Source: Candidatus Bathyarchaeia archaeon
GTDB lineage: Archaea; Thermoproteota; Bathyarchaeia; TCS64
Assembly: GCA_050014495.1 (NCBI GenBank)
Contig: JBEKDF010000016.1
Coordinates: forward strand, 1 to 63,324
Length of the DNA: 63,324 nucleotides
Reading direction: 5' to 3'
A program made the position numbers and the translations under genes. Under the pieces are notes generated by a model. It did not search any database. It was not told where the DNA came from and saw nothing but the letters and a program-made list of their open reading frames with translations. This document shows, in pieces, positions 1 to 63,324 of this stretch; within the stretch, counting starts at the first letter, position 1, and the number at the start of each line of letters is the position of its first letter.

Positions 1-1
1 G

Positions 2-106
2 TACAAGGAATCTGGTCCATACAAGGAGATCGTTAAGAGCCTATCAGAGTACGCGGATTTGAAGAAGCCCATCGTGGACGAGGTCTTCGACTGCCTGGAA
101 GTGTAG
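2..106 (+). CDS. 3' end of a CDS cut by the window edge (...YKESGPYKEIVKSLSEYADLKKPIVDEVFDCLEV*)
   Basis: Open frame from nt 2 to TAG at 104-106 with protein-like composition, followed by a T-tract. Confidence 0.55.
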   Translation, partial: YKESGPYKEIVKSLSEYADLKKPIVDEVFDCLEV

Positions 107-187
107 CATGGTCTTATTCACACTTTTTTCTATGCTCGTCGTTAGCTCTTATCATGTCGGCGATATCAAGGTAGCATGTATGGGAGC

Positions 188-210
188 TAGCCTTATCCTG
201 AGTCCCACCT
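188..210 (+). repeat. Dispersed intergenic repeat copy (TAGCCTTATCCTGAGTCCCACCT)
   Basis: Matches consensus TAGYCTTATCCTCACTTCCACCTGA with 3 mismatches; more degenerate copies at 249 and 352. Confidence 0.75.
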
Positions 211-410
211 TCTCCTTAAGAAAATCTTAACCCAAATTCACTTTGGCATAAGCCTTATCTTAACTTGCATTCGACAACCCAAACGCATTTGTACCTGAAT
301 TCCTTGAACTGTTAAAATAAATCTATCCATAATGGATATCCTAACGTGCAATAATCTTATCAACTGCGCGTTTGCGTTTCCGCGTCTCCAATTAACTTTG
401 GGCATGTTAA

Positions 411-1679
411 ATGATATATAGGAATTTAACCATAGCCAGATTTCGGGATAGGGTTGAATTCATGAACTATTCCCGCAGAGACAAAGCTATACTACGTGGG
501 CTCGGGGCAAAGATCGCTGAGATAGCGTCACTTCCCATAAACGAGCAGCGTAGAGAGATGCATAATAAAACCAACAACCTGGAAAAAACGAAGCCCACCG
601 TCCACATTTACGAGGTTCCTTGGCATGAAATGGACGTCAACGACGAGCTGAAACTGGCGACGCGGGATCCATTCTGCCAAAGAATAGAGACAGATCTGAA
701 GCGCACATTGTACATGTGGAGGCATATGCAGGCGGATATGGTGGTTGAGCCTACGGTCGTGCAGCCACTCATAATTAATGATACGGGGTTCGGCATCACT
801 GAGGATGTCACCGTCGCCAAGACTGATGAGAGAAGTGACATCGTATCACGCCACTTTCACATCCAGATAAAGAATGACGAGGACATAGAGAAGATCAAGA
901 TGCCGGTGGTCACCTTCGAGAGGGAAAAAACCGAGGAGGAGTACCAGACACGTTGCGAGATCTTCGACAAGGTCCTGAACGTGGAAAAGCGTGGAATGCC
1001 CCTCGAAAAGAAGATCTACCCCTGGAAAAGCACTGAGACCGAGACCTCCTTCTGGTTCACGCCATGGGACGACATTGTCCGATGGACGGGAGTACAAGAA
1101 ATATTGGTGGATATGTTTCGTAGACCCAAATATGTGCATTGCATAATCGAGAGAACAGTCGACGCCTGGCTCAGTCGACTGGAGCAATATGAGAGGCTAG
1201 GTGTGTTGAAGGGGGATCCAATGGAGTTCTGGGGAATTGGGGCAGCCCAGATCTTCTCAGTTTGTTCACCGGTGATGCATGAGGAGTTTGCGTTGAAACA
1301 TGAGGCTCGCTGGTTCAGCAAGTTTGGGCGCAACTTCTATGGTTGTTGTGAGCCACTTGACGAGAAAGTTGACATAGTTAAGAAAAACATCCCGAGACTC
1401 CGGAAGATATCAATGAGTGCATGGGTGAACTTCGATAAGGCGGTTGAAAAGGTCGGGGACGAGATGGTGTTTGCTTGGAAACCTAGCCCAGCGGTTCTTG
1501 CAGCGCCGATATGGGATCCAGAGGGGGTCCAGAGGGACATGGAGGAGAAGATGGAGAAGGCCCGGAACTGCATTGTCGAGATACACATGAAGGATATTAG
1601 CACTGTTAGGTTTCAACCTCAACGCCTCTGGGATTGGTCACAGATAGCCTCTAGAGTCACTCAGAAATATCCGGTGTAA
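411..1679 (+). CDS. Uroporphyrinogen decarboxylase-like / MtaA-CmuA-superfamily TIM-barrel protein (start probably ATG 462)
   Basis: 422-aa ORF with WTGVQEILVDM...P, SPVMHEEF, YGCCEPLD, LRKISMS, WKPSP motifs typical of URO-D-like proteins. Confidence 0.7.
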   Translation: MIYRNLTIARFRDRVEFMNYSRRDKAILRGLGAKIAEIASLPINEQRREMHNKTNNLEKTKPTVHIYEVPWHEMDVNDELKLATRDPFCQRIETDLKRTLYMWRHMQADMVVEPTVVQPLIINDTGFGITEDVTVAKTDERSDIVSRHFHIQIKNDEDIEKIKMPVVTFEREKTEEEYQTRCEIFDKVLNVEKRGMPLEKKIYPWKSTETETSFWFTPWDDIVRWTGVQEILVDMFRRPKYVHCIIERTVDAWLSRLEQYERLGVLKGDPMEFWGIGAAQIFSVCSPVMHEEFALKHEARWFSKFGRNFYGCCEPLDEKVDIVKKNIPRLRKISMSAWVNFDKAVEKVGDEMVFAWKPSPAVLAAPIWDPEGVQRDMEEKMEKARNCIVEIHMKDISTVRFQPQRLWDWSQIASRVTQKYPV

Positions 1680-1712
1680 TCGTCTATTGAGATGCTCGTG
1701 CGCATAGACGAA

Positions 1713-1736
1713 TAGTCTCATCCTCACTTCCACCTT
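1713..1736 (+). repeat. Dispersed intergenic repeat copy
   Basis: TAGTCTCATCCTCACTTCCACCTT; preceded by hairpin CGTCTAT...ATAGACG (1681-1710); partial inverted copy at ~1757-1771. Confidence 0.85.
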
Positions 1737-1919
1737 ATACTCATGGAAAAAATTATGTGAGGGATAAAATTAAGGAGAAGCCTTCATAACTTGAGCCAAG
1801 TTAGTGAAAAATAGATAAGGAGGCATGGGGGGTCAGTAATTAAAGATCTAAACGACAAAGACTCTGAAGCACGCGCATTTACACCCTTCACAGAGCTACC
1901 TAAGGTCGGGAAGATCGCT

Positions 1920-2810
1920 ATGATCATGATCCTGCTCGGCTGGGGCCTCTCCGCACTCATCGCCGGCATTAGGTACTTACTCATAAACATCCCCGGCCGC
2001 ATACCCCTGCTATACTCCCCACCGATAGCTAGAGCGTTTCTCAGTGAGATACTATACTTTCCCACCGGCGTAGCGATCTTGGTCCTCGTAATAGACTATT
2101 TGGCCACGGGGAGGGTGTTGAGGAGACATAAGATCGAGCTGATGATAGCCGTTTTACTGGGTTCGCTTCTACGCCTAGCCAACGCCTTGTTTGATCTAAT
2201 AGTATGGCTCCAAGGAGGATTAACTCTGAGCCGCATATCCATGTGGGCGAGCTGGCCACCCAGTATCGTAGACTCCCTCGTCGAAGGGAGCATCGTCGTT
2301 ATCCTAGGCACACTCTGCATCTACATTGCGTACCGTGTACTCACGGACAGGGAGCTGTTAGTAAAGTGGACGTTTCTGCTACTGTCCGCCTACTTTCTCT
2401 GGTTCGCGTTTGACATCCTTTACATACAATTAGAGGCCGGCGAGCCACTTTTAGTAGTGCCTTTAATCGAGCTGCTATCTTATGCTATGTTACTAATAGC
2501 GAACGCTGCCATCGGAATCTTCCTTCTCGGTGTATCGCTGAGGCTGAGACGCGGCGGCGGATTTGAGGTCTCTACTCCCATGTATCTCAGGATCGTGTTG
2601 CTGGTCTTCGGGATCGTGGGATTCCTGTATGACGCGGGTTACCTCCTTTCTTCGGGGACCATGAGCTGGGATCTCCCTTGGGTGCTGCTCGTAGGTATCT
2701 TTACCAGAATCGCAATAGCCTTGATGGCGTTTTATCCTCTGAAGTTTGCGGTCAGCGGAACCAGTAGTCCGAGGGAGGTACCACCGACAAGCAATGGTTT
2801 TGGGCTATAG
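1920..2810 (+). CDS. Multi-pass membrane protein, unknown function
   Basis: 296 aa with about 8 hydrophobic segments; frame stays open ~100 nt upstream without an ATG, so the start is uncertain. Confidence 0.75.
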   Translation: MIMILLGWGLSALIAGIRYLLINIPGRIPLLYSPPIARAFLSEILYFPTGVAILVLVIDYLATGRVLRRHKIELMIAVLLGSLLRLANALFDLIVWLQGGLTLSRISMWASWPPSIVDSLVEGSIVVILGTLCIYIAYRVLTDRELLVKWTFLLLSAYFLWFAFDILYIQLEAGEPLLVVPLIELLSYAMLLIANAAIGIFLLGVSLRLRRGGGFEVSTPMYLRIVLLVFGIVGFLYDAGYLLSSGTMSWDLPWVLLVGIFTRIAIALMAFYPLKFAVSGTSSPREVPPTSNGFGL

Positions 2811-2913
2811 TCTTACCCCTTCCACACACACTCGCGCTGTTCTAATTCTTAGTACAACTGTCCTAAAGTATAGCAATAACTACCAAGACAACAACCATTA
2901 ACTGGTAACAATA

Positions 2914-3690
2914 ATGGATAGAAAACAGCGAGCCATCTCAATACTAGCCATCCTTATGGCTATAATATTCGCTGGATCGATCATGATGCACCCAAGCATC
3001 ATCTCACCGGTCCAAGGACAAACTATGCTGACCTCAAGCCCCAGCAATAACACCACTAGCAGCAACCCGAGGACCCTATCATTATCCGGCACAGCCACCG
3101 TATACGCCCAGCCAGATCAGGTTGTTTTTAGTATAGGCGCTTACACCGAGGAGAAGACCGCCTCAGCAGCCATCGACGAAAATGCGGGGATAATGACCGC
3201 GGTGCTCAACGCGATCGAGGCCCAGGGTGTGAAAGTGGAAAACATTTCGACCGCCTACTACACGGTCACCCCCAATTACAGCTACGACGCCAAGATGGTG
3301 ATCAGCTACCAGGTAACAAACATGATGCAGGTCAAGATCTCAGACCTCAGCAAGGTCGGGGTCATCATCGACGCGGCCTCCGCCGCGGGAGCGAACAAGG
3401 TTGACAGCATTAGCTTCGGTCTCAGCGATGCCGCTGCGAACAATCTGAAGCTCAGCGCCTACAAGGCTGCCATTGCCGATGCCAAGGCTAAGGCCTCGGT
3501 GATCACGCAGAATCTCGGGATTAGTATTACTGGCGTGCAGTCCGTCAATGAGAACTATTACTACCCTCAGACTGACTACCTTAAGACAGCGGTTCCTTCT
3601 TCTGGGGCAGCGTCCTCTACGCCGATTCTTCAGGGTAACATCAGTGTCTCTGTGACGCTTAACATCGTCTACCTTATAGGGCCAGTGTAG
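2914..3690 (+). CDS. SIMPL/DUF541 domain secreted protein
   Basis: Signal-like N-terminus, LSLSGTATVYAQPD, IDAASAAGANKVDSISF, AIADAKAKA motifs. Confidence 0.9.
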   Translation: MDRKQRAISILAILMAIIFAGSIMMHPSIISPVQGQTMLTSSPSNNTTSSNPRTLSLSGTATVYAQPDQVVFSIGAYTEEKTASAAIDENAGIMTAVLNAIEAQGVKVENISTAYYTVTPNYSYDAKMVISYQVTNMMQVKISDLSKVGVIIDAASAAGANKVDSISFGLSDAAANNLKLSAYKAAIADAKAKASVITQNLGISITGVQSVNENYYYPQTDYLKTAVPSSGAASSTPILQGNISVSVTLNIVYLIGPV

Positions 3691-3791
3691 TCTTACACCA
3701 TTTACCCCATTTTTTACGTGTGCCCTCTAATGATAAGACCGCATGCTTTGCAGGAGCGCGTTCTCATCCCGAGCTGAAGACATTTACTCAA

Positions 3792-3846
3792 TAGCCTTAT
3801 CCTCACTTCATGCCTACCATTGGGCAGTGACTTATGAATGGTTGAC
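3792..3846 (+). repeat. Repeat copy serving as upstream region of the intact MVD-family gene
   Basis: TAGCCTTATCCTCACTTCA...CAGTGA...ATGGTTGAC. Confidence 0.85.
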
Positions 3847-4383
3847 ATAACAGTATTCCAGGAAGTGTTCTACACCGCGGGCGCCCTCAGTGTAATAGTC
3901 GCCTCAGTATACTACACCATAACACTCAGGGGGAACCAGAGAAACTTCAAACACACACTCGAGACCAGGCAGGCACAGCTCCTCATGGGGCTCTTCCAGG
4001 CCTTCTGGGACAAGGATAACAGCAGGAGCCTAACAAACGTCTTCTCGCAGACCTGGGACACCCCGGACGAGTTCTGGGAACGTCTACGAGATGACACGAA
4101 CCTCTACGCCGACTACTCGCACATGTTGAGGTACTTCGACTCGATCGGGTACCTCGTCAGGAGCGGTTTCCTGGACTCGAGGCAGGTGTACGATATTCTG
4201 GATGGTGGGCGGCCATTCATCTTGATGTGGGGGAAGTATGGGGACTTGATCAGGTCTCGTAGGGTCACGGAGGGGGCTAGCTACGCGGTTAATCTCGAGT
4301 ATATCTACGGTGAGATGATTAGGCTGAGGGGTCTTAATGGGGAGCCCGTAGTGGCTCATCATAGTGGTGAGAAGATCGGCTAG
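3838..4383 (+). CDS. N-terminally membrane-anchored helical protein (DUF4760-like 'MVD...' family)
   Basis: MVDI start, TM helix ending YY, LETRQAQLLM, YFDSIGYLVRSGFLD pattern. Confidence 0.75.
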   Translation: MVDITVFQEVFYTAGALSVIVASVYYTITLRGNQRNFKHTLETRQAQLLMGLFQAFWDKDNSRSLTNVFSQTWDTPDEFWERLRDDTNLYADYSHMLRYFDSIGYLVRSGFLDSRQVYDILDGGRPFILMWGKYGDLIRSRRVTEGASYAVNLEYIYGEMIRLRGLNGEPVVAHHSGEKIG

Positions 4384-4469
4384 TTCGTCGCTGATTTGCT
4401 TGAATCTTATGGCGTGCCCCTATTCCATCCAAATTATCTGATGACAGAGTCATGTACGCTTCGGTTCAA

Positions 4470-4494
4470 TAGCCTTATCCTCACTTCAACCTGA
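4470..4494 (+). repeat. Dispersed intergenic repeat copy
   Basis: TAGCCTTATCCTCACTTCAACCTGA, 1 mismatch to consensus. Confidence 0.9.
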
Positions 4495-4534
4495 TACCTA
4501 TCCTTAAAAGTAAGCGTAGGTTGGACTCTATAGA

Positions 4535-4909
4535 ATGAACGGAATCGTGTACGACACCTCGAAGACCGGATTAGAAGCCGTGCTCAGGGTGTGGCAGCTG
4601 AAGGCCATGCAGGCGCTGTGGAGCAGCCAAGAGGGAGCGAAGAGCTTCACCGTGTGGGAGAAGGTGAATAAGATGCTTGAGGGGGAGACCATCTCCCGAG
4701 CCAGTGTCATCAACTTCCTGGAGGCGATGCGTGAGGCCGGTGTCTTATCTGGTGTAGAGGAGACGGGGAAGGGTGGTTATCACTGGGTCTACTCCGCCGC
4801 TATGGATGAGGCGGGTTTCAAACAGTTTATTGCCAAGACTCTGCTGGAGAGGCTGATGAGGGAGTTCCCTGATGTGATGAGGGGAGTCGTAGAGGCTCTG
4901 GACCTTTAA
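4535..4909 (+). CDS. Winged-HTH transcriptional regulator (BlaI/MecI/CopY-like)
   Basis: ISRASVINFLEAM recognition helix and GKGGYHWVY wing; TATA-like CCTTAAAA at ~4502. Confidence 0.75.
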   Translation: MNGIVYDTSKTGLEAVLRVWQLKAMQALWSSQEGAKSFTVWEKVNKMLEGETISRASVINFLEAMREAGVLSGVEETGKGGYHWVYSAAMDEAGFKQFIAKTLLERLMREFPDVMRGVVEALDL

Positions 4910-4986
4910 ACGTTGGTCTTTCTAAGGGTCGTTGGTTTTCGCGTGGTTCGGTTTTCTTTTCGTGTTCGACTTGTGTGGAGGCTGCA

Positions 4987-5064
4987 TAGCCTTATCCTCA
5001 CTTCCACCTGACTCTAACCAGTGATTCTATGGTTGACCTAGGTGAGATTCAGACCGTGTGCGTG
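4987..5064 (+). pseudogene. Repeat plus truncated MVD-family gene start (MVDLGEIQT, ATG 5029)
   Basis: Full repeat, AGTGA, ATGGTTGACCTAG; similarity appears to end at CGTGTGCGTG (5055-5064); frame stops at 5121. Confidence 0.75.
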
Positions 5065-5094
5065 ATAGGAGTAATTAATAGCGTTATTGTATGT

Positions 5095-5856
5095 TCAACG
5101 GGGAGTCCAACGCACCATTAATGGTTTCCCAAGGAAACCACTCCTAATCGTCGCGTTGCAGACATTCACACCGTTAACATACACCTCAACCAGATTTTCT
5201 CTCCTATTAAAGACAATCGAGAACCTATCCCACTCCTTCAACAACGCGGTGATTAAATAATAATCGGAAAATGGGTAACGTGGAGGCGTCACATTGTAAT
5301 ATGTTAAATCAAGAAGTAATTCGGGCTGAGTATATTGATAATAGCGCCCTATCTGTGTGTTTAGGGAAGCGCTTCCATTCATTATCCAGATATTAATTAA
5401 CGGCCTAGCTTCATTGCTCTGCTTCTCGATCCATGAGACATTGAATTCATCGAAGTCTGTGACACCCGTCAAGGTGACTGTATACATCCCCCTGCGCTCG
5501 CTCGATCTGCTCCAATCCATGGCTAAGCAGTTACCTGATGGGCTGTTCTCGCCACTTACTATCTTCACCATGTCGGGGTCTTCTACATTGGTTTCGTTGA
5601 GTGGTTTGTCGAAACTCTCCTTGTAAATCATTACATTATCCTTTGTTATCTTTATGTCAGAGATGTAGACGTCGTGCGTGGGTTTTAATGTTAGAAGGAG
5701 GACCCCGATCAGTGATACAACTATTATCATGGTTAATATAATTTGAACTCGTGCGGGGATGTGAAAACGTATCGGGGGAGATAACTGTGGCATGGAATTT
5801 TCACTGAACCGGGGACACCAGCCAAGGTACTGCTTCATCGCATCTCGCAGGGTCAT
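5095..5856 (-). CDS. Membrane-anchored protein with N-terminal LGWCP motif (DUF1673-like N-terminus) and beta-rich extracellular domain
   Basis: MKQYLGWCP, single TM helix; start overlaps upstream stop (ATGA). Confidence 0.7.
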   Translation of the reverse strand: MTLRDAMKQYLGWCPRFSENSMPQLSPPIRFHIPARVQIILTMIIVVSLIGVLLLTLKPTHDVYISDIKITKDNVMIYKESFDKPLNETNVEDPDMVKIVSGENSPSGNCLAMDWSRSSERRGMYTVTLTGVTDFDEFNVSWIEKQSNEARPLINIWIMNGSASLNTQIGRYYQYTQPELLLDLTYYNVTPPRYPFSDYYLITALLKEWDRFSIVFNRRENLVEVYVNGVNVCNATIRSGFLGKPLMVRWTPR

Positions 5857-6329
5857 GTCCCCAGCCCCGGTATCAGTTTTGAAAAGATGACTTGCGCCAG
5901 CCTCGACGGTGGGAGCCTCTGCTGATCCTGACCTAGCTCAATACTCCTCTCCTCCGCCTCATCAAGCAGCCTCTCAGCGCAGCGTTTTACGTACCTGCAC
6001 CTGTTGCAGTCGGGTTCCTCGAAGTGCCATGTCTGGACCCCGTGCCTCCTCGAGAAGGTAACTATGACCTTGCTGGAATCGAGGGGCATCCTACCGAGGA
6101 GGATGCCGTTTTTGGCATCAACTCTAATGATCTCAATCGAGCTCGCCTCGGCCGTGTGGCGTAGTGCGCTATCAACCTTTCCTAGCGACACTTTAAGGGC
6201 GTCGTAGACGGCCTGCCGGGTGAACCCGAAGTGCTGGCCGATACGCGCTCTCGACTCACCTCGTCTATTTAGATCCCATATCTCTAGCTGATGAGTTGTG
6301 AGATAAGCTGATGAGAGCATATGATTCAA
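5853..6329 (-). CDS. HTH DNA-binding protein with C-terminal CxxCxxxxxC motif
   Basis: SRARIGQHFGFTRQAVYDAL HTH; CNRCRYVKRC; coupled to the LGWCP gene. Confidence 0.75.
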   Translation of the reverse strand: MNHMLSSAYLTTHQLEIWDLNRRGESRARIGQHFGFTRQAVYDALKVSLGKVDSALRHTAEASSIEIIRVDAKNGILLGRMPLDSSKVIVTFSRRHGVQTWHFEEPDCNRCRYVKRCAERLLDEAEERSIELGQDQQRLPPSRLAQVIFSKLIPGLGT

Positions 6330-6496
6330 AGAAATATCAACTGTAAAGTATAATAGCTTTACGCGTGTGTGTGACGACGACTAAATCCTTATGGCGAAAT
6401 AAGCCTTAATGGGCCAATTTGTACTGATGCGCACGCATTGGTTCAGCTTCTTAAAACCTAGGCACATCAGAAGAGGAGGCGGTTGAGTGAATGTTG

Positions 6497-6931
6497 TTAT
6501 GGATAGAAGTGGACTATCTTTTTCGGCACGACCCTTAACGTGACCTGAGTCTTATCATCGAACTCTGGGTTAAAAGATGACTCCAAATGATATTTACCCC
6601 ACACCCACCGCACATATTTGTTATAGCCCTCCTCCGGCTTAAAGTTAAGATCCGCCAAGCCATAAACTAACGCGTATTTGGACGGTGTATCCCCTTCACC
6701 AGACTTTGATCCCTGCATGAGGAATGAGAGGGACACGTTGCTGTTTCGCTTGATGTTCTCTACTCTTCTGGATTTCTTTATGGATACGAAGTAGAAGACA
6801 TTGTCCTTGTAGTTGTACCATATGGGGGCGGCGTGGATGGTGCCGTCCCTGTTGTGGCTACAGAAGATAGTGGTGTAGGATTCAGTGAATAGGTTCTGTG
6901 TGTCCTCCGGGGTCATCTTGTTGCTGCTCAT
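6497..6931 (-). CDS. Pyridoxamine 5'-phosphate oxidase-like (flavin/F420-binding split barrel) protein
   Basis: NRDGTIHAAPIWY, SRRVENIKRNSNVSL motifs. Confidence 0.85.
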   Translation of the reverse strand: MSSNKMTPEDTQNLFTESYTTIFCSHNRDGTIHAAPIWYNYKDNVFYFVSIKKSRRVENIKRNSNVSLSFLMQGSKSGEGDTPSKYALVYGLADLNFKPEEGYNKYVRWVWGKYHLESSFNPEFDDKTQVTLRVVPKKIVHFYP

Positions 6932-7003
6932 GAAAATTACATCTCTGTATTGCTGACAGGCGACTCAATAATAAAGCGATACCTAAGCGCACGCCTTTCA
7001 GAA

Positions 7004-7525
7004 TCACCATTTCTCGGCATGCACACGTTCTTCTTTATACCTATTAGCTGGTGGCTTCTCCTCATCAGGAACCCCAACTGCGACAACGCACATGGGGATA
7101 GTTTGCTTTGGCATCCCCAGCAACTCCCTAATCTTCCACACCCTATCGTCAAGCGGATAAACCCCACACCAGGTAGCACCCTAACCCATGGCATACGCAG
7201 CTAGCAGTAGATTCTCGGTGGCAGCGGAGCAGTCCTGAACCCAGTAACCTGGGCAGGTTTGAAGCTCAGGGTCGGCACACACGATTATTGCTACCGATGC
7301 CTTCGGAAGCATATTCGTGTAGGGATGTGCCTCAATTATCTTACTGAATGTGTCCTTATTCTTCACAACTATGTAGTGCCAGGGTTGCTGGTTGCAGGCT
7401 GATGGAGCCGCCATCGCTGCTTCGAGGAGCAACTTGATGTCCTTATCGGGAATTGCTTCACCAGTGAACTTCCTTATGCTTCTTCTACCGAGAATAACTT
7501 GCATCGCATCCAACTTGATCGACAC
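7004..7525 (-). pseudogene. Nitroreductase family gene interrupted by in-frame TAG at 7181-7183
   Basis: RRSIRKF, APSACNQQPW, QDCSAATENLLLAAYAMG*GATWCGVYP...NRYKEERVHAEKW; frame continues 58 codons to TGA at 7004-7006. Confidence 0.85.
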
Positions 7526-7574
7526 TCGTGTTGTTGTAACGAATAAATAAATAATCTCGCGAACTAAACCTCGA

Positions 7575-7746
7575 TAATCTTATCCTCACTACCACCTGAC
7601 TGTAATCAGTGATTGTATGGTTGACCTAGTGGTTCTTCAATCAGCTTCCTATGCGGCAACTACCATAGGAGTATGCGTAGCAGCATTCTACTACGTCATG
7701 ACCCTGCGATCCCAGCAGAACAACATGAAAGCGACGCTGCGCGCAT
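7575..7746 (+). pseudogene. Repeat plus 5' fragment of an MVD-family gene (ATG 7617)
   Basis: MVDLVVLQSASYAATTIGVCVAAFYYVMTLRSQQNNMKATL aligns with the N-terminus of 3838..4383, then diverges at TGCGCGCAT (7738-7746). Confidence 0.8.
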
Positions 7747-7819
7747 CGAGCGCATCTCTAGCTATCACCAGCGTGGCAGAGTTATTATTGAGAAACATCA
7801 AAAGATTATAGGAAGAGCC

Positions 7820-8461
7820 ATGAAGGATAAACCCCCTGCGGATCTGCAACCTATCGAACTCCTCAAACCGATATTCGACCAAGCAACAACGGTATTCGAA
7901 GCCTTGAAGATGAGAAAGACCATACGCTCCTTCAGCCAGAGGGAAATCCCACTGCAGCTCCTGTCAGACATCCTCTGGGCGGCACAGGGAGTCAACCGAG
8001 GTAAGGGGCCCTTCGATGGACCAGGGCGAACCGCCGGCTCAGCGAGCAACTCCCAGGAGATCCTCATCTACGTCACCCGGGAGGAGGGAACATACTTGTA
8101 TGAGCCAGACTCCTACAAACTAACCCCTGTAGCAGATGGTGACTACCGCCCATTGGCGATTGGCCCCAGGCAGAGAAAGTCCGGTTCAGTAGCCGCAATC
8201 CGACTGATCTACGTTGTTGATCTAGACAAGTTCAAGACCGCCGGATTCCCCGAGCCGGGGCTCTACGACCCTGAGATCCAGAAATCCTACTACTTCGTGG
8301 ACACTGGCCTCATCGCCCAAAACGTCTACCTGGCAGCCTCAGCGCTGGGTCTGGTTTCATGGTTCCACAACTGCAACAAATCGGAGCTGGTGAAGGTGCT
8401 TAAGCTGACGTCACAGCAGAGGCCGCTATTTGGACATACCGTCGGTTATTCAGAAGATTAA
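7820..8461 (+). CDS. Nitroreductase / SagB-like FMN-binding oxidoreductase
   Basis: ALKMRKTIRSF, LWAAQGVNR, RTAGSASNSQE, DTGLIAQNVYL; ATG 7820 preferred over 7673, which lies inside the MVD stub. Confidence 0.88.
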   Translation: MKDKPPADLQPIELLKPIFDQATTVFEALKMRKTIRSFSQREIPLQLLSDILWAAQGVNRGKGPFDGPGRTAGSASNSQEILIYVTREEGTYLYEPDSYKLTPVADGDYRPLAIGPRQRKSGSVAAIRLIYVVDLDKFKTAGFPEPGLYDPEIQKSYYFVDTGLIAQNVYLAASALGLVSWFHNCNKSELVKVLKLTSQQRPLFGHTVGYSED

Positions 8462-8521
8462 GGAGGTGCGTGCATAAATTAAGCTAGGCATCACTCAGTA
8501 ATCTCGCCACTTACTGCACAC

Positions 8522-8546
8522 ATGTCTTATCCTCACTTCCACCTGA
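8522..8546 (+). repeat. Dispersed repeat copy closing the accessory array
   Basis: ATGTCTTATCCTCACTTCCACCTGA with no ORF directly downstream. Confidence 0.9.
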
Positions 8547-8792
8547 TTGTGTGACCTGAAAACGAGTTACTCATGGTTATTCCTGTGGCTTATCAGAGTT
8601 ACACTGGGATAAATGTAAAGTAATCATTAGCTCGTGCAGATATGATAGTTTTATCTATCACATTTCTACCCTAATGGGAGGAGTTGAGTAAACGCCTTGA
8701 GATCTAGTAGAAATACGCCACCAAACATGTCACTAGGTGTAACTATTATGTCTCGGGTGTTCGACTAACAAGAAGAAATCGGTGTTCGTCTC

Positions 8793-10529
8793 ATGGGCAG
8801 AGTCAGTGTAGAAAGCCTGTCTTATAGCTACCCGAACACTAACGATTTCGCTCTAAGAGACGTCAATTTCAATATAGAGGAAGGAGAATTCATTCTACTC
8901 ACCGGCCCGAGCGGATGCGGCAAGACAACCTTCTGCCGTTGCCTAAACGGCCTCATCCCCCAGTTCTACAATGGAGAGATGAAAGGAGACATAAGAATCG
9001 ATGGCCTCTCGACAAGGGAGCATCCAACATATGAGCTCGCAAAACATGTTGGCCTAATATTTCAAAACCCTGACAACCAGATCTTCTCACTCACTGTCGA
9101 AAAGGACATTGCGTTTGGCCTTGAAAACATTGGCGAACCCAAACCCAAAATGGTCTCAGAGATAGACTGGGCAATGAATCAAGTTGGGATCACCCCTCTA
9201 CGAGAGAGAGGTACTCACGAACTATCAGGCGGCGAGAAACAACGTCTTACGATAGCCAGCGTCTTGGCGATGCACCCCGGTGTCATCGTTATGGATGAAC
9301 CAACTGCATTCCTCGACCCTGTTGGCGCTGAGAAAATATTTAACGTGTTAAAAGCCCTCAACGAGGAACACAACATAACGATTATCCTTATAGAACATAG
9401 AATGGACCTCGCCGTAAAATACTGCAGCAGGATAATTGTCTTCAATGAGGGCAGTGTGGTAAACGATGGCAAGCCTCGCGAGATCTTCACTTCGGATGAA
9501 ACCCGCTTAATCGGTGTCGGCATCCCCCGCATGGTCGAGTTAGGTAGAAGGCTACGTCAAACAGGATACCCCATAGGAATCCCACTGGACTCAGCAGAGG
9601 CCTACGCGAACCTTACACCCTATCTGATTAAGCAGGAGGCACCCAAGCCCCGCGGAGAAATCGAGGATCAAAACACGTACGAAGAGGAGTATTCAAGCAG
9701 CCCCCTCCTCCAGTTAACAGATGTTAGCTATTCCTACTCGGACGCCGTCGAGGCTCTCAAGGGAGTCTCCCTCTCGATTAAACGGGGTGAATATATCGCT
9801 ATTATGGGTGAAAACGGTGCAGGCAAGACAACACTCGTTAAACACTTCAACGGCCTCCTACGTCCCAAAAATGGCGCTGTTGTTTTAGACGGTGAGGATG
9901 TGTCCACTAAGAGCGTCGCCTCGATGGCGCGTAAGGTGGGCTTAGTATTCCAAAACCCTGATGACCAGCTCTTCGCCGAGGATGTCGAGGAAGAGATAAG
10001 CTTCGCTCTAAGAAACTTTGGATACAAGGAAGACGTTATAAAAGAACGAGTGAATTGGGCCCTAAATCTACTTGATCTTGAACGTTATAGGAAGTCTAGC
10101 CCATTCATTCTCAGTGGCGGAGAACGAAAACGAGTGGCATTAGCCTCAATACTAGCCTGGAACCCAGAACTTCTCGTCCTCGATGAGCCAACAGTCGGTC
10201 AAGACCATGGGCAGAAGGAAAGGCTCAAACACTTCCTCATGCAGCTGCGTACCCAGGGCAAGACCGTTGTGATAGTCACTCACGACGTAGAATTCGTGGC
10301 CGAGAGCCAACCTCATATCTTCCTGATGGCGCAGGGCAAAGTAATCGCTGATGGCCCTACAAAAAGGATAATGACTGACAAAAAGAGCCTCGAGGACAGC
10401 AGTGTATCACCCCCCGAGGTCACAAAACTTTTCTCCAAACTAACCCCATTTGGCTTTCCCCCGGATGTAGTCGACGTCGATGAAGCCATTGAACTTCTAA
10501 CGAAGAAGATGCGGGGGAATAAGAAATGA
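8793..10529 (+). CDS. ecfA: ECF transporter ATPase, fused A/A' domains
   Basis: Two ABC cassettes: GPSGCGKT/LSGGE/DEPT and GENGAGKT/LSGGE/DEPT; FQNPD Q-loops. Confidence 0.95.
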   Translation: MGRVSVESLSYSYPNTNDFALRDVNFNIEEGEFILLTGPSGCGKTTFCRCLNGLIPQFYNGEMKGDIRIDGLSTREHPTYELAKHVGLIFQNPDNQIFSLTVEKDIAFGLENIGEPKPKMVSEIDWAMNQVGITPLRERGTHELSGGEKQRLTIASVLAMHPGVIVMDEPTAFLDPVGAEKIFNVLKALNEEHNITIILIEHRMDLAVKYCSRIIVFNEGSVVNDGKPREIFTSDETRLIGVGIPRMVELGRRLRQTGYPIGIPLDSAEAYANLTPYLIKQEAPKPRGEIEDQNTYEEEYSSSPLLQLTDVSYSYSDAVEALKGVSLSIKRGEYIAIMGENGAGKTTLVKHFNGLLRPKNGAVVLDGEDVSTKSVASMARKVGLVFQNPDDQLFAEDVEEEISFALRNFGYKEDVIKERVNWALNLLDLERYRKSSPFILSGGERKRVALASILAWNPELLVLDEPTVGQDHGQKERLKHFLMQLRTQGKTVVIVTHDVEFVAESQPHIFLMAQGKVIADGPTKRIMTDKKSLEDSSVSPPEVTKLFSKLTPFGFPPDVVDVDEAIELLTKKMRGNKK

Positions 10530-11320
10530 GCCTGCTTGAGGGACTTAGGTTCATAAGGGGAGATTCGGTGCTCCACAGACTTGACCCCCGCGTCAAGTTC
10601 TTAATGACAATGGTCATATTCGCACTGTCAATAATTTTTTTCGATCTAATACCACTCTTACTCGTATTTATTCTTCAAATTCCTTTGATCCTAATTGGGC
10701 GAATATCGAAGGAGTGGCTTAAAACCTTGAAGGGAGCTGCGTTTCTGGCGCTGATTATTTTCGCGACCAATTTGCTCAGTTTCTATTTCTTCCAGGGTAT
10801 GCACCTAACGGGTGCAATAGTGGAGTATAGTCTTACCCTCACACTGAGGTTCCTAGCCCTTATAACGAGCTTCAGCCTCTTTTTCCTCACAACTTCCCCC
10901 GACAAGCTAAGTCTCGCCTTAGAAAAGGCTAGGGTCCCCTATGAATTCAACTTCGCCTTCATAACAGCGATAAGGTTCGTACCGGTGCTAGCTGAGGAGG
11001 CCCAGACTATAATGGACGCGCAAAGATCTAGGGGCTTAGAACTTGACAAAGGTGGTTTCCTATCTCGTGTCAGAAAATACATTCCTATCCTTCTCCCCCT
11101 AATCGTTAATTCCATTAGAAGGAGTCTGGAACTCGCCGAAGCAATGGAGTCACGGGCCTTCGGAGCAACTAAGAACAGAACTAATCTATATGAACTCAAG
11201 ATGGCGAAGAGCGACTATATTGTACTTTTCATTTCTATTGGCGTCCTAATTATCGCAGTATACGCTCACTTCTTTTTGCCTCCATTCCCAAAGGTAATGA
11301 ATGGAATCTTATTCGTCTAA
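10526..11320 (+). CDS. ecfT: ECF transporter transmembrane T component
   Basis: LHRLDPRVK, AQRSRG, AMESRAF motifs. Confidence 0.95.
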   Translation: MSLLEGLRFIRGDSVLHRLDPRVKFLMTMVIFALSIIFFDLIPLLLVFILQIPLILIGRISKEWLKTLKGAAFLALIIFATNLLSFYFFQGMHLTGAIVEYSLTLTLRFLALITSFSLFFLTTSPDKLSLALEKARVPYEFNFAFITAIRFVPVLAEEAQTIMDAQRSRGLELDKGGFLSRVRKYIPILLPLIVNSIRRSLELAEAMESRAFGATKNRTNLYELKMAKSDYIVLFISIGVLIIAVYAHFFLPPFPKVMNGILFV

Positions 11321-11418
11321 GACAATTCTTATAGTCATTTTCATAACCCTTAAATAATTACTATAGAGACTAGAGTCGATATCTAGGGTATCAGTAAATA
11401 CTATAAGAGGTGCTATAA

Positions 11419-12495
11419 ATGGAACCTAGACGAATTCAAAAAGTTGGCTACTCAACCCTCTCAGTTAGCATTCCTATGAACTGGGCAAAGAAGATGAATG
11501 TCAAGAAGGGTGATATTGTCTTTCTCAGTGAGGAGAACGACGGAGCGCTCCGCGTCGCACCTGAGCCCAGTAAGGCAGAGAACACTAGTATCTACGTCGT
11601 AAATGTCGACCAGTGTGATAACACAAAGATCCTCGCACGTGTTATCGTCGGAAACTATGTTCTCGGACGTAACATGATACGTGTAGAATCAAATCGTCGC
11701 CTAATGAGGGAGCAGATCGAAAGTATTAGAGAGGTCACACAAAGGCTTCTCGGAATAGGGATAATCGAGGAGAGCGACAAGCATCTTCTATTACAATGCA
11801 GCATAGATCCGAAGAACTTTCCCTTAGAGACCGTCGTCAAACGCCTCTACGTGATAACGAGTATAATGTTCAAGGAATCCATCGACAGTTTAATTGACGA
11901 GGACCCCGAGCTAGCAAAGGATGCAATTACACGCGAGTATGAGGCGGATACCATCTACTGGCTTTTATCCCGACTGCTAGCCTCTGCACAACAGAGCCGC
12001 GTTGTTTCTGAGAGTATAGGGATTGTCGACCCTATGGAGATCGCCGAGTTCAATCTAATCGCCTGGTACCTAGAAATGATTGGGGACCGTCTAAATTCCG
12101 TATGTTCCAATCTCCTAAAACTCGAGAATCATAAAAAGAGCAGTGACGGCGAACTAATTGAGCGTCTGGGCCAGCTCGCTCTCGTCAGCTTCACAATGTT
12201 CGATAAGGCGATGAAGAGCATCGTGGACAAGGACATCAAAGTGGCCAGCGACGCCGTTGACCTTTATGAAGCAGTCCAAATAGAGGAGGAGAAGCTCCTA
12301 AGCGAGTTCCACACTACGAACTCAGAGCTCACTATCCGATTCAACATGATCGCCTGGGAGTTCAAAATAATTGCGGAACACAGTTCGGCTATCGCTGAGA
12401 TATCTATAGACAACATCCTTCGTGGCGAGAATAAGATCTGCAGGATAGAAGAAGAGCCAAAGGAAGATGAACAGATGGCCCACCGCAATTTTTAG
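11419..12495 (+). CDS. Archaeal PhoU-family regulator with N-terminal AbrB-like domain
   Basis: RRIQKVGYSTLSVSIPMNWA N-terminus; LEMIGD and IIAEHS PhoU repeats. Confidence 0.9.
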   Translation: MEPRRIQKVGYSTLSVSIPMNWAKKMNVKKGDIVFLSEENDGALRVAPEPSKAENTSIYVVNVDQCDNTKILARVIVGNYVLGRNMIRVESNRRLMREQIESIREVTQRLLGIGIIEESDKHLLLQCSIDPKNFPLETVVKRLYVITSIMFKESIDSLIDEDPELAKDAITREYEADTIYWLLSRLLASAQQSRVVSESIGIVDPMEIAEFNLIAWYLEMIGDRLNSVCSNLLKLENHKKSSDGELIERLGQLALVSFTMFDKAMKSIVDKDIKVASDAVDLYEAVQIEEEKLLSEFHTTNSELTIRFNMIAWEFKIIAEHSSAIAEISIDNILRGENKICRIEEEPKEDEQMAHRNF

Positions 12496-12838
12496 GGCGA
12501 TAGAATCGAGATTGTAATCACTCTAACCATTAATATAACGGTTCGTAGCCATCAGAAATCATAGTATATACTTTTACCTCTAACCGTTTGAATAATTAAT
12601 TTCCCAATTACTCGTTGTATAATAGACTCCCCAAATATTTAATGACGAAATAGATAGGGAAAGGTGATTTGCTTGACTAGAACCTTACTTATAAAGAAAA
12701 AATCAGTGAAAACCTATACAGTTTTTCTACTATAAAATTGGTGTACTAGCTAATCATTACTGGAGTCAACAGATAAATAGGTTTATAGGAGCCTTTTTTC
12801 AGTCTATAGACAATTCGCGAAAAGGGATTTGAATATCC

Positions 12839-15049
12839 ATGGTACGTTACAAGCAGACAAGCGAAATCCTGAAGCTTATGCTCGACAAGGAACATATCAG
12901 GAATATAGGCATAATCGCGCACATCGATCATGGTAAAACAACGATGAGTGACAGCCTACTTGCAGCAGCTGGGCTAATGTCGCCTGACCGCGCAGGTGAG
13001 GCTCGTGCCCTCGACTATCTCGAGGAGGAACAGGCAAGGGGCATCACCATTAAAACAGCTAACATAAGCCTGTTATACGAAGATGAAAAAGGTCAGCCAT
13101 ACGTCATTAACCTCATCGATACTCCTGGGCACGTTGACTTCAGCGGAAAAGTCACCCGTGCCATGAGAGCGCTTGATGGATGCATACTACTTGTAGACGC
13201 CGTGGAGGAGTTCCAGATTATGACTGAGGTACGCCTCAGGCTAGCTCTCGATGAGGCGGTCCGACCCGTATTATACATCAACAAATTCGATAGGCTAATC
13301 AAAGAACTCAAAATGGACGCCGACATGGCCCAGGAAAAGATACTGCGCATTATAAACCAGTTCAACACTATTGTCCAGACTTTCGCATCAGACGAATTGA
13401 AGAATGAATGGACAGTCAACGCGGGCGCGGGTCAGGTCTGCTTTGGCTCGGCTCTAGACCGTTGGGGCTTTACACTCCCTATACTCCAAAAGAAAGGCTT
13501 GACCTTCAATCAGCTTGTCCAGATGTACAAGGATGGTAGGCTCGAGGAAATTCAAGAAAAACTCCCGCTCGCTGAGGCTATGCTCAGCATGGTCACTCAA
13601 CACCTACCAAACCCCATCGTTGCTCAACCCAGGAGACTCAAGACGATCTGGAAGGGCGATCCCGAGAGCCCTATGGGGAAAGCGATGTACGCCATCGATC
13701 CAAATGGCCCAACGGTCGTATGCATTACCAACATCGTCATAGATCCACAGGCAGGAGTCGTCAGTACGGGCCGTGTCTTCAGCGGTACCCTCCACAAAGG
13801 ACAGGACTTTCATCTAGTAAGCGCCAAGAAGGACCTCAAGGCACAGCAAGTTAGCATCTATATGGGTCAATACAGAGAGATAGTTGACGAAATCCCAGCT
13901 GGGAATATCGTTGCTCTCCTGGGCATTGCTGAGGGTAGGGCCGGTGAGACTCTTGTGGACCCCTCCCTTAAGGCCGATGCCGTAGGGTTCGAGTCCATAA
14001 AATATGCTTCTGACCCAGTTCTCACAATCGCCGTCGAGCCCAAGAAACCAACCGATCTCCCTCGACTCATCGATGCCATGCAGAAAATGAGTATCCAAGA
14101 TCCCAATCTAGTCACAACCATAAACCAGGAGACTGGTGAGTACCTCCTAGCAGGAATGGGTGAACTTCACCTCGAGATCGCTCTCAAAGACCTCAAGCGC
14201 GAGTACAATCTCGATGTGACTGAGAGCGAACCCACGGTCGTGTATCGCGAAGCTATACGTGATAGCGTGGGCCCATTTATGGGTAAGAGCCCCAACAAGC
14301 ACAATAGGGTTTACTTCAACTTCGAGCCACTCGACCCGAATATAATTGAACTAATTCGCAACGGCGAGATAAGCGTCATAACAAGCCAGAGAAAGATGGA
14401 GGAAATCCTAGTAGAGAAGGCGGGCTGGACTACTAAGCAATCACGTCAGGTCTTCGCTATCAACGAAAATGCAAACATGATGGTCGACACCACAGTTGGC
14501 ATCCAGGGTATTCGTGAGGTAAAGGAACACATCTCCGGAGGATTCGCCTGGGCTCTCCAGAATGGTCCGCTCGCAGGCGAGATTGTACGCGGCCTAATGG
14601 TTGACATGGTCGATGTCGCGCTTCACGAGGACCCTGTGCATAGGGGCCCGGCGCAGATGATGCCCGCAGTCAGAGGAGCCATATACGCTGGTATGCTCTC
14701 AGCGCGTCCAACTCTGCTCGAACCCATCTATAAGATACAAGTCCGCGTTCCAGCCCAGTGGCTAGGCAATGTGACTGGCCTCCTCGGTAAGAAAAGGGGC
14801 AGGGTTCAAAATATGGAGCAGCAGGGAGCTGTCACCGTTATTACAGGGTTCGTTCCCGTCAGTGAGACGATCGGTTTCAGTGCAGATATGAGGGCTGCTA
14901 CAAGTGGCAGCGCTTTCTGGCAGAGCACCTTCGATCACTGGGCACCCGTCCCCGACAGTCTACTCCTCGAAGTCGTTAAGAAGATACGTACGAGGAAGGG
15001 TATGACGCCTGACCCGCCAACGGCGGCGGAGTACATAGTGAGGGATTAA
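12839..15049 (+). CDS. fusA: Translation elongation factor aEF-2 (or close paralog)
   Basis: AHIDHGKTT, RGITI, DTPGHVDF, NKFD, GMGELHLE, diphthamide loop HEDPVHRGPAQ. Confidence 0.95.
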   Translation: MVRYKQTSEILKLMLDKEHIRNIGIIAHIDHGKTTMSDSLLAAAGLMSPDRAGEARALDYLEEEQARGITIKTANISLLYEDEKGQPYVINLIDTPGHVDFSGKVTRAMRALDGCILLVDAVEEFQIMTEVRLRLALDEAVRPVLYINKFDRLIKELKMDADMAQEKILRIINQFNTIVQTFASDELKNEWTVNAGAGQVCFGSALDRWGFTLPILQKKGLTFNQLVQMYKDGRLEEIQEKLPLAEAMLSMVTQHLPNPIVAQPRRLKTIWKGDPESPMGKAMYAIDPNGPTVVCITNIVIDPQAGVVSTGRVFSGTLHKGQDFHLVSAKKDLKAQQVSIYMGQYREIVDEIPAGNIVALLGIAEGRAGETLVDPSLKADAVGFESIKYASDPVLTIAVEPKKPTDLPRLIDAMQKMSIQDPNLVTTINQETGEYLLAGMGELHLEIALKDLKREYNLDVTESEPTVVYREAIRDSVGPFMGKSPNKHNRVYFNFEPLDPNIIELIRNGEISVITSQRKMEEILVEKAGWTTKQSRQVFAINENANMMVDTTVGIQGIREVKEHISGGFAWALQNGPLAGEIVRGLMVDMVDVALHEDPVHRGPAQMMPAVRGAIYAGMLSARPTLLEPIYKIQVRVPAQWLGNVTGLLGKKRGRVQNMEQQGAVTVITGFVPVSETIGFSADMRAATSGSAFWQSTFDHWAPVPDSLLLEVVKKIRTRKGMTPDPPTAAEYIVRD

Positions 15050-15106
15050 ACCCTCCAACCCTTTTTTAGACCAGAACCACACACCTCTACATTAGGTGGC
15101 CCTAGG

Positions 15107-16504
15107 TTGAAGTTCCTCAACGAAGACCATATTTTAGCAAATGGGACCGGGGTCTATACCAAATTGAGGAGAGACGCCCTCAAGATGCTTGAATCGGCTC
15201 TCGACTCCGTCGACCCGAAGGAATCCATCTATAACAAGGTGAAAGTCGAGGAGGACAAGCTTACCATAGAGGATAAAATGTATGATCTAGATCGATTCAA
15301 ACGAGTCTACCTTGTAGGCGGTGGCAAGGCAGGTGGCTCCATGGCTGAGGCCATCGAGTCCCTGCTAGGTGATAGGCTCACGGGCGGGATCGTCAACATC
15401 TTACAGGGTACAGAGGGCAAGTATCATCTTAGAAGGGTCAAACTAGTTGGTGCGTCTCACCCCGTCCCAAATGAAGCGGGGGTGCGAGGCGTTGCCCAGA
15501 TGCTCTCAATGGTCAGCGGGTTGACGAGCAGAGATCTAGTCATCGTGATAATCTCGGGTGGGGGATCCGCCTTGATGCCGAGCCCCGCCGAGGGGATAAC
15601 ACTAGACGACATGCAGGCTATAACTGAGAGACTCCTGAAGAAGGGTGTCACGATTAACGACCTCAACGCTGTGAGGAAGCACCTCGACTCCTTCAAGGGA
15701 GGGCAGCTCGCCCAGCGGTGCCAACCCGCCAATGTGCTGAGTCTCATCTTGTCGGATGTCGTTGGGGACCCCCTAGATACCATCGCCTCAGGGCCTACTG
15801 CGCCTGACTCCACAACGTGGGTCGACGCTGAGAACGTCCTCAGGAAATACGATTCATGGAAGGATGCACCCGAGCCCATACGGAGAAGGGTCGAGAAGGG
15901 GGTAATGGGGGAAATACCTGAAACCCCAAAGTCAAACGACCAAGCCTTCTCAAAGATCTACAATGTGTTAGTGGCCAACAATTCGTACGCAGCAGAAGCG
16001 GCGTCGAAGAAAGCGACCGAGCTCGGGTACAACTCTATGATTCTCTCCACAATGGTTGAAGGAGAAGCGCGACAAGTTGGCAGCGTCTATGCGGGGATCG
16101 CTCGTGAGGTGGCGAGTAGGAGTAGACCGATCAGTGCACCCGCGGCGATTATTATCGGTGGCGAGACAACAGTGGATGTTAAAGGATCTGGAAATGGTGG
16201 GCGCAACCAAGAGGTAGCGCTCGGCGCTACGAAAAGAATAGCAGGAACGCCATGCCTCGTCGCCTCCCTCGCCACAGACGGCATAGACGGCCCAACTGAC
16301 TCAGCGGGGGCCATAGTAGATGGTGCCACCCTGAAACGAATAACCAAGCTGAACCTTTCAATCGATGCCACCCTGAGGGAGAACGACGCCTATCACCTCT
16401 TCGAGAAGGTCGAGGACCTCCTCATCACAGGCCCGACTGGGACGAACGTGAACGACCTCGCACTCATACTTGTGGCTGGGGAGTGGCGAGATGCCCACTC
16501 GTAG
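15107..16504 (+). CDS. Glycerate 2-kinase (MOFRL family)
   Basis: GGGKAG, ISGGGSAL, SDVVGD...IASGPT, GGETTV, GGRNQE, TDGIDG, TGTNVND. Confidence 0.93.
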   Translation: MKFLNEDHILANGTGVYTKLRRDALKMLESALDSVDPKESIYNKVKVEEDKLTIEDKMYDLDRFKRVYLVGGGKAGGSMAEAIESLLGDRLTGGIVNILQGTEGKYHLRRVKLVGASHPVPNEAGVRGVAQMLSMVSGLTSRDLVIVIISGGGSALMPSPAEGITLDDMQAITERLLKKGVTINDLNAVRKHLDSFKGGQLAQRCQPANVLSLILSDVVGDPLDTIASGPTAPDSTTWVDAENVLRKYDSWKDAPEPIRRRVEKGVMGEIPETPKSNDQAFSKIYNVLVANNSYAAEAASKKATELGYNSMILSTMVEGEARQVGSVYAGIAREVASRSRPISAPAAIIIGGETTVDVKGSGNGGRNQEVALGATKRIAGTPCLVASLATDGIDGPTDSAGAIVDGATLKRITKLNLSIDATLRENDAYHLFEKVEDLLITGPTGTNVNDLALILVAGEWRDAHS

Positions 16505-16889
16505 CGAGAGGCAGAGCGAAGCCCTCGCGGAACTCGAGGCTGTACTGAGAGGAGAGGATGAGCCGATAGAGTTCATACTCGTCGAGGGAACACGGGATGT
16601 CGAGGCCCTCCGCTTCTTGGGAGTGACCGCCCCAATCGATGTCAGATCTCATGTAAGAAGAGACGAACTCGCTATCGCTGACAGAATATCGACAAGGACC
16701 CATAATGTGCTCGTCCTCACCGACTTCGACGAGACGGGTAGGGCCCAGGCAAAACGTCTGACCGAGCTGTTGATCGCAGAAGGGGTTCATGTGCAGGTTG
16801 AACTGAGGAGGAAGATCAGCCGGCTGATGGGCGTCCTCAATCTTAAGACCATCGAATCCATCGACAACTTGATTATGAAGAAAGATTAG
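16491..16889 (+). CDS. Small TOPRIM-domain protein (RNase M5-like)
   Basis: ILVEGTRDVEAL and VLTDFDETG motifs; ATG at 16491. Confidence 0.88.
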   Translation: MPTRSERQSEALAELEAVLRGEDEPIEFILVEGTRDVEALRFLGVTAPIDVRSHVRRDELAIADRISTRTHNVLVLTDFDETGRAQAKRLTELLIAEGVHVQVELRRKISRLMGVLNLKTIESIDNLIMKKD

Positions 16890-16926
16890 GATGCATCGAC
16901 GGTTCTTAATCACACTCAGTCACAAA

Positions 16927-17063
16927 TAATGGCACCATTCCTAAAAACTGAATTATGGTACCATTCCATAATTCAAGTGAAGCTAATTCGCTCGCACCCC
17001 ATTAATTCGGTAGGTGATAAGTAATGGTACCATTTCTCAAAAACAATATTATGGTACCATTCC
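16927..17063. repeat. Two ~41-bp direct repeats, each containing two ATGGYACCAT palindromes separated by an A-tract
   Basis: Palindromes at 16929, 16955, 17024, 17051. Confidence 0.9.
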
Positions 17064-17272
17064 CCCTTACATACTCACCATAGAATCCATTAACTCAAAA
17101 AATGCGAGTGATATAGTTCTTCCCTAAACGCCCATAAGAGGGATGGTTTGCAGAACAAACCCGAGGTTATCGTAAGCCTCTCAGGAGCAGTGCCACCCAA
17201 TCGCCCACCCAAACTGGATGAGGTAGTTAGAGAGAGGTGTTAACTATAGATGTATGCTACGGAGCAAGGGAG

Positions 17273-17375
17273 TGACCCAGCATGACTCTGGCACTAATGA
17301 TGACCATGGTAATGGCTATGATGATGATCATGATGTTGATGACCGTGATGATGAGTCTGACAATGATAGTGACAT
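17273..17375. repeat. Low-complexity TGAY-rich tract
   Basis: Dense GATGAC/CATGAT/TGAC words; the reverse complement resembles the downstream GTCA array. Confidence 0.7.
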
Positions 17376-17427
17376 TGCAGAGGGCGTACCCCCCACACAC
17401 CCTCGTACTACAGTAGCAAACCACACC

Positions 17428-17638
17428 CAGTCACGGACAGTCATGGGCGGTCATGGCAAGTCACGGACAGTCACTCACGGTCACCCATCACGGACAGTCA
17501 CGGAAGAGTCACAGAATGAGTCACGGACAGTCACGGAAGAGCCATCAGAGGAGTCACAGACAGTCACAGTCACCCATCACAGACAGTCACGGAAGAGTCA
17601 CCAGATGAGTCACAGACAGTCATCGACGGTCAGTCACA
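17428..17638 (+). repeat. Imperfect tandem array of GTCACGGACA-type 10-12-bp units
   Basis: GTCA at 17430, 17440, 17450, 17460, 17470, 17480, 17497, 17508, 17520, 17530, 17553, 17563, 17569, 17586, 17597, 17609, 17619, 17629, 17633. Confidence 0.92.
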
Positions 17639-17727
17639 AGCCCAAAGCTATACTGATGGCCAATTAATACGAGGGTGTAATACAGAGGCCCTCTCCTCAC
17701 GATCTCGCGCATCGTGGCGGAGTAACT

Positions 17728-17919
17728 AATGGTACCAAAAGAATGGTGAAAGAAGCCATGTTGAAATGGCATTTCCTTTTCGCATGTATAATCTAAACCA
17801 CCACTAATGGTACCAATCATAAAACCTGGCATGCTTAAACAAGCACACCAAAACTCCCCATACTCGTTGAAACGATGAGAGTCATATAGGCGACGAACCC
17901 AAAGAAGAATGGTACCATT
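17728..17919. repeat. Three further AATGGTACCAW palindromes
   Basis: At 17729, 17807 and 17909; the last overlaps an ORF start. Confidence 0.88.
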
Positions 17920-18193
17920 GTCTGAGAGGAGGCACCGTTTATACCAGTCAGAGATCCCGGAGGTGATCCTGGGTCTCAGGTTGCGGCTCATTCAGCTGCT
18001 CGAGGAAAAGAATGACTCGGAGAGGGCTCAACTCACATATCGTTGCATGCATCGGCTTCTGGAGAGGAACCTTGGTCGGCCCAAGTACCCGGAGTTCAGC
18101 TGGGAATACCTATCATACTATGTATACGAGGGGGAGGAGCACATCCTAAACCGTCTAGATGAGATGAAGAAGGAGAGCGCACACACGAGATAA
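17909..18193 (+). CDS. Small helical hypothetical protein
   Basis: 94-aa ORF with normal protein composition (RNLGRPKYPEF); alternative TTG start at 17918. Confidence 0.65.
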   Translation: MVPLSERRHRLYQSEIPEVILGLRLRLIQLLEEKNDSERAQLTYRCMHRLLERNLGRPKYPEFSWEYLSYYVYEGEEHILNRLDEMKKESAHTR

Positions 18194-18262
18194 CGTTCTC
18201 CATGATCACGGTGTTGGAAACACATAATAGTACTCTAGAGGAAGTGATGGAAGGCGGCAAAT

Positions 18263-19348
18263 ATGGCGAAGATTGTTGTGCTATACGACTCATGGTCGAA
18301 GGCCGACGCCAAGAAGATCTGGGAAGAGATGCTCAGAGACAACCTCGGCTCAGACTATTCCAAACATAATATTGTCTACGTTGAAAACCGCGCAGGAGCT
18401 TTCAAGTGGTCAACGGAGGTCAGGGAGAACGTGAAGGAAGCGTTCGGTGACCCCGAGTTCATCAAGGAGAGCATCAAGGATGCGGAGGTGGTGTTGAGCG
18501 GCTTTGCGCCAATGACGGCCTCCATCATGGATGCAAGCCCCGCTCTGAAGGTGATCGGAATCGCACGCGGGGGGCCCGTGAACGTCGACGTTGCCTCCGC
18601 TACGGCACGTGGGGTGATGCTCATTGGCACAGTGGGTCGGAACGCCATCTCAGTCGCGGATCAGACTATGGGACTCATACTCTCCGAGTCACGTCATATA
18701 GCCCGGCTCAGTATGGCACTGAAGACTGGTACGTACTTCACCGATGTCAATAAGCTTGGCAGAAAGTACCTGGAGGGATATGCCTTCCAAGAGCTAGAGA
18801 GCAAGACCCTCGGTTTAATAGGGTTCGGCGAGGTGGGTAGGCGCGTCGCTAAGAGAGCGCACTCATTCGACATGAAGGTGCAGGTCTTCGATCCCTACAT
18901 CACCACAGAGGCGCTTATGAAGGATGAATGCACGAAGACTGAGCTGGAGCCACTACTGAGGACATCTGATTTCATCTCGATACACGCCAAACTAACTCCC
19001 GAAACGACACACATGCTCAACAAGGAGCGTCTCGATTTGATGAAACCCTCCGCCGTTATAGTCAACACTGCGAGGGGAGAGATCATCGACGAGAAGGCAC
19101 TTTACGAGGCATTAATGGAGAAGAGGATAGCTGGCGCCGCACTCGACGTCTTCGAGGAGGACCCTGTCAAGCCAGATAACCTCCTGCTCAAACTGGACAA
19201 TGTTACAGCGACACCCCACACCGCGGGGCGATCCCCAGAGGTGGAGAGACGCGGCTACCAACAGGTAGCCGAGGCGACAGCCAAGTATCTCTGGGGCGAG
19301 GAGATCCGGAGAGCACAGATAGCCAACCCCAAGGTGCTGGAGCGTTGA
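18263..19348 (+). CDS. D-isomer-specific 2-hydroxyacid dehydrogenase (SerA-like)
   Basis: GLIGFGEVG, VNTARG, AALDVF, TPHTAG. Confidence 0.93.
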   Translation: MAKIVVLYDSWSKADAKKIWEEMLRDNLGSDYSKHNIVYVENRAGAFKWSTEVRENVKEAFGDPEFIKESIKDAEVVLSGFAPMTASIMDASPALKVIGIARGGPVNVDVASATARGVMLIGTVGRNAISVADQTMGLILSESRHIARLSMALKTGTYFTDVNKLGRKYLEGYAFQELESKTLGLIGFGEVGRRVAKRAHSFDMKVQVFDPYITTEALMKDECTKTELEPLLRTSDFISIHAKLTPETTHMLNKERLDLMKPSAVIVNTARGEIIDEKALYEALMEKRIAGAALDVFEEDPVKPDNLLLKLDNVTATPHTAGRSPEVERRGYQQVAEATAKYLWGEEIRRAQIANPKVLER

Positions 19349-19354
19349 ATCTGA

Positions 19355-20842
19355 TTGCCCACGGAATACCTGATGGCAATAGACTGCGGCTCAGGCGGCG
19401 TGAAGTGCTTTCTAGTCGACACGAATGGTAAGATAAAATCATACTCGGGCGTCGAGTGGGATAGAGACGACTGGAACACAGATATCGGCTGGCTAAGCAT
19501 AAAGAAAGCCATCAGAAAGGCCCTCACTGAGTCACATATAGAACCTGGTGAGGTCGCAGGGATCAGCACAACAAGCATGAGAGAGGAGTTTGTCCTCCTC
19601 GACAAACGGGGGAAGGAGATATTGCTCAAGTTCACCCCAGACATCTACGACCACGGGGATGAGCTGAACAAACGCCTCGGCGAAAAGATGTACCGCTACT
19701 CTGGGCACTGGCCCGTCTCCGGGTGGATAGCCGCCGCCAAACTGGCGTGGTTAAAGGATAAACATCCCGAAGTGCTTGCTCGGGCAAACCTGTTCCTAAT
19801 GATCAACGACTGGGCCGGCTACATGTTGGGTGGTACGCCATACACCGAGGGTTCAAGTGCCTGCGAGACGAGTCTCTTCGACGTCAAGAAGGGGGACTGG
19901 GCGTGGGAACTGTTGGACGAGCTGAATCTCCCCTCGGATATCTTCCCAGAGGTAAAGAAAAACGCCACTCAGGTGGCTCAGATCACGAGGAAGGCCGCGA
20001 AGGGCACAACCCTAAACGAAGGTACACCCGTAGCCGTGGGTGGCGCTGACACACAGTGTGGGCTCATAGGATGCGGCGCGATAAACCCAGGCGACGTAGT
20101 AGTCGTCGGCGGAACAACAACGCCAGTCCAGATGGTAACCGAGAAGCCAGTGTTCGATAAGAAGGGCCGAACGTGGACCAACATGCATGTGGTCGATGAT
20201 AAATGGATACTGGAGAGCAACGCGGGCCGCACAGGGTGGGTCTACAGATGGTTCAGAGACAATATACTCTGCGAGAAACCATCCCCGAGGATCTACGAGA
20301 CCATGAACGCCCTAGCCGCCGAATCTCCACCCGGCTCCAACAGTGTCAAGGTCTACATGGGGCCACACGTCTTCAACGCCGGGCCACCCTACTGGAAGGG
20401 CGACACACTCGGCGACTCTCCTATCCCACCTGCAATACTCGGTTCCTCGAAGTTCACGCGAGGCGACCTCGCAAGAGCGATACTCGAAGCGAACTGCTTC
20501 GCTGTCAAGGCGAACTTAGAACAGCTCACGGAGATAACCGGCAGAAAGGCGAGCAAGCTCGGCTTCTGCGGGGGAAATTCAAAGGCCGAGATCTGGAACA
20601 GGATCCAATCCGCTGTCATCGGAATACCAGTCTCCGTACCAAAGGAGAGAGATGCCACGGCGGTCGGAGCCTCCATATGCGCCGCCGTAGGCGCAAGCAT
20701 CTATAGTGACATCACGAAGGCAGTCAAAGAGATGGTGCACATGGAGAAGCCAATAGAAGCCGACGTGGCACTCACCAAGGAATACGATAAACTATACCAC
20801 TCGTGGGTTGAGACCCGCCGACGCCTTTCGGGAGTCTTATAA
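19355..20842 (+). CDS. FGGY-family carbohydrate kinase
   Basis: AIDCGSGGVK, GGADTQCG, CGGNSK, TAVGASICAAVG. Confidence 0.93.
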   Translation: MPTEYLMAIDCGSGGVKCFLVDTNGKIKSYSGVEWDRDDWNTDIGWLSIKKAIRKALTESHIEPGEVAGISTTSMREEFVLLDKRGKEILLKFTPDIYDHGDELNKRLGEKMYRYSGHWPVSGWIAAAKLAWLKDKHPEVLARANLFLMINDWAGYMLGGTPYTEGSSACETSLFDVKKGDWAWELLDELNLPSDIFPEVKKNATQVAQITRKAAKGTTLNEGTPVAVGGADTQCGLIGCGAINPGDVVVVGGTTTPVQMVTEKPVFDKKGRTWTNMHVVDDKWILESNAGRTGWVYRWFRDNILCEKPSPRIYETMNALAAESPPGSNSVKVYMGPHVFNAGPPYWKGDTLGDSPIPPAILGSSKFTRGDLARAILEANCFAVKANLEQLTEITGRKASKLGFCGGNSKAEIWNRIQSAVIGIPVSVPKERDATAVGASICAAVGASIYSDITKAVKEMVHMEKPIEADVALTKEYDKLYHSWVETRRRLSGVL

Positions 20843-20873
20843 GAGTGCAGCCTACGTGGCGTATTGACTTACT

Positions 20874-21536
20874 ATGGACACCATCGAGAAGGATCTTAGG
20901 GAGCGCCTCGCCAAAGTCGGCAGGCAGATATTCGCCGAGAAGCTGACACACGGCGCATCGGGGAACATCAGCGCCCGAATCCCAGGCACGAATAAGTGCA
21001 TAATCAAACCCACCGGATACAGCTTCGGGGACCTGTTACCTCACCACTTCATCGTAGTCGACATAGACACCCGGAAGGTCCTCGAGGGGAAGGAGAAGCC
21101 GAGCATAGAGACACCGTTTCATACAAAGCTCTACAAGCAGTGGCCCGAGGCTGGCGGTGTCGTACACGTCCACCCCCATTACTCGACAATTCTCTCCATC
21201 ATAGGCGAGGAGATCATACCAATGGGGATCGAGATAACTGAAGCCCCAGCACTCGCCAAGGGCATACCCGTCTCGAAGTTCGCGCCACCGGGCACCGACG
21301 AGTTGGCAGACAACCTCGTTGAGGCGATGAAGGACCACATCGCCGCTCTTATGCCTCACCACGGATTAACGACCATAGGGAAGACCATCGAGGAAGCCGC
21401 GACAAACGCCCGCATAGTCGAGTTCTTAGCACAGCTCCACTACGAGGTCATGCTCGTGGGTAAGCCACACCCTCTCCGGGAGGATGTCCTCAATGGACTT
21501 GTGGAGCGAGCGAAGCAGAAGGGGCTACTGGTCTAG
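20874..21536 (+). CDS. Class II aldolase/adducin family (FucA-like)
   Basis: SGNISAR, KPSIETPFH, VVHVHP, LMPHHG. Confidence 0.93.
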   Translation: MDTIEKDLRERLAKVGRQIFAEKLTHGASGNISARIPGTNKCIIKPTGYSFGDLLPHHFIVVDIDTRKVLEGKEKPSIETPFHTKLYKQWPEAGGVVHVHPHYSTILSIIGEEIIPMGIEITEAPALAKGIPVSKFAPPGTDELADNLVEAMKDHIAALMPHHGLTTIGKTIEEAATNARIVEFLAQLHYEVMLVGKPHPLREDVLNGLVERAKQKGLLV

Positions 21537-22565
21537 CGGTTTCCCGCTGTTCTCCCTCTTCTTCATATCCGCGAGCTTGTCCACAAGACTCATTCCCGGC
21601 TGATAATCGCTCAGTGGTTTTACTTCTACAAGCCCCGCCTTCTCCGCGGCGTTAAGGGCAGCTTTCCCCTTCTCCGACCTGACAAGGACGGTGGAGAATC
21701 CCTCTGGTGAACCTACGTTTCCTATTGAGAGGTCCGCAAGTTCAGATGTGTAATCTTGGCATACCCTGCAGCAGGGACGGGACAACTCCTTCAGCTTCCT
21801 TATCTTGACCTCGAATGGTGCCTCCGGCGGCTTATGTGCGATGAATTTACCGCTCTTTATCTCGAACTTCTTAACCTTCCCAGGGTCAACACCCTGCTCC
21901 TTGAGGTATGCCATTAGCTTCTCGTAATTGAATATCTCCATGCAGAATAGTCCAAGTGCGAGAGTGTTGGTCTTCGATGCATTCTTTTGACGCCTCCTGA
22001 GGGCGTGTATCTGGCAGGGAGTACCAATGAACGCCAACTTCTGAAGACCCTCCTTTTCAGCCTGCTTTACCGCCAAAAGCATAGGTGCAGATGTGTACTT
22101 TGTCCCAGCGCATTCAATCACTGTATTATTATCTCTAGCAAGTACTGGCACCGGTAACCAGACCTTCTCCTTATCGAGCCCTGCAACGACAGCGCTAGAG
22201 CCATCATTGAGACAGCTAAGAAGAATCGAGGTTGCCGCCCCTCCATCCTGCGAGTGTTCCTTTACCTCAGGGTTCAACGACCTGACGGCATATGCCCCAA
22301 GAATGATACCATTAGTTGCCTCATCAGGTGACCTATTTCTCCCAAGCGCACATAATTCAGATTCACCGAAGTCGTGCTCTACCCTGGGACATGCCATGTA
22401 ACACTCTCCACAAGCTGTGCATTTCCCCGTAAGCTTGGGGATCCCATCAACAAAGCTTATTGCATCAACAGAGCAAACAGAAACACAAGAGCCACAGGCA
22501 ACGCATCTTTCGGGTTTTATTACCTCGACGAGTAGATGCCCAAAAACTTTAGGTCGATTAGCCAT
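21525..22565 (-). CDS. FrhB/FdhB-family coenzyme F420-binding subunit with N-terminal 2x[4Fe-4S]
   Basis: Two CxxCxxCxxxC motifs, QDGG, AGTKY, GTPCQ, GLFC, CRVC...ADLSIG. Confidence 0.92.
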   Translation of the reverse strand: MANRPKVFGHLLVEVIKPERCVACGSCVSVCSVDAISFVDGIPKLTGKCTACGECYMACPRVEHDFGESELCALGRNRSPDEATNGIILGAYAVRSLNPEVKEHSQDGGAATSILLSCLNDGSSAVVAGLDKEKVWLPVPVLARDNNTVIECAGTKYTSAPMLLAVKQAEKEGLQKLAFIGTPCQIHALRRRQKNASKTNTLALGLFCMEIFNYEKLMAYLKEQGVDPGKVKKFEIKSGKFIAHKPPEAPFEVKIRKLKELSRPCCRVCQDYTSELADLSIGNVGSPEGFSTVLVRSEKGKAALNAAEKAGLVEVKPLSDYQPGMSLVDKLADMKKRENSGKPLDQ

Positions 22566-22712
22566 GATATGAGAATATAGCTGAATCCGTTTAACTATTT
22601 CTTCATAAAAAATATTGAATCACCTGAAGAAAAGGGCAATTCAAAACGGCCTTTATTGTCAATATATTTATTTAACGAAGATATTGGTTGAAACTAGCAG
22701 CTCATTACTATA

Positions 22713-22982
22713 TTGGAGACTAATAAAATGAGTTTCAAGAGATCTAAGCCAATAAGTCCGGAGACATGCCCCGGGATCAAGGACTTCATTAGACCGACAC
22801 TTGCCTACACAAAGTGCGTATCTTGCGGTGGCGACGTTGAGATCTGGAGCGATGAGGACACCGGTGTATGTCTGAAATGTGGAAAAATATGGCCAAGGCC
22901 AGATGACAACGCATCCTGCTTAGATTACTGTGATTACGCCAATAAATGCAGAGAAATCATCAAGGCACACACAACTAAATAA
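22713..22982 (+). CDS. Small Cys-rich metal-binding protein
   Basis: CPG...CVSCGGDVEIWSDE...CLKCG...SCLDYCDYANKC. Confidence 0.8.
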   Translation: METNKMSFKRSKPISPETCPGIKDFIRPTLAYTKCVSCGGDVEIWSDEDTGVCLKCGKIWPRPDDNASCLDYCDYANKCREIIKAHTTK

Positions 22983-23083
22983 ATTCGGAGCTTATCCTTT
23001 TACGTCTTAAATCGAAAATATATCTGTCTCATATGGGTAAAGTATTATTCAGGTTATTGATTACTTCTTTAACGTGGTAGATA

Positions 23084-23914
23084 ATGGTTTTAATCGGATT
23101 CCTTAAGGTAGGCAACATAGCGACCGCACCAATGATCGAGCTTCTTCTCGACGAGAGGGCTGAAAGAGAAGACATGGAAGTAAGAGTCGTCTCCTCAGGG
23201 GCTAACATGGGTTCTAAACAATCGGAGGAAGTTGCAAAAATCATAGTTGGTCTTAAACCAGACTTGGTGTTTGTGACGAGCCCTAACGCCAGTACAAAAG
23301 GACCGACAAAAGCGAGGGAGTTGATATCGGCCTCCGGTATTCCAGTAGTAGTAGTCTCCGATGGGCCAAAAGGCCTAATTGAGGAGCTTCAGGGCAAAGG
23401 AATGGGCTGTATAATAGTTGAAGCCGACTCGATGATCGGGGCACGCAGGGAGTTTCTTGACCCGATTGAGATGGCCATCTTCAACGCAGATACCATCAAG
23501 GTACTCTCAGTTACAGGAGTCTATAGCTTAATTTACCAGACGATCGACGCCCTAATCAAACAATTGAAGTCGAATGAGAAACTTGAATTACCCTTATTGA
23601 ACATCACCCGTGAAAAAGCGCTAAAAGTCTCAGGGCTATCAAACCCATACTCATTGGCAAAGGCAGGGGCATCCTATGAGATGGCGAAGCGCGTCTCATA
23701 TCTCACCAGCGAGGCTTGCTTTAAGGAAAAAGATTGGACAATTTATACAGCTCTTTGCGCAACAGCCCATGAACTCATGAGAACAGCGGCTTCGGTTGCA
23801 GATGAGGTCAGGGAAATTGAAAAGTACGGAGACAATGTAACGCGTAAACCACACTACGACGATGGGTCTCAGCTATTAAAGAAGAGACTAATCGAAAAAC
23901 CAGAGAAACAATAA
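23084..23914 (+). CDS. mtd: F420-dependent methylene-H4MPT dehydrogenase
   Basis: KVGNIA, LLDERAERED, SPNA, DSMIGARREFLDPIEMA. Confidence 0.96.
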   Translation: MVLIGFLKVGNIATAPMIELLLDERAEREDMEVRVVSSGANMGSKQSEEVAKIIVGLKPDLVFVTSPNASTKGPTKARELISASGIPVVVVSDGPKGLIEELQGKGMGCIIVEADSMIGARREFLDPIEMAIFNADTIKVLSVTGVYSLIYQTIDALIKQLKSNEKLELPLLNITREKALKVSGLSNPYSLAKAGASYEMAKRVSYLTSEACFKEKDWTIYTALCATAHELMRTAASVADEVREIEKYGDNVTRKPHYDDGSQLLKKRLIEKPEKQ

Positions 23915-24033
23915 TCGATTTTCTTACCTTTATTTAATAGAATAATATTACCAATAATAGCTCCAGTTTTTAATAACCAAAGAAAATTCATGAACCTTTT
24001 TATTTTTGATGTTTTCTAATACATAGGCACCAG

Positions 24034-26157
24034 ATGTCTCAGATAACTACGAGCTCGAATCTTAACGCCATATTCCATCCTAAATCAGTCGCCATAATAG
24101 GTGCCTCAAGGACACCTGGTAAAGTCGGCTACATATTAACGGAGAATATTATCAACTCTGGGTTCAAAGGAGAAATCTACCCGGTGAATCCCGGGGTAGA
24201 CGAAATTCTCGGATTGAAGTGTTACCCATCTATACTCGATGTTCCAAACGATGTGGATCTATCCGTGATCACCATCCCTTCAGCCTCAGTACTGCAGGTA
24301 GCTGAAGAATGTGGAAAGAAGGGCGTCAAGGCTCTAGTTGTGATATCCGCGGGTTTCAAGGAGACCGGACATGAAGGCGCAGTCCTAGAGCAACAACTCG
24401 TTGAGATAGGTAAGCGATATGGAATGCGGATCCAGGGGCCCAACTGTCTCGGTTTAATAAGCACAACGACGCCATTGAACCTAAGTTTTGCCGCTGATAT
24501 GCCGCGACGAGGAAAGATAGGTTTCATTTCCCAAAGCGGTGCACTCGGGACAGCTGTACTTGACTGGGTCATTAAAGAGAATATGGGCTTTCATAGCTTC
24601 ATCAGTCTAGGAAATAAGGCTGACCTCAACGAGATCGACTTTCTGGAAGCAATGAGTGAGGACGACGAAGTCTCAGTCATCCTCCTTTATCTCGAGTCGA
24701 TTGAGGAGGGTAGAAAGTTCCTCGAAGCTTCCACACGAGCTGTTAAGAAGAAACCCATCGTTGTCCTTAAGGGCGGAACATCCTCAGCCGGCGCCAGGGC
24801 AGCGGGGAGTCACACGGGAGCACTCGTCGGAAGCTTCCTCTCATATCAAACCGCATTCAACAAGGCAGGTGTGATTCTAGCCAACAGTATTGAGGAACTC
24901 TTTGACTATGGCTTAGCATTCACGGAGCAACCCTTACCAAAAGGCGAGGGGATAGCCATAATTACAAACGCTGGAGGGCCTGGTATCCTCGCGACTGATC
25001 TCAGTGAGAAGCTTGGCGTCAAGATCTCCTCGATCTCGAGCGAGCTTCAAAGTAGACTCCGTAAGAGCCTTCCACCCGCATCAGCAACAGGTAATCCTAT
25101 AGATGTCCTGGGTGACGCGAAGGCGGACCGATACGCACTCGCCTTCGACGAGGTCATAAAAGACGATGGCATCAATGCCGTAATCATCCTTCTAACACCT
25201 CAGGCTATGACGGAGAGCTTGGAAACTGCAAAGAACATTGTTAAGATTAAGCAGTCCATAAACCAGAAACCCATTCTAACCGTCTTCATGGGAGGCAAGA
25301 TGGTTGATGAGGCTACACGCTACTTAATGAATAACGGAATTCCCTGCTTCGACTTTCCTGAGAAAGCAATTCAAACGATATCAGCAATGTATCGATATTC
25401 ACGCTTTTTGAAGCTTCCCGTCTATCCCTTACAGAGATTCGATGACGTCGACGCGAACATAGTGAATAAGGTGATAAAGGCTGCTCGAATGGATAACAGA
25501 GTTGTGCTCCTCTCAACAGAAGCCGCAGACGTCGTGGAAGCCTATGGCATTCCAGTTCCTCCGAATAAGCTAGCTGAAAATGCAGACAAGGCAGTTGAAT
25601 GCGCAGAGAAGCTCGGATACCCCGTTGTCCTAAGGGTCGTCTCCCCAGATATCCTCCATAAAACAGACGTCGGCGGTGTAGCCTTGAACCTAAACTCGCC
25701 CACCGATGTGAAAACAGCATTCGATCAAATGATGACCAGCGTCAATAAATTCATGCCACACGCAAGAATCTACGGTGTAATGGTCTACAAAATGATCCCG
25801 AGGGGTCGTGAGATGATCATCGGCATGAGCCAAGATGTACAATTTGGTCCCCTACTCATGTTTGGCCTTGGAGGAATATATGTTAATTTCCTGAAAGACG
25901 TCTCCTTCCGCCTAGCCCCCCTCACAGACCATGAGGCCACTGAGATGATGGAAGACACGAAGGCTTATACTTTATTGAAGGGGATCAGGGGAGAGGATCC
26001 TTCCGACCTATCTGCGCTTAAGGATATGATCCTTAGGGTGAGCCAACTGGTCACTGACTTCTCAGAAATTGTTGAGATGGACATCAATCCCGTAATTGTA
26101 TATAAGGCTGGAGAGGGTGCCTACGCCCTCGATGTGAAGATCACCTTGTCAAAATAA
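24034..26157 (+). CDS. acd: Acetate--CoA ligase (ADP-forming), fused alpha-beta
   Basis: GPNCLG, SQSGALG, LGNKAD, AGSHTGAL phospho-His, NAGGPG, HKTDVGGV ATP-grasp. Confidence 0.93.
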   Translation: MSQITTSSNLNAIFHPKSVAIIGASRTPGKVGYILTENIINSGFKGEIYPVNPGVDEILGLKCYPSILDVPNDVDLSVITIPSASVLQVAEECGKKGVKALVVISAGFKETGHEGAVLEQQLVEIGKRYGMRIQGPNCLGLISTTTPLNLSFAADMPRRGKIGFISQSGALGTAVLDWVIKENMGFHSFISLGNKADLNEIDFLEAMSEDDEVSVILLYLESIEEGRKFLEASTRAVKKKPIVVLKGGTSSAGARAAGSHTGALVGSFLSYQTAFNKAGVILANSIEELFDYGLAFTEQPLPKGEGIAIITNAGGPGILATDLSEKLGVKISSISSELQSRLRKSLPPASATGNPIDVLGDAKADRYALAFDEVIKDDGINAVIILLTPQAMTESLETAKNIVKIKQSINQKPILTVFMGGKMVDEATRYLMNNGIPCFDFPEKAIQTISAMYRYSRFLKLPVYPLQRFDDVDANIVNKVIKAARMDNRVVLLSTEAADVVEAYGIPVPPNKLAENADKAVECAEKLGYPVVLRVVSPDILHKTDVGGVALNLNSPTDVKTAFDQMMTSVNKFMPHARIYGVMVYKMIPRGREMIIGMSQDVQFGPLLMFGLGGIYVNFLKDVSFRLAPLTDHEATEMMEDTKAYTLLKGIRGEDPSDLSALKDMILRVSQLVTDFSEIVEMDINPVIVYKAGEGAYALDVKITLSK

Positions 26158-26187
26158 CTATAACTATGAAGTGACATAGTCAAACAT

Positions 26188-27279
26188 ATGGTATATACAC
26201 TCTATATTGCAGGAACTAAGTTTAGCGGGAAGACTGCCCTTTGTCTTGGTCTCTATAATACATTTAATGAAATGGGCATGAGGGTCGGGTACTTCAAACC
26301 AATTGGGCAAGGATACAAGATGGTCGACGGCAGGTACGTAGACCCTGACGTTACAATGATGAAGGATGTAATAGGCTTAAGGGAACCGATCGAAGAGATT
26401 TGCCCTGTAGTCCTTGGGAGCCGATACCTAGACCTCATATCCAAGGACTATGTTTCCCTGAAGGCTCGTGTAATGGAATCGTTTGAGAAGGTGAAAAAAG
26501 GTAAGGACATACTCCTCATTGAGGCAGCCCAGACCCCAGAACTGCTTTTCTGCTCAAGCCTCGACGTGGCAACTCTCTCCAAGGAGTTCGACGCCAAGGT
26601 AATACTCTCAGTAAAAGGAGACGGTGATACATGTGCAGATAAAGCCCTGCTTTACAATTATTATATGGCCCAAAGGGGCGTCGATGTCATCGGAACAATC
26701 ATTAACTTCGTCCCATTCCAGCAACTTGAAAGGATGCGAGGAGTAGTATCTGAAGTCCTATGTAAATGTAGTCTAAACGTTTACGGTGTCGTACCAGACC
26801 ATAGAGAACTAACACTCCCCACCGTTCAGGATGTAGTGAACGCCCTAGAAGCTGAGGTCCTATCTGGCAAAGGTAGCCTCGACAGGATAGTCGATAACTA
26901 CCTTGTCGGCGCCATGTCCCCTGAGGCAGCCATGAGCTGGTTGAGACGTGGCGTAGACAGAGCCTTCATCACTGGTGGCGATCGCGCAGATCTTATTCTT
27001 ATGGCACTCGAGACCAAGCCAAGCACCATTATACTCACCGGTAACATCTATCCCTCAGCTCAGGTAATCTCAGCCGCAGAGTCAAAGGGTATCCCTCTTC
27101 TCCTCGTAGCCGATGACACGTTCACAACAGTGACTAAGCTCGAGCCACTTGAAGGCAGAATAATCTCGGTTCCTATGTCTGCTCGTAAGATTCAACTTGC
27201 TCGTAAAATAATGAGCGAGTACATCGATTGGAAGAACATCCTTGAAGGCTATATCGACTTTAAGACAAAAAACAAGTGA
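26188..27279 (+). CDS. BioD-like/DRTGG protein (phosphotransacetylase N-terminal domain family)
   Basis: SGKT, GYFKPIG, ITGGDRADL, IILTG; no Pta catalytic domain. Confidence 0.9.
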   Translation: MVYTLYIAGTKFSGKTALCLGLYNTFNEMGMRVGYFKPIGQGYKMVDGRYVDPDVTMMKDVIGLREPIEEICPVVLGSRYLDLISKDYVSLKARVMESFEKVKKGKDILLIEAAQTPELLFCSSLDVATLSKEFDAKVILSVKGDGDTCADKALLYNYYMAQRGVDVIGTIINFVPFQQLERMRGVVSEVLCKCSLNVYGVVPDHRELTLPTVQDVVNALEAEVLSGKGSLDRIVDNYLVGAMSPEAAMSWLRRGVDRAFITGGDRADLILMALETKPSTIILTGNIYPSAQVISAAESKGIPLLLVADDTFTTVTKLEPLEGRIISVPMSARKIQLARKIMSEYIDWKNILEGYIDFKTKNK

Positions 27280-27297
27280 AAAAGGTGAAAATGATCT

Positions 27298-27594
27298 TTG
27301 AGTGACAAAGACACGAAGACTATCGGAGGCTCAATGGAAGAAACAAAAGAAAGGCACCAACGCTACCTTAGGGCTATGAATAATCCAATTAGGAGGACAA
27401 TATTAAGAGAACTCAAGGGTGGCTCCGCTACACTCGAGGAACTAAAAAATAGAACAGAACTAGATGAAAAAACATTAAGCTGGCACCTAGACATTCTCGA
27501 GTGGGGATATTGCGTAGAGAAGCAAATGAAGGACGACCATGTATACTACCTTCTTACCAAGGAAGGCTCGGTCGTAGACTATGTTGATAAGTGA
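27298..27594 (+). CDS. ArsR-type winged-HTH protein
   Basis: AMNNPIRRTIL, LSWHLDILE, YLLTKEG. Confidence 0.85.
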   Translation: MSDKDTKTIGGSMEETKERHQRYLRAMNNPIRRTILRELKGGSATLEELKNRTELDEKTLSWHLDILEWGYCVEKQMKDDHVYYLLTKEGSVVDYVDK

Positions 27595-27673
27595 CGAATC
27601 ATCGACTCAACTTCATCTACACCTATCGCTAATTCTATAAACAGCTTAGAAATAAGTAGGGACTTGAATTGAT

Positions 27674-28624
27674 TTGCTGAGCCTTAACAAGCTTACGAAG
27701 AAACTGGTAGACAGGCTTCTAGAGAACCCGCAGTACTACAACGTTTTAGTTACAAATCTGCCCTGTGGATCAACAATAATCGACACAGGTCTCGAAGCCA
27801 AAGGAGGATACGAAGCCGGTCTTATGACTACCCGAATAGCCATGGGTGGAGCCGGGGAAGTTAGCCTAGGCTACTCCGACTATGGTGGACTTCAACTACC
27901 CACCATCGTGGTTTCGACGGATCAACCGGCGTGGTCGCTCTTTGGTGCTCAGCTCGCAGGATGGAAAATATCTGTAGAGGATTACACAGCAGACGGCTCA
28001 GGTCCAGCTAGGGCACTGGCCCTCAAACCCAAAAAGGTTTTCCAGAAGATCGAATACAAGGACGAGTCAGACGTCGCGACTATCCTTCTTGAGAGCCAAA
28101 GGAAACCCACGGATGCCGCCGCTAGGTTCATAGCGGAATCCTGCAACGTCAAGCCCGAGAACCTCTTCATGCTTCTCACCTCCACAACTTCGATGTCCGG
28201 CATGGTTCAGATCTCGGGAAGGGTTGTGGAGACGGGGCTCTTCAGGCTCGATGTTCTTGGTATAGACCTAAAGAAGGTGAGGTATGGGGTCGGCTACGCC
28301 CCTATCATGCCACCGCACGTAGATGGAGGGAAGGCTATGGGACGTGCCGAGGACGCCCTGACCTACGGTGGCGTCACAAGTTTCGTTGTGGATGAAGAGG
28401 AGCAAATTCTAATGGATCTAGCAAGCAGAACCCCATCGAGTAACTGCAAGGATTATGGGAGGACCTCATACGAGATATACAGTGAAGTAAACTTCGACTT
28501 CACAAAAATCGATCCAGCACTCTTCGCTCCTGCAGCGGTCACTTTAGTATGCTCGAAGACAGGAAGAGTATTCTATAATGGGACAATAAACAACGATATT
28601 CTAAAACTGTCTCTCAAAGGTTAA
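27674..28624 (+). CDS. mch: Methenyl-H4MPT cyclohydrolase
   Basis: AQLAGW, GSGPARALA, QISGRVVETG, DFTKIDPALFAPA. Confidence 0.96.
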   Translation: MLSLNKLTKKLVDRLLENPQYYNVLVTNLPCGSTIIDTGLEAKGGYEAGLMTTRIAMGGAGEVSLGYSDYGGLQLPTIVVSTDQPAWSLFGAQLAGWKISVEDYTADGSGPARALALKPKKVFQKIEYKDESDVATILLESQRKPTDAAARFIAESCNVKPENLFMLLTSTTSMSGMVQISGRVVETGLFRLDVLGIDLKKVRYGVGYAPIMPPHVDGGKAMGRAEDALTYGGVTSFVVDEEEQILMDLASRTPSSNCKDYGRTSYEIYSEVNFDFTKIDPALFAPAAVTLVCSKTGRVFYNGTINNDILKLSLKG

Positions 28625-28642
28625 GTTAAACTGTGGTTCTGC

Positions 28643-29911
28643 ATGAATAGAACAGATATTCGTAGATTACCTAAACGGACTAATCCGCAAAAAGCTTTAG
28701 ACCTGCTGCTTGCCAGCGTAAGCGGAAAAGTTGTGGGACGCGAATCTGTGCCGTTAGACAAGTGCCTTGGACGCGTTTTAGCTGAAGACGTATTTTCAGA
28801 CATTAACATACCCGATTACGACAAAACTTTCATAGACGGATACGCTATAAATCCAGAAAATACCAAAACAGCTTCAACACTCAAACCAGCAACTTATAAA
28901 ATCGTTGGGAAGCTTTTTCCCGTCGATTACCCCACCAACGCGCAGGTTCAGCGTGACGAAACAATTTACGTTGCATGTGGAGCCTCCATACCCAAAGGTG
29001 CTTCTGCAACAGTGAAGGTTGAAGAAACCCGGCTGCGTGAAAACACCGTTGAGGTGATTAGGGAAATCAAATCGGGTGAAGGGATAATTCCTCTCGGTGA
29101 CGACGTGAAAAAAGGCGACTTGCTTCTAAGTAAAGGGCAAGTTCTGAGACCTCAGGATATCGGGTTGTTGGCATCCATAAAATTGAACAAGGTAGAAGTT
29201 TTCAAGAAACCCATAATCTCGATTATTTCTAGCGGAGATGAGCTCATAAACCAGTACCAAAAAGATCCTGAGACTATCGCGAACAACTACGCGCTTGTGG
29301 TGGCGGGTTTAGCTTCAGAGCTGGGTGCCGAGTCGAAACTGCAGGGTATAATGCCCGACGCCTTAGACAAAGTCAAAGAAAAAATCAGCCAAGCTTTGGA
29401 AAACTCGGACATAGTGGTTACCATCGGTGGTTCTTCTGTAGGAGTGAAAGATTTTGTCCCTGACGCTATAAACGCTCTTGGAAAACCAGGGGTCATCGTG
29501 CAAGGGATTCTGCTGCGTCCAGGTGCGATTTCAGGATTCGGTTTAGTCAACGGTATACCCGTAGTGATGTTGCCTGGGCACATCGGAAGCTGCATAGCTG
29601 GTTTCTACAGTTTCATTGCTCCATTGATTAATGTTTACTGTGGTTTAGGCGCAAACTCTGCAGTTCCGCGAGTAACGGCCGTGTTGGGCAACTCGGTTGA
29701 AACGGATGCGCATTTCAGGTTCTTGTTTGTTCAAGTGAGACGGGTTGAGGAGAAATTTGTGGCGGAACCTGCAGAGGGCGGTTCAAGCGCGTTGACCACC
29801 ATCGTAAAATCCAATGGTTACGCAGTGGTTCCCCCCCACTCGAGTCTGGCAAAGGGGAAAGAAATCATTGTTTTCCTGTTTAACAAAATGGAAATAATTC
29901 AGATCCCCTAA
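28643..29911 (+). CDS. moeA: Molybdopterin molybdo/tungstotransferase
   Basis: GRVLAED, DGYA, SSGDEL, GGSSVG..DF, LPGH. Confidence 0.92.
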   Translation: MNRTDIRRLPKRTNPQKALDLLLASVSGKVVGRESVPLDKCLGRVLAEDVFSDINIPDYDKTFIDGYAINPENTKTASTLKPATYKIVGKLFPVDYPTNAQVQRDETIYVACGASIPKGASATVKVEETRLRENTVEVIREIKSGEGIIPLGDDVKKGDLLLSKGQVLRPQDIGLLASIKLNKVEVFKKPIISIISSGDELINQYQKDPETIANNYALVVAGLASELGAESKLQGIMPDALDKVKEKISQALENSDIVVTIGGSSVGVKDFVPDAINALGKPGVIVQGILLRPGAISGFGLVNGIPVVMLPGHIGSCIAGFYSFIAPLINVYCGLGANSAVPRVTAVLGNSVETDAHFRFLFVQVRRVEEKFVAEPAEGGSSALTTIVKSNGYAVVPPHSSLAKGKEIIVFLFNKMEIIQIP

Positions 29912-29916
29912 CAAGC

Positions 29917-31002
29917 CTAGTATTTTGGGAGATATCTATCTCTGTGCCCCGTTTTGCCCATGACCCAAGATTCACACCACGCTTTGTCAGTCCACGCCCG
30001 CTCTGCAAGGAAACTGCAGCCCCTCTCCAAATGCGCTTCTGCTTCTAACCTATAATTTTTGATGGCTGCCAAAAACACGTCCTTAGCCTGAGAATCCAAC
30101 TCCACCGCGGTTTCAGACTCATTTTGAAGCTGAGACCGAGCTAGCAGAGTTTTTCCTTCGTTTTCTCGGCTTATACCCGCCCAAAAAAATGACTTTTCCT
30201 TTTCCAAGTTTGCCGCACAAGAAGAAAAAAGCGTTGTAGCTTCAGCTAACTTAGTTTCATGGTAGAATGCAGCGGCTTCTTGGATACGTCCAAGCTCAAA
30301 TACACTGAGGATACCTAAATTTGCTTTGAAGTTTTCAGTTAAGCTACCGTGAGCTGGGCGAGTTTGCAGTTTAAACAGGTCCTCATGGCGGTTGATGTTC
30401 ACGAAGCTTTTCAATTCGGGGTCAAGGGCCTTCATTTCCCCCACTGGAGAAATGAAAAGGACTTTTGAGGCACCTCTCATAATGTCGTCGGAACGTGGTC
30501 GCCTCAGAATACAAAGGGTCTGAGTGATTTCTGCAACGATGTCCCTTTCAACAACCGTGACGAGAGTTTCAAGCCTGCCATTTGGCCACATTGGAACAGT
30601 CACCTGCGCATCTCCTGCAGCGTCAAAAAAGTACTCAATGATTTGAGGTTTTAACAGGGGCATGTCGCAAGGAAGTGTAAAGCATAGGTCTGCCCTGGTT
30701 GACTTTAGTCCCGTCATAATCGCCACGTTGGGACCGCTTACATCACTGATTTTTTCGTCAACAACAAACTTCACGTCGCCTAGATTGTACTTCTTCAAAG
30801 CCTTAACATATTTTGCTTTTCGTGTTTCATCATTTATGCAGATTATAACTTCATCCACAATACTGCACACATTCTCTACGACATGAACCAACAGAGGCTT
30901 CCCGAATAGCTCAGCGAGTGCTTTATCATACCACTGTTCATTCTTGATTTGAAATCGGCGAGATTCGCCTCCCGCTAATATGAGTGCAGCCCGTTTCGTC
31001 AT
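29917..31002 (-). CDS. mobA: Molybdenum cofactor guanylyltransferase with ~150-aa C-terminal extension
   Basis: LILAGGESRRF, DKA, PCDMP, FVNIN. Confidence 0.88.
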   Translation of the reverse strand: MTKRAALILAGGESRRFQIKNEQWYDKALAELFGKPLLVHVVENVCSIVDEVIICINDETRKAKYVKALKKYNLGDVKFVVDEKISDVSGPNVAIMTGLKSTRADLCFTLPCDMPLLKPQIIEYFFDAAGDAQVTVPMWPNGRLETLVTVVERDIVAEITQTLCILRRPRSDDIMRGASKVLFISPVGEMKALDPELKSFVNINRHEDLFKLQTRPAHGSLTENFKANLGILSVFELGRIQEAAAFYHETKLAEATTLFSSCAANLEKEKSFFWAGISRENEGKTLLARSQLQNESETAVELDSQAKDVFLAAIKNYRLEAEAHLERGCSFLAERAWTDKAWCESWVMGKTGHRDRYLPKY

Positions 31003-31043
31003 GACTTTTACCTTATTGGGCAGTTTTTTCTTTGGCGTATTCC

Positions 31044-31598
31044 TTATTTTTTAATTTGCTTGTTTTTCACATATTTCTTCACAAGCTGCAGAAGCAATTC
31101 ACCTTCCGTGTCTAAGTTGAGTATGGGAATCTTTAACCCGTTTATTGTTGGCTTATTCTCTGAGATCACTCCTGTGACTGCAAGAATTGGCTCAGCGGTT
31201 CCCTCCAATGTTCTAATAAAGTTATCTTCATTATCTGCGGTGATTATTTTTGGAACATCTGTTCTTTTCGCAATAAGCCTATGGAATCCCTCAATGAAAA
31301 TAATGTCCAGAGCTTCTCGGTTCAAAAGCTCAATTACTTGATCCAAATCATTGAATACTGCGTCGGTTTTTTTTAGTATCGCAATTTCATCAGGCGAGAT
31401 GGTCATTATGACTTGTGACCCTACTTTAGCGTATCGCCATGAGTCGGTACCTTCTTTATCCATGGTGAAGCCTTCGTGGTGAACATGCTTTATCGACCCG
31501 ATTTTGTAACCTTCCGCGGAGAGATGCGAAATCAAGTATTCCAGCGTAGTAGTTTTACCTGAGCCACTTGTTCCAACCGCAGCAATAACTAAAACCAT
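31044..31598 (-). CDS. mobB: Molybdopterin-guanine dinucleotide biosynthesis protein B
   Basis: GTSGSGKTT, IKHVHH, DKEGTDSWR, IEGF; start placed at ATG 31598. Confidence 0.92.
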   Translation of the reverse strand: MVLVIAAVGTSGSGKTTTLEYLISHLSAEGYKIGSIKHVHHEGFTMDKEGTDSWRYAKVGSQVIMTISPDEIAILKKTDAVFNDLDQVIELLNREALDIIFIEGFHRLIAKRTDVPKIITADNEDNFIRTLEGTAEPILAVTGVISENKPTINGLKIPILNLDTEGELLLQLVKKYVKNKQIKK

Positions 31599-31823
31599 AC
31601 ACATACATTCCTTTTTAGAAATCAGTTGAGTTGGCTCTAATAAACACCGTGATTTCTCCAAATGCCTTCAAATGGAATTCTTAATGCTCTTAAGATTAGG
31701 TTTTTACACATACGAACCGACCTAATATTAAATTACGGCCAACTGAAACCATGCTGGAAATCGTGTACACGAACAAATTTTAACTATACTAACTACTGAT
31801 GCTATTATGAAGGGGAAGCGAAG

Positions 31824-32222
31824 TTGGCAAAAAAGATCGATGTTACGCTTATAACTGGTCGTTCTCTCCAACAGGGCATAAGCTTAGAGATTGGTAAAAC
31901 TTCCACCGAATATTTCAACAGCGTCAATTACGTTGAAATGAATCGAAGCGATTCAGACGCACTTGAAATGAATAAAGATGCACCAGTGGAAATTACTACA
32001 AGTCATGGTAAGGTCCTACTATTTTGGCGAGTTTCTGAGGGACTACCGCAAGGGTTAATCTTTGTGCCATATAGTCCTTGGATAAACCAAGTAATAGGAA
32101 CTGACACTGCCTGCACTGGAACACCTAACTTTAAGGGAATCAAAGCAACAGTATCGCCAGCTACTGGCAAACAAGTACTGACATTTGTAGAACTTATGGA
32201 TAAAATAAAGGTGGGAAATTAA
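31824..32222 (+). CDS. fwdD: Formylmethanofuran dehydrogenase subunit D
   Basis: LITGRSLQQG, FVPYSPW, GTPNFKG. Confidence 0.93.
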   Translation: MAKKIDVTLITGRSLQQGISLEIGKTSTEYFNSVNYVEMNRSDSDALEMNKDAPVEITTSHGKVLLFWRVSEGLPQGLIFVPYSPWINQVIGTDTACTGTPNFKGIKATVSPATGKQVLTFVELMDKIKVGN

Positions 32223-33514
32223 TGGAAATTCATACTGATGTAATTTGCCCATTCTGCGGGTGCCTTTGCGATGACATCGAAGTAACCGTTGATAATAATA
32301 AAATTATAAACGTTAAGAACTCATGTGGAATATCACGCTCCAAATTTATGAACAACGAAATAAACAGAATATATCATCCTTCAATTGATGGAAAAACAGT
32401 ATCCTATGAAGAAGCAGTTAAAGAAGCTGCTAATATCTTAGCTAATTCGGTACGCCCTCTAATTTATGGACTTAGTAAAATAGATAATGAAGCAATTAGA
32501 AAGGCTGTTTATCTAACAGAGTTGATTGGAGGGGTAATAGACAACACTGCCTCAATTTGCCACGGATCAAGTATCATCGCTCGCCAAACAGTTGGCTCCT
32601 CAGCTTCAAGCTTAGGGGAAGTAAAAAACCGAGGTGATCTAATTATTTTTTGGGGCTCAAATCCAATGGATTCCCATCCAAGGCACCTCGCTAGATACTC
32701 AGTTATTCCTAAAGGAAAATACATACCTAATGGAAGAAAGGATCGTTATGTAATAGTTGTTGATGTGCGGGAGACCAGAACAAGTAAATTAGCTAATGAA
32801 TTCATAATGGTGAAACCCGACAGCGATTTTGAGATTATTCAGTGTCTTAGAGCAGCCGTCAGAGGAGAAAAGATACAAAGCGAAAATATAGGCGGTGTTC
32901 CAATAAATGTAATAGAGCAGCTTGCAAATAGGATGAAAAGTGCAAAATATGGTTGCATGTTTTACGGGTTAGGCTTAAACCATGGTTCAACTAAACATTT
33001 GAACATTGAAGCACTGTATAGCTTAATATCCGATCTGAACCATTACACAAAATTCGTTGTTAATCCCATGCGAGGTATCTTTAATGTAACGGGAGCTGGT
33101 GTTGTACCAACTTGGCTGACGGGTTATCCATTCGGTGTAGATATGAGTCGAGGTTATCCGCGGTACAACCCTGGTGAGTATACAAGTATTGATCTATTAG
33201 CTCGAAAAGAGGCAGATGCTGCTTTAATAATGGGATCAGATCCTGGTGGAACTTTTCCCATCGGTGCTGCAAAAAGATTAGCAAAGATACCTACAATTAC
33301 ACTTGAGCGAAAACAAACGCCAACTACAATGTTAAGTAAAGTCGTTATTCCCGTCTCAACTTTGGGCATAGAATCAAGCGGAGGCGTTTATAGGATGGAC
33401 GAAGTTCCATTGGAAATGAGAAAGGTAGTTGAGCCACCAAAAGGAGTAGGAACAGACGCCAAGGTTCTTGAAGACATTATCGCAATCGTTGAGTCGTTAA
33501 AGAGGTGTAATTAA
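32222..33514 (+). CDS. fwdB: Formylmethanofuran dehydrogenase subunit B (Cys-type)
   Basis: CPFCGCLCDD, DNTASICHG, HPRH, YRMDEVP. Confidence 0.96.
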   Translation: MEIHTDVICPFCGCLCDDIEVTVDNNKIINVKNSCGISRSKFMNNEINRIYHPSIDGKTVSYEEAVKEAANILANSVRPLIYGLSKIDNEAIRKAVYLTELIGGVIDNTASICHGSSIIARQTVGSSASSLGEVKNRGDLIIFWGSNPMDSHPRHLARYSVIPKGKYIPNGRKDRYVIVVDVRETRTSKLANEFIMVKPDSDFEIIQCLRAAVRGEKIQSENIGGVPINVIEQLANRMKSAKYGCMFYGLGLNHGSTKHLNIEALYSLISDLNHYTKFVVNPMRGIFNVTGAGVVPTWLTGYPFGVDMSRGYPRYNPGEYTSIDLLARKEADAALIMGSDPGGTFPIGAAKRLAKIPTITLERKQTPTTMLSKVVIPVSTLGIESSGGVYRMDEVPLEMRKVVEPPKGVGTDAKVLEDIIAIVESLKRCN

Positions 33515-35208
33515 TGAATGATATTATAGTGAAGGGTGGATTCATCTTCGATCCCCTCAATGACATAAATGGAGAAAAAGGAGATATCTTAATTTCTAAT
33601 GGAAAGATTGTCGCTGAAAATAAAAACCGTGATATAAAAGTCGTAGACGCCACAGGCATGGTCGTAATGCCAGGTGGCGTTGACATTCACAGCCACATAG
33701 CAGGCTCAAAAATCAACGCGGGCAGGATGCTGAGACCAGAGGATCACAGGAAGGACGTCGTTAAGAAGACCAAAATTACTCGGTCAGGCGTAGGGTATAG
33801 TTGCCCCTCGACCTTCATAACAGGTTACCGCTACGCCCAGATGGGCTACACATCCGTTTTAGAGCCGGCTATGCCTCCTATAAGTGCGCGTCATGTCCAC
33901 GAGGAGATGGCCGATATACCTCTGCTGGATAAGGCCGCTTATACCCTATTCGGCAACAACTTGTTCACTCTAAAATATGTTAAGGCCGGCGACATCGAAA
34001 TGCTCAAGGCGTTCATCCTCTGGTTACTGAGAGCCACTAAAGGCTATGCTGTTAAGATAGTCAACCCCGGAGGAGTCGAGAACTGGAAGTGGGGGAAGAA
34101 TGTTAGTGGGTTGGATGACCTTGTTATAAACTATGAGGTCACGCCGAGGCAGATAGTTACCAGCCTAGCCAAAGCCAATGAGGAGCTGGGGCTGCCTCAC
34201 ACGATCCATCTCCACTGCAATAACCTGGGTGTCCCAGGTAATTATGAGACGACGATCGAAACGATGGAGGCCCTCAAGAGTATCAAGCCAAAGTCTGGGA
34301 GAAAGACGACGGTTCACGTGGTTCACTGCCAGTTCAACGCCCTTGACGGCGATACCTGGGCCAACGTGAGATCCGGCGCCTCGAAGATAGCCAAGTATGT
34401 GAACAGTCACGAGCACGTCTCTATTGACATTGGTCAGGTGATTTTCACTGATACAACGACTATGACGGGTGATGGTCCTTGGCAGTTTAGACTCTCTAAT
34501 CTGAGCGGGAACAAGTGGGTGAATAAGGATGTGGAGATGGAGGCGGGCGCTGGCATAGTCCCCTACACCTACAAGAAAGGGAACCCTGCAAATTCGATCC
34601 AGTGGGCGATAGGCCTCGAACTCGCTCTCCAAGTATACGATCCTTGGCGCGTCTATCTGACCACGGATCACCCGAACGGAGGCCCTTTCACTTTCTACCC
34701 CAAGGTCATCACCTGGTTGATGAGCAGAGCATCAAGAAACGAGACGATGCTTGAGATCAATAAAGCATGCATGAGGCGAACTAACCTAGCGAACGATTAC
34801 CGGGAGTATTCATTCAACGAGATCGCTATAGTGACAAGAGCCGCTACAGCGAAGGCTGTTGGCCTAACAAATAAGGGCCATCTCGCGCCGGGGGCTGATG
34901 GTGATATCTCAGTATACGACATAAACCCGTTGAATTGGGCACCCTCTAAATATAGAGACCTCGAGAAAGCCTTCACACTAGCCAAGTACACGATCAAAGG
35001 AGGAGAGTTAGTCGTGAAGGATGGAGAAATCCTTTCTACTCCCCCAGGATCCACCTATTGGATAGATTCAACTGCACCCAATGAGGGTGAACTGGTTAAA
35101 GACGTGGAGGTCGACTTCAGAGATTATTACTCGATAAATTTCAGGAACTATCCGGTCGAGGAAACCTATCTTCCCATGAGCCACCCCATCAAACTGGAGG
35201 CTGTATAG
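33514..35208 (+). CDS. fwdA: Formylmethanofuran dehydrogenase subunit A
   Basis: DIHSHIAG, KIVNPGG, HLHCNNLG, TTDHPNGGPF. Confidence 0.97.
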   Translation: MNDIIVKGGFIFDPLNDINGEKGDILISNGKIVAENKNRDIKVVDATGMVVMPGGVDIHSHIAGSKINAGRMLRPEDHRKDVVKKTKITRSGVGYSCPSTFITGYRYAQMGYTSVLEPAMPPISARHVHEEMADIPLLDKAAYTLFGNNLFTLKYVKAGDIEMLKAFILWLLRATKGYAVKIVNPGGVENWKWGKNVSGLDDLVINYEVTPRQIVTSLAKANEELGLPHTIHLHCNNLGVPGNYETTIETMEALKSIKPKSGRKTTVHVVHCQFNALDGDTWANVRSGASKIAKYVNSHEHVSIDIGQVIFTDTTTMTGDGPWQFRLSNLSGNKWVNKDVEMEAGAGIVPYTYKKGNPANSIQWAIGLELALQVYDPWRVYLTTDHPNGGPFTFYPKVITWLMSRASRNETMLEINKACMRRTNLANDYREYSFNEIAIVTRAATAKAVGLTNKGHLAPGADGDISVYDINPLNWAPSKYRDLEKAFTLAKYTIKGGELVVKDGEILSTPPGSTYWIDSTAPNEGELVKDVEVDFRDYYSINFRNYPVEETYLPMSHPIKLEAV

Positions 35209-36135
35209 ATGAGTTTCAACTTCAACGGTGTGGAGATCGATGACACATTTGCCGAGGGATTCACAATGTGGGGTAGCAGGATCATCGTCACAGCCCTCAA
35301 CAGGAAGTGGGCGAACATTGCAGCACAGAACATGACGGGTTTCGCAACCAGTGTGATCGCCTGCGATTGCGAAGCTGGAATAGAGCGAGAAGTGCCATCA
35401 GAAAGCACGCCGGACCATAGACCTGGAACCGCGATCATGGTCTTCGGCTTCTCTAAGGGTAAACTCTCCGGGTCTATGCTTAATCGGATCGGCCAATGCG
35501 TTCTAACTTGCCCAACATCAGCGATCTTCAACGGCCTTCCCCAAAATGAGTCCGACGAGATGCTTGATATTGGTAAAAGTCTCAGGTTCTTTGGTGACGG
35601 CTATCAGGTTAAGATGAGAATGAACGACGGCCTGGGAGAACGCGTCCGATTCTGGCGGATCCCCGTCATGCAGGGAGAGTTCCTCACTGAGGAATTGTAC
35701 GGCGCTAAGAAGGCAGTGGCGGGAGGTAACTTCCTTATAATGGGTGAGGAGGAGAAATCCACCCTTGAGGCAGCGGAAAGGGCGGTGGAAGCGATCCACA
35801 CCGTTCCGATGATAATCACACCTTTCCCAGGGGGTCTTTGTAGGAGTGGGAGTAAGGTTGGCTCGAAATACGCTTTCCTAAAAGCCTCAACAAATACGCC
35901 GTTCTGCCCTACGATAAAGCACACTTTCAAGGGGTCAAATGCACCGGAGAAAGTAAATTCTATTATCGAGATAGTCCTGAACGGTCTCGATGAGTCATCA
36001 GTGAGGAGGGCGATGGGCTTCGGGATAAAAGCTGCAGTGGAGGCGGGAGGCGTAAAGAAGATAACTGCAGTGAACTTCGGTGGAAAGTTAGGTAAATTTA
36101 AGATCGGCCTTAGAGAGTCATTGGAGGCTACATGA
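35209..36135 (+). CDS. ftr: Formylmethanofuran:H4MPT formyltransferase
   Basis: IDDTFAEGF, TGFATSVI, RIGQCVLTCP, SGSKVGSKY, NFGGKLG. Confidence 0.97.
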   Translation: MSFNFNGVEIDDTFAEGFTMWGSRIIVTALNRKWANIAAQNMTGFATSVIACDCEAGIEREVPSESTPDHRPGTAIMVFGFSKGKLSGSMLNRIGQCVLTCPTSAIFNGLPQNESDEMLDIGKSLRFFGDGYQVKMRMNDGLGERVRFWRIPVMQGEFLTEELYGAKKAVAGGNFLIMGEEEKSTLEAAERAVEAIHTVPMIITPFPGGLCRSGSKVGSKYAFLKASTNTPFCPTIKHTFKGSNAPEKVNSIIEIVLNGLDESSVRRAMGFGIKAAVEAGGVKKITAVNFGGKLGKFKIGLRESLEAT

Positions 36136-36136
36136 C

Positions 36137-36979
36137 TTGAAAATTCTTAAATTAAAATATTTTGGAGAGACATTGATACCTATTGAGGCTGAGAACATTA
36201 CACCGGATCTAATAACTGGCAAGCAGCTGTCGGAGATCGAAAGGCTCACTCTATATACGGGAAATAGAGAGCATAAGCTATCAGAATTCTTTGATATCAG
36301 TGGTGATGTCTCCAATGAAGTAGGCAGCCAGATGATTTTGGTGGAAGGAGAGACGAGTCTCGTCAAATATATAGGGTCATCAATGTCTTCCGGCAAAATC
36401 ATCATCGAAGGAAACACCGGAATGCATCTAGGATCAAAGATGACTGGAGGAGAGATCCAAGTTAAAGGATCCGTAGATGACTGGGCTGGAGCTGAGATGA
36501 GTGGAGGCTATATTAGAGTAAACGGAAACGCAGGTAATCGATTAGGCTCAGGGTATAGAGGTAGCTCCGAAGGTATGACAGGGGGAGTAATTGTCGTTGA
36601 CGGCAATGTTGGTCAGGAGTGCGGAGCCTTACTGCGCCGAGGAATGATCGTTATCAGAGGAGCTGTAGCACCCTTTGCAGGGGTCCACATGAACGGGGGC
36701 CAGATCTTCGCCTTTGGTAAAGTATCGAAAAGACTGGGAGCAAGTGCAAAGGGGAACGGAGGATTCATTGCGTGTCTCGGTGGCGTCGAGCAGATGCTAC
36801 CTACATACAAATACGATTCTACATACAAGCCCAACTTCATGCGTGTGTATCTACAACAGCTGTCAGAGAACTTTGGGGTGAAGGAGGCGGAAAAATTCAT
36901 GGATACATCGTTCGAACGCTACTCAGGTGACCTAGCCTGCGGAGGAAACAACGAGATCTTCATTGCATCTGCTGAGTGA
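36137..36979 (+). CDS. fwdC: Formylmethanofuran dehydrogenase subunit C
   Basis: GXGXG beta-helix repeats, GSGYRG, GDLA..G..EI. Confidence 0.95.
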   Translation: MKILKLKYFGETLIPIEAENITPDLITGKQLSEIERLTLYTGNREHKLSEFFDISGDVSNEVGSQMILVEGETSLVKYIGSSMSSGKIIIEGNTGMHLGSKMTGGEIQVKGSVDDWAGAEMSGGYIRVNGNAGNRLGSGYRGSSEGMTGGVIVVDGNVGQECGALLRRGMIVIRGAVAPFAGVHMNGGQIFAFGKVSKRLGASAKGNGGFIACLGGVEQMLPTYKYDSTYKPNFMRVYLQQLSENFGVKEAEKFMDTSFERYSGDLACGGNNEIFIASAE

Positions 36980-37866
36980 TTGTACAATTGAAAATTGGTA
37001 TAGTGGCATCTGATAAGGACGAGTGGCATGTGCAGAGGCTTATGAGTAGCCTCAAGAAGATGAGCATCGAGTCTTATGTCTTCCCACCTACACGTTTTCA
37101 TTCGAGGATCGTTGGCAGACCCAGAATATCCGTGAGGGGTTATGCCATCGAGGACTTTGACGCCATAATTGTTAGGAAGGTACCAGGTGGTACACCGGAG
37201 CAGGTCTTTTACAGAATGGATGCCCTGCACAGGCTAGAGGAGATGGGTGTATTCGTGATGAATTCAGCGGATAGTATAGAGCGGTCCGTCGATAAATTCT
37301 ACACATCCGGCCTCTTGGAGGACGCAGGCCTGAGGACCCCAAAAACGATTATTACGGAGAGATTTGAAGACGCGATCGATGCCTTCATGGAACTCGGAGG
37401 CGACGTAGTAGTCAAGCCCATGTTTGGCTCATTAGGTTTCGGCATGACCCGAGTCTCGGATGTAGACATTGCCTATCGGGTCTTTAGGGCTTTGGAGATG
37501 ATTAACGGAGTCTACTATCTTCAAGAGTTCATCCCGCACAGAAACCAGGATATCAGATCATTTGTAATTGGTGAAAATGTTGTGGCTTCGATGTTACGAA
37601 CCGCAAAAAGTTGGAAGACCAACATAGCCGGAGGCGGTGAGGCGACGCCATACAAGCTGGATGACTCCCTAGTTGAAGTTAGCATAAAGGCCTGTAAGAA
37701 GATCGGCATGGAATATACCGGCGTCGATATCATGCAGTCGGAGCGTGACGGGGGCTTCTATGTTGTTGAAGTAAACAGCACCCCTGGCTGGGAGGCTCTA
37801 CAATCTGTTACCCGCAAAGAAATTTCGGATATTCTGATAGATCATCTGTTAGCGAGGCTCAGATAA
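36976..37866 (+). CDS. RimK-family ATP-grasp ligase (MptN/CofF-like glutamate ligase)
   Basis: VVKPMFGSLG, QEFI, WKTN, GVDI, EVNSTPGW; context of H4MPT genes. Confidence 0.9.
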   Translation: MIVQLKIGIVASDKDEWHVQRLMSSLKKMSIESYVFPPTRFHSRIVGRPRISVRGYAIEDFDAIIVRKVPGGTPEQVFYRMDALHRLEEMGVFVMNSADSIERSVDKFYTSGLLEDAGLRTPKTIITERFEDAIDAFMELGGDVVVKPMFGSLGFGMTRVSDVDIAYRVFRALEMINGVYYLQEFIPHRNQDIRSFVIGENVVASMLRTAKSWKTNIAGGGEATPYKLDDSLVEVSIKACKKIGMEYTGVDIMQSERDGGFYVVEVNSTPGWEALQSVTRKEISDILIDHLLARLR

Positions 37867-37889
37867 ATAGGTATTAAAGGCTTGATTAG

Positions 37890-38915
37890 ATGGCTGTTAA
37901 ACCTAAGGATAGGGACTTAATCGAGACAAATGAAGGCCTTCTATTCTGTGTAGTAGGTTATTTACATCCTCCAGATCGTTATACTGCATACCTCAAGTAT
38001 GTTCCAGCATTAGAGGGAAAATGGACGAGGGGTAAAGAAGCATACTCGAGAGTAGTACCATATTACCATGTTACACAGGTTGAAAACACGTATAACATAT
38101 TGAAGGATAAATACCCTAAGTATCTCTTCAACTGCCCTGTCCGTAACATAGTGATCTCCTCGGTACCACATGAAGATGTCCTCAGATATTATCATCCTAA
38201 AGAAAGGTTAAACTCAATTCTTAGGGAGGGAGCCAGCGATACACTTGAAGAGAAGCTCGTGAGTCTTGTGGGGTTCCTCAAGGATGAAACTGGTTTATCC
38301 GACTCAGATTTAGGAGTCACAGGCTCCATCCTAACAAAAACCCATAATCCTAGTTTTTCAGACATCGATCTAACGCTGCACGGTATCTCCGCGACGAATT
38401 CCATCAAACAAGCGATCCGAGATATAAGGAAAGTAAACTCGGATCTTGAGCCATTCGATGATAGACAGATATCCGAATGGTGCTCTGACAGGACCAAGAG
38501 GTTTCCTCTCTCACTCGAAGACTTGAGGCTCATAGCTAGTAGACGTTGGAACTACGGGTACTATAGGAAAACTTACGTTTCGTTCCATCCAATTCGTCTA
38601 GACAGCGAAATAGATGAGGCTTATGGCGACTTCACTTACTTTCCTAAGGGTACAGTTTTTGGAACGGCCAACATTTCTGATAGTAGCGAGTCCGTCTTTT
38701 TACCAGCCATCTATAAAGTAGAGGAGATAGATAGTGAGTTCGACTTTGATATCAGACAACTTGTCTCTTATGAGGGAATGTTCAGCGACACCTTTAGAGT
38801 AGGAGAAAGAGTAGAGTTCTCCGGAATACTCGAGAAAGTATCTGGAAGAGATAGCTTTTATAGGGTACTCATAGGGGGATCAGGTTCCAAAGACAGTTAC
38901 ATTAAACTGGTTTAG
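37890..38915 (+). CDS. Predicted nucleotidyltransferase (COG1665-like)
   Basis: GYLHPPDR..AYLKYVP, GVTGSIL...SDIDL. Confidence 0.85.
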   Translation: MAVKPKDRDLIETNEGLLFCVVGYLHPPDRYTAYLKYVPALEGKWTRGKEAYSRVVPYYHVTQVENTYNILKDKYPKYLFNCPVRNIVISSVPHEDVLRYYHPKERLNSILREGASDTLEEKLVSLVGFLKDETGLSDSDLGVTGSILTKTHNPSFSDIDLTLHGISATNSIKQAIRDIRKVNSDLEPFDDRQISEWCSDRTKRFPLSLEDLRLIASRRWNYGYYRKTYVSFHPIRLDSEIDEAYGDFTYFPKGTVFGTANISDSSESVFLPAIYKVEEIDSEFDFDIRQLVSYEGMFSDTFRVGERVEFSGILEKVSGRDSFYRVLIGGSGSKDSYIKLV

Positions 38916-38975
38916 GTTGATTCAAGAAAGATTATTCATTTATATGTTCCCGGCAGGAAGATAATAGGGAATAAT

Positions 38976-39155
38976 ATGTGCGAATTCAAGGTTTATTTAA
39001 ATGGAGAAAAAGTGCTTGAGGATGTCGTATTCGCTATAGCAGAGGGTAAGGACATCATAGTTAGGGACATCGTTGGCACTAGTAAAAGGCTGAATAATGC
39101 TCGTATAACCGAAGTTAATGTACTCACCACAAAGCTAATATTAAGGTCGGATTAG
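38976..39155 (+). CDS. cooT: CooT-family nickel-binding protein (59 aa, absent from the ORF track)
   Basis: Manual translation MCEFKVYLNGEKVLEDVV...VRDIVG...ITEVNV...KLIL; Cys2 signature; CODH context. Confidence 0.85.
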   Translation: MCEFKVYLNGEKVLEDVVFAIAEGKDIIVRDIVGTSKRLNNARITEVNVLTTKLILRSD

Positions 39156-39557
39156 TTACAGCTTTCACTTATTTGCTATCTACGCGTGCGCGCGCATCTA
39201 TCTAGATAAGAAAATTAGATATTATTTATGGCCATAGTTTTGATACTTAACTATTATAAGGTGTCAATAATTTAGAGACCAATGCCCGATAATCGGAGCT
39301 TATATTGAGCTTCTTTCGTCATTCTGAGATAATAATTATAGCCATAAATTTGATTTTAAACAAGTTGATCAATCTCTTGGGACATTTTTTGTATCCGTAA
39401 TTGGAAACAATCATTTACGTGATTTTATCGTTTCATCCATCATGTAATCACTAAGGTCATTCTCGCGCGCGCCGATGCTGACTAACATGCATCTTGAGGT
39501 ACACCCCCTAATGTCCTTCGAGGAGTTAGGGGCATTCTTTGCGAAACATGAGAATGA

Positions 39558-39660
39558 TTAGAAGTTTTCATAGACGCACGCGTACGAGTTAAACTGGAGG
39601 ACAAATAGGTCAACCATTATAATCACTGATTAGAGTCAGGTGGAAGTGAGGATAAGACTA
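39558..39660 (-). pseudogene. Repeat plus MVD-family stub (MVDLFVLQFNSYA...), minus strand
   Basis: Reverse complement reads TAGTCTTATCCTCACTTCCACCTGACTCTAATCAGTGATTATAATGGTTGACCTA; ATG 39617, stop at 39558. Confidence 0.85.
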
Positions 39661-39735
39661 TTGAATGCTAGAGAGAATCACTCGAGGTCAACTTCGTGAG
39701 CCTTGAAAGCCTATCTCGGGTACATTTAAAAAGAA

Positions 39736-40005
39736 TTATCTTTCCGAATTATAGAGATTTACCGCAAAATTATGAATGTCACTTGAAGAACTAGTGTTTT
39801 TTATCACATCAATTAATAGAATTTTTGCCTCTAGAGAACCATCCTTGGCTAATCGCTTAGCTCTTATTAGTGCTGATTTCGTTACATCTTCAGACGAGTA
39901 GAAATCATTCAGAACTCCTCTAAGATGTTCAACTTCTTGTCGCCACGAGGGGTTAATGTATACTGGCTTATTCCTATTGACATATACCCAGTTTTCTTTA
40001 CCCAT
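39736..40005 (-). CDS. Hypothetical protein, AT-rich
   Basis: 89-aa ORF in the small island. Confidence 0.5.
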   Translation of the reverse strand: MGKENWVYVNRNKPVYINPSWRQEVEHLRGVLNDFYSSEDVTKSALIRAKRLAKDGSLEAKILLIDVIKNTSSSSDIHNFAVNLYNSER

Positions 40006-40200
40006 ACTAAGCTCACAATTTTTTAATTGTATATTGGAAATAAATAATTTTGGAATTTTTATTTCTAACTAATGGTTAGTGAATAATACATTCATTCAAC
40101 TGTCTCCCTTCCTGATGTGCCTAGATTTTATGAGGCTGAACATGGCCGTGATGCTTTAAGATAGGGTTGACTCTCACCCTGAGCCTCATCTGATGGGGCG

Positions 40201-40413
40201 GTGATATTGGTGCATAAAGACATTAAACGGAGCGAGGGTGAGGCTGTGAGGTCCTATGACATCGCGCTTCAGTTCTACGTCTCAAACACAGATGCAGATA
40301 GCATCAATGAGTACATCGTCCATGCGGTTCGGAAGTGGATCAACATGGAGGCCGAGGAACCAAAGGACTCCCGCGACTTCATATCCCAGGAGCTTAAACT
40401 AATACTACAATAG
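40201..40413 (+). CDS. Hypothetical protein
   Basis: 70-aa ORF; its stop overlaps an AGGTGA RBS-like word of the next ORF. Confidence 0.5.
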   Translation: MILVHKDIKRSEGEAVRSYDIALQFYVSNTDADSINEYIVHAVRKWINMEAEEPKDSRDFISQELKLILQ

Positions 40414-40422
40414 GTGAAGACC

Positions 40423-40548
40423 TTGAAATCGAAAGAGGAGAAGAAGGGTTACAGACTACCAACCGAATCGGAGAAGTGGGACGATAAACTTCGTGATGGG
40501 TTGAAGACAGTTCGCGGGACTAAGAAATATCACCCACCACGGGAATAG
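40423..40548 (+). CDS. Small basic hypothetical peptide (41 aa)
   Basis: TTG start 5 nt after AGGTGA; MKSKEEKKGYRLPTESEKWDDKLRDG... Confidence 0.4.
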   Translation: MKSKEEKKGYRLPTESEKWDDKLRDGLKTVRGTKKYHPPRE

Positions 40549-40577
40549 GTGAGCGCACGCATAACGAGTTGATCTCG

Positions 40578-40781
40578 ATGTCTCAAGAAGGTTATAGGAT
40601 AACAAAATTGTTGGAGCACTGGATCGAGCATAATGATGAACATGTCAAACGTTTCAGAGATGTGGCGGAAGAGGCTGCTAGTGCCGGTCTCCAGGACGTA
40701 GCTGAATATATGCGGCTGGCTGCGGAGAAGGGAGATGAGGTCACGATGCATCTGAAGAAGGCTTTGAACTCAGTAAAATGA
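40578..40781 (+). CDS. Small His-containing helical protein, probable Ni-handling accessory factor
   Basis: LLEHWIEHNDEH motif; adjacent to the cdh operon. Confidence 0.75.
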   Translation: MSQEGYRITKLLEHWIEHNDEHVKRFRDVAEEAASAGLQDVAEYMRLAAEKGDEVTMHLKKALNSVK

Positions 40782-40805
40782 TAAAGTAGAGTTAAAAAGT
40801 GGGCA

Positions 40806-42227
40806 TTATTCGACTGTAGGCTTCCATTCCTCCTCTAGGTACTTTGGAATCCCAGAGGAGTCGCGAGGCCCAACGGATACTGTCCAACCGGATACCTCCT
40901 GGATCTCACCGCTCAGCCGGGCAGATCTACCTGGTATCACGATGTGCCTGTGTTTAACGAGGTCACCAAGCTTATAGGTCTTAATGGCTTCTGCAATCGT
41001 GTCTGCCGTCATTTTTCTTCCAGCAACGGCGCTCTCTACAGATAAGCCCTCGCTGTCGACGACCAGCAAGTAGCAGTTGAGTTTCGCTTTTTCGATGTCT
41101 GATGCCACCGTGTAGTAGGTCAGGGCGAAGTTCGAGGTTAAGAAGACGGGTGACATGTCATTGACCTCACCGAAAGTCTTAATCCCCGCTTCCACTGACA
41201 CCGGTTTTCTGGGGTCCGTATATAGGTTCTGCCTTAGTATTACAATGGGTAGATGTGACCAACCGGAGACGCTGTGAAGGATTAGCACGTCCGAGTACCT
41301 GGTTATGAGCGCTGATGCAAGCATGGCCTCGTTCCACTCTTTGACAATCTGATCTTCGGATGTATTTGCCCAGGTCACCATGGGGACACCGAGGAGCGGG
41401 AAGCCGAGGTACTCCTCTTCCTCGTTGATTGCGTCCCACCGCAGGATAGTGAAGTTGCTAAGGGTCGTCGATACGCCGTCGTCCCACAGGGTTCCGGGGT
41501 CCAGGACGATGTCCTCGACGCCGTATTCCCAAAGGGTTTTCGCCAACGACTTTAGTCCATCGATGTCCTGAGGGCTTGAAGCTACTATCGGGCACTTGTA
41601 CATCAGGGCGAGGTCCGCCATCTCCTTCCAGTTGGTCCTCGTCGCTGCGTATATCAGAGGCCTCTTCTTCCCGACCACAGATAACGCCTGCTCCATAACC
41701 GCCGGATCCAAGGCGCAGAGAACGAGAGGCTTGGAAGTGAGGCTATCCACTTTCTTAATTACTGACTCAAATTTGCCGGCATCGTTTGATGTGCACCTCA
41801 CCGCGATCATATCGAGTGTTAACTTCATCCCGATGTACTCGTAGAGGAAGTTGTTGAGCCATTTTACTCGAACCTCTAATTCCTCTTCGGACATCTCATC
41901 TGAGACGTCGATAGCGATGGCTGTAGGGTTAAAATACGTGAACTCGTGGCGATAGAGAACATATTCTCCACCAAGTCTTTTCACGTATTCCCCAACGCCG
42001 ACATCGACTGCTCTCACGGGAGGTTTGAGTAGAGCCCATAGCTTGTTAAAAACTTCAGTTTGTTTTGGATCAAGGATTGGTTTGCACTCTGTGAGTGCTG
42101 CTTCCTTGTTCACGAGTTTGGCAGCGAAAGCCATGCAGTTGGTTTCTCCGCACTCCTTGCAGTTAGTTCTGGGAAGATACTTGTAGATTTCAATCGGACT
42201 TAGTTCTTTAGCGGGCATCTCTACCAC
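40806..42227 (-). CDS. cdhE: ACDS gamma subunit (corrinoid Fe-S protein large subunit)
   Basis: LPRTNCKECGETNCMAFA, YTDPRKP, TSNFALTY, VGPRDS. Confidence 0.97.
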   Translation of the reverse strand: MVEMPAKELSPIEIYKYLPRTNCKECGETNCMAFAAKLVNKEAALTECKPILDPKQTEVFNKLWALLKPPVRAVDVGVGEYVKRLGGEYVLYRHEFTYFNPTAIAIDVSDEMSEEELEVRVKWLNNFLYEYIGMKLTLDMIAVRCTSNDAGKFESVIKKVDSLTSKPLVLCALDPAVMEQALSVVGKKRPLIYAATRTNWKEMADLALMYKCPIVASSPQDIDGLKSLAKTLWEYGVEDIVLDPGTLWDDGVSTTLSNFTILRWDAINEEEEYLGFPLLGVPMVTWANTSEDQIVKEWNEAMLASALITRYSDVLILHSVSGWSHLPIVILRQNLYTDPRKPVSVEAGIKTFGEVNDMSPVFLTSNFALTYYTVASDIEKAKLNCYLLVVDSEGLSVESAVAGRKMTADTIAEAIKTYKLGDLVKHRHIVIPGRSARLSGEIQEVSGWTVSVGPRDSSGIPKYLEEEWKPTVE

Positions 42228-43445
42228 CTACACCTTCAGGGAGACCCACTCCACGGTCTCCTTGGCGTTCTTTCCGCTCGTGAGGTTGTCAACCAGGGTC
42301 CTAATGGCGTTAGCTGCTGCGGGGTGCATCATCATGAAGTAATCCACTCCAGTGAGGAGGAGAGTCTGCGCAGTGATGGTCTCCCAGAGTGGACCCCTTA
42401 GCTCCCTTGGAGTCCACTGGTCATCCATTTTCATCCAGGCTTCCCTAGCCGCCCATGCATTTGTTGACCCAGACGACATTGGGTGGTTTAGCTCTGTGTC
42501 TCCCCGAAGCGCTGCAATGCGGCATCGCTCCATGACCGAAAATGCGTAGTCAAGTCCGTAACCGAGAGCTGCCGTCGTCGTGTCCATCACGATACTCTCT
42601 TTCGGCAGGTAATCGTAGAGCTTCCTATTGAGTTCCCTCGCCTTGTTCATGTCCATACTCGTGAAGGCGATGGCGGTGTGATCGTTATCCTTGACAAACT
42701 TAGCTGACTTCTCTATATCCATGTCGAGTGTTATGGAGTTGAAGAGGATCCTTTCACCTTTCGTTGCCTCAGCTACCGCCGTAAAAACTTCCAAGTCTTT
42801 CTTCGGGTCGCCACATCCTCCTATGGCGATAGGAACATCAACAGCTTGTAGAACATTCTCCGTAACCTTTACCGCTTGCTTTGGAGATGAGTCCTCGATG
42901 AGTGGATCAATAGTCAGAAAGTGGAGGTTAATCATTTCGGCATTGAACTTGTTTACGCAGAGTTTTGCCCATTCCGCGGGGTCATGGACGACGTCTCTAT
43001 AGTGCTCTTTTACGGCCTTGGCGAGGGAAACATTTGGCCAGTCGAAGACATCAAAGGCTATAATCGGCTTGTGTGGAAGGGGATTTTGAAAGTTATAGTA
43101 GGCAGGGGCTGTCTCTCCTCCGATAATTATTGATGTGCTGCGTGAGCCACCTTCCTTCCTCGTGGCTCCAAGTTTGACTTCAACTATCTTTCCCGAATAC
43201 TCCTGGGTTGGTATCGTGACCTTTGCATCCAGAAGGGAAGTTGGTTTCGTTTTTCCCGGAATAACAGGCGCTACGGGCCTCAGAGCCCCCCTCATCATGC
43301 TTGGTGTGAGGCTAACCTCGAGCTCGTCGAAGGAAAGCTCGACATCGTCGAGTTCAATTTCCTGGAATTTCGCGAGGGCCTCAAGGATATCAATGCTTAT
43401 CGGTAGGATTTCCTTTTTCTCCTTTCTGTTGGCCAACACCGTCAC
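42228..43445 (-). CDS. cdhD: ACDS delta subunit (corrinoid Fe-S protein small subunit)
   Basis: DPAEWAK, GGCGDPKKD, ALGYGLDY, NAWAAREAW, MMMHP. Confidence 0.96.
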   Translation of the reverse strand: MTVLANRKEKKEILPISIDILEALAKFQEIELDDVELSFDELEVSLTPSMMRGALRPVAPVIPGKTKPTSLLDAKVTIPTQEYSGKIVEVKLGATRKEGGSRSTSIIIGGETAPAYYNFQNPLPHKPIIAFDVFDWPNVSLAKAVKEHYRDVVHDPAEWAKLCVNKFNAEMINLHFLTIDPLIEDSSPKQAVKVTENVLQAVDVPIAIGGCGDPKKDLEVFTAVAEATKGERILFNSITLDMDIEKSAKFVKDNDHTAIAFTSMDMNKARELNRKLYDYLPKESIVMDTTTAALGYGLDYAFSVMERCRIAALRGDTELNHPMSSGSTNAWAAREAWMKMDDQWTPRELRGPLWETITAQTLLLTGVDYFMMMHPAAANAIRTLVDNLTSGKNAKETVEWVSLKV

Positions 43446-44845
43446 CTTTTCTCTGCTTTTATGATCAGCTTCTCGGCCTTGATCTTGGCGTTCTTCAGGA
43501 TGATCTTGAAGTTCATGCCAGCGGGTAGGCCCTGGATGGGGGCGAAGTCGCCGGGTAACTCAAGTGTAGGTACTGTAAGCTCTCCAGTATTTTCTGGTGT
43601 AGCTGCTATCGATGTCTCGACCCATGTCTTAACTATCGGATGTTCCTTAGTCTTCAGGAAGGCTTTTAGTTCATCTAGGCTCTTGACGTCGTTCTCTGTG
43701 GCTATCTTCGGGATGATTTCGGGTGGCATGTACTCTTTTAGGCGTTCCTTGATCTCGGTTGGCATCCAGACGATCCTATTCCAACCCCCATCTGCTTGGA
43801 GGAAGCGTGGGCTCCTCATGTACTCGAGGGATAAACCATGGAACCCGTCTACTTGCCGGCCACCAGCTGTTAGGTCAGATATGGTGACGAAATTTAGGCC
43901 ATTCACCGTTTCGCCCTTGTAGTTTCTATGGACCACTCCGAATCCGTCCACCTCAGGAATGTAAAAGGCGACACCCTCGAAGCAGCCGCAGCTTGTGTGG
44001 GGATAACCGAAGGCAGTGTAGAGATAAACCCGCTCAATCTCGCCTAGGCTCTTATTTTTTATGACTTTATTGACGCCCTCATACTCTCCTTTGAGATCAT
44101 CGATTTTCTTCCCTTTTTCAATCTCGAAGACGGGGCCTTTCGGATCTATTTTGGCGGTCGCTCTGCCGTCGAACCAGCTTATAGCACCGCAGTTGGCGTA
44201 TCGTTGAGGCGTAATAACACAGAGGTGAGTCGGAGCGAAGGACTGGCAAAGGCTACAGCCGTAGAAGACATCCACGTCATCGTCGTTCATGCCTCTCGCT
44301 CTTGCGTCCCTCAAATTGTATATCTTCATCGCCTCCTCATAACCTTCTTTCACCTTCTCGGGATCGGTGATAAAACAGACTTGTATCTTCTCGATGAAGG
44401 GCATCTCACTCTTATAGAGACGCAATAAAACGGTTCCAAACACTTTAAAGCTGTTGAACCCTCTCTCATATGATTTCTTACTCAGGCGGAGCTGGATATC
44501 GTAGCGCTGGTTCAGGTGCATGAAGCCTTCGATGAAGTTGACGTACTCATGCATGCGCCTCTCGATTACGCCCTCGAGGTCCTTTTCTATTTCCTTACCG
44601 GCGACCTCGATCAGGATGCCGATAGGATGGTTCTGCCCGACGCCGAGCTCCGGTATGTCCTTCCCAATTATCTTGATGACTCCATCTTCTATCTCATCCA
44701 TCTTCCTAGCCTGGACGAGTTCATACTTATACGCCTCACGGGGACCACCAAGCTCGACCTGCATGTCCTTTCCCCTGATGCGTTCACCCTCATAGATGAT
44801 CCCTACCCCAACTGGGATATCATCAAACATCGACATCTCAGCCAC
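43442..44845 (-). CDS. cdhC: ACDS beta subunit (acetyl-CoA synthase)
   Basis: YEGERIR, HLNQR, CSLCQSFAPTH, PHTSCGCFE. Confidence 0.97.
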   Translation of the reverse strand: MAEMSMFDDIPVGVGIIYEGERIRGKDMQVELGGPREAYKYELVQARKMDEIEDGVIKIIGKDIPELGVGQNHPIGILIEVAGKEIEKDLEGVIERRMHEYVNFIEGFMHLNQRYDIQLRLSKKSYERGFNSFKVFGTVLLRLYKSEMPFIEKIQVCFITDPEKVKEGYEEAMKIYNLRDARARGMNDDDVDVFYGCSLCQSFAPTHLCVITPQRYANCGAISWFDGRATAKIDPKGPVFEIEKGKKIDDLKGEYEGVNKVIKNKSLGEIERVYLYTAFGYPHTSCGCFEGVAFYIPEVDGFGVVHRNYKGETVNGLNFVTISDLTAGGRQVDGFHGLSLEYMRSPRFLQADGGWNRIVWMPTEIKERLKEYMPPEIIPKIATENDVKSLDELKAFLKTKEHPIVKTWVETSIAATPENTGELTVPTLELPGDFAPIQGLPAGMNFKIILKNAKIKAEKLIIKAEKR

Positions 44846-45389
44846 TCTCCTCCAAGTTTTTCACGATTTTTTCTATTTCTTCCTTCCACTCTTTTTCTAC
44901 CATATATCCTATGGACCAGGTCGCGTTCGGCTGGTACGTCCTATCTAAAGAGATCGTACTGAGCTCCATGGCGAAGCTCTTCAGTCCCGATAAAACCAAC
45001 CATTCCAGGTAATATGGGAAACCGGTGAAGATAACGAGGTCATAAGACCCCTTTCCATCGAATCCACCCCAAATAGGATCCCTCAATCGGTCACCGAGGT
45101 TCATCAGCTGCATGCTGAATACCCTATTTTCCTTTCGCTTCTTGAACTCAGCGACTAAGTGTCCTGTGGCTACCAACGTCATTTTTGGGTTCCTTAGAAG
45201 CCTAATCGATGTGTCCACAAATTTGCCGTCAACGGTCGCCACATTAATCGATTCAGACCCGATTACAAACAGCGGGCGAGATGCCTTCTTAATCAGAGAT
45301 ATAACGACCTCAGCGCTCGGGAATATCTGGGCTTTACGAGGCCCAGCGATCTCAGCAAGCTGACCAGTTATTGGCCTACCAGGCATCAA
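44838..45389 (-). CDS. cdhB: ACDS epsilon subunit
   Basis: IKKASRPL, WGGFDGKGSYDL, YQPNA; operon position. Confidence 0.93.
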   Translation of the reverse strand: MMPGRPITGQLAEIAGPRKAQIFPSAEVVISLIKKASRPLFVIGSESINVATVDGKFVDTSIRLLRNPKMTLVATGHLVAEFKKRKENRVFSMQLMNLGDRLRDPIWGGFDGKGSYDLVIFTGFPYYLEWLVLSGLKSFAMELSTISLDRTYQPNATWSIGYMVEKEWKEEIEKIVKNLEESG

Positions 45390-47731
45390 TCTCGCCTCCT
45401 CACCATTCTGTCGAGCAGGGTAGGGTCAGGTGACGCAATCTCATCCTCCACCCAATCCTTTTCCTGAAGCGCCTTAGTCACTTCATCCCTCATAGTAAAG
45501 GGTATGTCCTGAAGCCTACGCACGAAGAAATTGAGGTCGTCCGGCATCGTGTTATAGTACTTTTGATGGAGGTCGATATAGTGGCTCAGTTTGACTGCCC
45601 TGCCTTTGTTGGTGTCGTTAGGGCGCATGGTTAGTTTCGCAATCATGACAATGGCCTCTTCCATGGTCTCAGCAGTGTAGAACAGGTGCTCTGGGACGGG
45701 TCCAATGTAGACCTCCTTTCCATCGCGGGCGTTGAACACCTTCCAGTCCTCAACATTCTCCTTCCGACCTAGGAGCATGCGCCTATACTTGGCACCATGG
45801 GGACCGACAACAACGGGGATTCCGAGCCTCCAGCAGCCTGCAGCTATGGACGCAGCTTTCTGGGACATAGCACCCCAGGCTACGCCGACAGCGCCAACCC
45901 TGTTGTGAATGTAGTCTGCGATTTCCTCATAGTTGCCTCGCAGGGGGCGCTTCGCGAATATGTTCGCGATCTTTATCGCCGCTCCACTGATGTGGGAGTT
46001 AGCAACGCAACTCCCGACGTTTACAAGGCCACCAGCATCGAAGTCTCCCGGGAACTTCTGGTAGAGATTCAACCCCTCCTCGTCTCTGGTCATCGCGATG
46101 TTCATGGCTGAACATCCCGAGGCAACGACGATGAATCGACGATTTAGGAACTCCTCACTAATCTTAGCTACCTCGTTTCCGCCTGCGGGGAAGTTTGCAC
46201 ACCCTACCATGGCTATGAGGCCAGGGATCTCTCCAAAGACGATAGGACTGCCGACTTCTCTGATCTCGACATCGGTGATTGCGCCGCGTCCCACTCTAAT
46301 GGGAAACTTCTCGTTTTGTATTACCTTTTCAGCACCCTTATTGAAGAAGGAGATTAGAGAAAATCCGACTGGACAAGCGCTCTCGCAGCGTCCACATCCT
46401 ACACACAGTGGGTAGATTGCGCCCAGTGGCTCCATGTCTCCATTCGCTGCAGCCCTCACGGCGTCATTTATAGGGAGATTATTTGGGCAGGCCCGGACGC
46501 ATTCCATGCAGTCCCTACATTTTCTAGCCTGCTCTGAGATTGCCTCAACAGTCAGAGGCATGAAGCTCTTCCTGTTACCATGGACTTTCATCACGGTCTT
46601 AACTGCGACTTCTCCAACCTTCCTTGGGTTTATTATGAGAACGCCAGGAACCTTACCTGTCACAAGGTCATCTACAACATTGGCGGGATCATCATTAGTT
46701 CTGTTTGGGAGGCCTAACATGCTCTTCTCGCTGGATGCAATGACGGGTGCGCCAATTTTTTTAGCCTCTTCGATAATATCAGTCCTTAGACACTGCTCAT
46801 CGACGACGACCAGATCGGGTATCCCTGAACGAATGAATCTCAGTTGCCAGGATATGGGACCGATTATCTTCGCCCGCTTGTTATATCTACTGTTATCATG
46901 GGCTGTGCAGCAGATTCCTCCGACCTCGACCTCGTCAAAGAGGTCGTTTTCCATGAGGTAGTCGATGATGTCGATGCTAGGTAGCACGTTATGACCTATG
47001 CACAGGATGACCGCCTTTTTTGAGTCTAAAGATCCAATGCCCAGATCGGTCGTAGGTGTATCTGCGACGCCCTTTGGCATACCAAGGGTTGCTATCTGTT
47101 CAATATCGGCGACCTCCATTGCTACGTGGTCGAGCATACCCGCGTGGAATGCTTTTGACTCGAAGTCGATGTTGTCACCTTCTTGTCCCGTGTGTGTGGC
47201 GGCTAAAAGCTGAACAAGCTGAGTCTCAACGTAGTCTAAAGCATCTTCTAAATCCCTAAGCGTCTTGGGCCGGATGCCGCAGACGAGGCGAATATTGGGT
47301 GCCTCAACGTTGGTGTTGATGGCGACATCCAATGGCGTGTCTTTCCCGAATTCCTCGATTAGGTGATCTAGCATATGCCTAGCGTGAGCTGTGTGGGTGG
47401 ATGCCCCCATACAGCAGGCTATAAGCACGATTCTGGACTGTTGACCGGCCATGTTGATGCCGCATGCGCCTCGCTTATCGCCTGTCAAGTCGCATTTACC
47501 GAAGGTACAGAGACAACAGAGGTCACAGTCCGGCATGTAGAACGGTTTATATCGATTTAACAGAGTCCGGTCCCAATTGCGGAATGTGCTTACGGATGGC
47601 CAGGGAGTTGGACCCATGGGTTCTTCCCAGTCATCGGAGATGATCCGTCCTACCTCAATCTCCAAACCCTTTAATTGTCCCACGGGTAAGGTTAATTCAT
47701 CAATTTTTAATTTCAGTTCTCGCTTTGGCAA
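45386..47731 (-). CDS. cdhA: ACDS alpha subunit (CO dehydrogenase)
   Basis: CDLCCLCTFGKC, GHN, GICCTAHD, DEQC, extra ferredoxin motifs, GSCVAN, SQKA. Confidence 0.98.
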   Translation of the reverse strand: MPKRELKLKIDELTLPVGQLKGLEIEVGRIISDDWEEPMGPTPWPSVSTFRNWDRTLLNRYKPFYMPDCDLCCLCTFGKCDLTGDKRGACGINMAGQQSRIVLIACCMGASTHTAHARHMLDHLIEEFGKDTPLDVAINTNVEAPNIRLVCGIRPKTLRDLEDALDYVETQLVQLLAATHTGQEGDNIDFESKAFHAGMLDHVAMEVADIEQIATLGMPKGVADTPTTDLGIGSLDSKKAVILCIGHNVLPSIDIIDYLMENDLFDEVEVGGICCTAHDNSRYNKRAKIIGPISWQLRFIRSGIPDLVVVDEQCLRTDIIEEAKKIGAPVIASSEKSMLGLPNRTNDDPANVVDDLVTGKVPGVLIINPRKVGEVAVKTVMKVHGNRKSFMPLTVEAISEQARKCRDCMECVRACPNNLPINDAVRAAANGDMEPLGAIYPLCVGCGRCESACPVGFSLISFFNKGAEKVIQNEKFPIRVGRGAITDVEIREVGSPIVFGEIPGLIAMVGCANFPAGGNEVAKISEEFLNRRFIVVASGCSAMNIAMTRDEEGLNLYQKFPGDFDAGGLVNVGSCVANSHISGAAIKIANIFAKRPLRGNYEEIADYIHNRVGAVGVAWGAMSQKAASIAAGCWRLGIPVVVGPHGAKYRRMLLGRKENVEDWKVFNARDGKEVYIGPVPEHLFYTAETMEEAIVMIAKLTMRPNDTNKGRAVKLSHYIDLHQKYYNTMPDDLNFFVRRLQDIPFTMRDEVTKALQEKDWVEDEIASPDPTLLDRMVRRRD

Positions 47732-47917
47732 TTAGTCACAACCTGTCAGGATAATAATCATAGTACTTTGTGATCATTGTATTTAGAGATTTCCGAAAAA
47801 CTAGCTTCTAAACTCTCTCTCGGTTAAGCTTAAAGCTCCAAACCCAAATCTCTCCTATCGCGTGTATCATACAAAGAAAATGTGTGCGCGCGCACATCAC
47901 AAGAGAGTGCGCTCCGC

Positions 47918-48613
47918 CTAGGTTCTCTCGAAGTTGGGGAAAGAGCGACGGACTAATATTAGCAGAGGTGTCCCTACCACCGTGGCGAGAAGCGTCAGGA
48001 ACGTCCGCTCCATCACCGCGATGGGGAGGGTACCCATGAATAGGGCTGGGAGTGGGTGTAAGAGGGCTATGAATATCAAGTCGCCCAAGAGGTGCCCCAC
48101 TAGTGTACTGGGGAAGGCCGTCAATACTACTCCGAGGGTAATCTTCTTCGCATCCTTACTGTGGATTAGGTCCGCGATCCTGCCGCGGAACACGAGGATG
48201 ACCGCCAGCCCAAGTAAGTGAAGTGAAGGGTAAAGAGGCGCCCCCTGTCCCACATCCGTCGAGTACCACGTGACGATGAGGACGATCATTGTCGCGGCCG
48301 AGAGTGCCCAACCGGGGATCCGCCAGACGCGGCGACGACCCAAGCATGCTGCAGAGAAAGTCGAGATCGCTGCCAGAGGCGTGAAGAATAGGTTGCTGCC
48401 TCCCCCGTTGATGGTATTGCCGATGACAGAGCCGAGAAAGGCTGCTGCAGGCCCGTAGATCGGGCCTAGGAGAAGCCCATAAACGATCTCGATTGCACGT
48501 ACGGGTTCGATGCTGCTGCCAGCTAATCCGATAATAGGGAAGCCGGGTATGAAGCTCCCTGCTGCATAGAGAGCCGCAAATATGGTGACCGCTGCAAGGT
48601 CGCGTGATCGCAT
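47918..48613 (-). CDS. ECF transporter substrate-binding S component
   Basis: FAALYAA, GLLLGPIYG..AAFLG, ERT..T; 6-7 TM segments. Confidence 0.8.
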   Translation of the reverse strand: MRSRDLAAVTIFAALYAAGSFIPGFPIIGLAGSSIEPVRAIEIVYGLLLGPIYGPAAAFLGSVIGNTINGGGSNLFFTPLAAISTFSAACLGRRRVWRIPGWALSAATMIVLIVTWYSTDVGQGAPLYPSLHLLGLAVILVFRGRIADLIHSKDAKKITLGVVLTAFPSTLVGHLLGDLIFIALLHPLPALFMGTLPIAVMERTFLTLLATVVGTPLLILVRRSFPNFERT

Positions 48614-49006
48614 AAGTTTCGGGTAGTTACACGGTATATTAAAACTTGATTACACAGGTGTGACGAATAAATTGATGGCGTCGGAGAGTATCCTGAGGAT
48701 CCTCAGCCAAAAGTGTTCGAAGGCAGTAGCATCATCATTCTCCTTGTTAATGTTTGACAATGTTAATTTCGTCTCGATGAGTTCTTGTTTTAATCTCTTC
48801 TTATTCTTTAGAAACAGGATTCGAATGCTTTTTTAAAAGATGGTCTATTCCTCGATACAGGGCTTAGAATAGGGATAATGATCGCGCCCGCACGCGCGGG
48901 TATGGATAAAGTCTTCGCCGTTTATGAAGACCCCCAGCACTTGATCTCTTTGGAATTTAGCAACATGTTGGCTCGCTCTTTTATATGTAAAAGTTAAGGA
49001 TTAATT

Positions 49007-49936
49007 ATGAATACCCAACGTCCGGCTTACAGTAAGCTTGTGAGGGAGCTTCGATCAGGAAAGTTCGTTCTTACAGGCGAACTAGAACCCGAAAAGGTGA
49101 CCAGCATAGAAGAGGTTTTGACTAGTGCAAGAGCCATGGCACCATATGTTATTGCAGCAAATGTGACGGATAACCCGTTAGCGTATGCTTACATGAATTC
49201 CCTCGTTCCTTCATATTTCATCCAAAAAGAGGTCGGCCTGGAGGCAGTCTATCAAATGACGGTCAGAGATCGTAACCGACTTGCCCTGGCTTCTGATGTG
49301 TTGGCTGCTTCAAACTTAGGGATAAAAAATATTCTTGCGATCTCGGGAGATCATACCTCTTTGGGCGACAACCGGGATGCTCTCAGCGTTTACGACGTGG
49401 ATTCTACACAGTTCGCCTATTTACTTCATAAAATGATAGATGAGAAAGTAGACATTGCGGGAAACGAGATCCACGGACAAGTGGACTTGAATGTTGGCGT
49501 AGCAGCGAACCCTAACGCCGATCCTTTGGAACCTGAAGTTTTGAAAATTGGCAGAAAAGCTAGAATTGGAATAGATTTTATACAGACTCAAACCATGTTC
49601 GATATTGATAAAACGAAAACATTCTTAAAAGAAGTGGAAAAGTATAATTGTCCAGTTCTAGTTGGTATATTCCCGCTAAAATCCTTTGGAATCGCTGACT
49701 TCTTCGATAAAAACATTCCTGGTGTCCATATTCCACCTGAACTACTAGAAAAAATGAGAAAGGCCAAGGATGAACCAAACAAAGAAAGAAAATACAAGTT
49801 ATATGATGATGTTAACATGGAGTTCTTTGCTCCCTTCATCAAAGAGATAAAAAAAACAACGAAAGCTGCTGGCATGCACGTCATGGCCGTCCTATATGAA
49901 CGTATTTTCGAGCCTCTTCTAAGAGAAACGATATAA
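49007..49936 (+). CDS. metF: Methylenetetrahydrofolate reductase family, FAD subunit
   Basis: TGELEP, NVTDN, TVRDRNRLAL, ISGDH, FIQTQ. Confidence 0.92.
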   Translation: MNTQRPAYSKLVRELRSGKFVLTGELEPEKVTSIEEVLTSARAMAPYVIAANVTDNPLAYAYMNSLVPSYFIQKEVGLEAVYQMTVRDRNRLALASDVLAASNLGIKNILAISGDHTSLGDNRDALSVYDVDSTQFAYLLHKMIDEKVDIAGNEIHGQVDLNVGVAANPNADPLEPEVLKIGRKARIGIDFIQTQTMFDIDKTKTFLKEVEKYNCPVLVGIFPLKSFGIADFFDKNIPGVHIPPELLEKMRKAKDEPNKERKYKLYDDVNMEFFAPFIKEIKKTTKAAGMHVMAVLYERIFEPLLRETI

Positions 49937-49949
49937 CATTGAAAAAATT

Positions 49950-51224
49950 ATGGAAGGTGGTGTAAAAATATTGGCGATTTCGGGAATAAAAACGAGTCCA
50001 CAAGAATGTGAATTGGCCGTTCGAATCGATCAAGATGCCTGTAGCCAATGTGCGGTTTGCATTTCCACATGTCCCTATGAGGCGATAGAAGGTAAGTTTA
50101 CACAAAATAAACTCGAAGAGGTCAAGATTAACCCCGATAAATGTCAGGCTTGTGGCATTTGCCCAAGCTCATGTCCATCATCTGCAATTAAAACTGTTTA
50201 TTATGAGAGCGGAATTCTGGTTGATCATGTTTCTCAGTTATCAATCGGGAAAGGCCCATTGAATCTAGTTATAGCATGTAAGGGAAATGGTCCTTCTGCA
50301 GATGAAATTAAAAAATTATCACAAGTACGCACATTAGATGATTATCTAACTTTACGAGTTCCTTGTCTCGGAAGAGTTTCCCCAGAAACTATACTCCAAA
50401 TTGTAACTTCAAATGTGAAACATCTAGTTCTAGTACCTTGTGAAGAAGATCTATGTAAATATAAAGAGGGCAGCAAAAAACTGCATTACAGGTACTTGCT
50501 CCTAAAATCTTTAATGAATGATCTAGGATACGAATCAAATTTATTGACCCTCGAAGAAAACTCAGTTAAAGCAGAAATTGATCAGTCTAACTGCGTTTCT
50601 TGCATGAACTGTTGGTATGCTTGTAAATATAGTGCTATCAAATTAAATGGAAAAGACACTCCTTCAGTGGATCCTGATCTATGCGTTGGATGTGGCGTTT
50701 GTGTTGGCCTTTGCCCAGCAATTACCATCCGAATGAAAGGATATGATTCACGCCAAATTGAAGATACGATAGTTAGTATTTCTAAATCACTTCACTCAAC
50801 TGTCGAAGTTGAAAAACATTCTAATATTTTGGTCATGTATTGCCAATGGTGCAATTTTCCAAAACTATCCATTAGCACGGAAAATATAGTAACCGAAAAT
50901 AAAGACGACAATAATATTACATATCTTCCGCTTCCGTGCTTGGGAAGAATGGACTCGATACATATTGTTCAGGCTTTATACTCTGGATTCGACGCTGTCT
51001 TGGCAGTAGGTTGTAAAAAGGATAGTTGTAAAATGGATAAAATAAAAGGAAATGAAGTCGCCGAAGCTCGGATTAACAATCTAAAAACTATTTTAAAACA
51101 GCTTTCGATTGATAACAAATTAGCTGTGGACTTTGTGCGACCAGAATACATCGATGATTTTTCAGGATCCATTAATTCGTTAATTAAAAATTTAAAGTTA
51201 AGTAAAGGGAATGGTGATAGTTGA
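49950..51224 (+). CDS. Tandem (2x[4Fe-4S] ferredoxin + MvhD/FlpD-like) x2 fusion protein
   Basis: Four CxxCxxCxxxC motifs; two PCLGR...C....C MvhD-like domains. Confidence 0.85.
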   Translation: MEGGVKILAISGIKTSPQECELAVRIDQDACSQCAVCISTCPYEAIEGKFTQNKLEEVKINPDKCQACGICPSSCPSSAIKTVYYESGILVDHVSQLSIGKGPLNLVIACKGNGPSADEIKKLSQVRTLDDYLTLRVPCLGRVSPETILQIVTSNVKHLVLVPCEEDLCKYKEGSKKLHYRYLLLKSLMNDLGYESNLLTLEENSVKAEIDQSNCVSCMNCWYACKYSAIKLNGKDTPSVDPDLCVGCGVCVGLCPAITIRMKGYDSRQIEDTIVSISKSLHSTVEVEKHSNILVMYCQWCNFPKLSISTENIVTENKDDNNITYLPLPCLGRMDSIHIVQALYSGFDAVLAVGCKKDSCKMDKIKGNEVAEARINNLKTILKQLSIDNKLAVDFVRPEYIDDFSGSINSLIKNLKLSKGNGDS

Positions 51225-51885
51225 AATGATCATCACAGAAGTTAAACCGATAGATGAAATTCTAGGATTTTTGGAATCCAGTAAAAAAGTTCTCTTTGTA
51301 GGTTGCGACGGTTGCACACAACCACCAAGAGGTTTGAAAGAAGCTTCGCTATATGCCAAGCTAATTGAAATGGGTGGAAAACTAAAAAACAAAACACTTG
51401 AAATTAATGCAACAACTGTGGCTGTCTCTTGCGATAATAATTTAATATCCACTACTTTACGCCCCCAAGTTGCTGATGTGGACACTATAGTAAGTTTCGC
51501 TTGCGGTATCGGGGTTCAAGCTATTACAGAAGTTTTCCCAGAGAAGACATGCTTCCCTGCACAAAACTCGATGTTCTATGGACTACAGGAAAGAGAGCAA
51601 GGAAAAATGCTAGAGCGTTGCAGGGCCTGCGGAAATTGTATTCTCGCCGACACAGGCGGTATCTGTCCAATTACTAGGTGTGCTAAACAGATTCGCAATG
51701 GCCCTTGCGGAGGCAATGTCAAAGGAAAATGCGAGGTGGGTGGATATACAAAACCATGCGCGTGGATCGACATTTATGACCGGCTAAAATCAATCGATCG
51801 TTTGGATTTATTCGAGAAATTTCATCCACCACGTGACTATAAAACAGCTCAGTGGCCACGCGAAATCAATAATTTAGTTGAATAA
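51211..51885 (+). CDS. metV: MTHFR small Fe-S/Zn subunit (MetV)
   Basis: GCDGC, ACGIGVQ, CRACGNCIL..TGGICPITRCAK...NGPCGG...CAW. Confidence 0.92.
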   Translation: MVIVEMIITEVKPIDEILGFLESSKKVLFVGCDGCTQPPRGLKEASLYAKLIEMGGKLKNKTLEINATTVAVSCDNNLISTTLRPQVADVDTIVSFACGIGVQAITEVFPEKTCFPAQNSMFYGLQEREQGKMLERCRACGNCILADTGGICPITRCAKQIRNGPCGGNVKGKCEVGGYTKPCAWIDIYDRLKSIDRLDLFEKFHPPRDYKTAQWPREINNLVE

Positions 51886-51936
51886 ATATTCTTACTAATA
51901 TATTACCTTAGAAAATCAATTTTTAACAGTACAATA

Positions 51937-53391
51937 TTAAATTTTATAACTTTTTAGAATTGTACCATCAACCCCAATAACATTTATTGAAAATGAGTCA
52001 TCACCTGACCATGTATGTGTGGCGCATGCCATGCATGGATCATAAGCTCTTAAAGCCATCTCGATTTTATTTAACGAACTCTCTGAAACTTTACCATTTT
52101 TTATCACACTTTTAGCTGCCTTTTTAATGGAAATGTTCATTGGTGCATAATTATTAGTTGTTCCTACGATTAAATTGACCTTCTTTATTATTCCTTTTTC
52201 ATCAGTTAAATAATGATGTATCAGAGTTCCTCTTGGAGCCTCAACATGACCCACACCCTCTGTAGGAGTAGTTGTAATAACAGGTCTAACATCTTTTTCT
52301 GTAATTTCAGGGTCATTAATTAATTCTAAAGTCCTTTCAGCAGCATACATCATTTCTATTAGCCTTGCCCAATGTGCAGCTAAAATATAATGTACAGGTT
52401 TTCCCCCAAGTGACTTATTCATTTTCTCATATTCTTCTTGAGCTAGTGGTGTTGCCATTCCCTCAGCTGCATTAAATCTAGACAAAGGATAAGCACTATA
52501 AACGCCGCTATTTTCACCTTCGACTAATCCTTTCCACCCTATTTTTTTCAGATATGGAAATTTCAAATATGTCCAAGGCTCAACCCCTTCCTCAATATAT
52601 TTTTGATAATCAACATCCGAATATTTTGCTATCTCTTTTCCTTCAGGATTTACTATGCGAATATTTCCATCATAAAAATTAACTCGATTTTTCTCGTCCA
52701 CAGTACCCATATAGTAAGTTCTTAGAGAGAAATTTTCGCTCAAAATCATGTCCATAATTTTCTGGTTTTTTAGAACGAAATCATCAAATAAATTGATTGT
52801 ATATTTCGAAAAATTGACCATACTTTCAGCCATTTTCCTTATTTCGTTGCACTCTTCAGTACTAATTGGTTTACTAATTCCACCTGGAACAGCATAGTTT
52901 GAATGCACTTGACGTCCACCGATAAGTTGAATGATTTTATGACCCATTAACCGATGTTTTATTACTGAAATTCCGACTTCTTTCCCTACTTTGTTAATTA
53001 CACCTAGAATATTCCGTTCTTCAGGGTTAGATTCTGGCCCTACGATGAAATCTGGACCAGAAAGAATATAGAAATTGGTCATTTTATCGGCGAATTGGAA
53101 TGCACTATATAATAGTTCTCGAATCTTTTTTACTGGGCTCGAGGGTTCGACTTGGAAGACCGAATCAAGAGCTTTAAGTGAAGCCATACTGTGAGCTTCA
53201 GGGCAAACTCCACATATACGTGATGTAATATTGGGCATCTCCTCAACCCTTCGCCCCTCGCAAAACTTCTCAAAACCACGTAATTCAGGTATCTGAAGGT
53301 AGGTGTTTGCTACGTTTCCCTCATCATCAAGAAATATCTCAATTTTTCCATGCCCTTCGAGTCTCGTAACGGGATCTATAGTGACTTTCAA
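51937..53391 (-). CDS. mvhA: [NiFe]-hydrogenase large subunit, Mvh type (group 3c)
   Basis: [36 protein letters not shown] plus C-terminal extension. Confidence 0.93.
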
Positions 53392-54350
53392 GGCTTAGAC
53401 CTCTTTAAGACCGAATTAGCGACGCTGAAATAGTAAAACGTTCCAACTGGGTCGACTAAATCATTTAAAATATTTTTAGCTTCGATATCACTTTCGGCAT
53501 CAAGTGTTGATGTTAAAGCTGAGATCATTTTCGCTCCTTGGTCGCTATTTTCAGGAATCGGCCCGTAACAACCAATACAAGGCATATTTGCTTTAATGCA
53601 CTGGGCACCACATCCTTCTCTGGTAGCGGGACCGACGCACACAAGCCCTTGTTCCAATAGGCAATCGTCTGTATTAGGAACCAACTGATAATTTCGATAT
53701 ATTTTCTTAATTTTCTTTTTTTCTCTTTTCCTTGGGCACTCTTCACATAAGGCCCTAGTGCCACACCCAATGTAAGATTTCTTTGGAGGTAAAGATCCTC
53801 CAATCAGTTTCTGGATCCCATTCCATACCTGCTCACCTACAGGTGGACAACCTGGGATGAAGTAATCTACGTCAACCACTTGAGCTAATGTCTCTACTTT
53901 CTCTGAGAACGCTGGTAACTCGAGATCTCCCTCCGGCACATTTACGTTTATTCTAGGAAGTTGACCTTTAGGATTGATAGTAGTAGGCGTTTCTATAAAG
54001 ACTCGAGATAGAATATCTTCACGTTTCTTGAGATTCGCTAAACCAGGGATACATCCTTCAACCGCACAAGAACCAAACGCGATCAGTACCTTTGATTTCG
54101 CTCGCAAAAGTTCCGCGATATGCTTATTTTCAGAGGTTCTAATAGCACCATTAAATAAACACACATCAATAAATTTTTCAGGTAATTTCTCAACATCTGC
54201 ATATTTGAAATCCAACGCAGCAGGCCAGAAAACAATGTCAGCTACTGCAACTAAATCAAGAATATGTTCCCCAATTTCAAGTACCGAAATATCGCAGCCA
54301 CCACACGCTGCACCCCAGTACATAGCAATTTTCAATTTTTCCAAATTCAT
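53388..54350 (-). CDS. mvhG: [NiFe]-hydrogenase small subunit, Mvh type
   Basis: ACGGC, GSCA, PGCPP, CEECPR, CLLEQG..C.GP.T..GC. Confidence 0.93.
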   Translation of the reverse strand: MNLEKLKIAMYWGAACGGCDISVLEIGEHILDLVAVADIVFWPAALDFKYADVEKLPEKFIDVCLFNGAIRTSENKHIAELLRAKSKVLIAFGSCAVEGCIPGLANLKKREDILSRVFIETPTTINPKGQLPRINVNVPEGDLELPAFSEKVETLAQVVDVDYFIPGCPPVGEQVWNGIQKLIGGSLPPKKSYIGCGTRALCEECPRKREKKKIKKIYRNYQLVPNTDDCLLEQGLVCVGPATREGCGAQCIKANMPCIGCYGPIPENSDQGAKMISALTSTLDAESDIEAKNILNDLVDPVGTFYYFSVANSVLKRSKP

Positions 54351-54534
54351 TGCCTTCTTATAGAAATCATTCTCATTCTTTATATCATAAACTTTACTGA
54401 ATAAACGGATATATCACATTATGTAGAAACAAGTTTTAAAATTAACCCCAAACATTAAGGAAATTTAGTAGACAACAATTTCATAATGGATTAATAATAA
54501 TTTTTAAGCACGCGTACGATTAATAATTATCCCC

Positions 54535-56394
54535 TTGCCTTTAAAAATAATCTTCAACCCCATTGAGAAAGTGGTAGTGGCGGAAAAAGGGGATAATCTT
54601 CTCGACGTTATGAGGAGAGAGGAAATTAGGATTGAGGCTCTCTGCGGTGGAAAAGGGGAGTGCGGAAAATGCAGAGTAATCCTAGAGGAAGGAAAAATAG
54701 AGAAGAAGTCGCTTTTACCAGATAAATTCCTCCACCCTATGGAACTCAAAGAAGGATACCATCTGGCCTGTATGGTTACTTTGCAGAGTGACTGCATCTT
54801 CACTATCCCTACAGAGAGTAGGATAGAAAGCCCGAAAATCCTACTCACCGCGGATATACCCGAACAGGAACTCGATCCTTCGTCTCAGAAATTCCTCATA
54901 GAGGAACCCAATAATGGGAGCAGAAGACTCCTGATACCTTTCAAAGGAATAAGGTTGAAAAACTATAAGGGGATCCAACCGAGGACCAGCGAAGAAATTC
55001 TCAACAAATTCCAAGCCAGTTCTGCGGAAACCGTAAAAACCGCCATCGTTTCTCGAACAGGTAACTTTCCAGAAATAATCGACATTGAAACTGGTAACAC
55101 ATTAAATGAGAATTACGGGTTGGCAATCGACATAGGAACTACAACCATCGTGGGTCTCCTCGTAGATTTGAACACCGGAAACATCGTAGGCAGGGCCTCA
55201 GAGATAAACAGACAGATCACTTTTGGCGAGGAACTCGTCACGAGGATCGCGTTCGCCAGTAAAAACGAAGGCCTCCTAAAACTACATAAAATAGTAATCG
55301 ATACAATAAACGACGTCATAGATCATCTTATCCGAGCCGCCCACGTGCAGAGCAAACTCATTACAGACGTCACCATCGGTGGAAACACGGTGATGAACCA
55401 CTTATTCGCGGGCATAGATTCGAGTTATCTCGAGGAAGCAAATGTGGAGGTTTCCAGGGAACCCATCATCCTCAAATCAAGGAGTCTAGGTTTGAACACA
55501 CATCCTGAAGCCTACGTCTACTGTCTACCGAACGTGAGCCGCTTCCTAGGTGGTGACGCTATTGGCGACGTGATCACGTCAAACATCCACAAATCTGATG
55601 ACATAAACCTAATAGTAGACCTTGGCACTAACGGGGAGATAATTTTCGGGAACAGAAGCTGGCTTTTCTCAAGCTCATGTGCCTCTGGTCCAGCCTTCGA
55701 GGGTGAGGGTGTGAGACACGGTATGAGAGCAGCCAAGGGAGGAATCGATCATGTCAATATCGATCCAAAGACATACAAGGCACAAGTATCAGTCATCGGA
55801 GGAGGACGACCCAAGGGCATCTGTGGATCAGGACTAATCGACCTTGTGGCTGAACTCTACAGCGTCGGATTAATGGACTTCGTTGGGAAGTTTGTCCCTG
55901 GTAAATCTCCGCTCATCAGAGAGGGAAAATGGGGTCTAGAGTACCTAGTTGTACTATCCGAGGAGACGGACATCGAAAAAGACATCGTGCTGACACAAAT
56001 CGACCTTAACTACGTTCTCGATTCAAAAGCAGCAGCTTGCGGCGCAATAACTGTACTAATGAAGAAGCTTAAGATCAGCCTCAATGACGTTAAACACGTC
56101 TACCTCGCAGGGGCCTTCGGAGCCTATTCCGACCTAAAAAATTCCATTAAACTCGGCATCTTTCCAGAGTTTCTGAACGCCCAGTTCCACCCCATCGGCA
56201 ACGGCTCCTTATCAGGCGCTTACCTCACTTTGATCTCCATGGAAAAACGTAGGGAAGCAAAAAACGTCGCGGCGAAAACCGTGTACATTGACCTCTTGGT
56301 TGATATAGAGTTCATGGATGAATACTCAAAAGCCCTCTACATCCCTGGTGCTAGAGAGTACTTCCCAACCTACGTCAAAAACAACCACAACTAA
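54535..56394 (+). CDS. Reductive activator of corrinoid proteins (RACo/AcsV-like, ASKHA ATPase with 2Fe-2S domain)
   Basis: CGGKGECGKC, DIGTTT, DLGTNGE, GPAFEG, GICGSG, LAGAFG. Confidence 0.93.
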   Translation: MPLKIIFNPIEKVVVAEKGDNLLDVMRREEIRIEALCGGKGECGKCRVILEEGKIEKKSLLPDKFLHPMELKEGYHLACMVTLQSDCIFTIPTESRIESPKILLTADIPEQELDPSSQKFLIEEPNNGSRRLLIPFKGIRLKNYKGIQPRTSEEILNKFQASSAETVKTAIVSRTGNFPEIIDIETGNTLNENYGLAIDIGTTTIVGLLVDLNTGNIVGRASEINRQITFGEELVTRIAFASKNEGLLKLHKIVIDTINDVIDHLIRAAHVQSKLITDVTIGGNTVMNHLFAGIDSSYLEEANVEVSREPIILKSRSLGLNTHPEAYVYCLPNVSRFLGGDAIGDVITSNIHKSDDINLIVDLGTNGEIIFGNRSWLFSSSCASGPAFEGEGVRHGMRAAKGGIDHVNIDPKTYKAQVSVIGGGRPKGICGSGLIDLVAELYSVGLMDFVGKFVPGKSPLIREGKWGLEYLVVLSEETDIEKDIVLTQIDLNYVLDSKAAACGAITVLMKKLKISLNDVKHVYLAGAFGAYSDLKNSIKLGIFPEFLNAQFHPIGNGSLSGAYLTLISMEKRREAKNVAAKTVYIDLLVDIEFMDEYSKALYIPGAREYFPTYVKNNHN

Positions 56395-56445
56395 GGTAGG
56401 GTAATCAAACTTTATCTCTTATCATTCTAGAGGTTAACTATCACC

Positions 56446-57234
56446 ATGTCCAATCGCAGCGACAACACAATCGTCGTTACAGGGAGGGGCGGAACGGGAA
56501 AGAGCACTTTCACCGCGCTTATGGCCAGATATTTTGGGGAAATTGGTTTAACGCCGTTACTACTTGTCGACTCAGATCCAGATGAGAGCCTTGCGGAAAT
56601 GATGGGAATCAACCTGAAGGCGGAGAATAAGAAATCGATCGCCGATGTCCTTGCTGAAATCCTGGAAGAGAGGAAAATGACCACGCGGGTGGGCATGAGT
56701 CCAACGGAGAAAATTGAGCCCTTCCTCTTCCAAGAGACCCTATATGAGGGGGATAGTTTTTTCGATTTCATTGGTGTTGGGACTAAGTGGATAGAGGGGT
56801 GTTACTGCCTCCCGGACCACTCCCTGGGGCAGATCATGGCGCGGTGGTCAAAGAACTATGAATATGTCCTCGTAGATTCCCCCGCGGGGGTTGAGCACCT
56901 AAACAGGAAGATAACCAAGAAGGTGAAGGACGTCTTTAACATCCTAGACGCCTCGAAGAAAAGTATAGACAACGCCACAAGAACGTATAAGGTGATGAAG
57001 GAAGTTGGGATAGTCTTCGAGAACTACTATCTCGTGGGGGGGAACACGTTCTCCCAGGAATTCCAAAACGATACCCGAAAACAACCTTTCAGATACCTCG
57101 GGAGGATCGAATTCGATGAAGATGTACGAAATTTCAATATTAAAGGCCAATCTCTGTTAGAGCTGCCTTTTGCATCTCCGTCATATATTTCTGTCAAGAA
57201 AATCCTCGAAGAAGCAGGTTATGCGCCTAGATAG
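56446..57234 (+). CDS. CooC/AcsF-like nickel insertion ATPase
   Basis: GRGGTGKST, DSDPD, GCYC, DSPAGVEH. Confidence 0.9.
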   Translation: MSNRSDNTIVVTGRGGTGKSTFTALMARYFGEIGLTPLLLVDSDPDESLAEMMGINLKAENKKSIADVLAEILEERKMTTRVGMSPTEKIEPFLFQETLYEGDSFFDFIGVGTKWIEGCYCLPDHSLGQIMARWSKNYEYVLVDSPAGVEHLNRKITKKVKDVFNILDASKKSIDNATRTYKVMKEVGIVFENYYLVGGNTFSQEFQNDTRKQPFRYLGRIEFDEDVRNFNIKGQSLLELPFASPSYISVKKILEEAGYAPR

Positions 57235-57262
57235 TTTTAGTTAAGATTTTGGAGGGGGAGAT

Positions 57263-58060
57263 ATGAAGATCGCTGTTGCGGGAAAAGGGGGCGTCGGAAA
57301 GACACTCATCTCGAGTACACTTGCACGTCTGTTGGCTAGAGAGGGTTTCACAGTGCTCGCTGTTGATGCGGATCCGAACATCAACTTGGCTACTGCCCTC
57401 GGAATATCTAGAGATATGGCCGAGAAAATTGTGCCTATTTCTGAAAACAACCCTCTGGTAGAAGAAAAGACCGGATTAACGTCGGACGAGTCATTCGGAG
57501 GTATATTCAATATGACTCCGAACGTAAACGACATCGTAGAGAGGTTCGGTGTTGTTGGCCCTGATGGAGTGAACCTCCTCGTGATGGGGACCGTTAAAGC
57601 AGGTAACACAGGGTGCATGTGTGGAGCGAACGCCTTGCTCAGAGTCCTCATTCAACACCTACTCATCCAGAGAGGCGAGGTTGTAATCATGGACATGGAA
57701 GCAGGTCTCGAGCACCTCGGCCGCGGCACCGCCAGAAGAGTAGACGTGATGATCGTGGTAATTGAGCCACGAATGAAATCCATCGACACAGCGAGTCGAG
57801 TAATCAAACTAGCGAAAGAGATCGATATCCCTAACATAATAGCAGTTGGGAACAAGATCAGTAACTCCGAAGAGAAAGAATTTATCAAGGAAAAAATGGG
57901 GCTACTCAACCTGCCCGTCGCTGCTTACATACCCTTAGACACTGCTGTAGCAGAGGCTGACATGAAAGGTATACCTCTCCTAGATTATGATGAAAAATCA
58001 CCAGTGGTCGAAGCCATAAATGGCTTAAAAGCTTACTTAGTAAAGCAATATTCATTCTAA
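57263..58060 (+). CDS. cooC: CooC nickel insertion ATPase
   Basis: GKGGVGKT, DADP, GCMC, DMEAGLEHLGRG. Confidence 0.94.
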   Translation: MKIAVAGKGGVGKTLISSTLARLLAREGFTVLAVDADPNINLATALGISRDMAEKIVPISENNPLVEEKTGLTSDESFGGIFNMTPNVNDIVERFGVVGPDGVNLLVMGTVKAGNTGCMCGANALLRVLIQHLLIQRGEVVIMDMEAGLEHLGRGTARRVDVMIVVIEPRMKSIDTASRVIKLAKEIDIPNIIAVGNKISNSEEKEFIKEKMGLLNLPVAAYIPLDTAVAEADMKGIPLLDYDEKSPVVEAINGLKAYLVKQYSF

Positions 58061-58128
58061 CTTTCCAACATTTTAAACGTTCATTTATCGAGTTAGGAAG
58101 AAGGTCACCACCTCGGCAAGGTTGTCCA

Positions 58129-58992
58129 TTGAAGCTCAAGGTCAAGAGAATCGAAACAAAGTACTGGAGACCAGGGACAAACGTAATAAAAGAGATAACG
58201 ACGACGCTTGAGGGGCGCCTTGCAGACGGGGATCTCATCGCGATCTCGGAAAAGGCCCTCGCTACGGCCATGAACAATGTAATTGATGAGGCATTGATAA
58301 AACCAGGTTCAATGGCGAGGTTTTTAGCCAACTTCTGGATGAGGAAAGTTTGGGGTGGTCCATTAGGTATTCTAACAAGGCTCAAACCTCAAACATTGGA
58401 GAACATCCGTACCTACCCCCAGGATTTTGGGGCAAGACATAAGCAACTATCCTTAAGAACTGTGGGTTTCCTCCAAGCCTTAAGGCACTACTCGGAAGGA
58501 GGAATAGACGCCAGTAACCTCCCTTACACGCTTGTGAGCTTACCACTGTCGAATCCTACTGAAATCGCTGAGAAAATAAAAAATGCTTTACAGGAAAAAG
58601 CTATGTGCAAAATAAATGTGATGATCGTCGACGGGGATGCGACCTACTCATGGAGGAACCTACATCTTTCTCCTCGTCGAGTCGATGTCCCTGGGCTCAT
58701 CCACATAGGCGGGTTTTTCACATTTATTATCGGCCGAGTCTTTAATCTCAAATCTCGTCCCACACCTGTCGCATTAGTAGGTGAGTCAATTAATCCCGAC
58801 AGGGCTCTATGGCTTGCTAAAACTTCTCATAAGGCCAGCGGCCCAGGTGCGGGGAGAACGGTTTGGGGTATGTCAAAGAGGTTCGATACGTCTCTCAATG
58901 GGGTCACCTTTGAGATGTTGGAAAGCGTGAAGCATGTCCCGATAGTTGTGCTTAAACTAGAGGACGATTCTCAGAAAAGGTTCTCGTCCTGA
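58129..58992 (+). CDS. CofE-like (F420-0:gamma-glutamyl ligase family) protein
   Basis: ISEKA, SEGGIDASNLP, MIVDGD, TPVA. Confidence 0.8.
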   Translation: MKLKVKRIETKYWRPGTNVIKEITTTLEGRLADGDLIAISEKALATAMNNVIDEALIKPGSMARFLANFWMRKVWGGPLGILTRLKPQTLENIRTYPQDFGARHKQLSLRTVGFLQALRHYSEGGIDASNLPYTLVSLPLSNPTEIAEKIKNALQEKAMCKINVMIVDGDATYSWRNLHLSPRRVDVPGLIHIGGFFTFIIGRVFNLKSRPTPVALVGESINPDRALWLAKTSHKASGPGAGRTVWGMSKRFDTSLNGVTFEMLESVKHVPIVVLKLEDDSQKRFSS

Positions 58993-60536
58993 ACGTAGGC
59001 CCTGCCGAGCTTTAATGCGAGCTCTGCCTTTTCCAGCTCCTTTCCAAGGTAAGCCGCGTGGTCGAGCTTCTCTATCATCCTTTCCCTGATAATCGTCTGG
59101 TAGATCTCAGTCACCTCTTTTCCCTTCACTATGGCAGAGGGTTTCTCCTCGTTGTTGTGGTAGAAGAGCGCTTCAATAATCTTGTTTTCCCTATCAATCT
59201 GTATCTTAAACCAACCTGTCTTGTCGGGTATGAAATCTACTTCTCCTATCGATTTAATGATGCGGGCCTTTCGTACCTCATAATCGACGTAGGGTTCTTC
59301 TACCCACCTCTTTTCTTTTAAGACGAGCAGATCAATGCCCAGATCTTTTGGTACAGTGGCCTTGTTTCTGGCTAGGAACATCATCTTCGAAGCGATGGCT
59401 AGTTCCCGGACACTGCCTTTTACTTTGACGCTAAATTCTGGTGTGAAAAGTATATTGGCTCCTACCTCGTATGCTAATGCAGTCAACAACCCGTTGACGC
59501 CGATGGAGTCAACGTCGATTAGCTCTGTTACGTTTCCTAGCCCGAACAACATCGGTGTCTCAGGATTCCTCTCCCGGTATAGTTGGTAAGCCCTAAGCGA
59601 GTTCATCAAACCGGGTTGGAAAGCTGGCTCAAGTACCGGGTCGGCGATAATCTTCTTCAAACCTAGATCTTTAGCACGCTCAATATTTTTTTCCAGATCG
59701 TCCACCCTCTTCACCGCATCCTTAGCCAATTCTCCCTTCTTCATGTTTGAGGGAAGGACAACCACTGGAGTGTCAGCTACCTCGTTGGATACTTCAGCAA
59801 TGTTTCCAGCGTCAAGGCTCAGTACTAGATCAATCCCTGAATTGGCTGCTGCTTTAATCTCGTACTCGTTAAGAGTATCGATGCTCAAAGGAAGGTTGAC
59901 CGAGTTCCTCAGGGTGTCTACTATTTCCTCTATCTTCGCTGGCATGGGTGTTCCCGCGAGCATTCCAATGTCGATTATCTCGGCTCCTTCGCTCGCGTAA
60001 TACTTGGCTAGCTTACCTATTTCATTCAGCCCTCTATGAGGAGCGTTCACGATCTCAGCGACTACCGGCATAGGAAAGCTTGAGCCGATTGGAATTTGAT
60101 TATCCTTTGAGCCGATAATCAAGCCACCGTGCTCATTATAGGTTTCATGCCATTTTTCCTTAATTTTCTTGATCTCAGCTTCAGCGTTTTCACGAATCAA
60201 GTTTTTTCCTAACTCTGACGCAGGAAGCACTTTGGAGAACTTTAATCCCTCCATGAAGCTTATAGCTAGATCTGCTGCGTGTATCGGTCCCTTAAAGGTG
60301 GGGACGCCCGTTGCTTTTTCTATCAAAGCGACGTCTCCTAACATGGCTCCCGGCATCAAAATCATGTCATAGCTATGGAGATCCTCCTTTTTGAGGCATT
60401 CAGCAGCATATTCAGGTGTTATGAAAGCGGCCACTGAGATAGGTAAAACTAGTACATCGATATCCAATTTTATCATGGATGCATAACGTTTTACAGTCCT
60501 TTCCGCCATCGTTCCTGTTACAACTATTACCCTCAA
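58971..60536 (-). CDS. Archaeal dihydropteroate synthase-like protein (methanopterin biosynthesis) with C-terminal DUF4346-like domain
   Basis: IIDIG, LSIDT, IADPVL, GLGNVTELIDVDS, HAAYLGKEL. Confidence 0.9.
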   Translation of the reverse strand: MRVIVVTGTMAERTVKRYASMIKLDIDVLVLPISVAAFITPEYAAECLKKEDLHSYDMILMPGAMLGDVALIEKATGVPTFKGPIHAADLAISFMEGLKFSKVLPASELGKNLIRENAEAEIKKIKEKWHETYNEHGGLIIGSKDNQIPIGSSFPMPVVAEIVNAPHRGLNEIGKLAKYYASEGAEIIDIGMLAGTPMPAKIEEIVDTLRNSVNLPLSIDTLNEYEIKAAANSGIDLVLSLDAGNIAEVSNEVADTPVVVLPSNMKKGELAKDAVKRVDDLEKNIERAKDLGLKKIIADPVLEPAFQPGLMNSLRAYQLYRERNPETPMLFGLGNVTELIDVDSIGVNGLLTALAYEVGANILFTPEFSVKVKGSVRELAIASKMMFLARNKATVPKDLGIDLLVLKEKRWVEEPYVDYEVRKARIIKSIGEVDFIPDKTGWFKIQIDRENKIIEALFYHNNEEKPSAIVKGKEVTEIYQTIIRERMIEKLDHAAYLGKELEKAELALKLGRAYVQDENLF

Positions 60537-60562
60537 AGGCTACCACCGTACTATTTGTATTG

Positions 60563-61525
60563 CTATTTTCTGGTTATCCTAATTTTACTACCCTTGTTAT
60601 CGGCTTTTGTGTAGAAGGCGCTTCCATGCCTACCCTCAATATTAAGAAATTTCCTTAATCCTTCAGTGACTCGCTTGGCTTCCTCTTCTCCATCAACGAG
60701 GCCGTAGAAAGCTGGCCCCCAAGAACTCTGTCCTACCCCGTATGCGCCTGATTTTATGATGAACTCAATCCCTGCTTCTATAAGTGGATGGCTGAAACGC
60801 CCTCCCTGAATGTTCAACCAGTACTCCCCGAATTTGTAATCTATCTCGGTCATAGCCTCGCCGAAGGCTTTTATGTCATTTTCGATGATGCTGGGTATCA
60901 TCTTGATAAGGACCAATCTAGCTACCTCTCCAATGAGGTCTTTAGGAGGTGGCTCGAACATTTTGAAAGCCCGTTTCTCCATCTCCCCACTGAAAGGATT
61001 CTTTATTTCTGGAACACCTATGACGAAGGACCAATTCTCTGGAATGTCTGAGTGGAATACCAGAGGCGGGATCGAGTTTGGCTTATCTGTTCTGTGCCCA
61101 CCGTCTACTACGAAGCCTCCATGCTTGAAAATCTGTGTGCCAACCCCCGATCTCTTGGATCTATCTAGTTTTAGAGCTATATCTTCGACGCTGAGGTTGA
61201 GATCATATAATTTTGAAATTGCAGATCCCACAGCTAGGGCCAGTTGAGTGCCTGACCCGAAACCTTCGTGCTCCGGAATATCTGAAACTAGCTCGAATTC
61301 TACACCTTGGTTGATCCCAGCGTTCTTGAGTATTATATCCGCATACTCAAGTATCCGCTCTGAGCGTTTTCCTTTCGCTTTAAGAGCAGGAGCGTGTGAT
61401 GCCTTCAGCACTATTCTTGGTTCTTGAATGGCAACTCCTACGCTTCCATGGATACGTCCCAGGTCGCCACTCATGTCGATGATAGCGAAATGTAGCCTAG
61501 CAGGAGTCGTGATTGTTATCTCTAT
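60563..61525 (-). CDS. mptG: Beta-RFAP synthase (GHMP-kinase fold); probable ATA start
   Basis: TPARLHF (upstream of ATG 61474), H.GFGSGTQL, GGFVVDGG, GQSSWGP. Confidence 0.92.
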   Translation of the reverse strand: MEITITTPARLHFAIIDMSGDLGRIHGSVGVAIQEPRIVLKASHAPALKAKGKRSERILEYADIILKNAGINQGVEFELVSDIPEHEGFGSGTQLALAVGSAISKLYDLNLSVEDIALKLDRSKRSGVGTQIFKHGGFVVDGGHRTDKPNSIPPLVFHSDIPENWSFVIGVPEIKNPFSGEMEKRAFKMFEPPPKDLIGEVARLVLIKMIPSIIENDIKAFGEAMTEIDYKFGEYWLNIQGGRFSHPLIEAGIEFIIKSGAYGVGQSSWGPAFYGLVDGEEEAKRVTEGLRKFLNIEGRHGSAFYTKADNKGSKIRITRK

Positions 61526-62172
61526 ATCTTAGCCCTCCACTGTTCGATCATTTTTTCCAATGCTTTGACTACTCTAGCTTCTGGGGAGCCTACCGACGAT
61601 ACTCTCTCCATAACTTCCCTACATTTATTAAATTTATAAATTTGAGTTTTGGCTTCAAGCAATTTCTTGTTTTCTAGGAAATATTCAATTTTAGTTGCAT
61701 GGATTATCGCTTCTATCGCTTGAGCCTTCCCCCTACTAACTACAGCTGGAAACTTTTTTAAAATCTTGATAGACGAAACCTCACCTACGAAGGATGACCG
61801 TTCATTCGAGATGTCTCTGCTCTCCATTTTCTCTAGGAATATCGCTGCATCAGCCTGCTCAATTGAAAGATCGGAGAGAAACTTGGGGTGAGAAAAGGCG
61901 CGCAGATCCTCTTTTTTAAACGCGGTAACTAAGAAAAGCTCAGGATTGTTAGTCGTGTTAACGCAGGCATGGGGTCTATTAATAAGATTCAGAAAGGTCT
62001 GGCTCGATTTGTATGGTTTTACCTTTAGATGATTCGAATCTACCCTAATGATCCCCATCGGCGCGGCGTTAATCGATCCATCAGGTTTCCATGTGGTTAG
62101 GATGGACTCTGATAGGCAATCATAACTGAAACCAATGTTAGTTAGAATTTCATCAATTTTTTTTGTTCTCAT
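61522..62172 (-). CDS. DUF447-family protein (methanopterin-cluster associated)
   Basis: ESILTT...NAAPMG, SQTFLN, IEAIIHATK. Confidence 0.85.
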   Translation of the reverse strand: MRTKKIDEILTNIGFSYDCLSESILTTWKPDGSINAAPMGIIRVDSNHLKVKPYKSSQTFLNLINRPHACVNTTNNPELFLVTAFKKEDLRAFSHPKFLSDLSIEQADAAIFLEKMESRDISNERSSFVGEVSSIKILKKFPAVVSRGKAQAIEAIIHATKIEYFLENKKLLEAKTQIYKFNKCREVMERVSSVGSPEARVVKALEKMIEQWRAKI

Positions 62173-62216
62173 TTGCGATCAATTAGTAGGAATATAGTTT
62201 TTGTATAAACTATAAA

Positions 62217-63224
62217 CTATCTATCAATCAGTTTAACTGGAACAAGATAATCCCCAGTGCCCCCCAAAACAATTCTAAAATATTTTTGATTTGCTTGTTC
62301 AACCTCTTCTAATGTTCCCCGAAACTCAATAAAATCTCCCTTCTTTGCCTGCTCAGTGAACTTACCTCTGTAGCTAATAAGCTCCGAAACCGCATAATCG
62401 ATCTTTGGATCGATGACAGTTACTTTATCCACCCTATACCTGCAGGGCGTAAAAATCGAAAGCCGGTCATCGGAGATGACGGCCCGACCTCTTACTAACT
62501 GGATCGGCCTCGAGACCTCTCTTCTTTCGTTTCTAGTTTTCACCAACCTTATGAAATATTCTGTGTCGTTATAGATTCCATGAAGAAATTTTTTCATCTC
62601 AATGTCCATGAAGTTGCTCAGATCGATCCCTGTGTCGCCCCATCGAGACTTTGCAACTTTTTTAACGGACTCAGCATCGTAGGGCTTGATCTCCTTTTTC
62701 TCCCTGAGAATTTTTAATGCGTTGTACGTCCTTAGCCCATTTCTTTCACCGTAAACAATTAAGTCTATATCAGAGCCCTCAGCAACAAGACCTATCAACA
62801 TAGAACCTGAGATGCCAAAACTGGTTAACGAAACGTTACTTCCTGCAATAATTGCTGAAATAAAACTCTTCATTACTTGCTCTAAACGGGTTTTAGGGGC
62901 CTTGAATATTGATTGCATGGCTGCTCTGGGCTCATATAATCTAGATATTTTTTTGACCGGGACAGTTTGTAGGAATTTGTCTAGAAAGTCGACTTCACTA
63001 AGGTAATGAGAATAATTTTCTCTAAGAAAATGGGTCGTTTCATCGATGTCATAGACGCGCTTGTACCGCTTTTCTCCACGCTCCCTTTCTCCAGATGGAT
63101 CAGGAACGTATCTTAGGTATGCTATCACTCTGTCCGTTGGATGGTGGACGCCTTTAACAGCGAATAGAAGGCCTTCGACGGTCTCAATGTAATCTCCCTC
63201 AACGTATACAGAAGACAGAGGCAC
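62217..63224 (-). CDS. Predicted nucleotidyltransferase (COG1665-like), paralog of 37890..38915
   Basis: KGVHHP...AYLRYVP, GISGSML...SDIDL, SYRGKF.EQA. Confidence 0.85.
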   Translation of the reverse strand: MPLSSVYVEGDYIETVEGLLFAVKGVHHPTDRVIAYLRYVPDPSGERERGEKRYKRVYDIDETTHFLRENYSHYLSEVDFLDKFLQTVPVKKISRLYEPRAAMQSIFKAPKTRLEQVMKSFISAIIAGSNVSLTSFGISGSMLIGLVAEGSDIDLIVYGERNGLRTYNALKILREKKEIKPYDAESVKKVAKSRWGDTGIDLSNFMDIEMKKFLHGIYNDTEYFIRLVKTRNERREVSRPIQLVRGRAVISDDRLSIFTPCRYRVDKVTVIDPKIDYAVSELISYRGKFTEQAKKGDFIEFRGTLEEVEQANQKYFRIVLGGTGDYLVPVKLIDR

Positions 63225-63324
63225 GATCCAACTATACGAAATGCGAACCTTATAAGTAGATGTGAGTAAGAATAACTCTATCGATTTGAAGAAAAACGAG
63301 GCGTCAGACCTTGTAGGTTGCTGT

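Follow-up and report, generated by a model that had tools for sequence, protein, structure and literature searches.

Which process placed copies of one short element between unrelated accessory genes was the question raised by a window of 63,324 nucleotides (the whole stretch of DNA analysed) from a Bathyarchaeia archaeon. The initial annotation had proposed a reusable joint for gene capture, integron-like in layout and acting either as a recombinase site or as a homology anchor. About 200 copies of the element were found, most of them directly ahead of members of a single, strongly expanded gene family, and the element is a conserved upstream module of this DUF4760-like family. Judged from sequence comparison, the best reading (probability roughly 0.7) is that the first 13 bp of the element, here called the core, are the likely target site, and constitute the target-site duplication, of polymerase-less casposon-like elements with a stand-alone Cas1, the element as a whole heading the DUF4760-like family. 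Since the core is likely a Cas1-transposon insertion site, its copies are likely to act as reusable joints where accessory genes accumulate and reshuffle.

Distribution of the element and structure of the window island

A whole-genome scan, one of the checks initially suggested, returned 179 copies at ≤5 mismatches and none in shuffled DNA. Nearly all copies were co-oriented and lay inside variable islands; neighbouring copies less than 5 kb apart pointed in the same direction in 114 cases and in opposite directions in 7. In the window, the copies reported at 1713, 4470, 4987, 7575 and 8522 were recovered at ≤3 mismatches (2, 1, 0, 2 and 2, respectively), as was the minus-strand copy at 39636-39660 (0 mismatches), and 100 shuffles gave 0 matches at this threshold. 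The copies at 188 and 3792 are also real, with five mismatches each; all copies in the array are on the plus strand, as had been described, and four copies (3792, 4987, 7575 and 39660) do continue into AGTGA...ATGGTTGAC. Among the degenerate cores listed at the same time, those at 249, 352 and 2808 belong to the system and those at 110 and 3688 are plausible, while those at 143, 4403 and 6384-6399 were too weak for a call either way.

The core, C(C/A/T)ATAGYCTTATC, begins 3 nt upstream of the originally noted consensus. Among core sites (n = 266), 176 were plain, 17 had a tip on the left, 15 on the right and 16 on both sides, the tips being simple repeats (GGGTTT or GT) that border the core in all four arm combinations; reversed DNA gave 11 core matches, none in any of the four arm classes. 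Stop codons of upstream genes often lie inside the site, for which no Rfam match was found. Three other interpretations of the site were dropped: a right flank serving as symmetrical tip (the flank's reverse complement was found left of the core at 0 of 266 sites); a transposon tip made up of the core and CCCC (Cas1 units sit between direct, not inverted, cores, and a 115-bp inverted repeat begins after the core); and a tRNA-mimic landing pad (the T-arm motif was absent beside 238 and 160 sites).

The island at the start of the window (Table 1) was completed by joining the end of contig C21, which overlaps the window start by 25 nt, and spans about 11.1 kb from a DHH phosphoesterase gene to an ECF transporter. 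It was absent in all 11 relatives in which both the DHH and ECF genes were visible. Most of its landing sites lack tips; an intact tip pair is absent from the window, where the decayed tip-type site is the sole transposon-end trace. Neither Cas1 nor a recombinase was found in the complete island, the latter in agreement with what had first been noted. The cassette of the 97-aa cargo gene is duplicated on contig C85 (96-98% identity), ending at the element and a core near 262, and contig C24 carries a second copy of positions 4469-4900 (432 bp, 90%) that begins precisely at the element; on C24 this regulator cassette sits behind a transposon tip. Such duplicated cassettes, starting or stopping at the element, together with the absence of the island from relatives, bear out the proposed reusable joint. 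The hairpin mini-unit with its right core at 249 occurs in 12 copies in the genome and in none in the reversed genome. The 1.43-kb insertion at 39660 is absent from genome G002, and its element copy is internal, not at the border.

Table 1. Features of the window, with positions counted from its first nucleotide
Position	Strand	Feature	Remark
1..106	+	3' end of 97-aa cargo gene	gene starts on C21 behind another element copy
185..212	+	element copy: core 185-197 and right flank variant CTGAGTCCCACC	
222..259	+	mini-unit: ~16-bp CCAAA-N5-TTTGG inverted repeat between two degenerate cores	
349..361	+	bare 13-bp core, then GC-alternating junction tract	
411..1679	+	422-aa cargo gene	no Pfam match
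1710..1737	+	element copy (core 1710-1722 and right flank)	not followed by a DUF4760 gene
1920..2810	+	hydrophobic 296-aa cargo gene	no Pfam match; stop codon inside next core
2796..2831	+	decayed tip-type site: core variant 2805-2817 between a GGTTTTGGG tip (left) and a CACACAC-like tip (right)	
2914..3690	+	cargo gene, SIMPL/DUF541	E 5.6e-45
3789..3816	+	element copy ahead of intact DUF4760-like gene	
3838..4383	+	intact DUF4760-like gene, 181 aa	
4467..4494	+	element copy ahead of regulator cassette	
4535..4909	+	BlaI-like regulator	
4984..5057	+	perfect element copy, DUF4760 leader and first codons	cut at GC/GT tract
5095..7525	-	opposite-strand cargo block: two genes, PNPOx-like gene, split nitroreductase	the two genes without Pfam match
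7572..7736	+	element copy and DUF4760 5' stub	cut at GCGCGC tract
7673..8461	+	nitroreductase-family cargo gene	true start probably after listed ATG
8519..8546	+	final island element copy	~190 bp before sequence common to relatives upstream of ECF transporter
39636..39663	-	perfect element copy with leader stub	inside 1.43-kb insertion

Tip-bounded units and stand-alone Cas1

Elsewhere, the tips form the terminal inverted repeats of units of 0.6-6 kb flanked by direct 13-bp repeats, and are of two kinds, GGGTTTGGGG-ended and GT-ended. In a 3,469-bp unit (C34:18067-21549), inverted repeats of 108-115 bp start at the first base after the core, the flanking cores matching at 11/13 positions; a unit in G002 has inverted repeats of about 58 bp between cores matching at 13/13, and three Cas1-bearing units in G016 lie between direct cores (13/13, 11/13 and 11/13), Cas1 units carrying tips of 10-16 bp. 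The core is thus a precise junction for inverted-repeat units, in line with the joint first proposed. Unit ends of one type are related to each other and share a long G-poor tract, which weakened the candidate explanation of de novo tip addition to arbitrary DNA; the 3' tips, as reconstructed, would end in G-runs.

Cas1 genes were found in or beside tip-bounded units in both orientations, and some units encode a stand-alone Cas1 with no Cas2, CRISPR array or polymerase. In the genome (96% complete), six Cas1 matches were obtained with Pfam and 11 loci with tblastn, and neither Cas2 nor a CRISPR array was found. Cas1 pieces lay within 2.5 kb of a tip site at 6 of the 11 loci, against 0.7 expected (maximum 5 in 2,000 draws), the other five having no called tip site within that distance; they occurred in 5/22 tip-to-tip units and 0/177 flank-to-plain units, and unbiased clustering near tip sites returned Cas1 as the only recurring mobility gene. 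The IEG, GFLH and DFQE motifs align with the catalytic residues of solved Cas1 structures, the best PDB matches being 4N06 (E 9e-18) and 6OPM (E 7.5e-13), which we take to be the M. mazei casposase. In G000 the sole near-complete Cas1 shows a stop immediately ahead of the first predicted strand and may be truncated; intact enzymes are present in relatives, with full-length copies in G014 and G016. No polymerase B was found among 19 proteins neighbouring Cas1, PolB being present only on two contigs without Cas1 (the protein-primed PolB model used gave no match in any control genome). Homogeneous tandem copies of a variant module were seen in G010 (82% complete), a genome that gave no Cas1 match.

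The cores themselves differ between classes. A CAA start was rare in tip-joined cores (2/17 and 1/19) and frequent in plain ones (91/172 and 48/98). The two cores flanking tip-to-tip units were modestly alike (relatives: n = 16, p = 0.03; G000: n = 6, p = 0.23), while those flanking tip-less units resembled each other no more than randomly paired cores did (p = 0.86 and 0.58). No clean pair of an empty and a filled allele was seen. As a mechanism, a stand-alone Cas1, the putative joining enzyme, would insert tip-bearing units at a core and thereby duplicate it, with a probable preference for cores starting with CC, CT or TC. Each DUF4760 unit would bring a fresh landing site, so that expansion of the family would multiply targets. 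The window island would then represent a late state, with mostly tip-less sites, stubs cut at GC tracts and cargo brought from elsewhere.

Shuffling at the module and competing explanations

The repeated module is about 140 bp long and comprises core, flank, leader and first codons. Duplicated units switch at element positions 10-11, beyond 16, and at about +29, +50, +60, +72-84, +78 and +140; a fixed crossover at the right end of the element was rejected because of this scatter, from position 10 to about +140. Switches scattered across the module point to homology-driven shuffling, in which recombination between modules would duplicate, delete and reorder units. Site-specific target and homology anchor, initially offered as alternatives, both seem to be at work, the candidate enzyme being a stand-alone Cas1 and not a tyrosine or serine recombinase. 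The integron-like layout held in so far as joints lie at the element and breakpoints concentrate there; it did not hold for the crossovers, which have no one fixed point, nor for the outer borders of the island and of the 39660 insertion, which are not element copies.

An unlikely but still appreciable alternative is that tip-less cassettes, too, are cut out and put back by Cas1, through cuts at two direct cores, the whole array being an integron-like system run by this enzyme. A domesticated stand-alone Cas1 would run these cassettes, with the ~200 pads as both targets and cut sites, as a gene-sized forerunner of the CRISPR array, a picture that we likewise consider doubtful. The cassette excision by Cas1 is favoured by the M. 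mazei casposon, whose excision leaves one empty target site and for which staggered cutting of the targets and circle formation have been proposed (PMC10359463); by the 83 of 177 tip-less units holding no DUF4760 gene; by duplicated non-family cassettes that have a boundary at the element, where homology covers only ~25 bp; and by three duplicated pairs whose divergence sets in at positions 10-12, where the core has its right border. However, flank variants (positions 12-25) travelled with upstream DNA (14/88) more than with downstream DNA (5/98), which argues against a fixed crossover in the core, many switch points fall within coding sequence, and the cores of tip-less units show the random likeness given above. 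Contigs from eight runs contained no credible excision joint or circle, the joints seen being short-sided or explained by paralogs and informative neither way on excision.

Recognition of the core by a tyrosine recombinase (integron, Xer/pdif or phage-type att) is highly improbable. Such an enzyme is encoded 13 times in the genome, four times within 2.5 kb of some site, and the four arm combinations recall attL/attR; yet 0/13 lie near tip sites, five sit at tRNA genes and none is in the large G016 array. Core pairs like those of attC occurred at only 6/203 sites (1/186 controls), with no hairpin (fold z ~0), and the element is indeed not attC-like, as had been stated. The suggested search for a co-occurring tyrosine or serine recombinase thus came back negative, no serine recombinase being found, and both, along with reverse transcriptase, were rejected as the enzyme. 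Just as improbable is a 13-bp duplication made by an ordinary IS transposase with Cas1 as passenger: IS5-like transposases are present in these islands, in one case within a Cas1 unit, but 0/10 loci lie within 2.5 kb of any site and no transposase family recurs near tip sites. Least probable of all is a mere shared promoter or regulator site, which would suit the start-codon spacing described below and the lineage-specific variants at the same position in other genera, but is contradicted by equal conservation where the gene has been lost (1.79 versus 1.99 mismatches), by the precise joining of core to inverted repeats and by the breakpoints piling up at the element. The module may additionally serve as promoter of the DUF4760-like genes: a BRE/TATA-like match was present in the same register in 183/203 copies, with weak scores (median TATA score 4.1, versus ~10 for tRNA promoters and a 90th percentile of 4.5 for random DNA).

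Relation to known systems and the DUF4760-like protein

Spacer acquisition by CRISPR systems has been proposed to descend from casposons. With Cas1-Cas2 adaptation the present system shares direct repeats from repeated insertion and, in the 16-bp mini-unit, a 'repeat-spacer-repeat' form, whereas its inserts are whole genes of 0.5-6 kb and Cas2 and an array are lacking. With integrons, including archaeal ones, it has in common co-oriented repeats between unrelated, reshuffled genes and upstream stops in the site; in contrast, no IntI is present in the island or the G016 array, attC cores and hairpin are missing, there is no single crossover point, and cargo lies in both orientations. Xer/dif modules have an 11-6-11 palindromic site in alternating orientation, whereas the 176 plain sites have no left arm and same-direction neighbours prevail (114 versus 7).

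Family 1 casposons (Ca. Nitrosopumilus koreensis casposase; PMC8464041, PMC4046053) likewise have a compact stand-alone Cas1 with no fused C-terminal domain, terminal inverted repeats and a 13-bp target duplication, the last as published for the casposase (PMC8464041). The present units differ from them: no polymerase B was found, the tips consist of short simple repeats, the target, a gene-upstream module, exists in ~200 copies instead of as a single site, and most units have no Cas1. Shared with Family 2 (A. boonei, M. mazei; PMC5137440, PMC6614799, PMC4779613, PMC10359463) are site-specific insertion, tandem stacking with one duplicated site between units (predicted, and seen as pairs in Methanosarcina; PMC4779613, PMC5137440) and an apparent need for a C/CC start, the casposase requiring CC at the start of the duplicated site (PMC6614799). 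Unlike Family 2, the present units are not tRNA-targeted (no T-arm motif at 398 sites) and have no C-terminal HTH and no polymerase, and their 3' tips are G-rich, not C-rich, the inferred G-runs differing from the minimal A. boonei substrate TCCCC (PMC6614799).

Titles and abstract openings of the literature on Bathyarchaeia with DUF4760, cassette/recombinase or casposon described no such system; new here is a core lying between simple-repeat tips in all four arm combinations. A polymerase-less casposon relative appears to use a target present in hundreds of copies ahead of one variable family, and gene-scale repeat arrays have apparently been built in an abundant archaeal lineage. The 13-bp target, the very short ends and the intact enzymes of relatives render both the transposon-to-CRISPR question and a possible compact site-specific insertion tool directly testable.

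About 86 DUF4760-like genes have the element 37-40 nt upstream of the start codon, a spacing held in 62/67, and about 100 element copies have lost their gene. Nearly all members (61/62) match the DUF4760 profile (PF15956) at E≤0.01 (best 3.7e-16), the window's member scoring below the curated cut-off. Its predicted structure (pLDDT 92, a confident model) consists of a long N-terminal helix and a helical domain; no Foldseek match was obtained at E≤0.001, and the best VIA Z of 8.5 is inside the noise for helical proteins. None of the 62 members had a PADLOC match, and one weak viral relative was observed.

Genome-wide copies of the element and the family behind it

The ~25-bp element (a 13-bp core and a right flank, often followed by a DUF4760 leader and first codons) had been placed at several window positions by the initial annotation, and these were borne out, six copies lying within 3 mismatches (0 in 100 shuffles) and those at 188 and 3792 at 5 mismatches. 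Across the genome to which the window belongs (G000; 3.1 Mb, 92 contigs), 179 copies were found at ≤5 mismatches (0 in the shuffled genome), and the weight-matrix scan proposed earlier gave 203 (1 in reversed DNA). The co-orientation noted for the array held genome-wide, with neighbours ≤5 kb apart pointing in the same direction 114 times and in opposite directions 7 times. Spacing between copies peaked at 550-680 bp, and 159 of the 179 copies lay <10 kb from a contig end. Scanning of relatives located the pattern (≤2 mismatches) in 10 of 17 same-genus genomes and in 0 of 43 more distant ones. The element system is real, genome-wide and genus-level.

G000 contained ~86 full-length DUF4760-like genes. 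For 67 of them an unbroken reading frame followed a scored element, and in 62 of these 67 the core lay 37-40 nt 5' of the start codon. The DUF4760 profile matched 61 of 62 aligned members, the median protein identity was 29%, and the element was ~2 of 25 bases off consensus. Other genera carried their own element variants at the same position upstream of the gene, and the archaeal promoter match at the element was weak. Copies followed by a leader stub only were as conserved as those with an intact gene (1.79 vs 1.99 mismatches), and copies without any family remnant were somewhat less so (2.88). At gene-less copies, family similarity ended within 80 nt in 87 of 102 cases, and a GC-alternating tract occupied the junction in 30 of 102, versus 31 of 440 control positions. 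Tracts of alternating GC or GT also marked the ends of stubs and the borders of islands, and recurred in same-site inserts of three other genomes (G002, G009 and G016). The family genes were mosaics with exchanged 5' modules and bodies, one joining a 5' end from one relative to a body from another; similarity of the fold to plant EDS1/PAD4 helical domains was weak and not significant (Z 8.5).

Core sites, tips and a putative target

From sequence upstream of some element copies, a second kind of core site was recognised: the core C(C/A/T)ATAGYCTTATC was found also between TTTGGGTTTGGGG and CCCCAAACCCAAA, or between GTGTGTG and CACACAC, these simple-repeat tips being the terminal inverted repeats of units between direct cores. 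Classed by the arms beside the core, 266 sites comprised 176 plain, 17 tip-left, 15 tip-right, 16 tip-both and 42 other, and reversed DNA gave 11 matches, 0 of them in the four named classes. In a unit on contig C34, inverted repeats of 108-115 bp began at the first base past the core, so the target duplication would be 13 bp (14 is also compatible, the flank likewise beginning with C). None of the 266 sites had the right flank reverse-complemented on the left of the core, and the flank is therefore regarded as part of the target. The right-hand core of several tip-bounded units ran into the window-type flank and a DUF4760 leader, thereby tying the annotated element to the target. Since ordinary homologous recombination needs more than 12-13 common bases, the 12 or 13 shared core bases are too few for it and imply a site-specific step. 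A CAA start was rare among cores with a tip on the right side.

The tips were telomere-like, being either (GGGTTT)n carrying 0-3 additional units or (GT)n, with both types sometimes combined on a single unit; one unit-end type had a ~80-nt strand nearly free of G. A mini-unit, in which a ~16-bp CCAAA-N5-TTTGG hairpin lies between two degenerate cores, resembled a one-spacer repeat-spacer-repeat unit and was often followed by a further core 20-35 bp on. A repeated sequence with the core-like TAACCTTATCT, one copy of which lay just 5' of an IS110-family gene, is probably an IS end.

Coordinates of features in the window, on other G000 contigs (C) and in fetched loci (L)
Feature	Location	Detail
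Duplicated regulator cassette	window 4469; C24	432 bp
Tip-bounded unit	C34:18067-21549	3,469 bp
Telomere-like tips	e.g. C80:565, C85:63; L198, L204	tip sites genome-wide
Tips in window	2796-2831
Mini-unit	window 222-259	11 other places in G000
TAACCTTATCT-containing repeat	C17:58807, C68:83, C69:85, C89:2875, C8:84100
DUF4760-like gene	window 3838-4383	~85 paralogs
Mosaic gene	C72:4180
Alternating tracts	window 5040-5060, 7736, 6360-6375, 39200; C21:46811
Distant element copy	window 39660	inside 1.43-kb insertion
DHH-ECF inserts	window 8725-8750; L067, L069, L071
Nitroreductase gene	window 6937-7525	apparent frameshift near 7190
Small Cas1-adjoining genes	L206:11293-11904, L201:6732-8339, L200:11556-12416
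Cargo in or beside Cas1 units	L201:5605-6288; L197:8583-9323

Duplicated segments and the island

The suggested link between the element and breakpoints was upheld, as ends of duplicated segments were much more frequent at the element than at other positions. Besides the regulator cassette, whole duplicated units of 530-570 bp (identity 93-98%) terminated at element positions 21-25; opposite ends of duplicated segments fell at about +29, +50, +60, +72-84, +78 and +140, within the leader and first codons. Inside the element, three pairs switched at positions 10-12 and two kept common variants to position 16, a scatter that suggests homology-driven exchange, not one fixed crossover.

A 25-nt overlap joined the end of contig C21 to the window start, and the island, which spans ~11.1 kb from a DHH gene to an ECF transporter, is therefore complete; its outer borders differed from the element and carried no copy. 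DHH lay ≤1.7 kb from ECF in 11 of 12 relatives examined (side by side in 7, separated by small unrelated inserts in 4). The element was absent between DHH and ECF in all 11 relatives with a readable gap, the twelfth's contig being too short. G002 lacked the insertion holding the distant copy, had its own array where G000 has none, and had individual cassettes in common with G000 in different surroundings. Tips in the window were confined to one stretch and the mini-unit, so the route by which its cargo arrived is an inference.

The DHH-ECF gap was an insertion hotspot, with differing inserts in 5 of 12 readable genomes, G000 counted; in G002 a short GTGTAA-containing repeat flanked the insert on both sides, just 5' of the ECF promoter. 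The nitroreductase gene was apparently split, with a single-letter difference at 7181 in one other run's contig.

Stand-alone Cas1 and the relation to casposons

The co-occurring recombinase considered in the initial annotation did not emerge: none of the 13 tyrosine recombinases or 10 IS transposases of G000 lay 2.5 kb or less from a tip site, and G000 had no serine recombinase or reverse transcriptase. It contained 11 Cas1 loci, with no Cas2 or CRISPR array, and 6 of the 11 had a tip site within 2.5 kb (0.7 expected). When reading frames around 66 tip sites were clustered without bias, DUF4760 family members, Cas1 and cargo genes came out, Cas1 being the sole mobility gene among them. In the relative G016, direct cores enclosed three intact Cas1 genes, which faced either way with respect to the core; a similar unit in G012 contained a broken Cas1. 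Over G000 and the relatives' loci, Cas1 pieces occurred in 5 of 22 tip-to-tip, 2 of 20 tip-to-plain and 2 of 10 unclassed units, and in none of 177 flank-to-plain and 23 flank-to-tip units; the relatives' loci were partly picked for Cas1 or tip sites, so the G000 test alone is unbiased. This Cas1 was matched in 10 of 17 genus genomes (one via a distant CRISPR-type copy and a fragment), and its close relatives in database records were Bathyarchaeia. Two findings count against the explanation preferred below: the near-complete G000 copy may be truncated at its start, and G010 had uniform tandem modules but no Cas1 match.

Judged from sequence, the best explanation (probability about 0.7) is a conserved DUF4760 upstream module whose 13-bp core is the likely target of polymerase-less, casposon-like elements with a stand-alone Cas1, combined with homology-driven shuffling. 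Against this explanation, no empty allele was seen, the search for excision joints yielded none credible in 8 contig sets, and the similarity of the two cores flanking tip-bounded units was modest (p=0.03 in relatives, p=0.23 in G000). For tip-less units such similarity was absent. That Cas1 also excises tip-less cassettes, making the array a Cas1-run cassette system, appears unlikely. Under the preferred target-and-shuffling explanation, the array functions as a target array for casposons would, but the neighbourhood of Cas1 yielded no polymerase, and the system is therefore filed as a casposon-like variant. A tRNA-mimic target does not apply, as no T-arm motif lay beside 238 + 160 sites. Also against it, the tips here are G-rich at the 3' end, whereas the A. 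boonei casposon enzyme has TCCCC as substrate (PMC6614799); comparison drew on that paper and on PMC4779613, PMC5137440, PMC8464041, PMC4046053, PMC6977970 and PMC10359463. By titles and abstract openings, no publication describing such a system was found.

Small conserved genes adjoined Cas1 in relatives, and none of them turned up in G000. Their products were a ~290-aa protein lacking any Pfam match, a winged-helix protein and an 'RDxxGRF' protein. Cargo in or beside Cas1 units included a weak match to the Shedu SduA C-terminus and a RelA/SpoT-domain protein, both possibly of defence type.
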